Source: Bacillus subtilis subsp. subtilis str. 168 (GTDB lineage: Bacteria; Bacillota; Bacilli; Bacillales; Bacillaceae). Taken from it: 32,000 bases of DNA. How positions within the stretch are numbered: the first letter of the stretch is position 1; each line of letters begins with the position of its first letter. Position numbers and translations under genes: made by a program. The notes under the pieces are model-generated. The model ran no database searches, had not been told where the DNA came from, and saw nothing but the letters and a program-made list of their open reading frames with translations. Below, piece by piece: positions 1 to 32,000 of this stretch. Where the stretch lies: NCBI RefSeq assembly GCF_000009045.1, contig NC_000964.3, positions 870,001 through 902,000 on the forward strand. The letters run 5' to 3'.

Positions 1-350
1 AAGAGGTTTATAAAATTACGGGAAAGCAGGACAACCTGTATTTGCGTCCGCCGCGCGGCGTGTTCAGTGAGTACGTACTGAAAGAAACGAAACGCCTCGG
101 CTATCAAACCGTTTTCTGGTCGGTCGCTTTTGTTGATTGGAAAATCAACAACCAAAAGGGAAAGAAATATGCCTACGATCATATGATCAAGCAGGCGCAC
201 CCGGGAGCCATTTACCTGCTTCACACCGTATCGAGGGACAATGCAGAAGCGCTGGATGACGCGATTACAGATCTGAAAAAACAGGGCTACACTTTTAAAA
301 GCATTGATGATCTGATGTTTGAGAAAGAAATGAGGCTGCCGTCTTTGTAA
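1..350 (+). CDS. pdaA: 3' end of a polysaccharide deacetylase (PdaA-type MurNAc deacetylase); 5' end lies outside the window
   Basis: The frame is open from the window edge to TAA at 348-350. The C-terminal sequence ...FWSVAFVDW...AIYLLHTVSRDNAEALD... is typical of NodB-fold deacetylases and is recognised as B. subtilis PdaA (YfjS). Confidence 0.8.
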   Translation, partial: EVYKITGKQDNLYLRPPRGVFSEYVLKETKRLGYQTVFWSVAFVDWKINNQKGKKYAYDHMIKQAHPGAIYLLHTVSRDNAEALDDAITDLKKQGYTFKSIDDLMFEKEMRLPSL

Positions 351-360
351 AAGAGAAAGA

Positions 361-387
361 CCTCTCCTTAAACGGAGAGGCTTTTCT
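361..387. terminator. Bidirectional rho-independent terminator between convergent pdaA and yfjR
   Basis: Stem cctctcc (361-367) / ggagagg (374-380). It is T-rich downstream on the + strand (cttttcttt) and A-rich upstream (T-rich on the - strand). Confidence 0.7.
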
Positions 388-1248
388 TTATTTTATACAT
401 TTAATCAGTGCGGCCCAGTCCAGATCCCCGAAGCCTTTCTCAATCCCGCTTTCAAAATGGCTCTTGGCCAGCTCGGCAAGAGGAAGATTTGCAGAAACCC
501 GTTTTGCGGCGGCGAGTGCCAGGTTGGTATCCTTCAGCCCTAAAGACATTTTGAAGCCGGCCGGCTCAAATTTCTGCTCGGCCATAATGGTTCCGTAATT
601 TTGATAGACTGGAGAACCAAAGAGCGCGCTGGCGATTTCTAAAAATTGTTTTTGTTCTAAGCCGTATTTCTCCATCATTAAAAAGGATTCAGATAACGCC
701 TCCAGCATGGACACAAGCAAGAAATTAATGCTGATTTTGGCTGCATTTGCCGTCTTGCTTTCTTCGCCGACGTCAAATATCTGCTGGCTCAGGCTGTCGA
801 GCAGAGGCTTGGCAGCTTGCTTTGCTTCCGCCGGTCCGGCTGTTATGATACGGAGCGCGGCTTTGGCTGCGGCATCCGGTCTGCCAAGGACAGGAGCGGC
901 GAGAAAAAATTGTCCTTTCTCTGCATGAGCCGCTGCGAGCTTTTCTGAGAACTCAACACTGATTGTGCTCATCGAGATGTGTATGCCGTTCTCTGCTAAT
1001 CCTTCAAGCAGCCCGTCTTCTCCGAATGTCACGGTGCTGACAGAATCATCATCTGCAAGCATTGTGATGACAATATCAGCGGACTTTGCCGCCAGCCGCG
1101 GCGTATCAGCTGCCTGTGCGCCTTCTGTGACAAGGTCTTCTGTCTTTTGTTTCGTCCGGTTATAGACAGTCAATTCGTAGCCTGCTTGAAGAACATTTCG
1201 GGCAATGGGCTGTCCCATATTGCCGAGTCCGATGACAGCAATTTTCAA
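388..1248 (-). CDS. yfjR: NAD(P)-dependent beta-hydroxyacid (3-hydroxyisobutyrate-type) dehydrogenase
   Basis: N-terminal Rossmann motif IAVIGLGNMG and 6-phosphogluconate-dehydrogenase-like architecture. The ORF-track GTG at 1257 sits inside the SD GGGAG. TTG at 1248 has about 7-nt spacing and is preferred. Confidence 0.8.
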   Translation of the reverse strand: MKIAVIGLGNMGQPIARNVLQAGYELTVYNRTKQKTEDLVTEGAQAADTPRLAAKSADIVITMLADDDSVSTVTFGEDGLLEGLAENGIHISMSTISVEFSEKLAAAHAEKGQFFLAAPVLGRPDAAAKAALRIITAGPAEAKQAAKPLLDSLSQQIFDVGEESKTANAAKISINFLLVSMLEALSESFLMMEKYGLEQKQFLEIASALFGSPVYQNYGTIMAEQKFEPAGFKMSLGLKDTNLALAAAKRVSANLPLAELAKSHFESGIEKGFGDLDWAALIKCIK

Positions 1249-1321
1249 TCTAATCACTCCCTGAATATTTTTTCCATTATAAACAATATGAACAGAATAT
1301 GCATAGCGATCGGCTTACAAC

Positions 1322-1346
1322 AAAAAAGAACAGCTGCTCGCTGTCC
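1322..1346 (-). terminator. Possible terminator after yfjQ
   Basis: The minus strand reads gacagc-gagca-gctgtt followed by cttttttg, immediately after the yfjQ stop (1347-1349). The stem is short. Confidence 0.4.
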
Positions 1347-2306
1347 TCATTTAAAAATATTGAACCATCCTTTATGTACAAACCAAATCAGCATTCCAAT
1401 CACAAGCGCGGCCATCAGGCCAAGTACAGCGAAATATCCGTATTTCCAATGCAGCTCCGGCATAAAGTCGAAGTTCATACCGTATACACCGGCAATAAAG
1501 GTGAGCGGGATGAAAATGGTTGATACGATCGTCAGTGTCATCATAATCGCATTCATCCGGTTTGAGTTTAGCGTCACGTAGCTGTCACGCAAGTCGGACG
1601 TCATGTCACGGTTGGATTCCACAATTTCAGACAACTTTAACAAATGATCATATATGTCGCTGAAATAGGCTTTCGTTTCCCGCTGCTCTTTCACATGGTC
1701 AAGGCTTAAAATCCGGTAGAGCAAATCACGCATCGGGATAATCGTCCGTCTCAAATGCAATAGGTCTGTTCTGAGATCAAACACCTCGTTCATCAGCGTT
1801 CCATACGTTTTGTGGGGACGGCTTTCTTCAATTTCATTCAGCCGGTCTTCAATTTTATACACGAGAGGAAAATATTCATCAACAAGCTGATCCATGATCA
1901 TATAAGAAATATGCCCGGGCCCTTTTTTCAATATGTCCGGTGAAGCATACAAACGCTCCCGGACTTTAGCGATACCGGGCGTTTCGTGTAAATGAAAGGT
2001 GACGACAAATTTTTCGCCTTGAAAGATATCGACTTCCTCCGTCTCAAGTGTTTCCTTATTCAGCGCATGAATCACGTAAAAACGATAGCCGTCATAATGG
2101 TCAAGCTTTGGCCGCTGCATATGCTGGAAGCAATCCTCAATGGCAAGCGGGTGAAAATGAAAAAAATCTCTCAATAACGCCGTTTCCGTATCCTCCGGGC
2201 CGTAAAAATCAACCCAGTACCATGCAATATCAGGCTGTTCCACTCGTTCGATCGGTATATTTTTCAGCAGCTGATGCTCTGTTGTGATTGCGGTAATGTT
2301 GATCAT
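1347..2306 (-). CDS. yfjQ: CorA-family divalent metal ion (Mg2+/Co2+) channel
   Basis: Two C-terminal TM helices with the CorA signature YGMNF. The SD AGGTGGAGGG is 6 nt upstream of the internal ATG at 2306, whereas the ORF-track ATG at 2327 lies upstream of that SD. Confidence 0.85.
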   Translation of the reverse strand: MINITAITTEHQLLKNIPIERVEQPDIAWYWVDFYGPEDTETALLRDFFHFHPLAIEDCFQHMQRPKLDHYDGYRFYVIHALNKETLETEEVDIFQGEKFVVTFHLHETPGIAKVRERLYASPDILKKGPGHISYMIMDQLVDEYFPLVYKIEDRLNEIEESRPHKTYGTLMNEVFDLRTDLLHLRRTIIPMRDLLYRILSLDHVKEQRETKAYFSDIYDHLLKLSEIVESNRDMTSDLRDSYVTLNSNRMNAIMMTLTIVSTIFIPLTFIAGVYGMNFDFMPELHWKYGYFAVLGLMAALVIGMLIWFVHKGWFNIFK

Positions 2307-2325
2307 AAACAACCCTCCACCTGCC

Positions 2326-2334
2326 ATTATATCA
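2326..2334 (-). promoter_or_regulatory. Candidate extended -10 (TGATATAAT) for yfjQ
   Basis: The reverse complement of attatatca is TGATATAAT. The -35 is poor and the leader is very short. Confidence 0.35.
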
Positions 2335-2386
2335 TGCGGTCTTTATGAGAAAAGTATACGGTACTCTCTGCCTAATTCCAGCGGCA

Positions 2387-2395
2387 TGTTATACT
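2387..2395 (+). promoter_or_regulatory. Candidate extended -10 (TGTTATACT) for yfjP
   Basis: TG-n-TATACT lies about 30 nt upstream of the yfjP start. The -35 is weak. Confidence 0.35.
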
Positions 2396-2424
2396 GAACA
2401 AAAACGGAAAAAAGGGTGGATCTC

Positions 2425-3288
2425 ATGTGGAAGGAAAAAGTATCTGTCACGCCTCCGTATCATTTTGACCGCGTGCTGGACAGGCTGTCTTTAGACCCCC
2501 TCAATGCTGTTGATCGAGAGGCGAGGGAAGTCCGTGTGCCAATCAGAAATCAAGCGGGGGACGTATGTATTGTAAAGGTACAGGCGTTAGGCCATGCGGG
2601 CGAGCCTGAGTTCCTCGTCAGCGGGGAAACGGATCAGGGAGAAATGATGAAGGAAATCAAGCGGATTTTTCAATGGGAAAATCATTTGCAGCACGTTCTG
2701 GATCATTTTTCAAAAACGAGCCTGTCCGCCATTTTTGAAGAGCATGCCGGGACGCCGCTTGTTCTGGACTACAGCGTGTACAACTGCATGATGAAATGCA
2801 TTATCCACCAGCAGCTTAATCTTTCCTTCGCTTACACGCTAACAGAACGGTTTGTTCATGCGTTTGGCGAGCAGAAGGATGGCGTGTGGTGCTATCCAAA
2901 GCCGGAAACGATTGCGGAACTCGATTATCAGGATCTGCGTGATCTGCAATTCAGCATGAGAAAAGCGGAATACACCATTGATACATCAAGGATGATCGCA
3001 GAAGGCACACTCAGCTTGTCAGAGCTGCCGCATATGGCGGATGAAGACATTATGAAGAAACTGATCAAAATCAGGGGTATCGGCCCGTGGACCGTGCAAA
3101 ACGTCCTCATGTTCGGACTTGGCCGTCCCAATTTATTCCCGCTTGCCGATATCGGCCTCCAGAATGCCATCAAACGCCACTTTCAGCTGGACGATAAGCC
3201 GGCAAAGGATGTCATGCTGGCGATGAGCAAGGAGTGGGAGCCTTATTTAAGCTATGCGTCTTTGTATTTGTGGAGGAGTATAGAATAA
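2425..3288 (+). CDS. yfjP: HhH-GPD superfamily DNA glycosylase (AlkA-like 3-methyladenine DNA glycosylase II)
   Basis: Helix-hairpin-helix motif IRGIGPWTVQNVLMFGLGRPNLFPLADIGL with the downstream catalytic Asp. The ATG at 2425 follows the SD AAGGGTGGA; the ORF-track GTG at 2416 lies inside that SD. Confidence 0.8.
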   Translation: MWKEKVSVTPPYHFDRVLDRLSLDPLNAVDREAREVRVPIRNQAGDVCIVKVQALGHAGEPEFLVSGETDQGEMMKEIKRIFQWENHLQHVLDHFSKTSLSAIFEEHAGTPLVLDYSVYNCMMKCIIHQQLNLSFAYTLTERFVHAFGEQKDGVWCYPKPETIAELDYQDLRDLQFSMRKAEYTIDTSRMIAEGTLSLSELPHMADEDIMKKLIKIRGIGPWTVQNVLMFGLGRPNLFPLADIGLQNAIKRHFQLDDKPAKDVMLAMSKEWEPYLSYASLYLWRSIE

Positions 3289-3320
3289 TTCGTCTGACAA
3301 TGAAGGAAATCCTGCAAACG

Positions 3321-3329
3321 TGTTATACT
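3321..3329 (+). promoter_or_regulatory. Candidate extended -10 (TGTTATACT) for yfjO/rlmCD
   Basis: This is the same TGTTATACT nonamer seen upstream of yfjP, about 75 nt upstream of the GTG start. Confidence 0.35.
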
Positions 3330-3401
3330 AGAAAGATGTGAAAAAACCATTTCACTTTCTGCCATCCGCAGAAAGCTTCATATAGAAACGGAGAGAACAA
3401 C

Positions 3402-4802
3402 GTGAACCAACAAAAGAAACAGGCGCCCGTCGAACTGAAGGTCGGACAAACTTTTCCGCTGACGATTAAGCGTCTCGGCATTAACGGAGAAGGTGTTGGC
3501 TATTTTAAGAAAAAAGTCGTCTTCGTGCCCGGCGCGCTTCCTGGCGAAGAAGTTGTTGTGCAGGCCACAAAGGTCCAGCCGAAGTTTTCGGAGGGCCGCA
3601 TTAAGAAAATCCGCAAGGCATCTGAGCACCGGGTGGCACCGCCTTGCCCTGTTTATGAACAATGCGGCGGCTGTCAGCTTCAGCACCTTGCATACAGCCA
3701 GCAGCTTCGGGAAAAACGTGATATCGTCATTCAGTCTCTTGAACGCCATACGAAGTTTAAAGTTGAAAACATGGAAATCAAAGAAACGATTGGCATGGAC
3801 AACCCGTGGAATTACCGCAATAAAAGCCAATTCCAGATCGGGCGCTCGCAAAGCGGCAGCATCATCGCCGGCTTATACGGCCTTGATTCTCATGATATCG
3901 TGCCGATTAAAGACTGTATCGTTCAGCATCCGGCAACGAACAAAACAACAGGCATCGTCCGCCGCATTTTAGAGGACTTCAATGTGTCTGTTTATAATGA
4001 AAGAAAACGAAAAGGCGACGTTCGCACGATCGTGACGAGAGTCGGCTTTGAAACAGGCGAAGTGCAGGTCGTGCTTGTAACCGCAAAAGAAACGCTTCCG
4101 CACAAGGAAGAAATCGTCAAAGCGATTCAAAAGCGATTGCCAGAGGTCAAATCCATTATTCAGAATGTAAACGGGGCGAAAACCTCAGTGATTTTTGGTG
4201 AGAAAACAAAACAGCTCGCCGGAAAAACAGTGATTCAAGAAGTGCTCGGCGACGTATCTTTTGAATTGAGCGCCCGCGCTTTCTTCCAGCTCAATCCGGA
4301 ACAGACCGTCAAGCTGTATGATGAAGTGAAAAAAGCGGCGCAGCTGACCGGAAAAGAAAAAGTCGTTGATGCGTATTGCGGCGTCGGCACTATCGGCATG
4401 TGGGTTGCGGACGGAGCGAAGGAAGTCCGCGGCATGGACGTCATCAAGGAATCAATTGACGATGCTAAGAAAAACGCCAAAAAACACGGCATGGCAAATG
4501 CCACATACGTAACAGGAACAGCCGAGCACTGGCTCCCGAAATGGACGAAAGAAGGCTTCCGCCCGGACGTCGTCATTGTAGACCCGCCAAGAACGGGCTG
4601 TGACAGCACGTTCTTGGACACGATCAAAAAAGTCAAACCGAAACGCTTTGTCTACGTTTCCTGCAATCCATCCACGCTTGCGAAAGATTTGCAGACGCTG
4701 TCGAAGGACTATCGCGTGGACTATATTCAGCCTGTCGATATGTTTCCGCAGACGGCGCATGTTGAAGCAGTGGCGAGGCTTGTATTAAAATCGTCTAACT
4801 AA
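3402..4802 (+). CDS. rlmCD: 23S rRNA (uracil-C5)-methyltransferase, RumA/RlmCD type (TRAM domain, 4Fe-4S cluster, SAM methyltransferase)
   Basis: N-terminal TRAM-like domain and Cys cluster [17 protein letters not shown] motifs [10 protein letters not shown] and DPPRTG, and the nucleophile motif [15 protein letters not shown] start 6 nt after the SD GGAGAG. Older name yfjO. Confidence 0.85.
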
Positions 4803-4841
4803 AAAGAACATTTCCCAGTCATAAAATAGTTTTCCTAATAA

Positions 4842-4889
4842 GACCTGGATTTCGGTAAAATAAACAATTCCGATTTCCGGGTCTTTTTC
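4842..4889 (+). terminator. Rho-independent terminator after rlmCD
   Basis: Arms gacctggatttcgg / ccgatttccgggtc (with an internal TT mismatch and one G-U pair), followed by ttttt. Confidence 0.65.
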
Positions 4890-4930
4890 GTGCGCAGCTC
4901 TTGTCCTAACGGTCTGTTCTCAATTTTATC
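4843..4930 (+). repeat. Left copy of an imperfect direct repeat (terminator module plus about 40 nt downstream)
   Basis: acctggatttcggtaaa ... tccgggtctttttcgtgcgcagctcttgtcctaacggtctgttctcaattttatc aligns with 7471-7545. My by-eye estimate is about 75 percent identity over the 3' 55 nt, plus the 5' arm. Confidence 0.7.
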
Positions 4931-5109
4931 TTCCTTCTTTTCGCGGAGATCTTTATTTTAACTGGCGAAAAGAATTGAAAAAACGTGTTGAAAAGCAGGT
5001 GAAAAAAAGCGTTATTTAACCGGAAAAATATCCTCCCAGTATGTTTAAAATACATGAGTAGAATGATGTAAAATCATAGATGTATTTTCATAATTTGTAA
5101 AATTATATA

Positions 5110-5139
5110 TTGACTTGCAGTTATTACGTGTGAAATATT
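5110..5139 (+). promoter_or_regulatory. Candidate sigma-A promoter inside the AT-rich segment
   Basis: TTGACT (5110-5115), 18-nt spacer, TG-n-AATATT (5131-5139). Confidence 0.3.
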
Positions 5140-5233
5140 GATGATAGGAATATAAGGAAAGTATGGCGTATATCATTTCAAGAGTCATTCGATGTAAAAA
5201 GTTGAAACATTGTAATAAATGAAAGAGGTGAAA

Positions 5234-5287
5234 ATGATGGCCAACCCCATTTTAAAATGCATAACGTATGAGCACTACAACAATTAA
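5234..5287 (+). CDS. Candidate 17-aa small ORF (MMANPILKCITYEHYNN)
   Basis: A strong SD AAGAGGTG (5223-5230) lies 3-6 nt upstream of the tandem ATG ATG, and a candidate promoter lies about 100 nt upstream. There is no homology evidence. Confidence 0.25.
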   Translation: MMANPILKCITYEHYNN

Positions 5288-5427
5288 ATAATAGTGCCGA
5301 GACGATAACAACTATTACAGTAATACCTACAATGGTTATATCCTTGCGACAATCATGCTTCATAATATAATGATTTTAGATTGACACTTGGCTAAAAAGT
5401 ATTGCAGAGAAGGAAATGGATAATTAA

Positions 5428-5694
5428 ATGGATAAAGTATATAAAAGAAGTTGGTTTCAAACATTTTTGGCATTTTTAGTATCTCAGCTTTATTTTAATT
5501 TTGTAGAATTAACGGGATGGGGTCCTAAGTATAGAGAAATGAATGGATTCCCAGCAAACATAGTTGAACTAGATTTCTTTCAAACATATCTTTCATTCTA
5601 TGATAATCCATGGTTTAATATTATTACTGTTTTCTTGGGAGTTTTCACTATTATACAAATAATTACAGGGATAACAAAGGATATTCGAAATTAA
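5428..5694 (+). CDS. Small hypothetical membrane protein (88 aa, two hydrophobic segments)
   Basis: An intact ORF in an AT-rich context, with hydrophobic segments FQTFLAFLVSQLYFNF and FNIITVFLGVFTIIQIITGI. The SD-like GAAGGAAA is about 12 nt upstream, and a hairpin lies downstream at 5765-5790. Confidence 0.45.
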   Translation: MDKVYKRSWFQTFLAFLVSQLYFNFVELTGWGPKYREMNGFPANIVELDFFQTYLSFYDNPWFNIITVFLGVFTIIQIITGITKDIRN

Positions 5695-5764
5695 AGCAAT
5701 AACTTCTGATGCCTTATTTAATGATGAAAGAAAATGTACACTTTCTTAATTATCTTATGAGTGA

Positions 5765-5796
5765 AGACTGCGACACTTAGTCAGCAGTCTATTTTA
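5765..5796 (+). terminator. Possible terminator after the 88-aa ORF
   Basis: Stem agactgc (5765-5771) / gcagtct (5784-5790), followed by atttta. Confidence 0.4.
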
Positions 5797-6425
5797 TGGT
5801 TCTGGATCAGGATTACCGAATTATAACCCTATACAAATATATAGTAGGTTGCCACTTGCTGCGTTGGTTATTTTCTAAATCATGAGCAAATCCCAAATGA
5901 TTCAGATTGAAGTTCTTGAATTCTTTTAAATAAGGGTTTATTTTCTCTTCTCATCCTCTTTACTCCATGTGATTCACAAGTGGTAGCAGCTTAAGTAGGT
6001 TTTTTCATTCTCTTGAGTACTCAGTTATACCACCCCCAACTCAATTTGCTTTATCTCTATTAGTTTTTCCGCAAATATGATATAGAGATACGGATATGGT
6101 GTAGTGTTAAATATCTTATCTTCAATAACAGGGCAATTATTTTGCGTTGGTAATATGGAGAACTCATATGATATTCTATTTAGGTTGGAATCCTTTTTAT
6201 CCAAAAAGTTCAAAAGCAAGGCCACTAAGAAAGACGAAGGTCAGCGCCAGTTAACCAGAATATAAAAAATAGGGTAGATAATCATCCCACGTGAAATCTT
6301 CAAAATTTACTATAGATTGATAAGAAATGCTTTCGCATGCGATAAGTGTAAAAGAAGCATGGTCAGTTTTTAATTTGGGATAAAGGTTCAGCCGTATCCC
6401 ATAATGAAAGGATTTGATTTTTGTT

Positions 6426-7403
6426 ATGACAGAAAATTTCTGGCGTGAATTACCACGGCCGTTTTTTGTACTGGCACCAATGGAAGATGTGACAGATGTT
6501 GTTTTCCGGCATGTAGTAAGTGAAGCAGGCAGACCGGATGTGTTTTTTACAGAGTTCACAAACTCAGAGAGCTATTGCCACCCGGATGGGAAGGATAGCG
6601 TGCGCGGCCGTTTGACTTTTACAGAGGATGAACAGCCAATTGTGGCCCATATATGGGGAGATAAGCCTGAAAACTTCCGTAAAATGAGTATTGGCATGGC
6701 AGAGTTAGGATTTAAAGGACTAGATATCAATATGGGCTGCCCTGTGCCTAATGTGGCGGGGAATGGAAAGGGAAGCGGCCTTATTTGCCGTCCTGCAGTT
6801 GCGGCAGAATTAATACAAGCTGCAAAAGCAGGGGGATTGCCTGTAAGCGTGAAGACAAGACTTGGATACACGGATGTGGATGAATGGCGCGAGTGGCTGA
6901 CACACATTTTGAAACAGGATATTGCGAATCTTTCTATTCATCTGCGTACAAGGGCAGAAATGAGCAAAGTAGATGCGCATTGGGAGCTCATCCCAGAGAT
7001 TAAGAAACTTCGTGACGAGGTGGCACCAGATACATTGCTAACAATAAACGGGGATATTCCTGACCGTCAAACTGGCTTGAAACTTGCTGAACAATACGGC
7101 GTCGATGGAATTATGATAGGGCGCGGTATTTTTACAAATCCTTTCGCTTTTGAAAAGGAGCCGAAAGAGCATAGCAGCAAGGAATTGCTTGATCTCTTAA
7201 GGCTGCATCTGGATCTCCATGATGAATATTCAAAAGAAGAAGCCCGTCCATACAAGCCTCTTCCTCGCTTTTTCAAGATTTATCTCCGCGGATTCCGAGG
7301 GGCAAGTGAATTAAGAAATCAATGCATGAACACAAAGTCAACAGATGAAGTGCGTGCATTGCTCGACGACTTTGAGAGAAAGTATCTTGATGGGATAGAG
7401 TAA
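6426..7403 (+). CDS. yfjN: tRNA-dihydrouridine synthase (Dus family, FMN TIM barrel)
   Basis: N-terminal [13 protein letters not shown] and the catalytic-Cys motif DINMGCP. The ATG at 6426 (MTENFW...) is preferred because the ORF-track TTG at 6414 abuts the SD GAAAGGA. This is the second Dus paralogue of B. subtilis (called dusC or dusB2 in different sources). Confidence 0.85.
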
Positions 7404-7470
7404 CAGCAGTGCTTGATTCAAAAAAGGCTAACAAAATAAAGGGATTTTTACACAATTCTTGACTAAAATA

Positions 7471-7545
7471 AACCTGGATTTTCGGTAAATCCGGGTCTTT
7501 TTTGTACGCAGCTTTTACTCAGCCTGTCTTTTCTCTAATTTATTG
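7471..7545 (+). repeat. Right copy of the imperfect direct repeat
   Basis: aacctggattttcggtaaatccgggtcttttttgtacgcagcttttactcagcctgtcttttctctaatttatt aligns with 4843-4930. Confidence 0.7.
7472..7506 (+). terminator. Rho-independent terminator after yfjN
   Basis: Stem acctggat / atccgggt (one G-U pair), followed by cttttttg. Confidence 0.65.
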
Positions 7546-7598
7546 TAAGAAAATAATGGTATATTTAGTGGAGATATCATATAAAGGGGGAGAGGAAA

Positions 7599-8051
7599 AT
7601 GAAACGGCTATGCATCATCCCCTGCGGCAAGAAAAAAATCTGGGATGTCCAGCCTGATGCCGGGCCGGTAAGAGCAGAGGACGCTTATCTCAGCCCGTTT
7701 CATCAGGCGTGCGAGCGGTATGCAAAAACATTTTTCGATGAGTGGGTGATTTTGTCGGCGAAGCACGGGTTCCTCCGCCCTGATGATCTCGTTTCGGGAA
7801 ATTACGATGTCACTTTTGGCACCGGTCATCCGGAAATCATGACAGCGGACGAGCTGCGCCGTCAATTTCACGAAAAAGGCTTTTCTGATATCGAAGAGCT
7901 AGTCATGCTTGGCGGAAAAAAATATCGAAGCGTTCTAAACGCCGTCATCGGAGAACACCAGCATATCAGCTGGCCGCTATCATCATACAAAGGCATAGGC
8001 TATATGCTCCAAGCGCTGAACCGGGCTGTTGAAGAAAAGCATGAACTGTAG
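7599..8051 (+). CDS. yfjM: Conserved hypothetical cytosolic protein (150 aa)
   Basis: Strong SD AAAGGGGGAGAGG 6-8 nt upstream of the ATG. There is no TM segment or signal peptide. N-terminal CIIPCGKKK motif. Function unknown. Confidence 0.7.
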   Translation: MKRLCIIPCGKKKIWDVQPDAGPVRAEDAYLSPFHQACERYAKTFFDEWVILSAKHGFLRPDDLVSGNYDVTFGTGHPEIMTADELRRQFHEKGFSDIEELVMLGGKKYRSVLNAVIGEHQHISWPLSSYKGIGYMLQALNRAVEEKHEL

Positions 8052-8080
8052 CACGTACATATGAGGAAAAGAGTGGGAAC

Positions 8081-8770
8081 ATGAAAAAACTTGTGTTTGG
8101 CTTGCTTGCCATTGTGTTATTCGGATGCGGACTATATATCTATCATGTATGGTTCGGTGATCCATTTTCGAAAAATGCTGCAGAACAGAAGCTAGTGTCT
8201 TATGTGAAACAAACCTATCCTAAGAAAGAAATCAAGATCACGAATGGGGTATATAACGCTAAAACGTCTGAATATGTATTTGAAGCAACCTCCCAATCTC
8301 ATCGCTACCCAATGTGTACGAAGGGATTTCTGCATCCTAAAGTAACGTGCGATGGAATTGAAGAAGCGTATACCGAATCAGTAGCAAAACATGTAAATGA
8401 AGAAGCAACGAAGGCAATCGAAGCAGATCTGAAAAAAGCGGTTCCTCGATTTATAAAAGCTGATGCTGCTTTGAGTATCGAAAACGGACAGTTCACGTTA
8501 GATACAAAATGGAACAAAAAGCTGGCTGAAAAAGCGCCTATGAGCATGACGATTCAGTTAGACGCCAGCGGGTTATCAAAAACAGATGCCGCAAAGATGG
8601 CGGAAACGGTCAGAAAAACGCTTAATGAAAAGGGATATACATACTCAAACGGCACGATAGACTGTATGCAGAAGGACGGGGACGGCGGTATTGGATATGT
8701 CAAATATTCAATTGATTTTCTTTCAAAAGCAGCTATTCAGTCAAACGATGCAGAGGAACTAGGAAGTTAA
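8081..8770 (+). CDS. yfjL: Hypothetical exported or membrane-anchored protein (229 aa); possible lipoprotein
   Basis: N-terminal MKKLVFGLLAIVLFGCG (a hydrophobic signal with the lipobox-like LFGC), followed by a hydrophilic Lys/Glu-rich domain. The SD is GAGGAAAAGAGTGGGA. It starts 29 nt after yfjM, so it is probably co-transcribed. Confidence 0.7.
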   Translation: MKKLVFGLLAIVLFGCGLYIYHVWFGDPFSKNAAEQKLVSYVKQTYPKKEIKITNGVYNAKTSEYVFEATSQSHRYPMCTKGFLHPKVTCDGIEEAYTESVAKHVNEEATKAIEADLKKAVPRFIKADAALSIENGQFTLDTKWNKKLAEKAPMSMTIQLDASGLSKTDAAKMAETVRKTLNEKGYTYSNGTIDCMQKDGDGGIGYVKYSIDFLSKAAIQSNDAEELGS

Positions 8771-8810
8771 AAAGATTTCCAAGGAAATAAATACGTCGAT
8801 CATTGTCAAA

Positions 8811-8838
8811 GGCCGGGTGATATCCGGTCTTTTTTTTG
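8811..8838 (+). terminator. Rho-independent terminator after yfjL
   Basis: Stem ggccggg / tccggtc with loop tgata, followed by a run of 8 T. Confidence 0.7.
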
Positions 8839-8864
8839 CATGCTGTAAAACGAGACAAATGAAT

Positions 8865-8905
8865 CAGTTTGAGACAAAACGAGACACACGTCTCAAACTG
8901 TCTCC
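8865..8905. promoter_or_regulatory. Upstream activating sequence candidate for AcoR (nested palindromes and GAGACA repeats)
   Basis: Perfect 11-bp inverted repeat CAGTTTGAGAC (8865-8875) / GTCTCAAACTG (8890-8900). It contains a nested gagac-acac-gtctc palindrome (8881-8894), and further GAGACA/TGTCTC copies occur at 8852, 8871 and 8900. The centre is about 65 bp upstream of the -24 element. Confidence 0.65.
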
Positions 8906-8946
8906 AAAGTGAAGATGAGAAGACTGATTTTACGGGCTCAAAAGAC

Positions 8947-8962
8947 TGGCACACTTCTTGCA
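8947..8962 (+). promoter_or_regulatory. Sigma-54 (SigL) -24/-12 promoter of acoABCL
   Basis: TGGCAC-ACTTC-TTGCA is an exact match to TGGCAC-N5-TTGCA. It lies 40 nt upstream of the acoA ATG, and a sigma-54 activator (acoR) is encoded downstream. Confidence 0.9.
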
Positions 8963-9001
8963 TTTATAATGGTGAACCCTAAATAGAAGGAGGCGCACAA
9001 A

Positions 9002-10003
9002 ATGAAATTGTTAAAACGAGAAGGCTTGTCATTAACTGAGGAAAAAGCGCTGTGGATGTACCAAAAGATGCTGGAGATCAGGGGCTTTGAAGACAAAGTG
9101 CATGAACTGTTCGCCCAGGGAGTGCTTCCCGGATTCGTTCATTTATATGCCGGTGAGGAAGCCGTGGCTGTAGGGGTGTGCGCTCATTTACATGATGGCG
9201 ACAGCATTACAAGCACCCACAGGGGACATGGACATTGTATCGCCAAAGGCTGTGACCTGGACGGCATGATGGCGGAAATTTTCGGGAAAGCGACCGGATT
9301 GTGCAAAGGCAAGGGCGGTTCTATGCACATTGCGGATCTTGATAAAGGCATGTTAGGCGCAAATGGAATCGTCGGGGGCGGCTTTACGCTCGCATGCGGA
9401 TCAGCGCTCACGGCTAAATATAAACAGACTAAAAATGTAAGCGTTTGCTTTTTCGGGGACGGGGCAAATAACCAAGGTACCTTCCACGAAGGGCTGAATT
9501 TAGCGGCTGTATGGAACCTTCCTGTCGTATTTGTTGCTGAAAACAACGGCTATGGCGAAGCTACCCCATTTGAGTACGCATCAGCCTGTGATTCAATCGC
9601 CGATCGGGCGGCTGCTTATAACATGCCGGGGGTTACAGTTGACGGCAAAGATATTTTAGCAGTTTACCAGGCAGCCGAGGAAGCGATAGAAAGAGCAAGA
9701 AACGGCGGCGGCCCGTCTTTGATTGAATGTATGACCTACAGAAACTACGGCCATTTCGAAGGAGATGCCCAAACCTATAAAACGAAGGATGAAAGAGTTG
9801 AGCACCTTGAAGAAAAAGATGCCATTCAAGGTTTTAAAAACTACCTTTTAAAAGAAACAGATGCTAATAAGCTGTCAGACATTGAACAGCGTGTCAGCGA
9901 ATCGATTGAAAAAGCCGTCTCGTTCAGCGAAGACAGCCCATATCCAAAAGATTCGGAGCTGCTGACAGATGTGTATGTGTCATATGAAAAAGGAGGAATG
10001 TAA
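9002..10003 (+). CDS. acoA: Acetoin dehydrogenase E1 component, alpha subunit (TPP-dependent)
   Basis: E1-alpha family with TPP-binding motif GDGANNQG...AENNGYG. SD GAAGGAGG. It is followed by E1-beta, E2 and E3 genes. Confidence 0.92.
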   Translation: MKLLKREGLSLTEEKALWMYQKMLEIRGFEDKVHELFAQGVLPGFVHLYAGEEAVAVGVCAHLHDGDSITSTHRGHGHCIAKGCDLDGMMAEIFGKATGLCKGKGGSMHIADLDKGMLGANGIVGGGFTLACGSALTAKYKQTKNVSVCFFGDGANNQGTFHEGLNLAAVWNLPVVFVAENNGYGEATPFEYASACDSIADRAAAYNMPGVTVDGKDILAVYQAAEEAIERARNGGGPSLIECMTYRNYGHFEGDAQTYKTKDERVEHLEEKDAIQGFKNYLLKETDANKLSDIEQRVSESIEKAVSFSEDSPYPKDSELLTDVYVSYEKGGM

Positions 10004-10006
10004 GAG

Positions 10007-11035
10007 ATGGCGAGAGTCATAAGCATGTCAGACGCGATCAATGAAGCAATGAAGCTTGCGATGAGAAAAGACGAAAATGTGCTTTTGATCGGTGAGGATG
10101 TCGCCGGGGGAGCGGCGGTCGATCATTTGCAGGATGATGAAGCATGGGGCGGTGTATTAGGGGTCACAAAGGGACTCGTACAGGAATTCGGGCGTACAAG
10201 AGTGCTGGACACTCCGATTTCTGAGGCAGGCTATATGGGAGCGGCTATGGCTGCGGCATCAACCGGTTTGAGACCGATTGCCGAGCTGATGTTTAACGAT
10301 TTTATCGGCACGTGCTTTGATCAGGTGATCAACCAAGGGGCGAAATTCCGTTATATGTTCGGCGGAAAAGCGCAAGTGCCGATTACCGTCCGCACCACAT
10401 ACGGAGCAGGGTTCCGGGCCGCTGCCCAGCATTCACAATCGCTGTATGGCCTTTTCACGAGCATCCCTGGACTGAAGACAGTTGTTCCATCCAATCCGTA
10501 TGATGCCAAAGGTCTTTTGCTTGCAGCAATAGAAGATAATGATCCGGTGTTTTTCTTTGAAGACAAAACGTCCTACAACATGAAGGGCGAGGTGCCGGAA
10601 GATTATTATACAATTCCCCTCGGAAAAGCGGATATCAAACGCGAAGGCAATGATGTTACGCTCTTTGCAGTCGGCAAGCAGGTCAATACTGCGCTTGAAG
10701 CGGCTGCACAGCTTTCAGAGAGGGGCATCGAAGCCGAGGTCCTTGATCCCCGCAGTCTGTCTCCTCTGGATGAGGATGCGATTTTCACATCGTTAGAAAA
10801 AACAAACCGGCTGATCATCATTGATGAAGCCAATCCGCGATGCAGCATTGCCACGGATATTGCTGCGCTTGTCGCTGACAAGGGCTTTGATTTGCTTGAT
10901 GCGCCGATTAAACGGATTACAGCGCCGCATACACCGGTTCCGTTTTCACCAGTGCTTGAAGATCAATATTTGCCGACACCAGATAAAATTGTCAGCGTCA
11001 CGCTTGAATTGCTTGGCGAGCCGGCATTGAATTAA
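10007..11035 (+). CDS. acoB: Acetoin dehydrogenase E1 component, beta subunit
   Basis: Transketolase-like pyrimidine-binding and C-terminal domains. The ATG is 3 nt after the acoA stop, with the SD AAAGGAGGAA inside the acoA 3' end. Confidence 0.92.
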   Translation: MARVISMSDAINEAMKLAMRKDENVLLIGEDVAGGAAVDHLQDDEAWGGVLGVTKGLVQEFGRTRVLDTPISEAGYMGAAMAAASTGLRPIAELMFNDFIGTCFDQVINQGAKFRYMFGGKAQVPITVRTTYGAGFRAAAQHSQSLYGLFTSIPGLKTVVPSNPYDAKGLLLAAIEDNDPVFFFEDKTSYNMKGEVPEDYYTIPLGKADIKREGNDVTLFAVGKQVNTALEAAAQLSERGIEAEVLDPRSLSPLDEDAIFTSLEKTNRLIIIDEANPRCSIATDIAALVADKGFDLLDAPIKRITAPHTPVPFSPVLEDQYLPTPDKIVSVTLELLGEPALN

Positions 11036-11048
11036 AGGGGGGACACAA

Positions 11049-12245
11049 ATGGCGGTAAAAGTAGTGATGCCAAAATTGGGAATGGCCATGAAACAAGGGG
11101 AAGTATCGATATGGAATAAAAAAGTAGGCGACCCGGTTGAAAAGGGAGAAAGCATTGCCAGCATTCAATCGGAGAAAATTGAAATGGAGATCGAAGCGCC
11201 TGAAAAAGGAACGCTGATCGATATCAAAGTGAAAGAGGGAGAAGAGGTTCCGCCCGGCACAGCTATCTGCTATATCGGGGACGCCAATGAGTCGGTGCAG
11301 GAAGAGGCGGGGGCGCCTGTTGCTGAAGACAATATGCCGCAAGCCGTCCAGCCCGTCAAACAAGAAAACAAACCCGCAGCCTCCAAAAAAGATCGAATGA
11401 AAATATCTCCAGTCGCCAGGAAAATAGCAGAAAAAGCAGGATTAGACCTAAAACAACTGAAAGGAACTGGACCAGGCGGACGAATCGTGAAGGATGACGT
11501 AACAAAGGCTCTTGCTGAACAGAAAAAAGATCAAGCAAAGCCTGTTTCGGAGCAGAAAGCGCAGGAAATCCCGGTGACAGGCATGAGAAAGGTCATCGCT
11601 GCCCGAATGCAGGAAAGCCTGGCAAACAGCGCGCAGCTGACGATCACGATGAAAGCTGATATCACCAAGCTTGCCACTCTTCAAAAACAGCTTTCACCAA
11701 CTGCGGAAGAGAGATACGGCACAAAACTGACGATCACTCATTTTGTCTCAAGAGCCGCCGTTCTCGCTCTGCAAGCTCACCCTGTGCTGAACAGCTTTTA
11801 TCAAAATGAGCGCATCATCACACATCCCCATGTGCACCTTGGTATGGCTGTAGCCTTGGAAAATGGCTTAGTGGTGCCTGTCATCCGCCATGCTGAAAAG
11901 CTATCGCTGATTGAACTGGCTCAATCCATCTCAGAAAATGCCAAAAAAGCACGCGAGGGACGTGCGGGAAGCGAAGAACTGCAAGGATCTACTTTCTCCA
12001 TTACAAACCTTGGCGCGTTTGGAGTTGAGCATTTCACACCGATACTAAATCCGCCGGAAACAGGCATTCTCGGCATCGGAGCAAGCTATGACACACCGGT
12101 GTATCAAGGGGAGGAGATCGTCAGAAGCACGATCCTGCCACTCAGCCTGACATTTGATCACAGAGCGTGTGACGGCGCCCCTGCCGCTGCATTCCTGAAG
12201 GCGATGAAAACATATTTGGAAGAACCCGCAGCATTAATTTTATAG
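11049..12245 (+). CDS. acoC: Acetoin dehydrogenase E2 (dihydrolipoamide acetyltransferase)
   Basis: N-terminal lipoyl domain (IQSEKIEMEIEAP lipoyl-Lys), E3-binding domain (ISPVARKIAEKAGLDL) and catalytic motif DHRACDG. Confidence 0.92.
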   Translation: MAVKVVMPKLGMAMKQGEVSIWNKKVGDPVEKGESIASIQSEKIEMEIEAPEKGTLIDIKVKEGEEVPPGTAICYIGDANESVQEEAGAPVAEDNMPQAVQPVKQENKPAASKKDRMKISPVARKIAEKAGLDLKQLKGTGPGGRIVKDDVTKALAEQKKDQAKPVSEQKAQEIPVTGMRKVIAARMQESLANSAQLTITMKADITKLATLQKQLSPTAEERYGTKLTITHFVSRAAVLALQAHPVLNSFYQNERIITHPHVHLGMAVALENGLVVPVIRHAEKLSLIELAQSISENAKKAREGRAGSEELQGSTFSITNLGAFGVEHFTPILNPPETGILGIGASYDTPVYQGEEIVRSTILPLSLTFDHRACDGAPAAAFLKAMKTYLEEPAALIL

Positions 12246-12265
12246 GAAAAGCAGGTGAAAACGAC

Positions 12266-13642
12266 ATGACATTAGCCATTATCGGCGGCGGACCTGCAGG
12301 CTATGCGGCTGCGGTTTCCGCGGCACAGCAGGGCAGAAACGTGCTGCTCATTGACAAAGGCAAGCTTGGGGGGACCTGCCTGAATGAAGGCTGCATCCCG
12401 ACAAAGTCTTTGTTAGAAAGCGCAAACGTTCTTGATAAAATCAAGCATGCCGACAGCTTTGGAATCGAACTTCCGGCAGGTGCGATATCAGTCGATTGGA
12501 GTAAAATGCAAAGCCGAAAACAACAGGTTGTCAGTCAGCTTGTCCAAGGCGTTCAGTACCTAATGAAGAAAAATCAAATACAGGTTGTAAAGGGAACAGC
12601 CTCCTTTCTTTCTGAAAGAAAGCTCTTGATCGAAGGAGAAAACGGAAAAGAAATCAGAGAGGCGGACCAAGTATTGATTGCCTCCGGGTCAGAGCCAATC
12701 GAGCTGCCTTTTGCCCCATTTGACGGCGAATGGATCCTCGACAGCAAAGACGCGCTTTCTCTTTCCGAGATTCCGTCTTCACTAGTCATTGTCGGCGGCG
12801 GTGTCATCGGGTGTGAGTATGCAGGGCTGTTCGCCAGATTGGGATCGCAGGTGACCATCATTGAAACAGCGGACCGGCTGATCCCGGCTGAAGATGAAGA
12901 TATTGCCCGTCTCTTTCAGGAGAAACTTGAGGAAGACGGTGTCGAAGTGCATACTTCATCCAGATTAGGGCGGGTGGATCAAACGGCCAAAACGGCAATA
13001 TGGAAAAGCGGTCAGCGAGAGTTTAAAACGAAGGCCGATTATGTGCTGGTGGCGATCGGCAGAAAACCCCGTCTTGACGGATTGCAGCTGGAACAGGCCG
13101 GAGTTGATTTTTCTCCAAAGGGCATTCCGGTGAATGGGCACATGCAGACGAACGTGCCTCATATTTACGCGTGCGGAGATGCTATAGGGGGCATTCAGCT
13201 CGCGCATGCCGCTTTCCATGAGGGCATCATCGCTGCTTCTCATGCTTCCGGAAGGGATGTCAAAATCAATGAGAAACATGTGCCGCGCTGCATCTATACG
13301 TCCCCGGAAATCGCGTGTATCGGAATGACAGAACGACAGGCAAGAAGCATATACGGGGATGTGAAGATCGGCGAATTTTCATTTTCCGCAAACGGCAAGG
13401 CGCTCATTAAACAGCAAGCGGAAGGAAAGGTCAAAATCATGGCTGAACCGGAATTCGGCGAAATCGTGGGTGTCTCGATGATTGGCCCGGATGTAACCGA
13501 GCTCATCGGCCAAGCGGCAGCGATCATGAATGGTGAGATGACGGCAGATATGGCGGAGCATTTTATCGCCGCCCATCCGACTTTATCGGAAACATTGCAT
13601 GAGGCGCTGTTAAGCACGATCGGCCTTGCGGTACATGCATAA
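12266..13642 (+). CDS. acoL: Dihydrolipoamide dehydrogenase E3
   Basis: FAD motif IIGGGPAGY, redox-active disulfide GGTCLNEGCIPTK, NAD motif VGGGVIGCE and a C-terminal dimerisation domain. Confidence 0.92.
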   Translation: MTLAIIGGGPAGYAAAVSAAQQGRNVLLIDKGKLGGTCLNEGCIPTKSLLESANVLDKIKHADSFGIELPAGAISVDWSKMQSRKQQVVSQLVQGVQYLMKKNQIQVVKGTASFLSERKLLIEGENGKEIREADQVLIASGSEPIELPFAPFDGEWILDSKDALSLSEIPSSLVIVGGGVIGCEYAGLFARLGSQVTIIETADRLIPAEDEDIARLFQEKLEEDGVEVHTSSRLGRVDQTAKTAIWKSGQREFKTKADYVLVAIGRKPRLDGLQLEQAGVDFSPKGIPVNGHMQTNVPHIYACGDAIGGIQLAHAAFHEGIIAASHASGRDVKINEKHVPRCIYTSPEIACIGMTERQARSIYGDVKIGEFSFSANGKALIKQQAEGKVKIMAEPEFGEIVGVSMIGPDVTELIGQAAAIMNGEMTADMAEHFIAAHPTLSETLHEALLSTIGLAVHA

Positions 13643-13650
13643 TAAAGGAA

Positions 13651-13686
13651 AAAGCAGGCGCATGGATATAAGGCGCCTGCTTTTTT
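13651..13686 (+). terminator. Rho-independent terminator after acoL
   Basis: Stem gcaggcgc (13654-13661) / gcgcctgc (13673-13680), followed by tttttt. Confidence 0.8.
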
Positions 13687-13690
13687 ATTG

Positions 13691-13719
13691 TTGAAAGCGC
13701 TTTATTTTTCCCCTACAAT
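13691..13719 (+). promoter_or_regulatory. Sigma-A promoter of acoR with an overlapping cre-like box
   Basis: TTGAAA (13691-13696), 17-nt spacer, TACAAT (13714-13719). TGAAAGCGCTTTAT (13692-13705) matches the cre consensus TGWAANCGNTNWCA at 12 of 14 positions. Confidence 0.6.
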
Positions 13720-13757
13720 AGATGAAAACGGCGTGTAAGGGAGGAGCGATCAAGGAA

Positions 13758-15575
13758 ATGAATTCGGTCCCAAACGATTTGCAAACCTGGAAACGTTTTG
13801 TGAAAGACGGTGTGCTTGACGAAGCCCGATTAAGAAAACGGATTGCAGAGTCATGGCATCGCTGCAAAAAAGCTGAGGTCAATCCTTATTTAGAAAAAGG
13901 CCCGAAGGTTTTACAGCAAACGGAGCTGGATCAGCAGTCAAAAAAACATTCATTCTTCTTGACGACCGCAAAGCCTTACCTCGAAAAACTGCTGCCTGCC
14001 ATAAAAGAAATGGAAATGATGGCGCTGTTAATTGATTCAGACGGTGTTGTTCTGGCATTGGACGGCCATCCGCGCGCGCTCTATGAAGCCAAACGCATCA
14101 ATTTCGTCGAAGGGGCATGCTGGACAGAAACGGCTGTCGGAACAAATGCGATTGGCACGGCGCTCCACATCAGCGAGCCGGTTGCAATACAAGGATCAGA
14201 GCATTACTCTATCGCTTCCCATCTTTGGAACTGTTCAGCTGCTCCGATTCACCATGAGGATGGCAGCCTTGCGGGTGTAATTGACATATCATGCCCGGCG
14301 GCAGGCGCGCATCCTCATATGCTTGGTATTGCCACGGCGATTGCCTATGCCGCTGAACGGGAACTCGCAGCTAAAAGCCGTGAGAAAGAGCTGGAGCTGA
14401 TCAGCCGTTTTGGGGAGAGAGCTGCATCCAGTGTGCCGATGGTGCTCTGTAATACCAAGCAGCACATCATCAGTGCGAGCATGCCGATTCGAACCTCAAT
14501 GCCGGATTGGCAGGGCCGGCACCTGTACGAGTTGAAGGAACGGGGCTATTCAATCGAAAATGCTGTCACCATAGGAGATGGCGGCACTTGTTTTTATCTT
14601 TCGGAACAAAAGAAAAAGAAGGCGTTTCGATTCAATGGAGTGATCGGGCAAAGCGGCCGATCGCAAGCGATGCTGATGCACCTTGAACGAGCAGCTGCGA
14701 CGGATGCATCGGTCTGTTTGTCGGGTGAAACGGGTACGGGGAAGGAGGTCGCGGCTCGCGCGCTTCATGAGAACAGTGAGAGACGGCACGGTCCGTTTGT
14801 TGCTGTCAATTGCGGAGCGATTCCGTCTGATTTGATTGAAAGCGAACTGTTCGGATATGCAGAGGGCGCTTTTACGGGAGCGAAACGAAATGGCTATAAA
14901 GGCGCCTTTCAAAAAGCGAATCAAGGCACATTATTTTTAGATGAAATCGGAGAAATTTCCCACTCGATGCAGGTTGCACTTTTACGGGTGCTTCAGGAAC
15001 GCAAGATAACGCCAATCGGCGGGACGAAAGAAATTCCGGTTGATATCAGAGTTATTGCCGCCACACATTGTGATTTACGCGAGCTTGCCGAAAACGGAAA
15101 AATCAGAGAGGACTTGTTTTACCGTCTTCATGTCTATCCAATTGAACTCCCTCCATTACGCGATCGCACCGAGGATATCCCGGATCTCTTTGAGTACTAC
15201 AAACAGAAGAATCATTGGCCAGGCGATCTTCCTTCTGATTTTTGTAATGTGCTGAAGCAATGGAAGTGGCCGGGGAATATCCGCGAGCTGTTTAATGTGT
15301 TTGAACGTCTTTCTATCAGATTTCCGGACGGCCGGCTGAGAGATGAATCGCTTCCCGCTTTACTGGAAGCCGCTGGATTGCCGGCCAGCTCTGCAGAAAA
15401 AAAGCCGGCTGCTGCCGGCGTGCTTACTTTTCGTGAGCAAATCCAAAAGGATATGATGATCAAAGCGCTTGAATCTGCAAAAGGAAACGTCTCTCAAGCC
15501 GCAAAAATCAGCGGGATCCCCCGAAGCACTTTCTACAAACGCCTGAAAAAATTCAACTTGTCCGCTGAATCATAA
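13758..15575 (+). CDS. acoR: Sigma-54-dependent transcriptional activator of the aco operon (bEBP)
   Basis: N-terminal sensory (GAF-like) region. AAA+ sigma-54 interaction domain with Walker A GETGTGKE and the GAFTGA loop (EGAFTGA). C-terminal Fis-type HTH ([19 protein letters not shown]). The ORF-track ATG at 13722 lies only 2 nt after the predicted -10 hexamer (13714-13719), upstream of the expected TSS, so ATG 13758 is preferred. Confidence 0.88.
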
Positions 15576-15628
15576 AGCATACTTCCTTCAGGAAATGGAA
15601 ACGTTATGTATTGAAGGAGGGTGTTACG

Positions 15629-15808
15629 ATGAATATTCAAAGGGCGAAAGAAATTGTAGAATCTCCCGACATGAAGAAAGTAACATATAACGGCGTTCCT
15701 ATTTACATTCAGCACGTAAATGAAGAAACTGGAACAGCAAGAATTTATCCGCTTGACGAACCGCAAGAGGAGCATGAAGTGCAGCTGAACAGCTTAAAAG
15801 AGGATTAA
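15629..15808 (+). CDS. sspH: Small acid-soluble spore protein, SspH family (59 aa)
   Basis: MNIQRAKEIVESPDMKKVTYNGVPIYIQHV... is recognised as the SspH family. SD GAAGGAGGG is 8 nt upstream of ATG 15629; the ORF-track start at 15611 precedes that SD. Confidence 0.85.
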   Translation: MNIQRAKEIVESPDMKKVTYNGVPIYIQHVNEETGTARIYPLDEPQEEHEVQLNSLKED

Positions 15809-15811
15809 ACA

Positions 15812-15843
15812 AAAATGGCCCGCTTCATAAGCAGGCCATTTTG
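15812..15843. terminator. Bidirectional terminator between convergent sspH and yfjF
   Basis: Arms aaaatggcccgc / gcaggccatttt (one mismatch). A-run on the left and T-run on the right. Confidence 0.7.
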
Positions 15844-16173
15844 TTATCCGCGCGGCGCAAATAAAATAACACAGACACCGATGAGACAAATGAATGCGCC
15901 GATCCAGTCATACAGATCAGGTGTTTTCCGGTCAACAAGCCATCCCCACAGGACCGCAAGCACGATGAATACTCCGCCATAAGCGGCGTATACACGGCCG
16001 AAAGATGGGAAGGACTGAAACGTCGGAAGAATGCCGTATACAATGAGGATCAGCGCCCCGGCGATTCCGTAGCCAGCTGGCTTTGCCTCTCTCAGCCATA
16101 GCCAAACCAGATATCCGCCGCCAATTTCAGCAAGCCCTGCCGCGAGAAATAAAAGAATGGTAATCAGCATCAT
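15844..16173 (-). CDS. yfjF: Small 4-TM membrane protein, UPF0060 (YnfA-like, SMR/DMT-related) family
   Basis: 109 aa and almost entirely hydrophobic, with the conserved [10 protein letters not shown] motif. SD GAGGAG, with ATG at 16173; the ORF-track GTG at 16179 abuts the SD. It is the last gene of the minus-strand yfj operon. Confidence 0.8.
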
Positions 16174-16222
16174 GAGCACTCCTCAATTTGCATTTATCTT
16201 TCATTATAGAGGAGGAGAGCTT

Positions 16223-16765
16223 TTAAAGCTTCGGATGATTCTCAAATTCCTTCAAATACGCTTTTCGCTGAACCTCTGTAAATTGGCTGATCCAATTGTT
16301 TTGAGCCTCTTCATTCAAATGGGGAAGGATATAGCGTTCAACCGCTTCGAAAAACAGCGGATTCGTGATGATGTTCCAGGTCGGGATTCGAACGATTTTG
16401 CCGTCTGTTTTCTCGATGATAATATCCTCAAAAAAGATCCCTTTCAAACTGTATTGATGGCGTCCCATATAAAGCCGCTTCACCTCGGAAAACAGCACGC
16501 TGCGCTTTCTCAAGAAGATTTCGCCACTAGGTCCGGTCTTTATGGTGAAAATGACATTTCCACGGCTTGTGAACGCAGGAAAAGCCATAAAGAATGTGAT
16601 CAATCCATAAATCATCGCCAGTAATCCGCCGCCCAAATAAAGCAGGGCATATTTAGATTCAAACGTGAGGGCTTCAGACACCAGCCAGACTCCCACAATA
16701 AAGGCGCCCCCTGTAGCGAGGAACAGCCAAGCCCTTAGAAACATCATGCTTTTTACTTCAATCAT
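16223..16765 (-). CDS. yfjE: 2-TM membrane protein, paralogue of YfjD; candidate immunity protein
   Basis: Two N-terminal TM helices (FLRAWLFLATGGAFIVGVWLV; ALLYLGGGLLAMIYGLITFFMAF) followed by a soluble ~110-aa domain. The C-terminal 56 aa are nearly identical to YfjD. Confidence 0.8.
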   Translation of the reverse strand: MIEVKSMMFLRAWLFLATGGAFIVGVWLVSEALTFESKYALLYLGGGLLAMIYGLITFFMAFPAFTSRGNVIFTIKTGPSGEIFLRKRSVLFSEVKRLYMGRHQYSLKGIFFEDIIIEKTDGKIVRIPTWNIITNPLFFEAVERYILPHLNEEAQNNWISQFTEVQRKAYLKEFENHPKL

Positions 16766-16774
16766 GTGCTGCCC

Positions 16775-17332
16775 CTAAAGCTTCGGATGATTCTCAAATT
16801 CCTTCAAATACGCACTGCGTTGGATGTCTGTAAACTGTCCGATCCAATTGCTTTTCGCCTCTTCATTCAGATGTGGAAGGATATAGCGTTCAACCGCTTC
16901 GAAAAACAACGGATTCGGAATGATGTTCCAAGTGGGAATGCGAATGGTCTTCTGATCCACGGTTTGGATCAATATATCTTCTTGGAAGATTCCTTTTAGA
17001 CTAAATTTATGGCGGCTCATCTCAATTTTCTTGATATCAGTAAACGTAACAGACACTTTGTCAGTGAACACTTCTCCATTTTTTCCTGTCTTGATGCGGA
17101 AAATGGTATTTCCCCGCGGGGTGAAAGCCGGAAAGAAGATGATAAATAAATATAAACAAAACAAGGTGAACAGAAAGCCAGCAGGAATGGCTAATAGGTA
17201 ATATTTCGTTTGAAACGTAATACCCATATAAAAGAGCCACAAACATGCTAATCCCATACCGGCAGATCCGACAAAAGCCCATATTCTCAGGAACATTTTG
17301 CTTTTGACTTCAATGATTTCTTGGTTTTTCAA
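16775..17332 (-). CDS. yfjD: 2-TM membrane protein, paralogue of YfjE; candidate immunity protein
   Basis: TTG start 7 nt after the SD AAAGGAG. Same architecture as YfjE. The stop is 9 nt upstream of the yfjE start. Confidence 0.8.
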   Translation of the reverse strand: MKNQEIIEVKSKMFLRIWAFVGSAGMGLACLWLFYMGITFQTKYYLLAIPAGFLFTLFCLYLFIIFFPAFTPRGNTIFRIKTGKNGEVFTDKVSVTFTDIKKIEMSRHKFSLKGIFQEDILIQTVDQKTIRIPTWNIIPNPLFFEAVERYILPHLNEEAKSNWIGQFTDIQRSAYLKEFENHPKL

Positions 17333-17363
17333 TGCTTTTCTCCTTTTGTTAATTCAATTCTTA

Positions 17364-18131
17364 TCATTTTGAAATGATTTGATTTACAACATCCTTATGA
17401 GCAGGGAGGATAGAAAATTCATTCTGGGTGATGCCTGTGACAAGCCAAGTATGGTGGGCCCCCGGCAGGACGAATGCCATGTCAGCCACTTCAGGAGTGT
17501 TATCTTTTCCATATGCCAGACGCATAAGTGTATCCATTTTCCCTTTCCGCAAAGCCAGATCATTTGCAAATCGGGTAACGTCCTCTTGGTGGTCATGTTT
17601 TTCAAGGAACTCTTTTAGATATGAAGGGTTGTCTGAAGCGCCCTCCAAGAGTTTTTCAAATTCATTTGATGTCAATGTTACAATCGATTCTCTTTTATCC
17701 TCTGTATCTATTATATGTAAAAACTCATCTGTCTTAGCAAGTAACCCTTCACTTGATTCCATTTTTGTAATGCGATGGACTTGTTCATCAAAAAGGAGTT
17801 CGTGAGAGTAGGTGCCGAATTTTGATACATGGCATGACACATTCTGTTCGGCACCTTGCCCGTTAAATTTAGAAAGCTTCACTGTATAGTCAGCGTCGTT
17901 TAATACATGGATAAACGGACAGTACTCGTCCTTTAACCGATATTGATGGTTCCGATATTCCGCTGCATCCTTGGCTAAGAGTGAGCGGCACGCGGCTTCA
18001 AATAAGGCGCCGAGCTGTTCATCTTCTATTTCCGGAAAATAGGCCTGCTTCAAGGCCATTCCCTGTTCAAAAAACCCTTCGCTGTAAAAGCAAAACAAGA
18101 GTTCTTCTATGCTAATTGTAAACTGCTTCAT
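17364..18131 (-). CDS. yfjC: Cytosolic acidic protein of unknown function (255 aa); candidate chaperone/adaptor or immunity factor for YfjB
   Basis: No TM segment or signal peptide, and rich in Glu and Asp. The SD AGGAGA overlaps the yfjB stop, with an 11-nt intergenic gap. Confidence 0.75.
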   Translation of the reverse strand: MKQFTISIEELLFCFYSEGFFEQGMALKQAYFPEIEDEQLGALFEAACRSLLAKDAAEYRNHQYRLKDEYCPFIHVLNDADYTVKLSKFNGQGAEQNVSCHVSKFGTYSHELLFDEQVHRITKMESSEGLLAKTDEFLHIIDTEDKRESIVTLTSNEFEKLLEGASDNPSYLKEFLEKHDHQEDVTRFANDLALRKGKMDTLMRLAYGKDNTPEVADMAFVLPGAHHTWLVTGITQNEFSILPAHKDVVNQIISK

Positions 18132-18142
18132 TGTTTATTCTC

Positions 18143-19366
18143 CTATCCAAATGAAAATTTCCCTTTAAGGAAATGGGTTGCGCCGTGTATAAGCGAATCC
18201 GCTGTTTTCTTTGCTTTTTCCATTCCTTTTTTCGCGCTGTCTATCCCTTTATGTATCGATTTATTCGCCGCATCTATGCCGTCATTCACTGATTTGACGA
18301 CTTTGCCGGCTGATTCCAGCCCTTTTTTGGCTGTATCAACAACAGCATGGATCGGTTCTTTCAGCTTTAAGGCTGCTTTTTCAGCAAAACCGGCTGTATA
18401 TTTGGCGATTTGTTCTCCGACGACTCCGCCAATGTATGAACCTGCTGCCCCAAGAAGGACAGTACCCACAGGTCCTGCAAAGCTTCCGATTGCACCGCCG
18501 ATGACAGCACCAGCTGTGGCACCGCCGGCAACAAAAATCGTATTATTCACAGCATTCCCGACGGCCTTGGCGTTTTCACGCTTGAGAACTTCCGGTTTAT
18601 CCTGGTATTTTGCATAATTTTCAGCAATTTTCACGCCTGCTCCGAATGTTTCGGTCGCTCCGGTAATCAGTGTGGCGGTAATGGCATTTCCTTTCGCGAA
18701 TCTCAAGCCCGTTTTTCCCACATCCTTCAAAGTGGAGCGTACGCCGGCTTCATTAAGAAATCCTTTTGTGTAGCTTCTGACGCTGTTTGAAAAATCCACC
18801 GTGTCCTGAGGAAAGTATTTTGTAAACTTTTTATGTACCAAATCTGAAAATGGACGGTTTGTCTTTTTCAACAAATATTTAGGATTCAAAAGCACTCTTG
18901 CCGCTTTTTGATAACGTGAGCTGTCAACGGCCCTGGAAATATCCAAGAGCAGTTTTGAGTGCTGGGCTGTATGCAAGCCGCTTGGTTGTTTCACAAATTT
19001 CGTAAGCCCTAATCCGTAATATTTTCCCTGCGTCAGCATAAGAGCGGTTAAGCTTGTCATCGTACCGTATTTGTCGTAGGCATTGTAGAGCTTTCGCAAA
19101 ATATCATCTTGTTCCACAAATTTATCGCCTGTTTTTCTGATGAAAATCTCATTGTCACTCAGCTTAGTGACGAGCGCCTTTCCTGAGCTCCACGCATCGC
19201 CCACTCCAGAAAAACAGCTGCTGTAGCGGGGATCGCATTGCAAAATCATCTGCCCCAGCTCCACATGCAGGTCCTTATATTTGTTTTCCATATCAGTTAA
19301 TTCAGTGACTACATCATTTGCAAGCTGTTCGAGCTTATCCGGATCAACTGCAATGTTTCCTGACAC
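18143..19366 (-). CDS. yfjB: Putative T7SS-secreted toxin: WXG/LXG-like helical N-terminus, glycine-zipper and Lys-rich repeat C-terminus
   Basis: The N-terminal ~100 aa are helical with the turn motif VGDAWSSG. Residues ~271-320 form a glycine zipper (GAVIGGAIGSFAGPVG...GAAGSYIGGVVG). The C-terminal 80 aa are amphipathic and Lys-rich with a repeated (V/I)DxA(K/N)K motif. The start is ambiguous: the ORF-track GTG at 19375 overlaps the SD GGGAGG, while GTG at 19366 has 8-nt spacing and is preferred. Confidence 0.8.
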   Translation of the reverse strand: MSGNIAVDPDKLEQLANDVVTELTDMENKYKDLHVELGQMILQCDPRYSSCFSGVGDAWSSGKALVTKLSDNEIFIRKTGDKFVEQDDILRKLYNAYDKYGTMTSLTALMLTQGKYYGLGLTKFVKQPSGLHTAQHSKLLLDISRAVDSSRYQKAARVLLNPKYLLKKTNRPFSDLVHKKFTKYFPQDTVDFSNSVRSYTKGFLNEAGVRSTLKDVGKTGLRFAKGNAITATLITGATETFGAGVKIAENYAKYQDKPEVLKRENAKAVGNAVNNTIFVAGGATAGAVIGGAIGSFAGPVGTVLLGAAGSYIGGVVGEQIAKYTAGFAEKAALKLKEPIHAVVDTAKKGLESAGKVVKSVNDGIDAANKSIHKGIDSAKKGMEKAKKTADSLIHGATHFLKGKFSFG

Positions 19367-19371
19367 ACCGT

Positions 19372-19686
19372 TCACCTCCCGAGTTTATGTCTTTCCTCTC
19401 TTGCTTTACGCTCCAGTTCTTCCATTCTGGCAATTTCAGCTTTTCGTTCTTCTATTTTGACAGCGGCAGCCTTCAGCTCTTGGCTTGTTTCAAGCAGCTC
19501 CTGTTCGAATTGATCGTAGGCGGCTTTCGTTTCCTCGAAATCCTGGTCAAACGAATCTCTTGCTTTGCCCTGCCAAGCATCTCCCAATGCAGATAACCGG
19601 GATTCAAGCAGCATTTTGGAGCTTCTGACCTCTTCTGCGGCCGCACTATACTTGTTTGCCAGCTCAATGACTTTATATGAGTCCAA
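19372..19686 (-). CDS. yfjA: WXG100-family (ESAT-6-like) small helical protein, 104 aa
   Basis: W-x-G motif (DAWQG) at residues 38-40 of a ~100-aa all-helical protein with a coiled-coil charged C-terminus. TTG start at 19686 lies 6 nt after the SD AGGGGA. The ORF-track extension to 19791 encodes an implausible leader and overlaps the promoter region. Confidence 0.8.
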   Translation of the reverse strand: MDSYKVIELANKYSAAAEEVRSSKMLLESRLSALGDAWQGKARDSFDQDFEETKAAYDQFEQELLETSQELKAAAVKIEERKAEIARMEELERKAREERHKLGR

Positions 19687-19741
19687 CTTTTGTCCCCTGC
19701 CTTTTCTAAATTCACGCACAATTGGATGTTTTATATAAATG

Positions 19742-19770
19742 ATTATAAATAATTCGGCATGTATCCGAAT
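19742..19770 (-). promoter_or_regulatory. Candidate yfj operon promoter -10 (TATAAT) with an adjacent perfect inverted repeat
   Basis: Minus-strand TATAAT (plus strand 19742-19747). The inverted repeat ATTCGG-N7-CCGAAT (19752-19770) occupies the -35 region, where no good TTGACA is present. Confidence 0.4.
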
Positions 19771-19940
19771 CGTACAAAAGAACCTTTTCATAAGAATTGG
19801 AAGGGCGTATATTCACTTAAAATTCACAGTTGGTGAGACTTTAAGATTACAAAAAAGGTAAAAAAACCAAATCTCTCAGACATAAGGCAAATGAGAAATT
19901 TCCCGCTCTATGGGAAAAAACACTAAAGTTGATCAAATGA

Positions 19941-21371
<1,431 letters not shown>

Positions 21372-21435
21372 ATGAAATTCCCCCATTTTCGAATCTGTAA
21401 TTGTATATAATAGAAAGAAAATGGGGGGATCTGAT

Positions 21436-22200
21436 ATGCAGCTCGAAGAACTGATCAATCAGCACTACAGCAAATTGAATGACAACGATTTTCATATTTT
21501 AAAATATATATTGAATCATAAGCACACATGCTATCACCTTGGAATCGACGCGCTGGCCAAAGCTTGCAGTGTATCGCGTTCCTCAATTTTACGGCTTGCC
21601 CAAAAGCTCGGTTTCAGCGGTTACAGTGAATTTCGCGTCTTTTTAAAGTGGGAAGATCAGCCGGAAGAAGGCGAGAGTATGAGTTTTGAAAAGCTGCTTG
21701 ATGATATTGAAGCAAATTTGAAGTTTTTACGGACAAAGGACATGACGGACATGTGCCAGCTGATTGATGCAGCTGACCGCATTTTCGTCTACGGTTCTGG
21801 AAATGCGCAAAAGATATGCGCCCGCGACCTGCAAAGAATGTTTATTCCGCGCCATCGCTATCTTATTTTGATTGAAGACACAAATGAATTTAATTTGATG
21901 CGCGATGATTTTAAAGTGAACGATCTGTTTATCATCATTTCTCTTTCCGGAGAAACACCGGAGCTGATTCCTCAGGCAAGAATGCTTTCTGCAAAGGGTA
22001 TTCCCTTTATTTCCATTACGAATTTAAAAAACAATGTCCTCGCCCAGCTGACTCCGCATAATCTTTATGCGACAAGCAAACCTGTGACATTAAGCGATAG
22101 AACGGAAATTGTCGCTTTTGCACCGTTTTTTCTCGTTGGCGAAGCATTGTTCCGCGCATATGTTGATTACAAAGAGGCAGAAAAAAATGACAATGAGTAG
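21436..22200 (+). CDS. glvR: RpiR-family transcriptional regulator (HTH_6 + SIS domain) of the glv operon
   Basis: N-terminal HTH (IDALAKACSVSRSSILRLAQKLGFSGY) and a C-terminal SIS domain (VYGSGNAQ). The ATG at 21436 follows the G-rich SD; the ORF-track start at 21421 lies inside that SD. Confidence 0.85.
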   Translation: MQLEELINQHYSKLNDNDFHILKYILNHKHTCYHLGIDALAKACSVSRSSILRLAQKLGFSGYSEFRVFLKWEDQPEEGESMSFEKLLDDIEANLKFLRTKDMTDMCQLIDAADRIFVYGSGNAQKICARDLQRMFIPRHRYLILIEDTNEFNLMRDDFKVNDLFIIISLSGETPELIPQARMLSAKGIPFISITNLKNNVLAQLTPHNLYATSKPVTLSDRTEIVAFAPFFLVGEALFRAYVDYKEAEKNDNE

Positions 22201-22214
22201 CAGGGGGTTCTGGT

Positions 22215-23798
22215 ATGATGCAAAAAATTCAGCGCTTTGGAAGCGCGATGTTTGTGCCTGTTTTATTATTCGCGTTCGCCGGCATTATCGTCGGTATCAG
22301 CACGCTCTTTAAAAATAAAACCCTCATGGGACCGCTCGCCGATCCTGACGGTTTTTGGTATCAGTGCTGGTATATCATTGAGCAGGGCGGCTGGACTGTT
22401 TTTAACCAAATGCCGCTCTTATTCGCCATTGGCATCCCGGTTGCTTTGGCGAAGAAAGCTCAGGCACGCGCCTGTTTGGAAGCGCTTACTGTCTACCTGA
22501 CATTCAACTATTTTGTCAGCGCGATATTGACGGTATGGGGAGGAGCATTTGGCGTCGACATGAATCAAGAGGTCGGCGGAACGAGCGGGTTAACGATGAT
22601 TGCGGGCATAAAAACGCTCGATACCAACATCATCGGAGCCATCTTTATTTCTTCGATTGTCGTCTTTTTGCATAATCGCTATTTTGATAAAAAACTGCCC
22701 GATTTTCTCGGCATCTTTCAAGGCTCAACATATATCGTGATGATTTCCTTCTTTATTATGATCCCAATTGCGTTGGCTGTGTCTTATATTTGGCCGATGG
22801 TTCAATCGGGAATCGGCTCGCTTCAAAGCTTCCTGGTTGCTTCTGGGGCGGTGGGCGTTTGGATATACACGTTTTTGGAACGGATTTTAATTCCGACCGG
22901 CCTTCATCACTTTATTTACACGCCGTTTATTTATGGCCCGGCTGTAGCGGAAGGCGGGATCGTCACGTATTGGGCACAGCATCTCGGCGAATATTCGCAA
23001 AGCGCCAAACCGCTGAAGGAGCTCTTTCCGCAAGGCGGATTCGCGCTTCACGGCAACTCGAAAATCTTCGGTATTCCGGGTATCGCCCTGGCTTTTTATG
23101 TGACAGCCAAAAAGGAAAAGAAAAAACTCGTCGCAGGGCTGCTGATTCCTGTCACACTGACAGCGATTGTCGCCGGTATTACAGAGCCGATTGAGTTTAC
23201 GTTCTTATTCATTTCACCTTTCTTATTTGCGGTTCACGCCGTGCTTGCCGCCACAATGTCGACAGTTATGTATATGGCCGGCGTCGTCGGAAATATGGGA
23301 GGCGGACTGATTGAGGCGGTAACCTTGAACTGGATTCCGCTCTTTGGCAGCCACGGTATGACATATGTGTATCAAATTTTGATCGGGCTCTCGTTTACAG
23401 CAATTTATTTTTTCGTCTTCAGATTTTTAATCCTCAAATTCAATATCGCTACACCAGGACGGGAAAAGGATGAACAGCAGGAAACAAAGCTATATTCGAA
23501 AAAGGAATACAGAGAACGAAAAAACAAGGATGAAACGGCCTCCGCTGCTGAAACGGCTGATGACACCGCTTTTCTGTATATTGAAGCGCTGGGCGGAAAA
23601 GACAACATCACTGAAGTCACAAACTGCGCCACCCGCCTCAGAGTCAGTGTCAAGGATGAAACAAAGGTTGAACCCGACAGCGTATTCCGCGCGCTTGGCG
23701 CACACGGCGTTGTCAGGAACGGGAAGGCGTTTCAGGTAATTATCGGATTAAGCGTGCCGCAGATGCGGGAGCGTGTGGAAAAAATATTGAATCAATAA
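22215..23798 (+). CDS. glvC: PTS maltose/alpha-glucoside-specific EIICB component
   Basis: A ~440-aa polytopic EIIC domain followed by an EIIB domain with the phospho-Cys motif NCATRLRV. Also called malP. Confidence 0.9.
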   Translation: MMQKIQRFGSAMFVPVLLFAFAGIIVGISTLFKNKTLMGPLADPDGFWYQCWYIIEQGGWTVFNQMPLLFAIGIPVALAKKAQARACLEALTVYLTFNYFVSAILTVWGGAFGVDMNQEVGGTSGLTMIAGIKTLDTNIIGAIFISSIVVFLHNRYFDKKLPDFLGIFQGSTYIVMISFFIMIPIALAVSYIWPMVQSGIGSLQSFLVASGAVGVWIYTFLERILIPTGLHHFIYTPFIYGPAVAEGGIVTYWAQHLGEYSQSAKPLKELFPQGGFALHGNSKIFGIPGIALAFYVTAKKEKKKLVAGLLIPVTLTAIVAGITEPIEFTFLFISPFLFAVHAVLAATMSTVMYMAGVVGNMGGGLIEAVTLNWIPLFGSHGMTYVYQILIGLSFTAIYFFVFRFLILKFNIATPGREKDEQQETKLYSKKEYRERKNKDETASAAETADDTAFLYIEALGGKDNITEVTNCATRLRVSVKDETKVEPDSVFRALGAHGVVRNGKAFQVIIGLSVPQMRERVEKILNQ

Positions 23799-23804
23799 AG
23801 ACTG

Positions 23805-23830
23805 CCCTCCTTTTCGGGAGGGTTTTCGTT
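23805..23830 (+). terminator. Rho-independent terminator after glvC
   Basis: Stem ccctcc / gggaggg with loop ttttc, followed by ttttcgttt. Confidence 0.75.
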
Positions 23831-23903
23831 TGCCGTCAAAAAGACCGCCATAGTAAAGTAAAGAAAGAGACAATCGAGTAAAAAGGGGTTTGGAGGCTTT
23901 TAC

Positions 23904-25625
23904 ATGCAAAAGGCTTTGTCGTTTTTAAAACCATATTCATTGCTGGCGGGAATTGCTCTGATTCTTATGCTGACGGAGCTTGCAGTTGAACTGATGCAGC
24001 CTTTATTGATTGCAAAAATCATCGACGATGGGATATTGAAGCAAGATCTGCGGCATGTATGGATATGGGGCACGGTCATGATCGGGCTGACCGTGTTATC
24101 CTTTGCGGCGGGGATGCTGAATTCCTTTTATGCCGCCCATGTCAGCCAAAGCTTTTCCTATGATACGAGAAAAGGGCTTTTTCAAAAAATCCAGTCCTTC
24201 TCCTATTCCACATTTGGACAGTTTTCGTCCTCTTCTTATATTACAAGGCTGACAAACGACGTCACACAGGTTCAAAATATGATTTTTATGAGTTTGCGGT
24301 TTATGCTGCGGGCTCCCTTAATGATTGCAGGCGGCATTGTGCTGTCGCTTGCCGTTAATGTGAAACTCGGGTTTTTTCTGCTTGTGACCATTCCGATCCT
24401 GATCTTGTTTTTGCTATGGGTATTAAGGAAAGGCGGGGCACTGTTCCGCTCAGTGCAGAAAAGGCTGGATCAAGTGAACACCATCATGCAGGAAAATTTA
24501 ATTGCAATCAAGCTGATCAAAGCGCTGCTTCGCGGCAGCCACGAAGTCAAACGATTTATCAAAGCCAACACAAGGCTGATGGAAAAAACGGTTTCGGCCT
24601 TTCAGCTTGTGGAATTCACGATGCCTGTACTGATGCTGCTGATGAATCTCTGCATCCTTTTGATTTTGTGGGCGGGGTCCTACAGTATTACGAGCGGAAG
24701 CACTCAGGTTGGCGATGTTGTTGCGATAATTAACTACGCAACACGAATTACAGGCGCGCTTTCGATGTTTCCGTTTTTGATTATGATTTTCACCCGGGCG
24801 AAGGCTTCAGGGGATAGAATCGGTGAGGTGCTTGAAACAGAAGGCGACGAGCGGGAGGAAGGCACCATATCTGATCGTTTGTCAGGACGGATTGAGTTTC
24901 AGCATGTATCCTTTCGCTATCCTGAAATGGACAGAGAAGCGCTCAGGAATGTCTCATTTTCCGCAAAGCCAAGAGAAACGATCGCGATTCTCGGTGCGAC
25001 GGGCTCGGGCAAGTCCACGCTTTTTCAGCTCATTCCGCGGCTTTATCAGCCGGATTCAGGCCGCATTTACATAGATGAAAAGCCGGTTCAAGATATTCCG
25101 GCTGAAGGGCTGCGCAGGCAAATTGGATATGTACCGCAGGAAGTCCTCTTGTTTTCCGGCACAATCAAAGAAAACATCGCTTGGGGCAAAGAAAATGCTT
25201 CACTAGATGAAATAATGGATGCGGCAAAACTTGCGCAAATTCATGAAACGATTTTAAAGCTCCCAAATGGATATGACACTGTTTTGGGGCAAAGAGGCGT
25301 CAACCTGTCCGGCGGCCAAAAGCAGCGGATTTCCATTGCGCGGGCGCTGATTCGAAAACCGGCTATCCTTCTATTAGATGACAGCACAAGCGCGCTTGAT
25401 CTGCAAACGGAGGCGAAGCTGCTTGAAGCAATCAGCACATACCATTGCACAACTTTGATCATTACACAAAAAATAACCACGGCGATGAAAGCTGATCAGA
25501 TTTTGCTGCTTGAGGACGGCGAACTGATTGAAAAAGGCACTCACAGTGAGCTGCTTTCTGAATCTCAGTTATACAAGCGCATTTACGAGTCACAATTCGG
25601 AAGGGAGGGGAGCGAGTCATGCTAA
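23904..25625 (+). CDS. yfiB: ABC exporter half-transporter (TMD-NBD) carrying a degenerate Walker B and H-loop
   Basis: Six-TM exporter domain, Walker A GATGSGKST and canonical signature LSGGQ. Walker B is ILLLDDS (Asp replaces the catalytic Glu) and the H-loop is IITQK (Gln replaces His). Confidence 0.88.
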   Translation: MQKALSFLKPYSLLAGIALILMLTELAVELMQPLLIAKIIDDGILKQDLRHVWIWGTVMIGLTVLSFAAGMLNSFYAAHVSQSFSYDTRKGLFQKIQSFSYSTFGQFSSSSYITRLTNDVTQVQNMIFMSLRFMLRAPLMIAGGIVLSLAVNVKLGFFLLVTIPILILFLLWVLRKGGALFRSVQKRLDQVNTIMQENLIAIKLIKALLRGSHEVKRFIKANTRLMEKTVSAFQLVEFTMPVLMLLMNLCILLILWAGSYSITSGSTQVGDVVAIINYATRITGALSMFPFLIMIFTRAKASGDRIGEVLETEGDEREEGTISDRLSGRIEFQHVSFRYPEMDREALRNVSFSAKPRETIAILGATGSGKSTLFQLIPRLYQPDSGRIYIDEKPVQDIPAEGLRRQIGYVPQEVLLFSGTIKENIAWGKENASLDEIMDAAKLAQIHETILKLPNGYDTVLGQRGVNLSGGQKQRISIARALIRKPAILLLDDSTSALDLQTEAKLLEAISTYHCTTLIITQKITTAMKADQILLLEDGELIEKGTHSELLSESQLYKRIYESQFGREGSESC

Positions 25626-27433
25626 AAGACATCCGCAAGCCTTTCCAATATCCCAAACTGCCAATTGACAAAAAAGAAGGCGCGAAAAAGCGGGCGAAAG
25701 CAAAGGATACAAAGGGCACACTGAGACGAATCTGGTCTTACTTGGCTGAAAGAAAAGGACTGCTCATACTTGTCATGCTAATGGTTGTCATCAGCGCCAT
25801 ATTCGGACTCCTTGGTCCCTTTGTGATCGGAAAGGCCATCGACCATTTTATCGTCGGGAAAACGGTCAGCGGCTTGATTCCTGTTTTGCTTCTTCTGCTC
25901 GCTATCTATATCATTCAGTCCCTGTCGCTTTGGTTTCAAAACTATTGGATGATTACGATCTCGCAGGGCACGGTTTTCAGAATGAGAAGCGAATTGTTCA
26001 CCCATCTGCATGAGCTGCCGATTCCATTTTTTGATAAACAGCGGCACGGCGAGCTGATGAGCCGGGTGACGAATGACATCGAAAATGTCAGTTCTACCTT
26101 AAACACGTCAGTCATTCAAATTTTGTCAAGTGTGATCACCTTTGTCGGGACGATTGCGGTGATGCTGTACATGAGCCCGCTCCTTACTTTGATTACGCTG
26201 ACCATTATTCCGGTGATGGCAGCGAGCCTGAAATGGATCACCAACCGAACGGGAAAGCTGTTTAAAGAACAGCAGAAAAACCTTGGTGATCTGAATGGGT
26301 ATATTGAGGAATCTGTTTCAGGCGCAAAGGTCATCAAAGCATATTCACGTGAGAAGCAGATTACTGCTGAATTCCTCGAAAAAAACGCTGCACTCAAGAC
26401 GTCGGGCTTTTGGGCGCAGACGATTTCCGGGTTTATTCCGAAGGTCATGAACTCTTTGAATAACTTAAGCTTTACAATGATTGCGGCAATCGGCGGTTTG
26501 TTTGCGCTGAAAGGCTGGATCTCGATCGGCTCCATCGTTGTCTTTGCCGAGTATTCAAGACAATTTACACGCCCTTTAAACGATCTGGCCAACCAGTTTA
26601 ATACGATGCTGTCCGCAATCGCCGGCGCTGAACGGGTGTTTGACGTGCTTGATGAAAAAGAAGAGCGCGAGGATGAAAAGAACGCCGTGCATCAGCCCAT
26701 CCAAACAGGCAGCATTGAATTCCGGGATGTGTCCTTCGGTTACGATAAAGGGCAGCAGACACTGAAGCATTTACAGTTTACCGTGCCTGCGGGGCAGTCC
26801 ATCGCGTTTGTAGGACCGACGGGGGCGGGGAAGACAACCGTCACTAACCTTCTCGCCCGTTTTTACGAGCCTAACGATGGAAAAATTTTAATCGATGGTA
26901 CAGATATTAAAACCCTTACTAGAGCAAGCCTAAGAAAAAACATGGGGTTTGTTCTTCAGGATTCTTTCTTATTTCAGGGAACGATCAGAGAAAACATTCG
27001 CTACGGCAGGCTTGATGCTTCTGATCAGGAAGTCGAAGCCGCTGCAAAAACAGCGAATGCCCATAGTTTTATTGAAAGGCTGCCAAAAGGGTATGACACC
27101 GTACTGACGCAAAACGGTTCGGGCATCAGTCAAGGGCAGAAGCAGTTGATTTCTATAGCGAGGGCGGTGCTTGCCGATCCGGTTCTTCTCATTTTGGATG
27201 AAGCGACAAGCAACATTGATACCGTTACAGAAGTCAACATTCAAGAAGCGCTCGCCCGTTTAATGGAAGGAAGAACAAGCGTCATCATTGCCCACAGGCT
27301 GAACACCATTCAAAGAGCGGACCAGATTGTGGTGCTAAAAAACGGTGAAATGATTGAAAAAGGCAGCCATGACGAGCTGATTCGGCAAAAAGGATTTTAC
27401 AGTGACTTATATGAAAGCCAATTTGAGAAATAG
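25619..27433 (+). CDS. yfiC: ABC exporter half-transporter (TMD-NBD) with a canonical catalytic site and a degenerate signature motif
   Basis: Walker A GPTGAGKTT, Walker B LLILDEATS and H-loop IIAHR are canonical. The signature is ISQGQ rather than LSGGQ. The start overlaps the yfiB stop by 7 nt. Confidence 0.88.
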   Translation: MLKDIRKPFQYPKLPIDKKEGAKKRAKAKDTKGTLRRIWSYLAERKGLLILVMLMVVISAIFGLLGPFVIGKAIDHFIVGKTVSGLIPVLLLLLAIYIIQSLSLWFQNYWMITISQGTVFRMRSELFTHLHELPIPFFDKQRHGELMSRVTNDIENVSSTLNTSVIQILSSVITFVGTIAVMLYMSPLLTLITLTIIPVMAASLKWITNRTGKLFKEQQKNLGDLNGYIEESVSGAKVIKAYSREKQITAEFLEKNAALKTSGFWAQTISGFIPKVMNSLNNLSFTMIAAIGGLFALKGWISIGSIVVFAEYSRQFTRPLNDLANQFNTMLSAIAGAERVFDVLDEKEEREDEKNAVHQPIQTGSIEFRDVSFGYDKGQQTLKHLQFTVPAGQSIAFVGPTGAGKTTVTNLLARFYEPNDGKILIDGTDIKTLTRASLRKNMGFVLQDSFLFQGTIRENIRYGRLDASDQEVEAAAKTANAHSFIERLPKGYDTVLTQNGSGISQGQKQLISIARAVLADPVLLILDEATSNIDTVTEVNIQEALARLMEGRTSVIIAHRLNTIQRADQIVVLKNGEMIEKGSHDELIRQKGFYSDLYESQFEK

Positions 27434-27463
27434 ACCTTTGTCCTGCACAGAGGTCTTTTTTTG
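27432..27463 (+). terminator. Rho-independent terminator after yfiC
   Basis: Arms agacctttg / cagaggtct (one mismatch), followed by ttttttt. Confidence 0.75.
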
Positions 27464-27515
27464 TTACAGTTTTATAGTACTTTTATTTCATTTTCGTAAA
27501 ATGTAACAAAATTAC

Positions 27516-27544
27516 TTGACGTAAACAAGTTATGTATATATACT
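27516..27544 (+). promoter_or_regulatory. Sigma-A promoter of catDE with operator-like inverted repeats
   Basis: TTGACG (27516-27521), 17-nt spacer, TATACT (27539-27544). The inverted repeat ACTTG-N7-CAAGT (27514-27530) overlaps the -35. A second repeat, CTTAC-N5-GTAAG (27546-27560), lies just downstream of the -10. Confidence 0.65.
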
Positions 27545-27587
27545 AGCTTACATTAAGTAAGTGATAACATTTATCAAGGAGGATAAA

Positions 27588-27992
27588 ATGAATAAATCAT
27601 TTGAAATTGGCACATTACTTTTAAGAGTTATTACAGGTATTATCTTTTTTGTTCACGGTTTATCAAAGTTTCAGGGAATGGAGGGCACCATCCAATTTTT
27701 CGGCAGCATAGGCCTTCCAAGCTTTATGGCGTATGTCATCGCAGCGATTGAACTGATTGGCGGAGTGCTTGTCTTCTTCGGATTGGCTACACGTATTGTC
27801 GGTGTACTGTTCGCTCTTACACTGATCGGCGCCATCATCACTGTTAAGCTGAAAGCGCCATTCATGGGCAATGCAGAATTTGATTACCTTCTGCTTTTGA
27901 CATCCATTCACCTGGCGCTTACTGGAAGTCGATTCCTGGCGCTGGACCCATTTGTGTTTAAAGGAAAAAAGAACGGAAACGTTTCAGCATAA
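27588..27992 (+). CDS. catD: DoxX-family membrane protein (134 aa)
   Basis: 4-TM DoxX-like sequence (LLLRVITGIIFFVHGLSKF...). SD AAGGAGG is 5 nt upstream of ATG 27588; the ORF-track start at 27561 precedes that SD. Older name yfiD. Confidence 0.85.
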   Translation: MNKSFEIGTLLLRVITGIIFFVHGLSKFQGMEGTIQFFGSIGLPSFMAYVIAAIELIGGVLVFFGLATRIVGVLFALTLIGAIITVKLKAPFMGNAEFDYLLLLTSIHLALTGSRFLALDPFVFKGKKNGNVSA

Positions 27993-28009
27993 GAAAAGAG
28001 GCATGCAGC

Positions 28010-28867
28010 ATGACCAGCATTCATGAGGATACACACATTGGCTATGCCAAACTCACAATTCGCAGTCTGGAGCGTTCGCTTCAGTTCTACTGTAACGTCA
28101 TCGGTTTTCAAGTCTTAAAAAAGACGGACCGCCAAGCGGAATTAACGGCTGACGGGAAACGCGTACTGCTTATTCTTGAAGAAAATCCGAGCGCTGTCGT
28201 CTTGCCTGAACGGTCTGTGACAGGCCTTTATCACTTTGCGATTCTTCTTCCGGACAGGAAAGAACTTGGGATCGCGCTCGCCCGCCTGATTGAACACGGC
28301 ATTGCTATCGGACATGGAGACCATGCTGTCAGCGAAGCGCTCTACCTGTCTGATCCTGACGGAAACGGCATTGAAATGTACGCTGACCGCCCCCGCAGCA
28401 CGTGGCAGCGTGATCGGGAAGGAAACTACGTCATGACGACAACCGCTGTTGACATTGAGGGCCTTCTGGAAGAGGCAGGAGATGAGCGGAAAACATCGCT
28501 TCCGAACGATACAATCATCGGACACATTCATCTGCATGTCAGTGATTTGAAAGAAGCAAAGGCGTTTTATACAGATGTACTGGGCTTTGACATTGTCGGA
28601 AACTATGCGGGCATGTCCGCCCTCTTCGTTTCAGCCGGGGGGTACCACCATCATATCGGCTTAAACATTTGGGCGGGAAGAAATGCGCCGCCTAAACCGA
28701 CAAATGCCAGCGGACTAGATTATTATACTGTTGTCCTGCCCCACCAAGAGGAGCTGGATTTGGTGGCAAACCGAGTCAAACATGCCGGGTATTCGATTGA
28801 AGAGACGGAAAACAGCTTTCGTGTGAAAGACCCTGTTTCCGGCGCCTATATTACATTTGTGATTTAA
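28010..28867 (+). CDS. catE: Catechol-2,3-dioxygenase (two-domain VOC / extradiol dioxygenase)
   Basis: Two tandem glyoxalase/bleomycin-resistance/dioxygenase (VOC) modules (GLYHFAILLP... and IGHIHLHVSDL...GYHHHIGLN). Recognised as YfiE/CatE. Confidence 0.85.
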   Translation: MTSIHEDTHIGYAKLTIRSLERSLQFYCNVIGFQVLKKTDRQAELTADGKRVLLILEENPSAVVLPERSVTGLYHFAILLPDRKELGIALARLIEHGIAIGHGDHAVSEALYLSDPDGNGIEMYADRPRSTWQRDREGNYVMTTTAVDIEGLLEEAGDERKTSLPNDTIIGHIHLHVSDLKEAKAFYTDVLGFDIVGNYAGMSALFVSAGGYHHHIGLNIWAGRNAPPKPTNASGLDYYTVVLPHQEELDLVANRVKHAGYSIEETENSFRVKDPVSGAYITFVI

Positions 28868-28872
28868 CTGCA

Positions 28873-28908
28873 ATCCCCTTGCCGAAATAACGGCAGGGGG
28901 ATTTTTTA
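28873..28908 (+). terminator. Rho-independent terminator after catE
   Basis: Arms atccccttgccg / cggcagggggat (one mismatch) with loop aaataa, followed by tttttt. Confidence 0.8.
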
Positions 28909-28960
28909 TTTTTGTCCGCCTTGTTATGATGAGAGAACCAACTTGTTAGGAGGCGTTTAC

Positions 28961-29905
28961 ATGGAACTCAACCACCTTGTGACGGGCAAAATAGCATTAA
29001 ATCAATATGTGCATCGCTTAGAGCAAAAGGATGTTTCATTTTACGTCCACTACTGGGGAGCGATGACGAACCACTATAACACACTGCTTCATAAGCATTC
29101 CTTTTATGAAATTTGTTACGTGGTAAGAGGTGAAGGATATTACCTTGAAGGCGATCGTACATATCCGCTTCGTGAACAGACGATTTTTTTGTCAAAGCCG
29201 GAGCATTTGCACCAAATCAAAAGTGAAACAGGGCTGTTCCTTTTTTACGTCGCTTTCGAGCTGAGCGAGGATCAGTCAAGCGCCGAATGGATCAAAGTGA
29301 TGGAAGAAGTGAAACAAAGCCCCTTTATCACAATGCAATTGAAAGATGGCGAACCGCCGGGCCTGCTTTGGAAAACGTTAATGCTGCAAGCAGCGCAACC
29401 TGTCAATGCTTTTGACAAAGAGATCCTATCTCATTTGTCGCATGCATTGATCCTGTCATTAATCCAAACCTTTCTCCCGTACGCCCAACGCCCGAAACAA
29501 AAGCAGCCCATTCACACATCTTCTGCTTTGCTGACAGAGGTGAAACTGCACATAAAAGACAATCTGTCACAGCCGTTAAAGCTGACGGATGTCGCTAGCC
29601 ACTTTCATATCTCAGGGAGGCATTTATCACGTTTATTTGCAGCAGAACTGGGCGTCAGCTACTCAGAATTTGTCCAAAATGAAAAAATAAACAAAGCTGC
29701 CGAACTGCTGAAATCAACGAATTTGTCGATTAAAGAAATAGCGGAAGAAATCGGTTTCTCAGTACATTATTTCACTCGCGTCTTTTCCGCTAAAATCGGC
29801 AGCTCTCCAGGGCTTTTCCGCTCCCTTTATAAAGACTCAAAAATGACCGCATTTCAAATCAATAAACCTTTTCAAAAAATCGAACAGGCCAAGCCGCACG
29901 AATAA
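28961..29905 (+). CDS. yfiF: AraC/XylS-family transcriptional regulator (cupin sensor + HTH_18)
   Basis: N-terminal cupin-like domain (HSFYEICYVVRGEGYY) and C-terminal AraC HTH (SIKEIAEEIGFSVHYFTRVFSAKIGSSP). SD TAGGAGG is 7 nt upstream of ATG 28961. Confidence 0.85.
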   Translation: MELNHLVTGKIALNQYVHRLEQKDVSFYVHYWGAMTNHYNTLLHKHSFYEICYVVRGEGYYLEGDRTYPLREQTIFLSKPEHLHQIKSETGLFLFYVAFELSEDQSSAEWIKVMEEVKQSPFITMQLKDGEPPGLLWKTLMLQAAQPVNAFDKEILSHLSHALILSLIQTFLPYAQRPKQKQPIHTSSALLTEVKLHIKDNLSQPLKLTDVASHFHISGRHLSRLFAAELGVSYSEFVQNEKINKAAELLKSTNLSIKEIAEEIGFSVHYFTRVFSAKIGSSPGLFRSLYKDSKMTAFQINKPFQKIEQAKPHE

Positions 29906-30079
29906 GATGTCCTGAAATGACAAAACAATGTCTTCATATGATAAAGACGCGAGAAATCTCGTTGTCTTATAATCTTTTTAGAAAGCGGTTACAACAAGGG
30001 GTATTGCTGAAGGAGGGATGCATTGGCTTATGCTTGGTGTCGGGTGCTCTGCCATTCTTGAAAGAAGGGGAAGAAAGCC

Positions 30080-31528
30080 GTGAGTACAAAAAAGAAAGAG
30101 GCTGTAATAGGAAAAGAAAGCTTAGCTCATAAAGGGCTTTTACGAACGATTACATTGGTATCTACATTCGGCGGCCTGTTGTTCGGTTATGATACGGGTG
30201 TCATTAATGGGGCACTTCCTTTTATGGCAACTGCAGGTCAGCTGAATCTTACACCTGTTACAGAAGGACTGGTTGCGAGTTCCCTGCTTCTCGGGGCAGC
30301 CTTCGGGGCGATGTTTGGAGGACGTCTGTCCGATCGGCACGGCCGCCGAAAAACGATCCTTTATTTAGCCTTACTCTTCATCGCAGCCACACTTGGCTGT
30401 ACCTTTTCACCAAACGCGTCCGTGATGATTGCCTTTCGTTTTCTGCTTGGACTGGCGGTTGGCTGCGCTTCTGTAACGGTTCCAACCTTTTTAGCGGAAA
30501 TTTCGCCGGCAGAACGCAGGGGACGAATCGTGACACAAAATGAACTGATGATCGTAATTGGCCAGCTTCTGGCATACACCTTTAACGCCATTATTGGCAG
30601 CACAATGGGGGAGAGCGCAAATGTATGGCGGTATATGCTGGTCATCGCGACACTTCCGGCTGTTGTGTTATGGTTCGGAATGCTCATCGTGCCTGAAAGC
30701 CCGCGCTGGCTGGCAGCTAAAGGCAGAATGGGTGACGCCCTGCGGGTGCTTCGGCAAATCCGTGAAGACAGTCAGGCACAGCAGGAAATAAAAGAAATCA
30801 AACATGCGATTGAGGGCACAGCAAAAAAGGCCGGCTTTCATGATTTTCAAGAGCCGTGGATAAGGCGCATTCTATTCATTGGGATTGGAATCGCCATCGT
30901 ACAGCAAATTACCGGTGTCAATTCGATTATGTACTATGGGACAGAAATTCTGAGAGAAGCCGGTTTTCAAACAGAAGCTGCATTAATCGGCAATATTGCA
31001 AACGGTGTTATTTCAGTTATTGCGGTCATTTTTGGGATATGGCTTCTCGGCAAAGTCCGTCGCCGGCCCATGCTGATCATCGGACAGATTGGCACGATGA
31101 CAGCCCTTCTGCTGATCGGGATTTTATCCATTGTCCTTGAAGGAACACCCGCCCTGCCGTATGTTGTGCTGAGTTTGACCATTTTGTTTCTTGCGTTTCA
31201 GCAGACTGCCATTTCTACGGTGACGTGGCTGATGCTCTCGGAAATCTTTCCTATGCATGTGCGGGGGCTTGGCATGGGGATCAGCACCTTCTGCTTGTGG
31301 ACAGCTAACTTTCTCATTGGATTCACCTTTCCCATTTTGCTCAATCATATTGGGATGTCGGCGACATTTTTTATCTTTGTCGCTATGAATATCCTAGCGA
31401 TTCTATTTGTGAAAAAATATGTGCCTGAGACAAAAGGGCGGTCACTTGAACAGCTTGAGCATTCCTTTCGCCAGTATGGCCGCCGCGCTGATCAGGAAAT
31501 CCAAAATCAAACAACTCACTTATCGTAA
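30080..31528 (+). CDS. yfiG: MFS sugar porter family transporter (12 TM, H+ symporter type)
   Basis: Sugar-porter signatures [19 protein letters not shown] and [15 protein letters not shown] start after the SD GAAGGGGA. Confidence 0.85.
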
Positions 31529-31554
31529 CCTGAGATACCAGGAGGAATCTATCA

Positions 31555-32000
31555 ATGAAACTATCTTATGTAACAGACAGCCTAGGGCATTTGCCTTTTG
31601 AAGACATGCTCAATTTTGCCGCAAAGCTTGGGATCGATACACTTGAAATGACAACCGGGGGCTGGTCGCCGGCACCTCACTTGAATCTTGATGAATTGCT
31701 GCAAAGCAGCGAAAAAAGAAAAGAATTTTCACAAGCGCTGGAAAAGCGGAACATGACACTTTGCGCATTAAACTGCTCGGGGAACCCTTTAGATCCGGGT
31801 GAATTGGGCAAATCGCACAGAGACATAACTGACAAAACGATGGAGCTGGCTGGATTATTAGGCGTCAAAAAAGTGATCATGATGAGCGGTTTGCCAGCCG
31901 GCGGCCCGGACGACAAAGTGCCGAACTGGATCACATACACAGTAAGCTGGCCTCCCGTTTTAAAAGATATCCTCAACTATCAATGGGAAGACGTTGCGAT
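31555..32000 (+). CDS. yfiH: 5' part of a xylose-isomerase-like TIM-barrel protein (sugar phosphate isomerase/epimerase); runs off the window
   Basis: This ORF is not in the ORF track because it has no stop within the window. ATG 31555 is 7 nt after the SD AGGAGGAA and 26 nt after the yfiG stop. It translates as MKLSYVTDSLGHLPFEDMLNFAAKLGIDTLEMTTGGW... and stays open to position 32000. Confidence 0.75.
   Translation, partial: MKLSYVTDSLGHLPFEDMLNFAAKLGIDTLEMTTGGWSPAPHLNLDELLQSSEKRKEFSQALEKRNMTLCALNCSGNPLDPGELGKSHRDITDKTMELAGLLGVKKVIMMSGLPAGGPDDKVPNWITYTVSWPPVLKDILNYQWEDVA

Follow-up and report, generated by a model that had tools for sequence, protein, structure and literature searches.

The window (the whole 32,000-nt stretch of DNA analysed here) contains the yfjABCDEF genes of B. 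subtilis, which very probably form a T7SSb effector module whose secretion machine (yukE-yueC) is encoded far away, and which would act through the mechanism proposed below. The orphan-effector reading put forward in the earlier note is supported by protein family, by fold and by the gene order in relatives. It is not novel, the operon having already been described genetically in 2023: the work on T7SS-dependent competition in biofilms that the note had mentioned does exist, as a preprint by Kobayashi (10.1101/2023.08.02.551746). New in the present comparison are the co-segregation of two toxin alleles with the immunity type, the spread of the module, the restricted linkage of yfjF and the presence of the toxin domain on LXG proteins.

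Reading of the sequence gives six co-directional minus-strand ORFs (15844-19686) separated by gaps of 5, 11, 31, 9 and 49 nt. Gene count, strand, sizes and gaps are thus as first described, except that 19791, given as the end of yfjA, is only where the longest open frame has its first ATG; the gene itself spans 19372-19686 and starts with TTG. This start has a Shine-Dalgarno sequence, and GGCAGGGGA precedes it. The features are as follows.

19687..20021, minus strand: intergenic region between the divergent genes glvA and yfjA, with the putative yfjA promoter and 5' UTR.
19372-19686, minus strand: yfjA, 104 aa, WXG100 protein, presumed partner of the YfjB N-terminus in secretion.
18143-19366, minus strand: yfjB, 407 aa, toxin, with a GTG start 5 nt past the yfjA stop and behind GGGAGG; residues 1-100 form a helical hairpin that resembles WXG100 proteins, has WxxG at its turn and contains Y94xxxD98, and residues 100-215 are a middle helical region.
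18347..18724, minus strand: YfjB toxin module, residues ~215-340, with a pre-zipper helix, LKRENAKAVG (261-270) and the glycine-zipper hairpin (281-325).
18356..18529, minus strand: allele-determining block of yfjB, codons 280-337, a 'D-type' zipper in the window.
17364-18131, minus strand: yfjC, 255 aa, acidic and cytosolic, EspG fold, presumed toxin-domain chaperone; gap 11 nt.
16775-17332, minus strand: yfjD, 185 aa, TTG start, two TM segments, immunity to the D-type toxin; gap 31 nt.
16223-16765, minus strand: yfjE, 180 aa, DUF5381 paralogue; gap 9 nt.
15844-16173, minus strand: yfjF, 109 aa, UPF0060/YnfA, four TM segments, ATG behind GAGGAG; gap 49 nt.
15812..15842, minus strand: intrinsic terminator common to the convergent sspH, a 14-bp stem followed by a T-run.

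The flanking genes agree with a placement between the aco and glv operons: aco-type E1alpha/E1beta/E2/E3, a sigma-54 activator and sspH lie on one flank, and a family-4 glycosidase, an RpiR regulator and an alpha-glucoside PTS on the opposite one. No ORF of EssC size was found within the 32,000 nt, in line with the claim that the window is free of T7SS core genes. Upstream of yfjA we found no good sigma-A consensus, which fits an activator-dependent promoter. The operon is induced by DegSU and expression of a PyfjA-gfp fusion depends on it (10.1101/2023.08.02.551746). The terminator 3' of yfjF folds at -25.7 kcal/mol (z -6.1), a value equalled by none of 200 shuffles.

YfjA is a WXG100 protein, as had been proposed: it carries the motif DAWQG and matches both PF06013 (47.5 bits, 2e-12) and TIGR03930 (52.2 bits, 5e-14) above cut-off. 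YfjB exactly matches the protein of B. subtilis subsp. subtilis. Its N-terminus had been called WXG-like, and family profiles bear out the resemblance to WXG100 proteins (WXG100 matches 12 of 26 YfjB family members, and the YfjB family profile, residues 3-88, matches B. anthracis EsxB with an E of 0.02), but the turn is not a WXG, since it reads W-S-S-G and is therefore WxxG. The YxxxD/E motif is kept in about 21 of the 26 members. The possibility that YfjB is an LXG toxin was rejected, as LXG matches none of the 26 and the N-terminus is WXG100-like with YxxxD. The hydrophobic glycine-zipper C-terminus of the first description holds: six GxxxG motifs lie at 282-313, in one weakly hydrophobic stretch (275-321), and Gly-zipper_Omp matches all 26 family members and DUF6861 19 of them, the YfjB of the window itself scoring below the Pfam glycine-zipper threshold (18.7 vs 25 bits). 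LKRENAKAVG is invariant among the family columns, and the helical tail closes with a conserved KLSFG. Structure prediction for YfjB was poor (pLDDT 55.8) and a search with this model returned no significant fold match, so that the case for pore formation is built on the motif and on analogous toxins.

YfjC, with 43 D+E against 26 K+R, gave a far better AlphaFold2 model (pLDDT 90.4, pTM 0.84). Its 18 top-ranking PDB hits are, without exception, structures of EspG1, EspG3 or EspG5 (E 3e-8 to 1e-4, TM 0.51-0.68), the first non-EspG match having an E of 0.035. This predicted model confirms that YfjC has the EspG chaperone fold, with 11-14% identity to EspG in structural alignments and no sequence similarity. 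A review (PMC10765036) also ties YfjC and EsaE to the EspG fold and cites the 2023 preprint on the yfj operon.

The arrangement WXG100-YfjB-YfjC-DUF5381, with one to six DUF5381 genes, is kept in 60 Bacillaceae species genomes; nearly all of these loci have the WXG100 gene upstream of yfjB, and the tandem DUF5381 arrays reach five to six genes. In eight of the 60 the module lies directly downstream of YukC/EssB-EssC-EsaA-EssA (at locus L043, Pfam gives YukC 1e-121, FtsK_SpoIIIE 1e-57 and EssA 5e-28), and in two further genomes it adjoins another EssC variant. Furthermore, true LXG proteins of other Bacillaceae carry the YfjB toxin module C-terminally (P0167 and P0178; P0167 is 39% identical to it, pairwise E 1e-19), accompanied by the Lap-type helpers YwqH-like and DUF5344. 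YfjC-family genes follow the toxin at two LXG loci, which indicates that YfjC tracks the toxin domain and not the N-terminal carrier; DUF5381 tracks it in one of these loci only, where a borderline DUF5381-like gene is present.

These gene orders bear on the proposal that neither YfjA nor YfjB is a substrate of the T7SS and that the yukE operon is needed in the target, for reception or membrane insertion, or indirectly. In a quantitative secretome study of liquid cultures, not biofilms, YfjA was as abundant in the supernatant of yukBA mutants as in that of wild type (PMC4010439), no published secretion assay demonstrates export of YfjA or YfjB via the T7SS, deletion of the yukE operon suppresses the death of yfjD mutants, and the author remarks that Yuk proteins might be receptors (10.1101/2023.08.02.551746). 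We consider this proposal very unlikely given the location of the module directly behind essB-essC-esaA-essA in eight species and beside essC in two more, the WXG100 partner and EspG-fold protein that it contains, the WXG100-like N-terminus of YfjB with its YxxxD motif, and the use of the same toxin domain by LXG proteins with Lap-type helpers.

The published genetics (10.1101/2023.08.02.551746) establish that YfjB and YfjC are jointly the toxin, that deletion of the yukE operon abolishes competition, and that competition requires EPS and TasA, i.e. the biofilm matrix. Competition also needs YfjA, while the toxicity of overexpressed yfjBC does not. The mechanism that we propose would begin with induction of the operon by DegSU in biofilms, as reported in the literature. 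YfjA would then pair with the N-terminal hairpin of YfjB into a helical-bundle export signal, and YfjC would keep the glycine-zipper domain soluble and export-competent, much as EspG holds the PPE tip or ExiAB sequester the EsxX zipper. YfjB would be exported by the Yuk/Yue T7SS to closely apposed neighbours, a step for which the evidence is genetic. From outside, the zipper hairpin may enter the target membrane and oligomerise, producing a leak, as suggested by the motif, by PI staining and by the TelE, EsxX and TspA analogues. Finally YfjD, an antitoxin on genetic grounds, would neutralise the toxin in the membrane.

The closest match to this mechanism is EsxX/ExiAB/ExiCD of S. aureus ST398 (PMC12744356), in which EsxX is a T7SSb substrate and a membrane toxin with a C-terminal glycine zipper. 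Until export, the zipper is sequestered in the cytoplasm by a soluble partner, and protection against the toxin once secreted comes from membrane proteins whose genes are also found as orphans. The two systems differ in that the N-terminus of EsxX is a true LXG domain served by Lap partners, and that of YfjB a WXG100-like hairpin with a WXG100 protein as partner; ExiAB belong to DUF5085, have a GyrI-like fold and neutralise the toxin, whereas YfjC has the EspG fold and is needed for toxicity in genetic assays; and ExiCD are unrelated to DUF5381. TelE/TipE of Streptococcus gallolyticus (PMC10434224; 10.64898/2026.03.12.711312) and S. aureus TspA/TsaI likewise comprise T7SSb toxins that need a C-terminal glycine zipper, with immunity proteins that are in the membrane or bind the zipper, and the tspA locus lies apart from the T7SS cluster with several tandem immunity paralogues. 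Unlike YfjB, both toxins are LXG proteins, and no sequence relationship of either pair to YfjB, YfjC or YfjD was detected. EsaD/EsaE/EsxBCD of S. aureus and mycobacterial PE/PPE-EspG share with yfj a non-LXG helical substrate, small WXG100-type partners and an EspG-fold chaperone. On the other hand, EsaD is a nuclease and PE/PPE are not antibacterial toxins, and EspG binds the helical tip of PPE whereas YfjC, to judge from the comparative evidence, would bind the toxin domain. The six LXG toxin-antitoxin systems of B. subtilis (PMC8321402) also mediate intraspecies competition and have the secretion machine, the DegSU/biofilm link and the dependence on EPS/TasA in common with yfj, but YfjB has no LXG domain and the two classes are functionally separable (10.1101/2023.08.02.551746).

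The membership of yfjF in the module, assumed in the earlier note, did not hold. YfjF is a member of YnfA/UPF0060, a widespread family with similarity to SMR proteins (PF02694 1e-50, NF002586 4e-43, four hydrophobic segments). Its gene lies 49 nt past yfjE with no terminator between them and a strong one behind it, and in the preprint all six genes are handled as a single operon; it is possibly co-transcribed. However, only 11 of the 60 loci show linkage of yfjF to yfjB, exactly those, all from the B. subtilis group, that retain sspH, acoR and glvA; the other 49 lack it, and the yfjF mutant competes like wild type (10.1101/2023.08.02.551746). A functional role in the system, for example as a second immunity factor or exporter, is hence extremely unlikely, and we infer that YfjF, a membrane protein of the YnfA family, is simply encoded next door and plays no part in it.

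YfjD alone has been shown to be an antitoxin, in the published genetics, whereas yfjE, like yfjF, has no mutant phenotype in self-competition assays (10.1101/2023.08.02.551746). YfjD and YfjE both match DUF5381 (PF17353; 1e-75 and 2e-61) and are 61% identical overall, with 38% in the TM hairpin against 87% in the C-terminal third; among tandem DUF5381 copies of Cytobacillus, divergence is not concentrated in the TM hairpin.

From comparison of the sequences we infer two zipper alleles, each going with a particular type of DUF5381 protein and a particular type of YfjC C-terminus. Between YfjB of the window and of B. stercoris, 17 of the 21 amino-acid differences fall inside codons 280-337 (binomial p 1.4e-11). 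Relative to genomes with YfjE only, DNA identity in these codons is ~0.70, with 0.92-0.99 in the surroundings, and the nine positions without a residue common to both allele groups all lie within 293-325. YfjD is present at 10/10 D-zipper loci and 0/9 E-zipper loci, which are not phylogenetically independent, and all nine E-zipper genomes have the E-type gene as sole DUF5381 gene. The alleles also segregate within one species: two B. inaquosorum-like genomes differ in the presence of yfjD, and between them the flanks are 0.98-1.00 identical, the zipper block 0.74 and the yfjC 3' part 0.75-0.84, a spacer of 0.95-0.96 parting these two blocks. The C-terminal two-thirds of YfjC co-segregate with the zipper allele. 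For the yfjC 3' part and the immunity gene, co-segregation could simply reflect their proximity on the chromosome.

The whole pattern could in principle be hitch-hiking, in which case yfjE would be a duplicate that is redundant or in decay, and the variation in the zipper would be neutral and linked to a yfjD indel. The zipper block, the yfjC 3' part and yfjD all lie within 1.8 kb, the D-type cassette seems to travel between species as a unit, and yfjE has no phenotype and is shortened to 152 aa in some B. subtilis strains. Nevertheless, the association is perfect although a near-identical spacer (400-600 bp, 0.95-0.99) separates the divergent blocks, a sign that recombination between them has occurred. 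Toxin changes are moreover confined to the membrane hairpin (p 1e-11) and those of the immunity paralogue to the TM hairpin, and in the nine genomes with the E-type gene alone the operon is otherwise intact. We thus judge this explanation to be unlikely.

The alleles also bear on the view of the preprint's author that the system is primarily an intercellular signal, in which exported YfjBC dampens DegSU in siblings and delays sporulation, toxicity being incidental. Deletion of the operon raises DegSU-regulated expression and speeds up sporulation, overexpression of yfjBC shuts off bslA expression in immune cells too, the toxic effect is weak (~10% PI-positive cells, colonies still forming), and little sequence variation was reported among 13 B. 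subtilis strains (10.1101/2023.08.02.551746). The 'no polymorphism' argument fails, however, across the species complex, where two zipper alleles with matched immunity occur within and between species. Together with the tandem DUF5381 arrays of up to five to six genes, these are hallmarks of antagonistic toxin-immunity evolution, and we regard a primarily signalling role as rather unlikely. Signal and weapon roles are not mutually exclusive.

For the toxin-immunity module that we favour, the comparison suggests that this genome combines a D-type toxin with the cognate YfjD and has in YfjE a spare, which would provide immunity against the E-type zipper toxin of sister lineages. The existence of two zipper versions, each with its own immunity gene, would explain the "spare" yfjE.

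The analysis placed six co-directional open reading frames on the minus strand, from 19686 down to 15844, where the earlier note had put them (ORF scan and reading of the sequence). Their products have 104, 407, 255, 185, 180 and 109 amino acids and are separated by gaps of 5, 11, 31, 9 and 49 nt, exactly as had been claimed. For yfjA, the 104-aa product stood but the boundary at 19791 did not, the ATG at that position being only the opening of the longest possible ORF. The starts that we take as likely are as follows.

Likely start codons of the six genes
yfjA: TTG at 19686, minus strand, with GGCAGGGGA upstream
yfjB: GTG at 19366, minus strand, with GGGAGG upstream
yfjC: ATG at 18131, minus strand, from reading of the sequence
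yfjD: TTG at 17332, minus strand, with AAAGGAG upstream
yfjE: ATG at 16765, minus strand, from reading of the sequence
yfjF: ATG at 16173, minus strand, with GAGGAG upstream

A strong terminator lies 3′ of yfjF, a sigma-A consensus scan gave no convincing promoter for yfjA, and Rfam returned no RNA family in the whole window. One flank holds an aco-type dehydrogenase operon with its sigma-54 activator and sspH; the other, a family-4 glycosidase, an RpiR regulator and an alpha-glucoside PTS. The absence of T7SS core and mobility genes was borne out, the window containing neither a mobility gene nor an ORF as large as that of EssC. The YfjB encoded here is identical to that of B. subtilis subsp. 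subtilis. Elsewhere in the window, the longest acoR ORF (13722-15575) encodes 617 aa against 605 aa according to gene callers on related contigs, so that the true start is probably 12 codons downstream. A stretch of about 1.6 kb (4802-6414) between genes for 466-aa and 329-aa products is AT-rich (GC 0.30-0.37, against about 0.47 in its surroundings) and contains small ORFs only, including one for a hydrophobic 88-aa product at 5428-5694.

The reading of this operon as a T7SSb effector module is right, and the genetic work that the earlier note mentioned exists: the system has already been described in a preprint (10.1101/2023.08.02.551746), and as a T7SSb toxin system the operon is not new for the field. 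According to that study, the operon is induced by DegSU, and yfjB and yfjC jointly produce propidium iodide (PI)-positive cells and inhibit DegSU, PI uptake being seen upon overexpression of yfjBC. Outcompeting a strain deleted for the operon requires yfjA and yfjC, as well as the yukE T7SS operon and the EPS/TasA matrix. The antitoxin is yfjD, and the death of a yfjD mutant is suppressed by a transposon in yukB, while yfjE and yfjF mutants behave as wild type. Its author also remarked on an EspG-like AlphaFold model of YfjC, and proposed that the system acts mainly as a signal because the operon seemed invariant in 13 strains and "rarely found in other species" (10.1101/2023.08.02.551746). 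The same points are repeated in a review of T7SSb (PMC10765036). The literature on export through EssC/YukB is mixed: the yukE operon is needed for competition, whereas, in an earlier secretome study, YfjA was present in supernatants independently of YukBA, with no difference between yukBA mutants and the wild type (PMC4010439). We found no direct secretion assay for YfjB in the literature searched.

The proposal that YfjA is a WXG100 protein was confirmed by two profiles (PF06013, 47.5 bits with a cut-off of 27.3; TIGR03930, 52.2 bits with a cut-off of 44.85), and the protein carries the motif AWQG. The first 90 residues of YfjB appear to resemble WXG100 too. PF06013 matches 12 of the 26 members of the YfjB family, though below threshold (best E 3e-4); a profile of the family aligns with B. 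anthracis EsxB over residues 3-88 (E 0.02), and the turn GD[AP]W..G is kept in 21/26 members. A Y94xxx[DE]98 motif, present in about 21/26 members, lies directly past the second of two N-terminal helices (Y94-D98 in YfjB), which span residues 9-43 and 58-99 in a low-confidence AlphaFold2 model. No member of the family (0/26) matched the LXG domain (PF04740) at E <= 0.1, while P0167 and P0178, whose toxin domains are distantly related, served as positive controls and matched it at 1e-51 and 2e-54. Having no such match, YfjB should not be filed as an LXG toxin, though it works like one.

In its C-terminal part, YfjB has an invariant LKRENAKAVG followed by a glycine-zipper hairpin, with GxxxG at 282, 286, 290, 294, 309 and 313, and Gly-zipper_Omp matches all 26 family members (best E 5e-7). 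The AlphaFold2 model of the protein is poor (pLDDT 55.8 from a 26-sequence alignment), and a PDB fold search with it returned no match below E 0.24; we assign no fold to YfjB from this model, and no structural match placed the protein in a non-toxin family. Among PDB sequences, the sole match of YfjB is a glycine-rich stretch of a phage tape-measure protein. The zipper at residues 280-335 (window 18362-18529) resembles phage tape-measure and minor-tail segments, namely PDB 9ki1_g (E 4e-8 with the family profile) and the proteins P0181 and P0199, which have PhageMin_Tail or TMP_3 domains. This likeness is probably compositional or convergent, between membrane-inserting segments.

YfjC matched nothing in the copies of Pfam and NCBIfam that we searched, nor any PDB sequence in a sequence search; its precomputed Pfam labels are PF27282 and PF27351. 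Its AlphaFold2 model, built with 18 homologues, is confident (pLDDT 90.4, pTM 0.84). The best 18 PDB fold matches of this model are all mycobacterial EspG1, EspG3 or EspG5 (E 3e-8 to 1e-4, TM 0.51-0.68), and the next one is noise (E 0.035). The model thus predicts an EspG fold for YfjC. The protein is presumed to be a cytosolic substrate-binding chaperone, given its genetic requirement, its co-segregation with toxin alleles and the company it keeps on LXG carriers, both described below. In B. halotolerans ATCC 25096 (L005 11215-11999), two overlapping ORFs of 137 and 138 aa stand in place of a single yfjC, which suggests a frameshift; other strains of the species have an intact YfjC of 261 aa (P0067).

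Both YfjD and YfjE match DUF5381 (PF17353; 1e-75 and 2e-61), with two hydrophobic segments each by hydropathy, the N-terminal transmembrane (TM) segments being followed by a conserved C-terminal domain. Between them, identity is 38% in the TM hairpin and 87% in the C-terminal third. Divergence concentrated in the TM hairpin is found for the tandem DUF5381 copies of the window, B. halotolerans and B. swezeyi. It was rejected as a general rule, for in Cytobacillus loci the TM hairpin is the most conserved part. The annotation of YfjD as a lipoprotein found no support: a regular expression found no canonical lipobox, and positions 27-30 read GLAC. YfjF belongs to the UPF0060/YnfA family and has four hydrophobic segments (PF02694, 170.8 bits; NF002586, 145.9 bits; both above threshold). 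In the gap that precedes its gene (16174-16222), CUCCUC can pair with the yfjF Shine-Dalgarno GAGGAG in a fold of -16.8 kcal/mol (z -1.9), equalled by 8/200 shuffles, and a perfect TATAAT lacks a good -35 box. Together, these elements could serve separate or damped expression of yfjF.

Homologues of YfjB fall into 59 clusters at 90% identity, and the gene occurs in 60 species-representative genomes. These belong to the B. subtilis, B. pumilus and B. swezeyi groups and to Metabacillus, Cytobacillus, Peribacillus and Neobacillus, with further carriers in Sporosarcina globispora, Fictibacillus and Aneurinibacillus. Outside B. subtilis, then, the module is by no means rare. The conserved unit consists of a WXG100 gene, yfjB, yfjC (58/60 loci) and one to about six tandem DUF5381 genes (60/60). 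The inclusion of yfjF in the module did not survive this comparison, its linkage to yfjB being limited to 11 of the 60 loci, all from the B. subtilis group and the same ones that keep glvA, sspH and acoR. From this gene order we conclude that yfjF is a neighbour and no component of the system.

Some loci depart from this arrangement. A DUF5381 gene is placed between yfjB and yfjC in L039 (10001-12838), and L053 (10001-13033) has a yfjB whose match ends at residue 382, then three DUF5381 genes and no yfjC. In L040 (13667-15746), a second yfjC-like gene and two DUF5381 genes lie downstream of the main module, without a second yfjB; this extra set may represent an orphan cassette for chaperone and immunity, or else what is left after a toxin was displaced.

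In 8 of the 60 loci, the module lies immediately 3′ of genes for YukC/EssB, EssC, an EsaA/YueB-like protein and EssA (Pfam-verified for one of them, L043). Two more, in Fictibacillus and Aneurinibacillus, adjoin another essC, the module standing behind a different EssC-containing cluster. These T7SS-adjacent loci support the T7SS link independently of the genetic work, and they suggest that B. subtilis carries a detached copy of the module. The different cluster (L060 505-9688 in Aneurinibacillus, L057 52-9610 in Fictibacillus) is T7SS-like and encodes an EssC with three FtsK domains, a 90-aa WXG100 protein, a protein of about 890 aa that has TPR repeats and an N-terminus weakly resembling kinases, and a protein of 667-882 aa without Pfam match.

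An exhaustive search with residues 215-407 of YfjB as query recovered proteins of the same architecture and two with a true N-terminal LXG domain, the above-mentioned P0167 and, from Pontibacillus halophilus, P0178. The C-terminus of P0167 aligns with YfjB 223-365 at 39% identity. In Pontibacillus (locus L069), Lap-type helpers (YwqH-like and DUF5344) precede the LXG toxin, and the protein 3′ of it bears the precomputed Pfam labels of YfjC. Downstream of the LXG toxin at locus L068 come two small ORFs, a member of the YfjC family (E 3e-9, hhalign probability 96%) and a DUF5381 protein whose match is borderline (24.9 bits with a cut-off of 26), this being the single locus where DUF5381 accompanies the LXG-borne toxin domain. 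At L069, comparison with the YfjC profile is weak (probability 18%), and the family call comes from those precomputed Pfam labels only; pairwise BLAST of YfjC against the proteins beside the LXG relatives gave nothing significant. YfjC-family genes beside LXG-borne toxins imply that YfjC accompanies the toxin domain whatever its N-terminal carrier, which argues that YfjC may serve the zipper domain, and not the secretion signal. The toxin domain itself is a portable module that some LXG toxins also carry.

We then compared the DNA of the window with that of B. subtilis-group genomes in which a YfjE-type gene is the sole DUF5381 gene. Identity is 0.92-0.99 over the flanks and most of yfjB, and drops to about 0.70 in the zipper (18351-18500) and to 0.66-0.83 in the 3′ two-thirds of yfjC. 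Residues 280-337 account for 17 of the 21 positions at which the YfjB of B. stercoris departs from that of the window (binomial p 1.4e-11). Codon changes cluster there, synonymous and non-synonymous alike, and the next 70 codons hold 2 differences only. This pattern points to old alleles that recombination has reshuffled. The two zippers read as follows.

Zipper alleles of YfjB
D-type zipper: SFAGPVGTVLLGAAGSYIGGVVGEQIAKYTAG
E-type zipper: SVLGPVGTV[VI]GGTIGSAVGGFVGEKIAKFTSG

All loci with a D-type zipper carry yfjD (10/10), with or without yfjE, and all loci with an E-type zipper have the E-type gene as sole DUF5381 gene (9/9), a split for which we calculate an exact probability of about 1e-5 that ignores relatedness, the loci not being independent samples. 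Furthermore, two B. inaquosorum-like genomes are 0.98-1.00 identical in glvA, yfjA, the 5′ part of yfjB, yfjE, yfjF and acoR, yet only 0.74 in the zipper block and 0.75-0.84 in the 3′ part of yfjC, these two divergent blocks being separated by a spacer at 0.95-0.96. Only one of the pair has yfjD, and it is 0.95-0.98 identical to the window within the divergent blocks. A B. spizizenii-like pair shows the same pattern. Since the near-identical B. inaquosorum-like genomes differ in both allele and yfjD, the pattern is not a species effect. The C-terminal part of YfjC splits with the zipper allele too (98% vs about 80% identity), although physical linkage alone could account for the share of yfjC in this co-segregation. 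From these comparisons we infer that the zipper allele would be matched to the DUF5381 type, and that yfjE would here protect from the E-type toxin that other lineages carry, a role that would account for its missing phenotype in self-competition assays.

In the best-supported model, YfjB would be a membrane toxin exported by the T7SSb with three helpers: a WXG100 protein as partner, an EspG-fold protein as chaperone of the hydrophobic toxin domain, and an immunity protein in the membrane. Among the analogues that have been worked out, S. aureus EsxX comes closest: its glycine zipper is sequestered by a soluble pair before export, and membrane proteins protect from outside and also exist as orphan immunity genes (PMC12744356); the folds and families involved are nevertheless wholly different from those of yfj. 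TelE/TipE and TspA/TsaI are further glycine-zipper analogues, and EsaD/EsaE and PE/PPE/EspG share the EspG-fold chaperone with yfj.

We give an even chance to a broader proposal, in which the YFJ toxin would serve as a weapon of kin discrimination with two alleles, and more widely with several. About 15 residues of the zipper hairpin would set its specificity, which the TM hairpin of the cognate DUF5381 protein would read. Strains 168/3610 would then possess a D-type toxin, with yfjE as an orphan immunity gene to counter the E-type toxin found in B. spizizenii, B. inaquosorum, B. stercoris and others, and YfjC would be a toxin-domain-specific, allele-matched EspG-fold holdase, not a generic targeting factor. 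If true, this would overturn the argument of the preprint, which infers a mainly signalling role from a lack of polymorphism.

To what was known, our analysis adds T7SS-linked orthologues as sequence-based support for T7SS dependence, independent of the single genetic study, the finding that yfjF is no component, versions of the toxin cassette on LXG proteins, and two allele-matched toxin-chaperone-immunity haplotypes. These comparative results challenge the inference of a signal from the lack of polymorphism, and offer a testable explanation for both the phenotype-less yfjE and the puzzling requirement for YfjC. If immunity is indeed allele-specific, YFJ would be a compact system for toxin-immunity recognition via transmembrane helices, and the debate on whether it is a weapon or a signal would shift.

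Follow-up and report, generated by a model that had tools for sequence, protein, structure and literature searches.

We propose that the tandem genes yfjD and yfjE of Bacillus subtilis 168 belong to a single DUF5381 immunity family that comes in two specificities, here called type D and type E, and that yfjE is an immunity orphan directed at the E-type form of the YfjB toxin, a reading to which we assign a probability of roughly 0.6. The window, i.e., the whole 32,000-nt stretch of DNA that was analyzed, was studied within a comparison sample of 17 loci, several of which are close relatives of one another. The locus itself is that of the YFJ system; its operon order has already been reported, as have the glycine-zipper toxin, its WXG100 partner, and YfjC with its EspG-like fold (Kobayashi 2023, bioRxiv 10.1101/2023.08.02.551746). 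The two toxin/immunity types, their co-switching, the match of yfjE to the other type, and the mosaic history of the 5′ and 3′ parts of the immunity genes do not appear in that preprint and are new here.

All genes of the operon lie on the reverse strand. The first, yfjA (19372-19686), encodes the WXG100 partner protein (Pfam WXG100, E = 4e-12) and likely starts at a TTG near 19686; the mechanical ORF runs to 19791, and the relatives' gene is called at 104-106 aa. [quoted passage not shown] Pfam glycine-zipper matches span aa 284-325 of YfjB, the match to Gly-zipper_Omp (E = 0.0017) lying under the Pfam cut-off. The next ORF, yfjC (17364-18131), encodes a chaperone and co-toxin factor whose EspG-like fold is taken from the preprint. 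Downstream lie yfjD (16775-17332; 185 aa, D type), the cognate immunity (antitoxin) gene for its own YfjB/YfjC, and yfjE (16223-16765; 180 aa, E type), the putative orphan. A junction of 9 nt (16766-16774) separates the yfjD stop codon from the yfjE ATG and holds the yfjE ribosome-binding site (AGGGG). The last gene, yfjF (15844-16179), encodes a UPF0060 membrane protein (Pfam, E = 1.1e-50), and the operon ends at a terminator-like intrinsic hairpin (15812-15842) with a 14-bp stem and a T-rich tail (TGTTTAATCC). A promoter scan of 15500-20100 returned 7 sites versus 7.8 expected and so gave no sign of an internal yfjE promoter.

Both tandem genes encode members of Pfam PF17353 (DUF5381; "YfjD family protein" at NCBI), with scores of 253.3 bits for YfjD (E = 1.3e-75) and 207.5 bits for YfjE (E = 1.6e-61) against a gathering score of 26 bits, each covering nearly the whole 170-position model; an NCBIfam scan of YfjB, YfjC, YfjD, and YfjE gave zero matches. 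The gene order WXG100, ~400-aa glycine-zipper protein, YfjC-like protein, and DUF5381 protein was found in the window and in 16 related loci. In the remote homologues L022 and L024, DUF5381 likewise sits in a WXG100/YfjB-like/YfjC-like module, the exception to this neighborhood being the solitary copies of sonorensis-like genomes. Together with the published self-intoxication of the yfjD mutant, which depends on yfjC and the T7SS (bioRxiv 10.1101/2023.08.02.551746), the shared family bears out the original prediction that the pair are immunity-type genes.

The AF2 model of YfjD (pLDDT 79) begins with a strand, continues through transmembrane (TM) helices at residues 14-38 and 45-70 into a set of beta strands, and closes with three helices at the C-terminus; it favors a two-TM hairpin in which residues 14-38 form one continuous helix. 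In the preprint, YfjD is instead taken to be a lipoprotein whose signal peptide can be cleaved (bioRxiv 10.1101/2023.08.02.551746). The cysteine of the G-L-A-C motif is kept only in D-type proteins and is missing from the E type and from the sonorensis copy. Given this distribution and the continuous modeled helix, we set the lipoprotein reading aside, although processing could still occur, and keep the predicted two-helix TM hairpin for the DUF5381 protein. The soluble domain is modeled (pLDDT 83) as six beta strands followed by a helix. A PH-like fold, which had been suggested for this domain, is unconfirmed: Foldseek searches of the full-length and soluble-domain AF2 models against the PDB returned nothing at E ≤ 0.001, with PH-like domains (GRK2, SSRP1, DENND3, USP37, Rtt106, and TFIIH p62; best E 0.07-0.3, TM 0.26-0.43) recurring among the weak matches. 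The soluble domain had no significant Foldseek match among viral structures, and no bPH family was listed by Pfam at E ≤ 10 on the soluble domains. The only PH-type Pfam match, SOS1_NGEF_PH, was sub-threshold (E 0.025-0.075 in one of 13 members; 13.7 bits for YfjE versus a cut-off of 27.7), and a PDB sequence search with the family profile gave nothing below E = 0.7.

The 3′ ends of the two genes are, as originally noticed, highly alike at the DNA level. A 38-nt block occurs exactly twice (16224-16261 and 16776-16813), as does a 34-nt block (16323-16356 and 16875-16908), and both were absent from all 100 shuffles. A repeat search returned a single direct-repeat family of 176 nt with 86% identity and a spacing of 552, its copy 1 being the 3′ module of yfjE (16224-16399, reverse strand) and its copy 2 that of yfjD (16776-16951, reverse strand), which encodes the last beta strand and the three C-terminal helices. 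YfjD and YfjE align without gaps at 61% protein identity overall, and pairwise alignment of the genes gave a nucleotide identity of 55.5% for the first 375 aligned nt as opposed to 86.7% for the final 165 nt (Fisher P = 3e-13). Under a two-rate change-point model, the break fell at nt ~373-388 with a log-likelihood gain of 28.6 units, and the longest identical run, with the stop codon not scored, was 36 nt, compared to a maximum of 33 in 20,000 permutations. Synonymous divergence between the genes is saturated in the 5′ part and amounts to dS ~0.6 in the 3′ part. A nucleotide-level element behind the 38-nt block, such as a ribosome-binding site, a terminator, or an RNA, was rejected, as the similarity does not extend past the stop codon, the sequences that follow are different, and in orthologues the tract behaves like any other coding sequence.

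The boundary lies elsewhere than between membrane and soluble halves. The TM part is indeed diverged, as had been claimed, but the soluble beta-strand region (aa 67-125) is equally so (dN 0.455 vs 0.496 for the TM region), and the homogenization ascribed to the soluble domain holds only for the three C-terminal helices, the near-identity of YfjD and YfjE being restricted to the last ~47 codons. The C-terminal motif (RIPTWNI..., Y-I-L-P-H, E-A-K, and N-W) is also the most conserved part of the DUF5381 family, remote homologues included, with 25 of 47 columns invariant in the C-terminal helices versus 18 of 64 in the TM part.

Comparison across the 17 loci resolved the first 372 nt of the immunity gene into two deep types: D and E sequences are 54-61% identical in every comparison, while identities within a type are 75-99%. 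This split is absent from the 3′ 165 nt in the same comparison. Copy number varies among the relatives. The E type is the sole 185-aa gene adjoining yfjC in 10 loci (inaquosorum, stercoris, mexicanus, tequilensis, mojavensis, rugosus, two spizizenii, L013, and L014), the D type is the sole copy in N13C7 and atrophaeus, and a tandem of D then E occurs in the window, in halotolerans, and in L019. The second copy is E-type in every case and stands behind a D-type toxin, the reverse order never being seen in the 17 loci. In its 5′ part, yfjE shares 83-93% identity with the immunity gene that stands alone in the E-only species and only 55% with yfjD; relative to the full-length E-type gene, five codons are missing from its start. 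The 5′ divergence of D and E is saturated and older than the species group. The pair had been taken for a simple tandem duplication; yfjD and yfjE are instead two ancient allelic types set side by side, not the outcome of a simple in situ duplication followed by divergence. The D-E junction, TAGG(G/A)GCAGCACAT, is common to the window and B. halotolerans, suggesting that the tandem arose once. A simple deletion, with D and E recombining at their first codons, was rejected as a complete account of the E-only loci because the tail of yfjC and the intergenic region upstream of the immunity gene are also type-specific.

The toxin is dimorphic in step with the immunity gene. In 17 of 17 loci, the zipper type of YfjB matches the type of the immunity gene adjoining yfjC. 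Only eight of the 410 YfjB columns are diagnostic of type (299, 300, 308, 310, 311, 314, 318, and 328), and all fall within residues 299-328, the dimorphic stretch of the glycine-zipper membrane segment encoded at 18392-18481 on the reverse strand. The E-type zipper is a perfect G304xxxG308xxxG312xxxG316xxxG320, whereas the D type has L308. No column is diagnostic in YfjA (0/139) or YfjF (0/111), and the four diagnostic columns of YfjC all lie in its last 11 residues (aa 245-255), encoded by the type-specific final ~11 codons (17367-17399, reverse strand) that lie at the left edge of the immunity divergence island. In the immunity protein, diagnostic columns number 28 of 64 in the TM hairpin, 16 of 68 in the beta domain, and one of 47 in the C-terminal helices (aa 139-185). 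The diversification of a toxin-facing TM part, which the original prediction had anticipated, is thus borne out by the concentration of diagnostic residues in the hairpin and their co-switching with the eight zipper residues, and this co-variation points to YfjB residues 299-328 as the putative specificity determinant of the toxin.

At the nucleotide level, between-type identity drops to 61-65% over ~18380-18530, with flanks of 92-100%. Outside the immunity island, the halotolerans and mojavensis operons are mostly 87-100% identical, with lower values for the zipper (68-72%) and for the very 3′ end of yfjC together with the intergenic region that follows it (37-56%). In a tree of acoR, the D loci are scattered among the E loci, with the sister pairs window/stercoris (E), N13C7/inaquosorum (E), and halotolerans/mojavensis (E), a placement that implies at least four independent joint switches of toxin and immunity gene. 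The zipper and immunity islands are ~1 kb apart, so that linkage and hitch-hiking contribute to the co-variation; the DNA between them is nevertheless conserved, which argues for selection despite linkage. The sequence type of yfjD matches its own toxin. That of yfjE does not match the toxin of its own window, the only yfjB within the 32 kb having a D-type zipper.

The 3′ third of the immunity gene tracks the species clade and not the type, and therefore recombines. Synonymous codon identity between D and E falls from 74% in the 3′ part to 49% in the 5′ part (P = 0.015), and between the yfjD of the window and the E gene of rugosus it is 77% versus 45% (P = 0.001); this 3′ excess was absent from ortholog control pairs. 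The D genes of the window and N13C7 differ with a dS of 0.039 in the 5′ part and 0.343, nine-fold higher, in the 3′ part. In the relative L019, D/E gene conversion is clear: its two copies are 95% identical in the 3′ part, against 88-92% between genomes, and have a unique FEDHP residue in common. These observations bear on the idea that no recombination took place and that the 3′ likeness stems from extreme protein-level and codon-level constraint on the C-terminal helices. The exceptional conservation of the C-terminal motif and its excess of invariant columns are what such constraint would produce, but it would not make synonymous sites more alike in D-versus-E pairs and not in orthologous pairs, nor would it group the 3′ part by clade, raise the 3′ dS between two D genes, or leave the conversion tract of L019. 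We consider this explanation very improbable.

Gene conversion of the conserved domain, which had been raised as a possibility, is upheld as 3′ recombination and in L019, but the window gives no sign of recent intragenomic conversion. The 87% identity of its D and E 3′ parts is no higher than the between-genome D-to-E identity (84-92%) and is lower than that of the orthologs (94% with the D gene of N13C7 and 92% with the E gene of rugosus). The same figures weigh on a history of local tandem duplication, 5′ divergence, and ongoing intragenomic conversion of the 3′ ends in which both copies guard against their own YfjB. The direct tandem arrangement, 552 nt apart with the 176-nt repeat, is what such a history would leave, and L019 documents conversion of exactly this tract with unique substitutions in common. 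Against it stand, besides the unremarkable 3′ identity in the window, the occurrence of the E type as the sole copy in most sister species, where it is paired with a different zipper, a 5′ divergence that predates the species group, and the yfjE mutant phenotypes described below. We regard it as quite unlikely.

Published genetics separate the two genes. YfjD serves as antitoxin to the glycine-zipper toxin YfjB/YfjC, which is secreted by the type VII system and in which YfjB is toxic together with YfjC, and a yfjD mutant shows >10% dead cells, a phenotype suppressed by yfjC or yukE-operon mutations (Kobayashi 2023, bioRxiv 10.1101/2023.08.02.551746). A yfjE mutant, in contrast, has no phenotype, the yfjD yfjE double mutant behaves as the yfjD mutant, and the dispensable paralogue is missing from many strains (bioRxiv 10.1101/2023.08.02.551746). 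The expectation that both copies confer immunity to their own toxin therefore fails for yfjE, which is dispensable and matches the other toxin type. No effect of yfjE was seen in the sole functional test of the gene, which looked at self-immunity and at competition with a mutant lacking the yfjA operon (bioRxiv 10.1101/2023.08.02.551746), a result compatible with the orphan-immunity model and equally with a functionless gene.

A functionless yfjE would be the relic of a D-over-E cassette replacement, drifting to loss, and its 3′ similarity to yfjD would reflect the shared ancestry of a slowly evolving segment. In line with such decay, in addition to the lack of a deletion phenotype and the absence from many strains, the N-terminus of yfjE is shortened, the second copy is frameshifted in B. 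halotolerans L020 and L021, and the distant locus L022 holds a decayed second copy. The second-copy ORF is, however, intact in three lineages (the window, halotolerans ATCC 25096, and L019), a plausible ribosome-binding site is kept, and the dN/dS of yfjE against cognate E genes is 0.14-0.21, indicative of purifying selection and near the 0.09-0.12 of the cognate genes themselves. Decay would also not account for orphans that are always E-type behind a D toxin and never the reverse. On balance, we judge a relic unlikely.

The orphan-immunity reading fits these data better: yfjE is a homologue of the cognate gene, has no matching toxin beside it in the 32-kb window, and evolves with a dN/dS below 1. 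Since yfjE is E-type and such copies always stand behind a D-type toxin, while the cognate slot is always matched to the toxin, the most fitting interpretation of yfjE is that of an orphan immunity gene directed at the E-type YfjB of sister species, probably serving as a spare shield against that toxin variant. The window strain would accordingly combine a D-type toxin, the cognate yfjD, and an additional E-type yfjE that may protect it from the E-type YFJ toxin delivered by sister species such as B. spizizenii, B. inaquosorum, and B. stercoris. Under this proposal, the DUF5381 protein, with its N-in TM hairpin, cytoplasmic beta domain, and three C-terminal helices, would act against T7SS-exported YfjB, toxic together with YfjC, the two toxin types differing at the eight residues around the second helix of the zipper (aa 299-328). 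A likely mechanism is that the type-specific hairpin binds the zipper helices within the membrane and blocks their oligomerization, a contact suggested by co-variation alone, just as the protective function of yfjE is deduced from comparison of the loci. The last ~47 codons would constitute a type-independent module that is under strong purifying selection and recombines freely between copies and lineages, which would explain the near-identical 3′ ends. Exchange may be stopped at about codon 125-139 by selection for specificity or by sheer sequence divergence. The gene is accordingly a mosaic, its 5′ part being very old and its 3′ part young.

The arrangement resembles polymorphic toxin loci, in which a variable toxin tip co-varies with the immunity gene and orphans accumulate downstream, as in the cdiA-CT/cdiI genes of CDI systems, Rhs, and the acquired interbacterial defence genes of the T6SS; there, conserved bounding sequence permits homologous recombination. 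In YFJ, by contrast, variation in the toxin is confined to ~30 residues within a membrane zipper instead of extending over an entire C-terminal domain, recombination has its right-hand boundary within the immunity gene, and only two types were found. Among T7SS toxins, TelE/TipE of S. gallolyticus and TspA/TsaI of S. aureus likewise pair a membrane toxin with specific immunity and extra paralogous copies nearby: a second DUF5085 copy gives no protection against TelE, and several tsaI homologues lie at the tspA locus. TipE, a soluble DUF5085 protein, and TsaI, a polytopic membrane protein, are both unrelated to DUF5381, and in the literature on these pairs we found no description of a partial-gene mosaic with a shared 3′ module. 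A precedent is offered by ExiCD, the membrane-embedded immunity to EsxX of S. aureus, a glycine-zipper, membrane-depolarizing T7SS toxin; the ExiCD genes are found beside the toxin and also as orphans, in genomes or at positions where the matching toxin is lacking (Alcock et al. 2025, Cell Rep, PMC12744356). Both ExiC and ExiD are polytopic and come from unrelated families, whereas the DUF5381 protein is predicted to have only two TM helices and a cytoplasmic domain; EsxX is an LXG toxin with added soluble ExiAB immunity (PMC12744356), and YfjB has no LXG Pfam match and has WXG100 and EspG-like partners.

Taken further, and with rather less than even confidence, the comparisons may describe YFJ as a two-allele intramembrane system, in which the eight residues on the second zipper helix and the hairpin would form a matched helix-helix code maintained as a trans-species polymorphism throughout the B. 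subtilis group, with D-type producers such as B. subtilis 168/3610 holding the E-type shield as well. The system would in that case act as a weapon between species, with asymmetric immunity, rather than solely as a within-species signal, and the 3′ module would serve as the recombination handle for cassette swap, gain, and loss. The preprint found little sequence variation in the operon and considered YFJ mainly a signal rather than a weapon (bioRxiv 10.1101/2023.08.02.551746); the dimorphism across the B. subtilis group contrasts with this absence of polymorphism, on which the biofilm-signal view was based. The analysis gives yfjE, an unexplained paralogue, a concrete proposed role, and provides a clear natural example of a gene with parts of very different age in which selection may block recombination at the specificity boundary. 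How membrane immunity proteins recognize glycine-zipper pore formers is poorly understood for T7SS toxins, and with specificity narrowed to eight toxin residues and a two-helix hairpin, YFJ would offer a small, directly mutable system.

On a B. subtilis-type chromosome, six genes run from yfjA to yfjF between aco and glvA, every one on the minus strand: yfjA (WXG100; ~19372-19686), yfjB (18143-19375), yfjC (17364-18131), yfjD (16775-17332), yfjE (16223-16765), and yfjF (UPF0060; 15844-16179), followed downstream by a strong terminator-like hairpin (15842-15812). YfjB has sub-threshold glycine-zipper Pfam matches at residues 284-325, and YfjD and YfjE both match DUF5381 (E = 1e-75 and 2e-61, respectively). 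The mechanically called yfjA ORF (19372-19791) encodes 139 aa, while relatives are annotated with 104-106 aa; the true start is probably a TTG near 19686, and the yfjA stop codon overlaps the GTG start of yfjB.

[quoted passage not shown] A yfjD mutant contains more than 10% dead cells and is outcompeted, and mutations in yfjC or the yukE operon suppress this phenotype, so that YfjD is the antitoxin; its paralogue yfjE has no phenotype and is missing from many strains (Kobayashi 2023, bioRxiv 10.1101/2023.08.02.551746). The original prediction that the tandem genes confer immunity was therefore correct, and already published, for yfjD, but the yfjE mutant gives it no support. Having found little variation in the operon, the same study concluded that YFJ serves mainly in intercellular signalling, a view restated in a 2023 review.

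The near-identical 3' ends noted for yfjD and yfjE are real. Blocks of 38 and 34 nt each occur exactly twice at the positions noted (0 in 100 shuffles), and a repeat search returned a single 176-nt direct repeat (16224-16399 and 16776-16951; 86% identity, spacing 552 nt). YfjD and YfjE align without gaps at 61% identity. At the DNA level, the first 375 nt are 55.5% identical, against 86.7% for the last 165 nt (P = 3e-13), with a maximum-likelihood break at nt ~373-388; synonymous sites have reached saturation in the 5' part, and their divergence is ~0.6 in the 3' part. The conserved segment is smaller than the whole soluble domain originally proposed: near-identity is confined to the last ~47 codons, and the soluble beta region (aa 67-125) has diverged as much as the membrane part.

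DUF5381 is a small family: its 21 clusters at 90% identity all come from the B. subtilis group and B. sonorensis-like genomes, and a set of 1.8 billion proteins contained 48 representatives at the 50% level. We compared loci from 12 species representatives and further strains. Over its first 372 nt, the immunity gene splits into two deep types, D and E, which are 54-61% identical in every pairing. The D type comprises yfjD of the window and genes of Bacillus sp. N13C7, B. halotolerans, B. atrophaeus, and L019, a relative with a D-E tandem. The E type comprises yfjE of the window, the second copies of B. halotolerans and L019, and the sole immunity gene, a 185-aa product encoded immediately after yfjC, in ten other loci (B. 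inaquosorum, B. stercoris, B. mexicanus, B. tequilensis, B. mojavensis, B. rugosus, two B. spizizenii genomes, and the related loci L013 and L014).

The toxin, too, comes in two forms. When whole operons were compared in sliding windows, a sharp island stood out in yfjB (~18380-18530; codons ~282-332) where D and E loci are 61-72% identical, against 92-100% in the flanks. At the protein level this island is the glycine zipper, which reads ...GSFAGPVGTVLLGAAGSYIGGVVGEQ... in the D type and ...GSVLGPVGTVVGGTIGSAVGGFVGEK... in the E type; the perfect G304xxxG308xxxG312xxxG316xxxG320 series is found in E-type YfjB only, the D type having L308. In 17/17 loci scored, the zipper and the immunity gene adjoining yfjC are of the same type. 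An unbiased screen for type-diagnostic columns across the operon proteins gave 0/139 in YfjA, 0/111 in YfjF, 8/410 in YfjB (every one in 299-328), and four in YfjC, all within its last 11 residues; in the immunity protein there were 28/64 in the transmembrane hairpin, 16/68 in the beta domain, and 1/47 in the C-terminal helices. On the acoR tree, with B. atrophaeus as outgroup, D loci are dispersed among E loci (sister pairs: window with B. stercoris, N13C7 with B. inaquosorum, B. halotolerans with B. mojavensis, the second of each pair being E-type), so toxin and immunity types have switched jointly at least four times. The toxin and immunity islands are separated by ~1 kb of conserved DNA, the pattern that marks a pair of specificity determinants under joint selection. 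This is good indirect evidence that the type-specific part of the immunity protein, chiefly its transmembrane hairpin, recognizes the toxin zipper helix.

Further variation was seen in both toxin genes. The last ~11 yfjC codons (17367-17399; …NQIISK versus …KGILFC) and the yfjC-yfjD intergenic region (17333-17363) are likewise type-specific, which may be functional or reflect hitch-hiking with the adjacent immunity gene. A 7-residue indel in YfjB (KGIDSAK, aa ~376-382; ~18230-18250), part of a KGxxxAKK-like repeat, varies among species regardless of type. In B. halotolerans ATCC 25096 (L002), yfjC (5200-5963) gave two overlapping tblastn segments, suggesting an assembly error or a frameshift; another B. 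halotolerans locus, L020, has an intact yfjC of 261 aa.

With the AF2 model built from the family alignment (pLDDT 79, pTM 0.66; soluble domain separately, pLDDT 83), the immunity protein is predicted to comprise a short N-terminal strand, two long helices (14-38 and 45-70), beta strands, and three C-terminal helices. The long helices are predicted to form a hairpin with both ends cytoplasmic, as judged from charge distribution. The earlier speculation of a PH-like soluble domain is a lead only: PH-like domains recurred among weak Foldseek matches, but the models had no significant match in the PDB and Pfam gave no bPH match.

Why, then, are the 3' ends alike? The last 165 nt show no D/E split, and their similarity tracks species clade: those of yfjD are 84-92% identical to subtilis-clade sole E-type genes, 87% to yfjE, and only 78% to the B. 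atrophaeus D gene. In D-E pairs, synonymous codon identity is higher in the 3' than in the 5' part (34/46 versus 28/57, P = 0.015; 37/48 versus 25/56, P = 0.001). The excess is absent from pairs of orthologues, which rules out codon constraint as the cause. Gene conversion, originally raised as a possibility, holds for L019, whose D and E 3' modules are 95% identical with unique substitutions in common, by sequence a true intragenomic conversion. The window copies, however, resemble each other in their 3' parts no more closely than a D and an E gene taken from separate genomes do, and carry no sign of recent conversion. Between yfjD and its N13C7 counterpart, dS rises from 0.039 in the 5' part to 0.343 in the 3' part, and a crossover therefore fell inside the 3' module. 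The D-E junction sequence common to the window and B. halotolerans suggests a single origin of the tandem. Separately, 16134-16252, which runs from the 3' end of yfjE across the intergenic region into the 5' end of yfjF, matches B. rugosus at 98-100% identity and the closer relative B. stercoris at only 90-94%, which hints at a patch of recent interspecies recombination.

Two-copy loci always carry a D-type toxin with the D gene first and the E gene second; the reverse, an E-type toxin with a D-type second copy, was not found among those compared. Because its 5' part is 83-93% identical to cognate E genes and it is under purifying selection (dN/dS 0.14-0.21; cognate genes 0.06-0.12), we read yfjE as a candidate orphan immunity gene directed against the E-type toxin that sister species make, which would explain why cells lacking it show no defect in self-immunity. 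This reading fits the fate of other copies. B. halotolerans ATCC 25096 retains an intact E-type second copy; in L020 (4281-4836) and L021 of the same species, that copy is frameshifted and broken into ORFs of 97 and 111 aa. Remote homologues are the last genes of modules in L022 (3011-6919) and L024 (3631-6564) that begin with WXG100, ~400-aa glycine-zipper, and YfjC-like genes, and a second copy in L022 is decayed by an in-frame stop and a frameshift. In the B. sonorensis-like loci L015-L018, a solitary DUF5381 gene (6001-6546) with a D-like hairpin sits between yitT-like and ltaS-like genes with no yfjABC nearby, and could represent orphan immunity in a non-producer; 3 kb downstream is an unrelated LXG toxin. 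ExiCD of Staphylococcus aureus similarly provides orphan immunity against a glycine-zipper toxin, EsxX.

The immunity role of yfjD was known. New findings are that toxin and immunity types match, that yfjE reads as an orphan, that the residues likely to set specificity map to a narrow region, and that the immunity gene has a mosaic history shaped by recombination. The YFJ locus belongs to a well-known kind, in which polymorphic toxin/immunity loci carry orphan immunity genes, and the D/E dimorphism revises the published picture of the YFJ system as non-polymorphic.

Follow-up and report, generated by a model that had tools for sequence, protein, structure and literature searches.

A predicted, family-conserved glycine-zipper hairpin in the probable membrane-inserting toxin domain of Bacillus subtilis YfjB

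Introduction

EsxX from Staphylococcus aureus ST398 and TelE from Streptococcus gallolyticus are T7SSb LXG toxins that lack an enzyme domain and have an extended glycine zipper towards the C-terminal end; EsxX depolarises the membrane, TelE permeabilises it, and glycine mutants of TelE lose toxicity (PMC12744356, PMC10434224). A glycine zipper is defined as (G/A/S)xxxGxxxG or GxxxGxxx(G/S/T) in a hydrophobic helix (Kim et al., 2005, as given in PMC12744356). The EsxX and TelE systems combine membrane immunity (ExiCD) with zipper-binding cytoplasmic proteins (ExiAB, TipE), an arrangement that is conceptually like the pair YfjD and YfjC considered here. TspA from S. aureus, which we compare by its description, is a membrane-depolarising T7SSb toxin with the membrane-bound immunity protein TsaI; it is like YfjB in that export is needed to kill, and differs from it in the family of the immunity protein. 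Moreover, phage tape-measure and ejection proteins and the T6SS proteins Tse4 and Tde1 share with YfjB a GxxxG-rich helix that is followed by a GP turn and another helix, and their zippers serve the formation of a DNA channel or the translocation of a separate toxin domain; for Tde1 the resemblance of the zipper to tape-measure proteins has already been remarked.

YfjB is the sole T7SS effector of B. subtilis for which the membrane is the proposed target, and the six LXG toxins known are, to our knowledge, nucleases. The reading of YfjB as a membrane toxin is already known from a 2023 review and a 2023 preprint on strain NCIB 3610, which reported GxxxGxxxG motifs and two predicted TM segments and put forward a pore-forming hypothesis (Kobayashi, 2023; 10.1101/2023.08.02.551746). 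In that work, expression of YfjB and YfjC resulted in more than 10% propidium-iodide (PI)-positive cells and in cell death, as read from PI staining of colonies, immediate PI entry lying beyond the preprint's test. YfjC was required for toxicity and YfjB alone was not toxic, so that in vivo the zipper does not suffice unless YfjC is present. YfjD acted as the antitoxin, the yukE T7SS operon was needed for competition, YfjA was needed for competition but not for toxicity, and YfjE and YfjF had no role in competition (Kobayashi, 2023). Because deletion of the yukE operon rescues a yfjD mutant, export is needed to kill (Kobayashi, 2023).

The locus analysed here is the same gene in the same operon as the YFJ toxin of NCIB 3610, with no biological difference, and an EspG-like YfjC and T7SS dependence are likewise described in the preprint (Kobayashi, 2023). 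What we add is the conservation of the zipper with its invariant GP turn, the occurrence of the domain on LXG scaffolds, the YfjC-like genes that follow the toxin domain, and a YfjC model that matches EspG only; the Lys-rich motif copies and a polar block at residues 250-280 likewise go beyond the earlier description.

Results

The yfj operon

All positions refer to the window, the whole stretch of 32,000 nucleotides from B. subtilis 168 that was analysed, in which the operon lies on the (-) strand (Table 1). The YfjB reading frame is 99% identical to B. subtilis proteins, with 404 of 407 residues identical in the B. subtilis protein P0001, and the translation of 18146..19375 (-) agrees with the peptides quoted in an earlier note on this DNA, whose span of 18146-18565 corresponds to YfjB residues 271-410. 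The true start of yfjB is likely the GTG at 19366, which gives 407 aa and has the RBS GGGAGG 6 nt ahead of it. Residue numbers in this paper follow the longest ORF, which begins at the GTG at 19375 and has 410 aa; published positions are three lower because databases annotate 407 aa. A 113-aa antisense ORF at 18276..18617 (+) was not taken as a gene; its richness in Pro and Ala comes from reading Gly/Ala codons as their reverse complement.

Table 1. Positions of the yfj genes and of the YfjB segments in the window
Feature	Positions	Strand	Description or basis
yfjA, WXG100 protein, 104 aa	19372..19686	(-)	TTG start 19686 with RBS; annotated as 104 aa in L004
yfjB, toxin gene	18143..19375	(-)	longest ORF 410 aa
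N-terminal helical hairpin, YfjB 10-122	19010..19348	(-)	WXG100-like, AWSSG motif
Middle domain, YfjB 123-215	18731..19009	(-)	beta-hairpin and short helices; AF2 pLDDT about 65-84
Helix alpha-1 of toxin domain, YfjB 216-249	18629..18730	(-)	AF2, translation
Polar block NYAKYQDKPEVLKRENAKAVGNAVNNT, YfjB 250-280	18536..18628	(-)	most conserved stretch of the entire family
Glycine-zipper helical hairpin, YfjB 281-322	18410..18535	(-)	sequence, conservation, AF2
Amphipathic helical tail, YfjB 323-410	18146..18409	(-)	spectrum; AF2 helix at low confidence
Three motif copies, YfjB 346-384	18224..18340	(-)	
VDTAKKG, YfjB 346-352	18320-18340	(-)	
IDAANKS, YfjB 367-373	18257-18277	(-)	
IDSAKKG, YfjB 378-384	18224-18244	(-)	
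yfjC, 255 aa, EspG-like T7SS chaperone	17364..18131	(-)	PF27351/PF27282 from precomputed annotations
yfjD, 185 aa, DUF5381	16775..17332	(-)	Pfam E 1.3e-75; two N-terminal TM helices and C-terminal domain
yfjE, 180 aa, DUF5381 paralog of yfjD	16223..16765	(-)	Pfam E 1.6e-61
yfjF, YnfA/UPF0060 small membrane protein, last gene of the operon	15844..16179	(-)	Pfam E 1.1e-50, NCBIfam E 4.1e-43
Terminator-like hairpin right after yfjF	15812..15842	(-)	14-bp stem, then T-run

YfjA matches the Pfam family WXG100 (E 4e-12) and NCBIfam TIGR03930 (E 1.4e-13); for its gene, a start at the ATG at 19791 was discarded as an over-extension of the mechanical ORF. The start of yfjC lies 11 nt beyond the yfjB stop. 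Local Pfam and NCBIfam searches assigned no family to YfjC. Its AF2 model (pLDDT 90.5, pTM 0.85) was compared with the PDB using Foldseek, and the top 18 matches were all to EspG1, EspG3 or EspG5 (E 3e-9 to 1e-5, TM 0.52-0.69), EspG chaperones being the only significant matches. The model thus predicts an EspG-like fold for YfjC, at the level of this fold match and with no sequence similarity to mycobacterial ESX EspG, and the clients differ, being a toxin domain for YfjC and a PE-PPE pair for EspG. With a WXG100 partner next to the effector gene and an EspG-like chaperone, the operon shows the features of a T7SSb effector cluster, and the delivery by a contact-dependent system that the earlier note had suggested is supported by the published need for YfjA and the yukE T7SS in competition (Kobayashi, 2023).

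The same note had taken the membrane proteins encoded downstream as candidate immunity proteins. This stands for the antitoxin YfjD; it fails for YfjC, which is EspG-like and itself required for toxicity, and for YfjE and YfjF, given the published competition results (Kobayashi, 2023). No match to DUF5085, the family of TipE and ExiAB, was found in YfjC to YfjF, and a literature search on DUF5381 found nothing. The YfjB system differs from those of EsxX and TelE in its partners, which are EspG-like PF27351/PF27282 and DUF5381 proteins as opposed to DUF5085 proteins with a GyrI-like fold and polytopic ExiCD proteins, and in their effect, since toxicity depends on YfjC here and is neutralised by ExiAB and TipE there.

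Domain organisation of YfjB

The N-terminal hairpin, modelled by AF2 as helices 12-46 and 61-122, shows weak WXG100 matches in 5 of 22 aligned homologs, and LXG (PF04740) had no match in YfjB or in any of these 22 proteins. Unlike EsxX and TelE, YfjB thus has no canonical N-terminal LXG domain and was rejected as a member of the LXG family, although relatives of its C-terminal domain do have LXG. Residues 10-122 are presumed to be a T7SS targeting module that would pair with YfjA.

Helix alpha-1 includes the weakly hydrophobic stretch AITATLITGATETFGAGV (231-248), which is rich in small residues and reaches a Kyte-Doolittle maximum of 0.93, so that the weaker hydrophobic segment previously noted ahead of the zipper is real. 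Within alpha-1, N230 and G245 are invariant in the 22 homologs and E242 and G247 nearly so. The polar block that follows (NYAKY...LKRENAKAVGNAVNNT) had been absent from the earlier note. N253, Y254, L264, R266, E267, N268, A269, K270, V272, G273 and A275 are invariant in the 22 homologs, and N253 and L264 keep their invariance once LXG-type relatives are included.

Pfam and NCBIfam searches of YfjB returned no enzyme domain, in agreement with the previous statement that no catalytic motif is visible, and on these grounds an enzymatic toxin was rejected. The AF2 model of YfjB has a mean pLDDT of 59, a moderate confidence that falls under 50 in the tail, and a Foldseek search of the full model against the PDB found nothing (best E 0.19). 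Because this model is of low confidence and all-helical, we draw no fold-based inference for YfjB.

A conserved glycine-zipper hairpin

The translation confirms the in-register GxxxG glycines that had been reported for this region and extends them by one residue, G285: zipper 1 is an i+4 chain of five glycines (G285-289-293-297-301), and past the turn at G301-P302 comes zipper 2, with G304 and G312-316-320. AF2 predicts helices at 261-300 and 302-337 with a break at 301 (pLDDT about 70-74). Taken singly, the pattern in the YfjB sequence is moderately unusual, an equal GxxxGxxxG count or i+4 chain length being reached with P = 0.003 when the whole protein is shuffled and with P = 0.017-0.038 when the 40-residue Gly-rich segment alone is shuffled; conservation is for this reason the stronger evidence. 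In the 22 homologs, which extend down to 29% identity, the invariant residues are G289, G293, G294, P302, G304, G312, G316 and G320, with G297 and G301 close to invariance, and with LXG-type relatives added G289, G297, G301, P302, G304, G312, G316 and G320 are still invariant. Judging from these alignments, no other hydrophobic element of the family is as conserved as the zipper, and with its glycines in register, their conservation in the family and a predicted helix it agrees with the definition of the motif. Typical TM helices are more hydrophobic than this region, whose Kyte-Doolittle maximum is 1.57, and both helix arms are short; these points count against an explanation by membrane insertion.

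Against the Pfam family Gly-zipper_Omp (PF13488), YfjB scores 18.7 bits (E 0.0017), under the gathering threshold of 25, and against DUF6861 (PF21724) 13.4 bits, under the threshold of 28. At E<0.01, 21 of the 22 homologs match glycine-zipper families (Gly-zipper_Omp, Gly-zipper_YMGG or Rick_17kDa_Anti; best E 4.7e-7) and 15 match DUF6861. Precomputed annotations assign PF13488 to many YfjB homologs, and the YfjB orthologs of the B. pumilus group carry the NCBI name 'DUF6861 domain-containing'. We take the relationship of YfjB to DUF6861 to be distant and at family level only, as these profile matches suggest. A chance origin of the zipper pattern, as a product of a low-complexity stretch rich in Gly and Ala, would be in line with the P values obtained within the Gly-rich segment and with the scores of YfjB under the Pfam thresholds. 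However, the glycines and the central Pro are invariant whichever N-terminal scaffold carries them and in relatives with as little as 27-33% identity, and the genetics show that the gene is functional (Kobayashi, 2023); conservation effectively refutes this reading, whose likelihood we regard as negligible.

EsxX has the same zipper-GP-zipper layout as YfjB, and a 29-residue EsxX zipper peptide scored 12.5 bits against the YfjB-family profile, aligning on its central GP, the best of 1000 shuffles reaching 7.4. When the zipper was used in a profile search of the PDB, the best match was the tape-measure protein 9ki1_g (E 1.3e-11), followed by the cargo protein gp45 of a crAss-like phage (7qog_M, E 5e-4), and two proteins with tape-measure Pfam domains (P0080, P0102) were among the matches of the phmmer search described below. 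Common ancestry of the YfjB and tape-measure zippers is uncertain because the likeness is confined to about 50 low-complexity residues.

These matches would suit a zipper that is a device for insertion or translocation only, the damage being done by the polar block or by a YfjB-YfjC complex in or on the target. The need for the zipper in Tde1 translocation, the conservation of the block 250-280, which exceeds that of the zipper, and the need for YfjC in toxicity (Kobayashi, 2023) point in the same direction. On the other hand, Pfam and NCBIfam place no enzyme-like domain before or after the zipper, the polar block amounts to about 30 residues of predicted helix, the fold of YfjC matches chaperones only, and in EsxX and TelE the zipper domain alone depolarises or permeabilises the membrane. 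We therefore consider such a division of labour improbable.

The amphipathic tail

The C-terminal end of YfjB, previously described as amphipathic and Lys-rich, indeed contains 17 Lys in 89 residues (322-410), where the net charge is +8, and its hydrophobicity spectrum shows one sharp peak at 100 degrees (power 18 versus at most 2 elsewhere); the conserved aromatic motif FLKGKFSFG closes it. The three copies of a short Lys-rich motif are present as had been claimed, and the tail contains 6 pairs of 7-mers with 5 or more of 7 residues in common, a self-similarity reached in 0 of 2000 shuffles. The earlier note's emphasis on this triple repeat implies an essential, separate membrane-binding module, which the self-similarity, the strong amphipathic moment and the net charge would favour. 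Tandem Repeats Finder, however, detected no repeat in the DNA under the motif copies, and the third copy lies within a 7-residue insertion, GIDSAKK, that is specific to the group of B. subtilis, B. spizizenii, B. inaquosorum and B. atrophaeus and is missing in B. halotolerans, B. mojavensis, B. tequilensis and the B. pumilus group. In distant and LXG-type relatives the entire motif stretch is absent and the tails are neutral or acidic, within a family-wide range of net charge from -5 to +10. The repeat is thus not a core element, and we find a separate module quite improbable.

What the relatives do conserve in the tail is the amphipathic periodicity alone, the 100-degree peak being kept in 66 of 68 of them. 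Tail lengths after Pro302 cluster at 101, 108 and 115 residues, the commonest three thus differing by 7. From these comparisons, the Lys-rich copies are best explained by the periodicity of the amphipathic helix, as opposed to a functional repeat in their own right; on this view they would be dispensable decoration of a helix that is itself conserved.

Distribution of the domain and its partner

For relatives of the toxin domain, a phmmer search of 1.84 billion representatives gave 76 matches at E<1e-3. In addition, a set of 68 related loci was retrieved with an alignment that yields only YfjB-type loci. About 60 of these have a WXG100 gene upstream, an EspG-like gene 9-12 nt downstream and then 1-7 genes for YfjD-type DUF5381 membrane proteins, the copy number varying across species, so that the A-B-C-D order is kept. 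The operon is chromosomal and conserved at the same site in many Bacillus species, and in L006 a gene for an EssC-like ATPase adjoins the cluster.

The domain is also found on LXG proteins. P0070 combines LXG (E 1e-51) with a YfjB-type C-terminal domain (39% identity, E 1.7e-11), and P0085, P0104 and P0117 are further cases; among those of the 76 matches that carry an organism name, which are the minority, these four LXG proteins are all from Bacillaceae, with no LXG protein from Staphylococcus or Streptococcus. YfjB-type C-terminal domains occur as well in L071 and L073, both LXG, and in L072, a protein of 409 aa with no Pfam match on record.

A YfjC-like protein is encoded downstream of the toxin in about 60 YfjB-type loci and in 7 of 7 LXG or other loci examined, and thus with each architecture that was sampled; all four LXG-type toxin loci examined have one. 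Conversely, of four loci that were found independently, starting from YfjC-like proteins, three carry upstream a toxin with a YfjB-type C-terminal domain, and in the fourth, L074, a membrane protein and a YfjC-like protein form an orphan pair. A first search for YfjC homologs reached close relatives only, and a profile search was used for distant ones. Between YfjC and the LXG-locus proteins, BLASTP was not significant and phmmer gave E 7e-5; the relationship is established by a profile that excluded the LXG-locus proteins and gave E 6e-11. Likewise, YfjD and a 170-aa protein of L001 were not significantly similar by BLASTP and were connected by a profile that excluded the L001 protein (E 8.6e-7).

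Discussion

From our analysis, residues ~216-410 of YfjB are probably the toxin domain of a T7SSb effector, one that inserts into the membrane and is non-enzymatic. We base this reading on the in-register glycines and invariant Pro, the lack of an enzyme domain in Pfam and NCBIfam, the hairpin predicted by AF2, the conserved periodicity of the tail, the modular occurrence on LXG proteins, the T7SSb gene context, the published YFJ genetics and the analogues EsxX and TelE. A membrane-targeting, non-enzymatic toxin domain had been the central proposal of the earlier note, and together with the conserved zipper and the results of the domain searches it is the published PI uptake that lends it support (Kobayashi, 2023). 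Several observations count against it, namely the PF13488 score under threshold, the moderate confidence of the AF2 model, the requirement for YfjC, the limitation of death upon overexpression to about 10% of cells (Kobayashi, 2023), and the fact that the zipper hairpins of phage tape-measure proteins and of the T6SS protein Tde1 serve translocation and not killing.

In a producer cell, the WXG-like N-terminal hairpin of YfjB would form a secretion-competent bundle with YfjA, while YfjC, whose binding site we infer from gene co-occurrence and whose fold is that of the model, may keep the hydrophobic C-terminal domain soluble and stable. The T7SS of the yukE operon would then export YfjB onto closely apposed sister cells of the biofilm, as the published genetics indicate (Kobayashi, 2023). 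On the target, the amphipathic tail, which is cationic in B. subtilis, may settle on the anionic membrane surface, and the hairpin 281-322 could insert from the outer face and self-associate through its GxxxG motifs into a putative ion-leaking channel or lesion, leading to the loss of membrane integrity that the published PI uptake reports. In the membrane of an immune cell, the two-TM protein YfjD, with its published antitoxin role, presumably blocks insertion or assembly.

In addition, YfjB seems to serve as a signal between cells that is specific to the biofilm, and signalling might even be its chief function: a contact-dependent sub-lethal perturbation, or a specific interaction in the recipient, would damp DegS-DegU and delay the sporulation of kin, with killing only where immunity is lacking. 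Deletion of yfjB or yfjC raises DegSU-regulated expression, overexpression of YfjBC blocks that of bslA, and a double mutant of yfjD and the yukE operon resembles the operon deletion (Kobayashi, 2023). The chromosomal operon at the same Bacillus site, unlike strain-variable polymorphic toxins, and the low lethality are also in favour. The 1-7 DUF5381 copies, however, are immunity-type arrays that point to antagonism, the C-terminal domain has been transferred onto LXG polymorphic-toxin scaffolds, L074 holds its orphan pair of chaperone and membrane protein, and the wild type outcompetes the operon deletion (Kobayashi, 2023). A chiefly signalling role is thus a serious alternative, albeit in our view an unlikely one. 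Mechanistically, it overlaps with the toxin-domain explanation.

In PPE proteins it is the hydrophobic helical tip that EspG caps, and YfjC might act on the hairpin of the YfjB domain in a similar way. In LXG loci, the LXG domain already has separate helpers of its own, which are Lap-type proteins (YwqH-like, DUF5344). We tentatively propose, as something that could nearly as well be true as not, that the YfjC family (PF27351/PF27282) is a dedicated partner of the glycine zipper and not a generic targeting chaperone, capping the tip of the helix-GP-helix element and forming with it an obligate two-protein module that shuttles between WXG-like and LXG scaffolds; toxicity of YfjB only with YfjC would follow from such a module. 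The YfjC-like genes of the LXG-type loci, the toxins found beside YfjC-like proteins and the orphan pair of L074 speak for this proposal, as do the separate helpers of the LXG domain. Alternatively, YfjC may bind a different region of the toxin, or PF27351 proteins may accompany other toxin types. The toxin domain and its EspG-like partner would constitute a portable functional unit, which may explain why YfjB needs YfjC. Within this domain, conservation singles out G297, G301, P302, G304, G312 and G316 and the polar block at 253-275.

The yfjA-yfjF operon and its gene starts

The feature under study lies at the 3' end of an ORF of 410 codons whose product is identical at 404 of 407 positions to the B. 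subtilis protein P0001 (396 database members), and the window therefore contains the B. subtilis yfjA-yfjF operon. For yfjB, translation probably starts at GTG 19366, which gives a protein of 407 aa, has GGGAGG 6 nt ahead of it and is the point at which every homolog begins; on this start, the residue numbers of the earlier note, which we retain, thus equal database numbering plus 3. Mechanical ORF calls are too long in this region: GTG 19375, which opens the longest yfjB ORF, overlaps the TGA stop of yfjA, and yfjA itself begins at its TTG codon, not at ATG 19791 (139 aa). An antisense ORF over the zipper region (18276-18617, plus strand, 113 aa, Pro/Ala/Thr-rich) was rejected as a gene; its composition follows from Gly and Ala codons, which spell Pro and Ala on the opposite strand.

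Features of the yfj operon (window coordinates) and of related loci (coordinates within each locus, L handles)
Feature	Position	Strand	Remarks
yfjA, WXG100	TTG start 19686	minus	104 aa
yfjB, toxin gene	18143..19375	minus	longest ORF 410 codons
polar block NYAKYQDKPEVLKRENAKAVGNAVNNT	18536-18628	minus	YfjB residues 250-280; 11 invariant positions in 22 homologs
yfjC	17364..18131	minus	
yfjD and yfjE, DUF5381	16223-17332	minus	
yfjF, UPF0060			last listed gene of the operon
strong terminator-like hairpin	15842..15812		
small membrane proteins, ~102-114 aa	L071 2728-3977		
small membrane proteins, ~102-114 aa	L072 2801-3912		
small membrane proteins, ~102-114 aa	L073 3630-3965		
small membrane proteins, ~102-114 aa	L002 7625-7960		
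small membrane proteins, ~102-114 aa	L001 2788-3424		
small membrane proteins, ~102-114 aa	L074 3632-3961		
orphan pair	L074 3632-4798		
bPH_4 membrane proteins	L069 7739-8221		LXG-type locus, DUF5381 position

A conserved glycine-zipper hairpin

The earlier note read the YfjB C-terminus as a membrane-permeabilising toxin domain, and a bioRxiv preprint on the same operon shows that this interpretation was right in substance and not new (Kobayashi, 2023; 10.1101/2023.08.02.551746). In the hydrophobic C-terminal region, that work placed GxxxGxxxG glycine-zipper motifs in two predicted TM segments and proposed a pore-forming role; pore formation and depolarisation are putative activities. When YfjB and YfjC (the "YFJ toxin") were co-expressed, over 10% of the cells in colonies became PI-positive, an effect of neither protein alone, and YfjD was identified as the antitoxin. 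Competition required YfjA and the yukE T7SS operon, with no role for YfjE or YfjF, and deletion of the yukE operon rescued a yfjD mutant, so killing requires toxin export; delivery depended on the biofilm matrix (10.1101/2023.08.02.551746). The YFJ toxin also damped DegS-DegU signalling (10.1101/2023.08.02.551746); that the role of YfjB is primarily a signalling one is a less likely alternative, and such a role would fit the same molecular action.

The zipper glycines, the Lys-rich motifs and the other quoted elements were all found where the earlier note had placed them. The glycines form two i+4 chains, of five (285-289-293-297-301) and three (312-316-320) residues. The GxxxGxxxG count is unusual under whole-protein shuffling (P = 0.003) and less so when shuffling is confined to the Gly-rich 40-mer (P = 0.017-0.038). 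From the single sequence alone the zipper is therefore suggestive rather than compelling, and it is conservation that argues strongly for it. Across 22 homologs with identities as low as 29%, the invariant positions are G289, G293, G294, S298, P302, G304, T305, G312, G316 and G320, with G297 and G301 almost invariant. Extending the set to canonical LXG proteins that have a related C-terminus leaves G289/297/301, P302 and G304/312/316/320 invariant. The AlphaFold2 model of YfjB, of moderate quality (mean pLDDT 59, ~70-74 across residues 216-337), places one helix at 261-300 and another at 302-337, with the break falling precisely on G301-P302, and thus predicts a helical hairpin with one zipper per arm. 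YfjB scores below the Pfam thresholds for Gly-zipper_Omp and DUF6861, which most of its relatives do match, and has no LXG domain by Pfam.

A variable tail and a highly conserved polar block

The tail (residues 322-410) carries 17 Lys and a net charge of +8, with a single sharp spectral peak at 100 degrees. The "triple Lys-rich repeat" of the earlier note is real as three recurrences, the 7-mer self-similarity being reached in 0/2000 shuffles with no DNA-level repeat beneath the copies. As a conserved element of the domain it did not hold up, since the third copy is restricted to certain lineages and tail charge is variable. This copy sits within a 7-residue insertion, GIDSAKK, carried by B. 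subtilis, B. spizizenii, B. inaquosorum and B. atrophaeus and missing from B. halotolerans, B. mojavensis, B. tequilensis and the B. pumilus group; distant and LXG-type relatives are without the entire motif-copy stretch. Beyond the central Pro, tails most often have 101 (19 loci), 108 (10 loci) or 115 (16 loci) residues, in steps of seven, and net charge across the family ranges from -5 to +10 (median +3), yet the 100-degree peak is present in 66/68 members and an aromatic C-terminal motif (…SFG, …SFF, …WFN or …GWI) is retained. What is conserved is therefore an amphipathic helix, its commonest lengths in 7-residue steps, with an aromatic C-terminus. Neither lysine richness nor the trio of motif copies is kept across the family, and the comparative data make it unlikely that the Lys-rich motifs are an essential module.

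The most conserved stretch of the family, mostly invariant, was overlooked by the earlier note. It is the polar block at residues 250-280 (NYAKY…LKRENAKAVGNAVNNT), in which N253 and L264 are kept even among LXG-type relatives, and it might line a channel or contact YfjC or YfjD.

The toxin domain is portable and is accompanied by YfjC-like proteins

A phmmer search with residues 226-410 against 1.84 billion representatives returned 76 hits at E<1e-3, which include, besides YfjB-type proteins, canonical LXG proteins: P0070, P0085 (Pontibacillus), P0104 (Alkalicoccobacillus) and P0117 (Sutcliffiella), the last two named "T7SS effector LXG polymorphic toxin" by NCBI. P0070 combines an LXG domain (E 1e-51) with a C-terminal domain 39% identical across 144 residues (E 1.7e-11). 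The LXG-protein alignment spans polar block, zipper hairpin and tail, more than glycines alone, and by this homology the toxin domain is portable between scaffolds.

In a neighbourhood sample of 60 species genomes plus metagenomic loci, ~60/68 loci show the order WXG100, toxin, YfjC-like gene and one to seven DUF5381 genes, with the YfjC-like gene typically starting 9-12 nt past the toxin stop codon; in one locus (L006) an EssC-like ATPase gene directly follows the cluster. B. subtilis YfjC matches PF27351 and PF27282, and each of the four LXG-type toxins examined (L001, L002, L068, L069) likewise has these families encoded downstream. The YfjC-like proteins of LXG loci are recovered at E 6e-11 by a profile built without them, and phmmer with YfjC alone finds the L001 protein at E 7e-5. 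Conversely, of four loci reached independently by profile search through YfjC-like proteins, three have an upstream toxin with a YfjB-type C-terminal domain (HMM E 1e-15 to 1e-18; LXG in L071 and L073, 409 aa in L072), and in the fourth, L074, a 109-aa membrane protein and a YfjC-like protein form an orphan pair. Gene context thus suggests that the YfjC family follows the toxin domain rather than the N-terminal scaffold. Where the upstream region was recovered (L002, L069, L071, L073), LXG loci have their own Lap-type helpers (YwqH-like and/or DUF5344).

The orphan pair, without an adjacent zipper toxin, adjoins an opposite-strand Colicin-DNase/WHH toxin and a recombinase; an orphan chaperone would be odd if promoting toxicity were the only function of YfjC.

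YfjC had been predicted to be EspG-like (10.1101/2023.08.02.551746). Its AlphaFold2 model (pLDDT 90.5, pTM 0.85) matches solely mycobacterial EspG1/3/5 chaperones (top 18, E 3e-9 to 1e-5, TM 0.52-0.69), and at the level of the model independently confirms an EspG fold. What is new here is modest: a portable unit of toxin domain and EspG-like partner, with exact residues and deletions worth testing.

Membrane partners

The membrane partner varies: YfjB-type loci and L001 have DUF5381, the LXG subgroup has a ~110-aa family in arrays of one to three, and L069 has bPH_4. Members of the ~110-aa family, which lie between an LXG-type zipper toxin and the YfjC-like gene, mostly share EYYEWGIF and YNWFxRK motifs, have no Pfam hit on record and are likely the immunity proteins of the LXG-type subgroup, replacing DUF5381. 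DUF5381 copies number one to seven and differ between species (L008-L067), one locus having a duplicated B-C-D-D unit, a pattern like that of expanding immunity-gene arrays. YfjE gives a faint match to a PH domain (SOS1_NGEF_PH, E 0.075), which together with bPH_4 in L069 suggests that DUF5381 may be a bacterial PH-like family anchored in the membrane; by the positive-inside rule we infer a cytoplasmic C-terminal domain.

A proposed mechanism and related systems

We consider it rather likely that YfjB, exported by the T7SS and chaperoned by YfjC, inserts its zipper hairpin as an ion-leaking assembly that YfjD blocks. YfjA and the WXG-like N-terminal hairpin of YfjB would pair into a T7SS recognition bundle, while YfjC, with its modelled EspG-like fold, would stabilise the hydrophobic toxin domain; judging from co-occurrence, it most plausibly caps the helix-GP-helix tip, as EspG caps the PPE tip. 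After export onto neighbouring cells, as published, the amphipathic tail would dock at the membrane surface and the hairpin would insert from outside and self-associate, which fits PI uptake. YfjD, the published antitoxin, would block this step within the membrane.

The hairpin matches a hydrophobic segment of the phage tape-measure protein 9ki1_g (E 1.3e-11) and the crAss-like phage cargo protein 7qog_M (E 5e-4), but not significantly the membrane-inserting region of ClyA (E 0.1). Tape-measure proteins (P0080, P0102) are also among the phmmer hits, and a comparable resemblance has been described for Tde1, a T6SS effector (PMC10240207). Over ~50 low-complexity residues, such similarity points to shared design, not necessarily common descent. 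Besides these phage proteins, a VgrG3-like T6SS protein (P0075) has the zipper-GP-zipper hairpin in its N-terminal part, which suggests a membrane-insertion cassette reused widely in phage tails, T6SS and T7SS. An unlikely alternative to the ion-leaking assembly that we favour is that the zipper serves only for insertion or translocation and that the activity lies elsewhere.

Functionally, YfjB is nearest to the T7SSb membrane toxins EsxX, TelE and TspA. The EsxX zipper peptide has the same zipper-GP-zipper layout and, searched with the YfjB-family profile, reaches 12.5 bits, more than any of 1000 shuffles. Among the phmmer hits, most of them without an organism name, no Staphylococcus or Streptococcus LXG protein was identified, which falls short of a firm exclusion. 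The accessory families differ, YfjB occurring with EspG-like and DUF5381 proteins and EsxX/TelE-type toxins with DUF5085 and ExiCD, and YfjC raises toxicity whereas ExiAB and TipE neutralise their toxins. YfjB would therefore act like these toxins, with shared family membership not established.

The flanks of the operon (13722-15808 and 20022-23798) are ordinary B. subtilis chromosome genes: a sigma-54 activator with a GAF domain and sspH on one side, and a family-4 glycosidase, an HTH_6/SIS (RpiR-type) regulator and a PTS EIICB on the other. The operon occupies the same chromosomal position in related species, unlike typical strain-variable polymorphic toxin islands.
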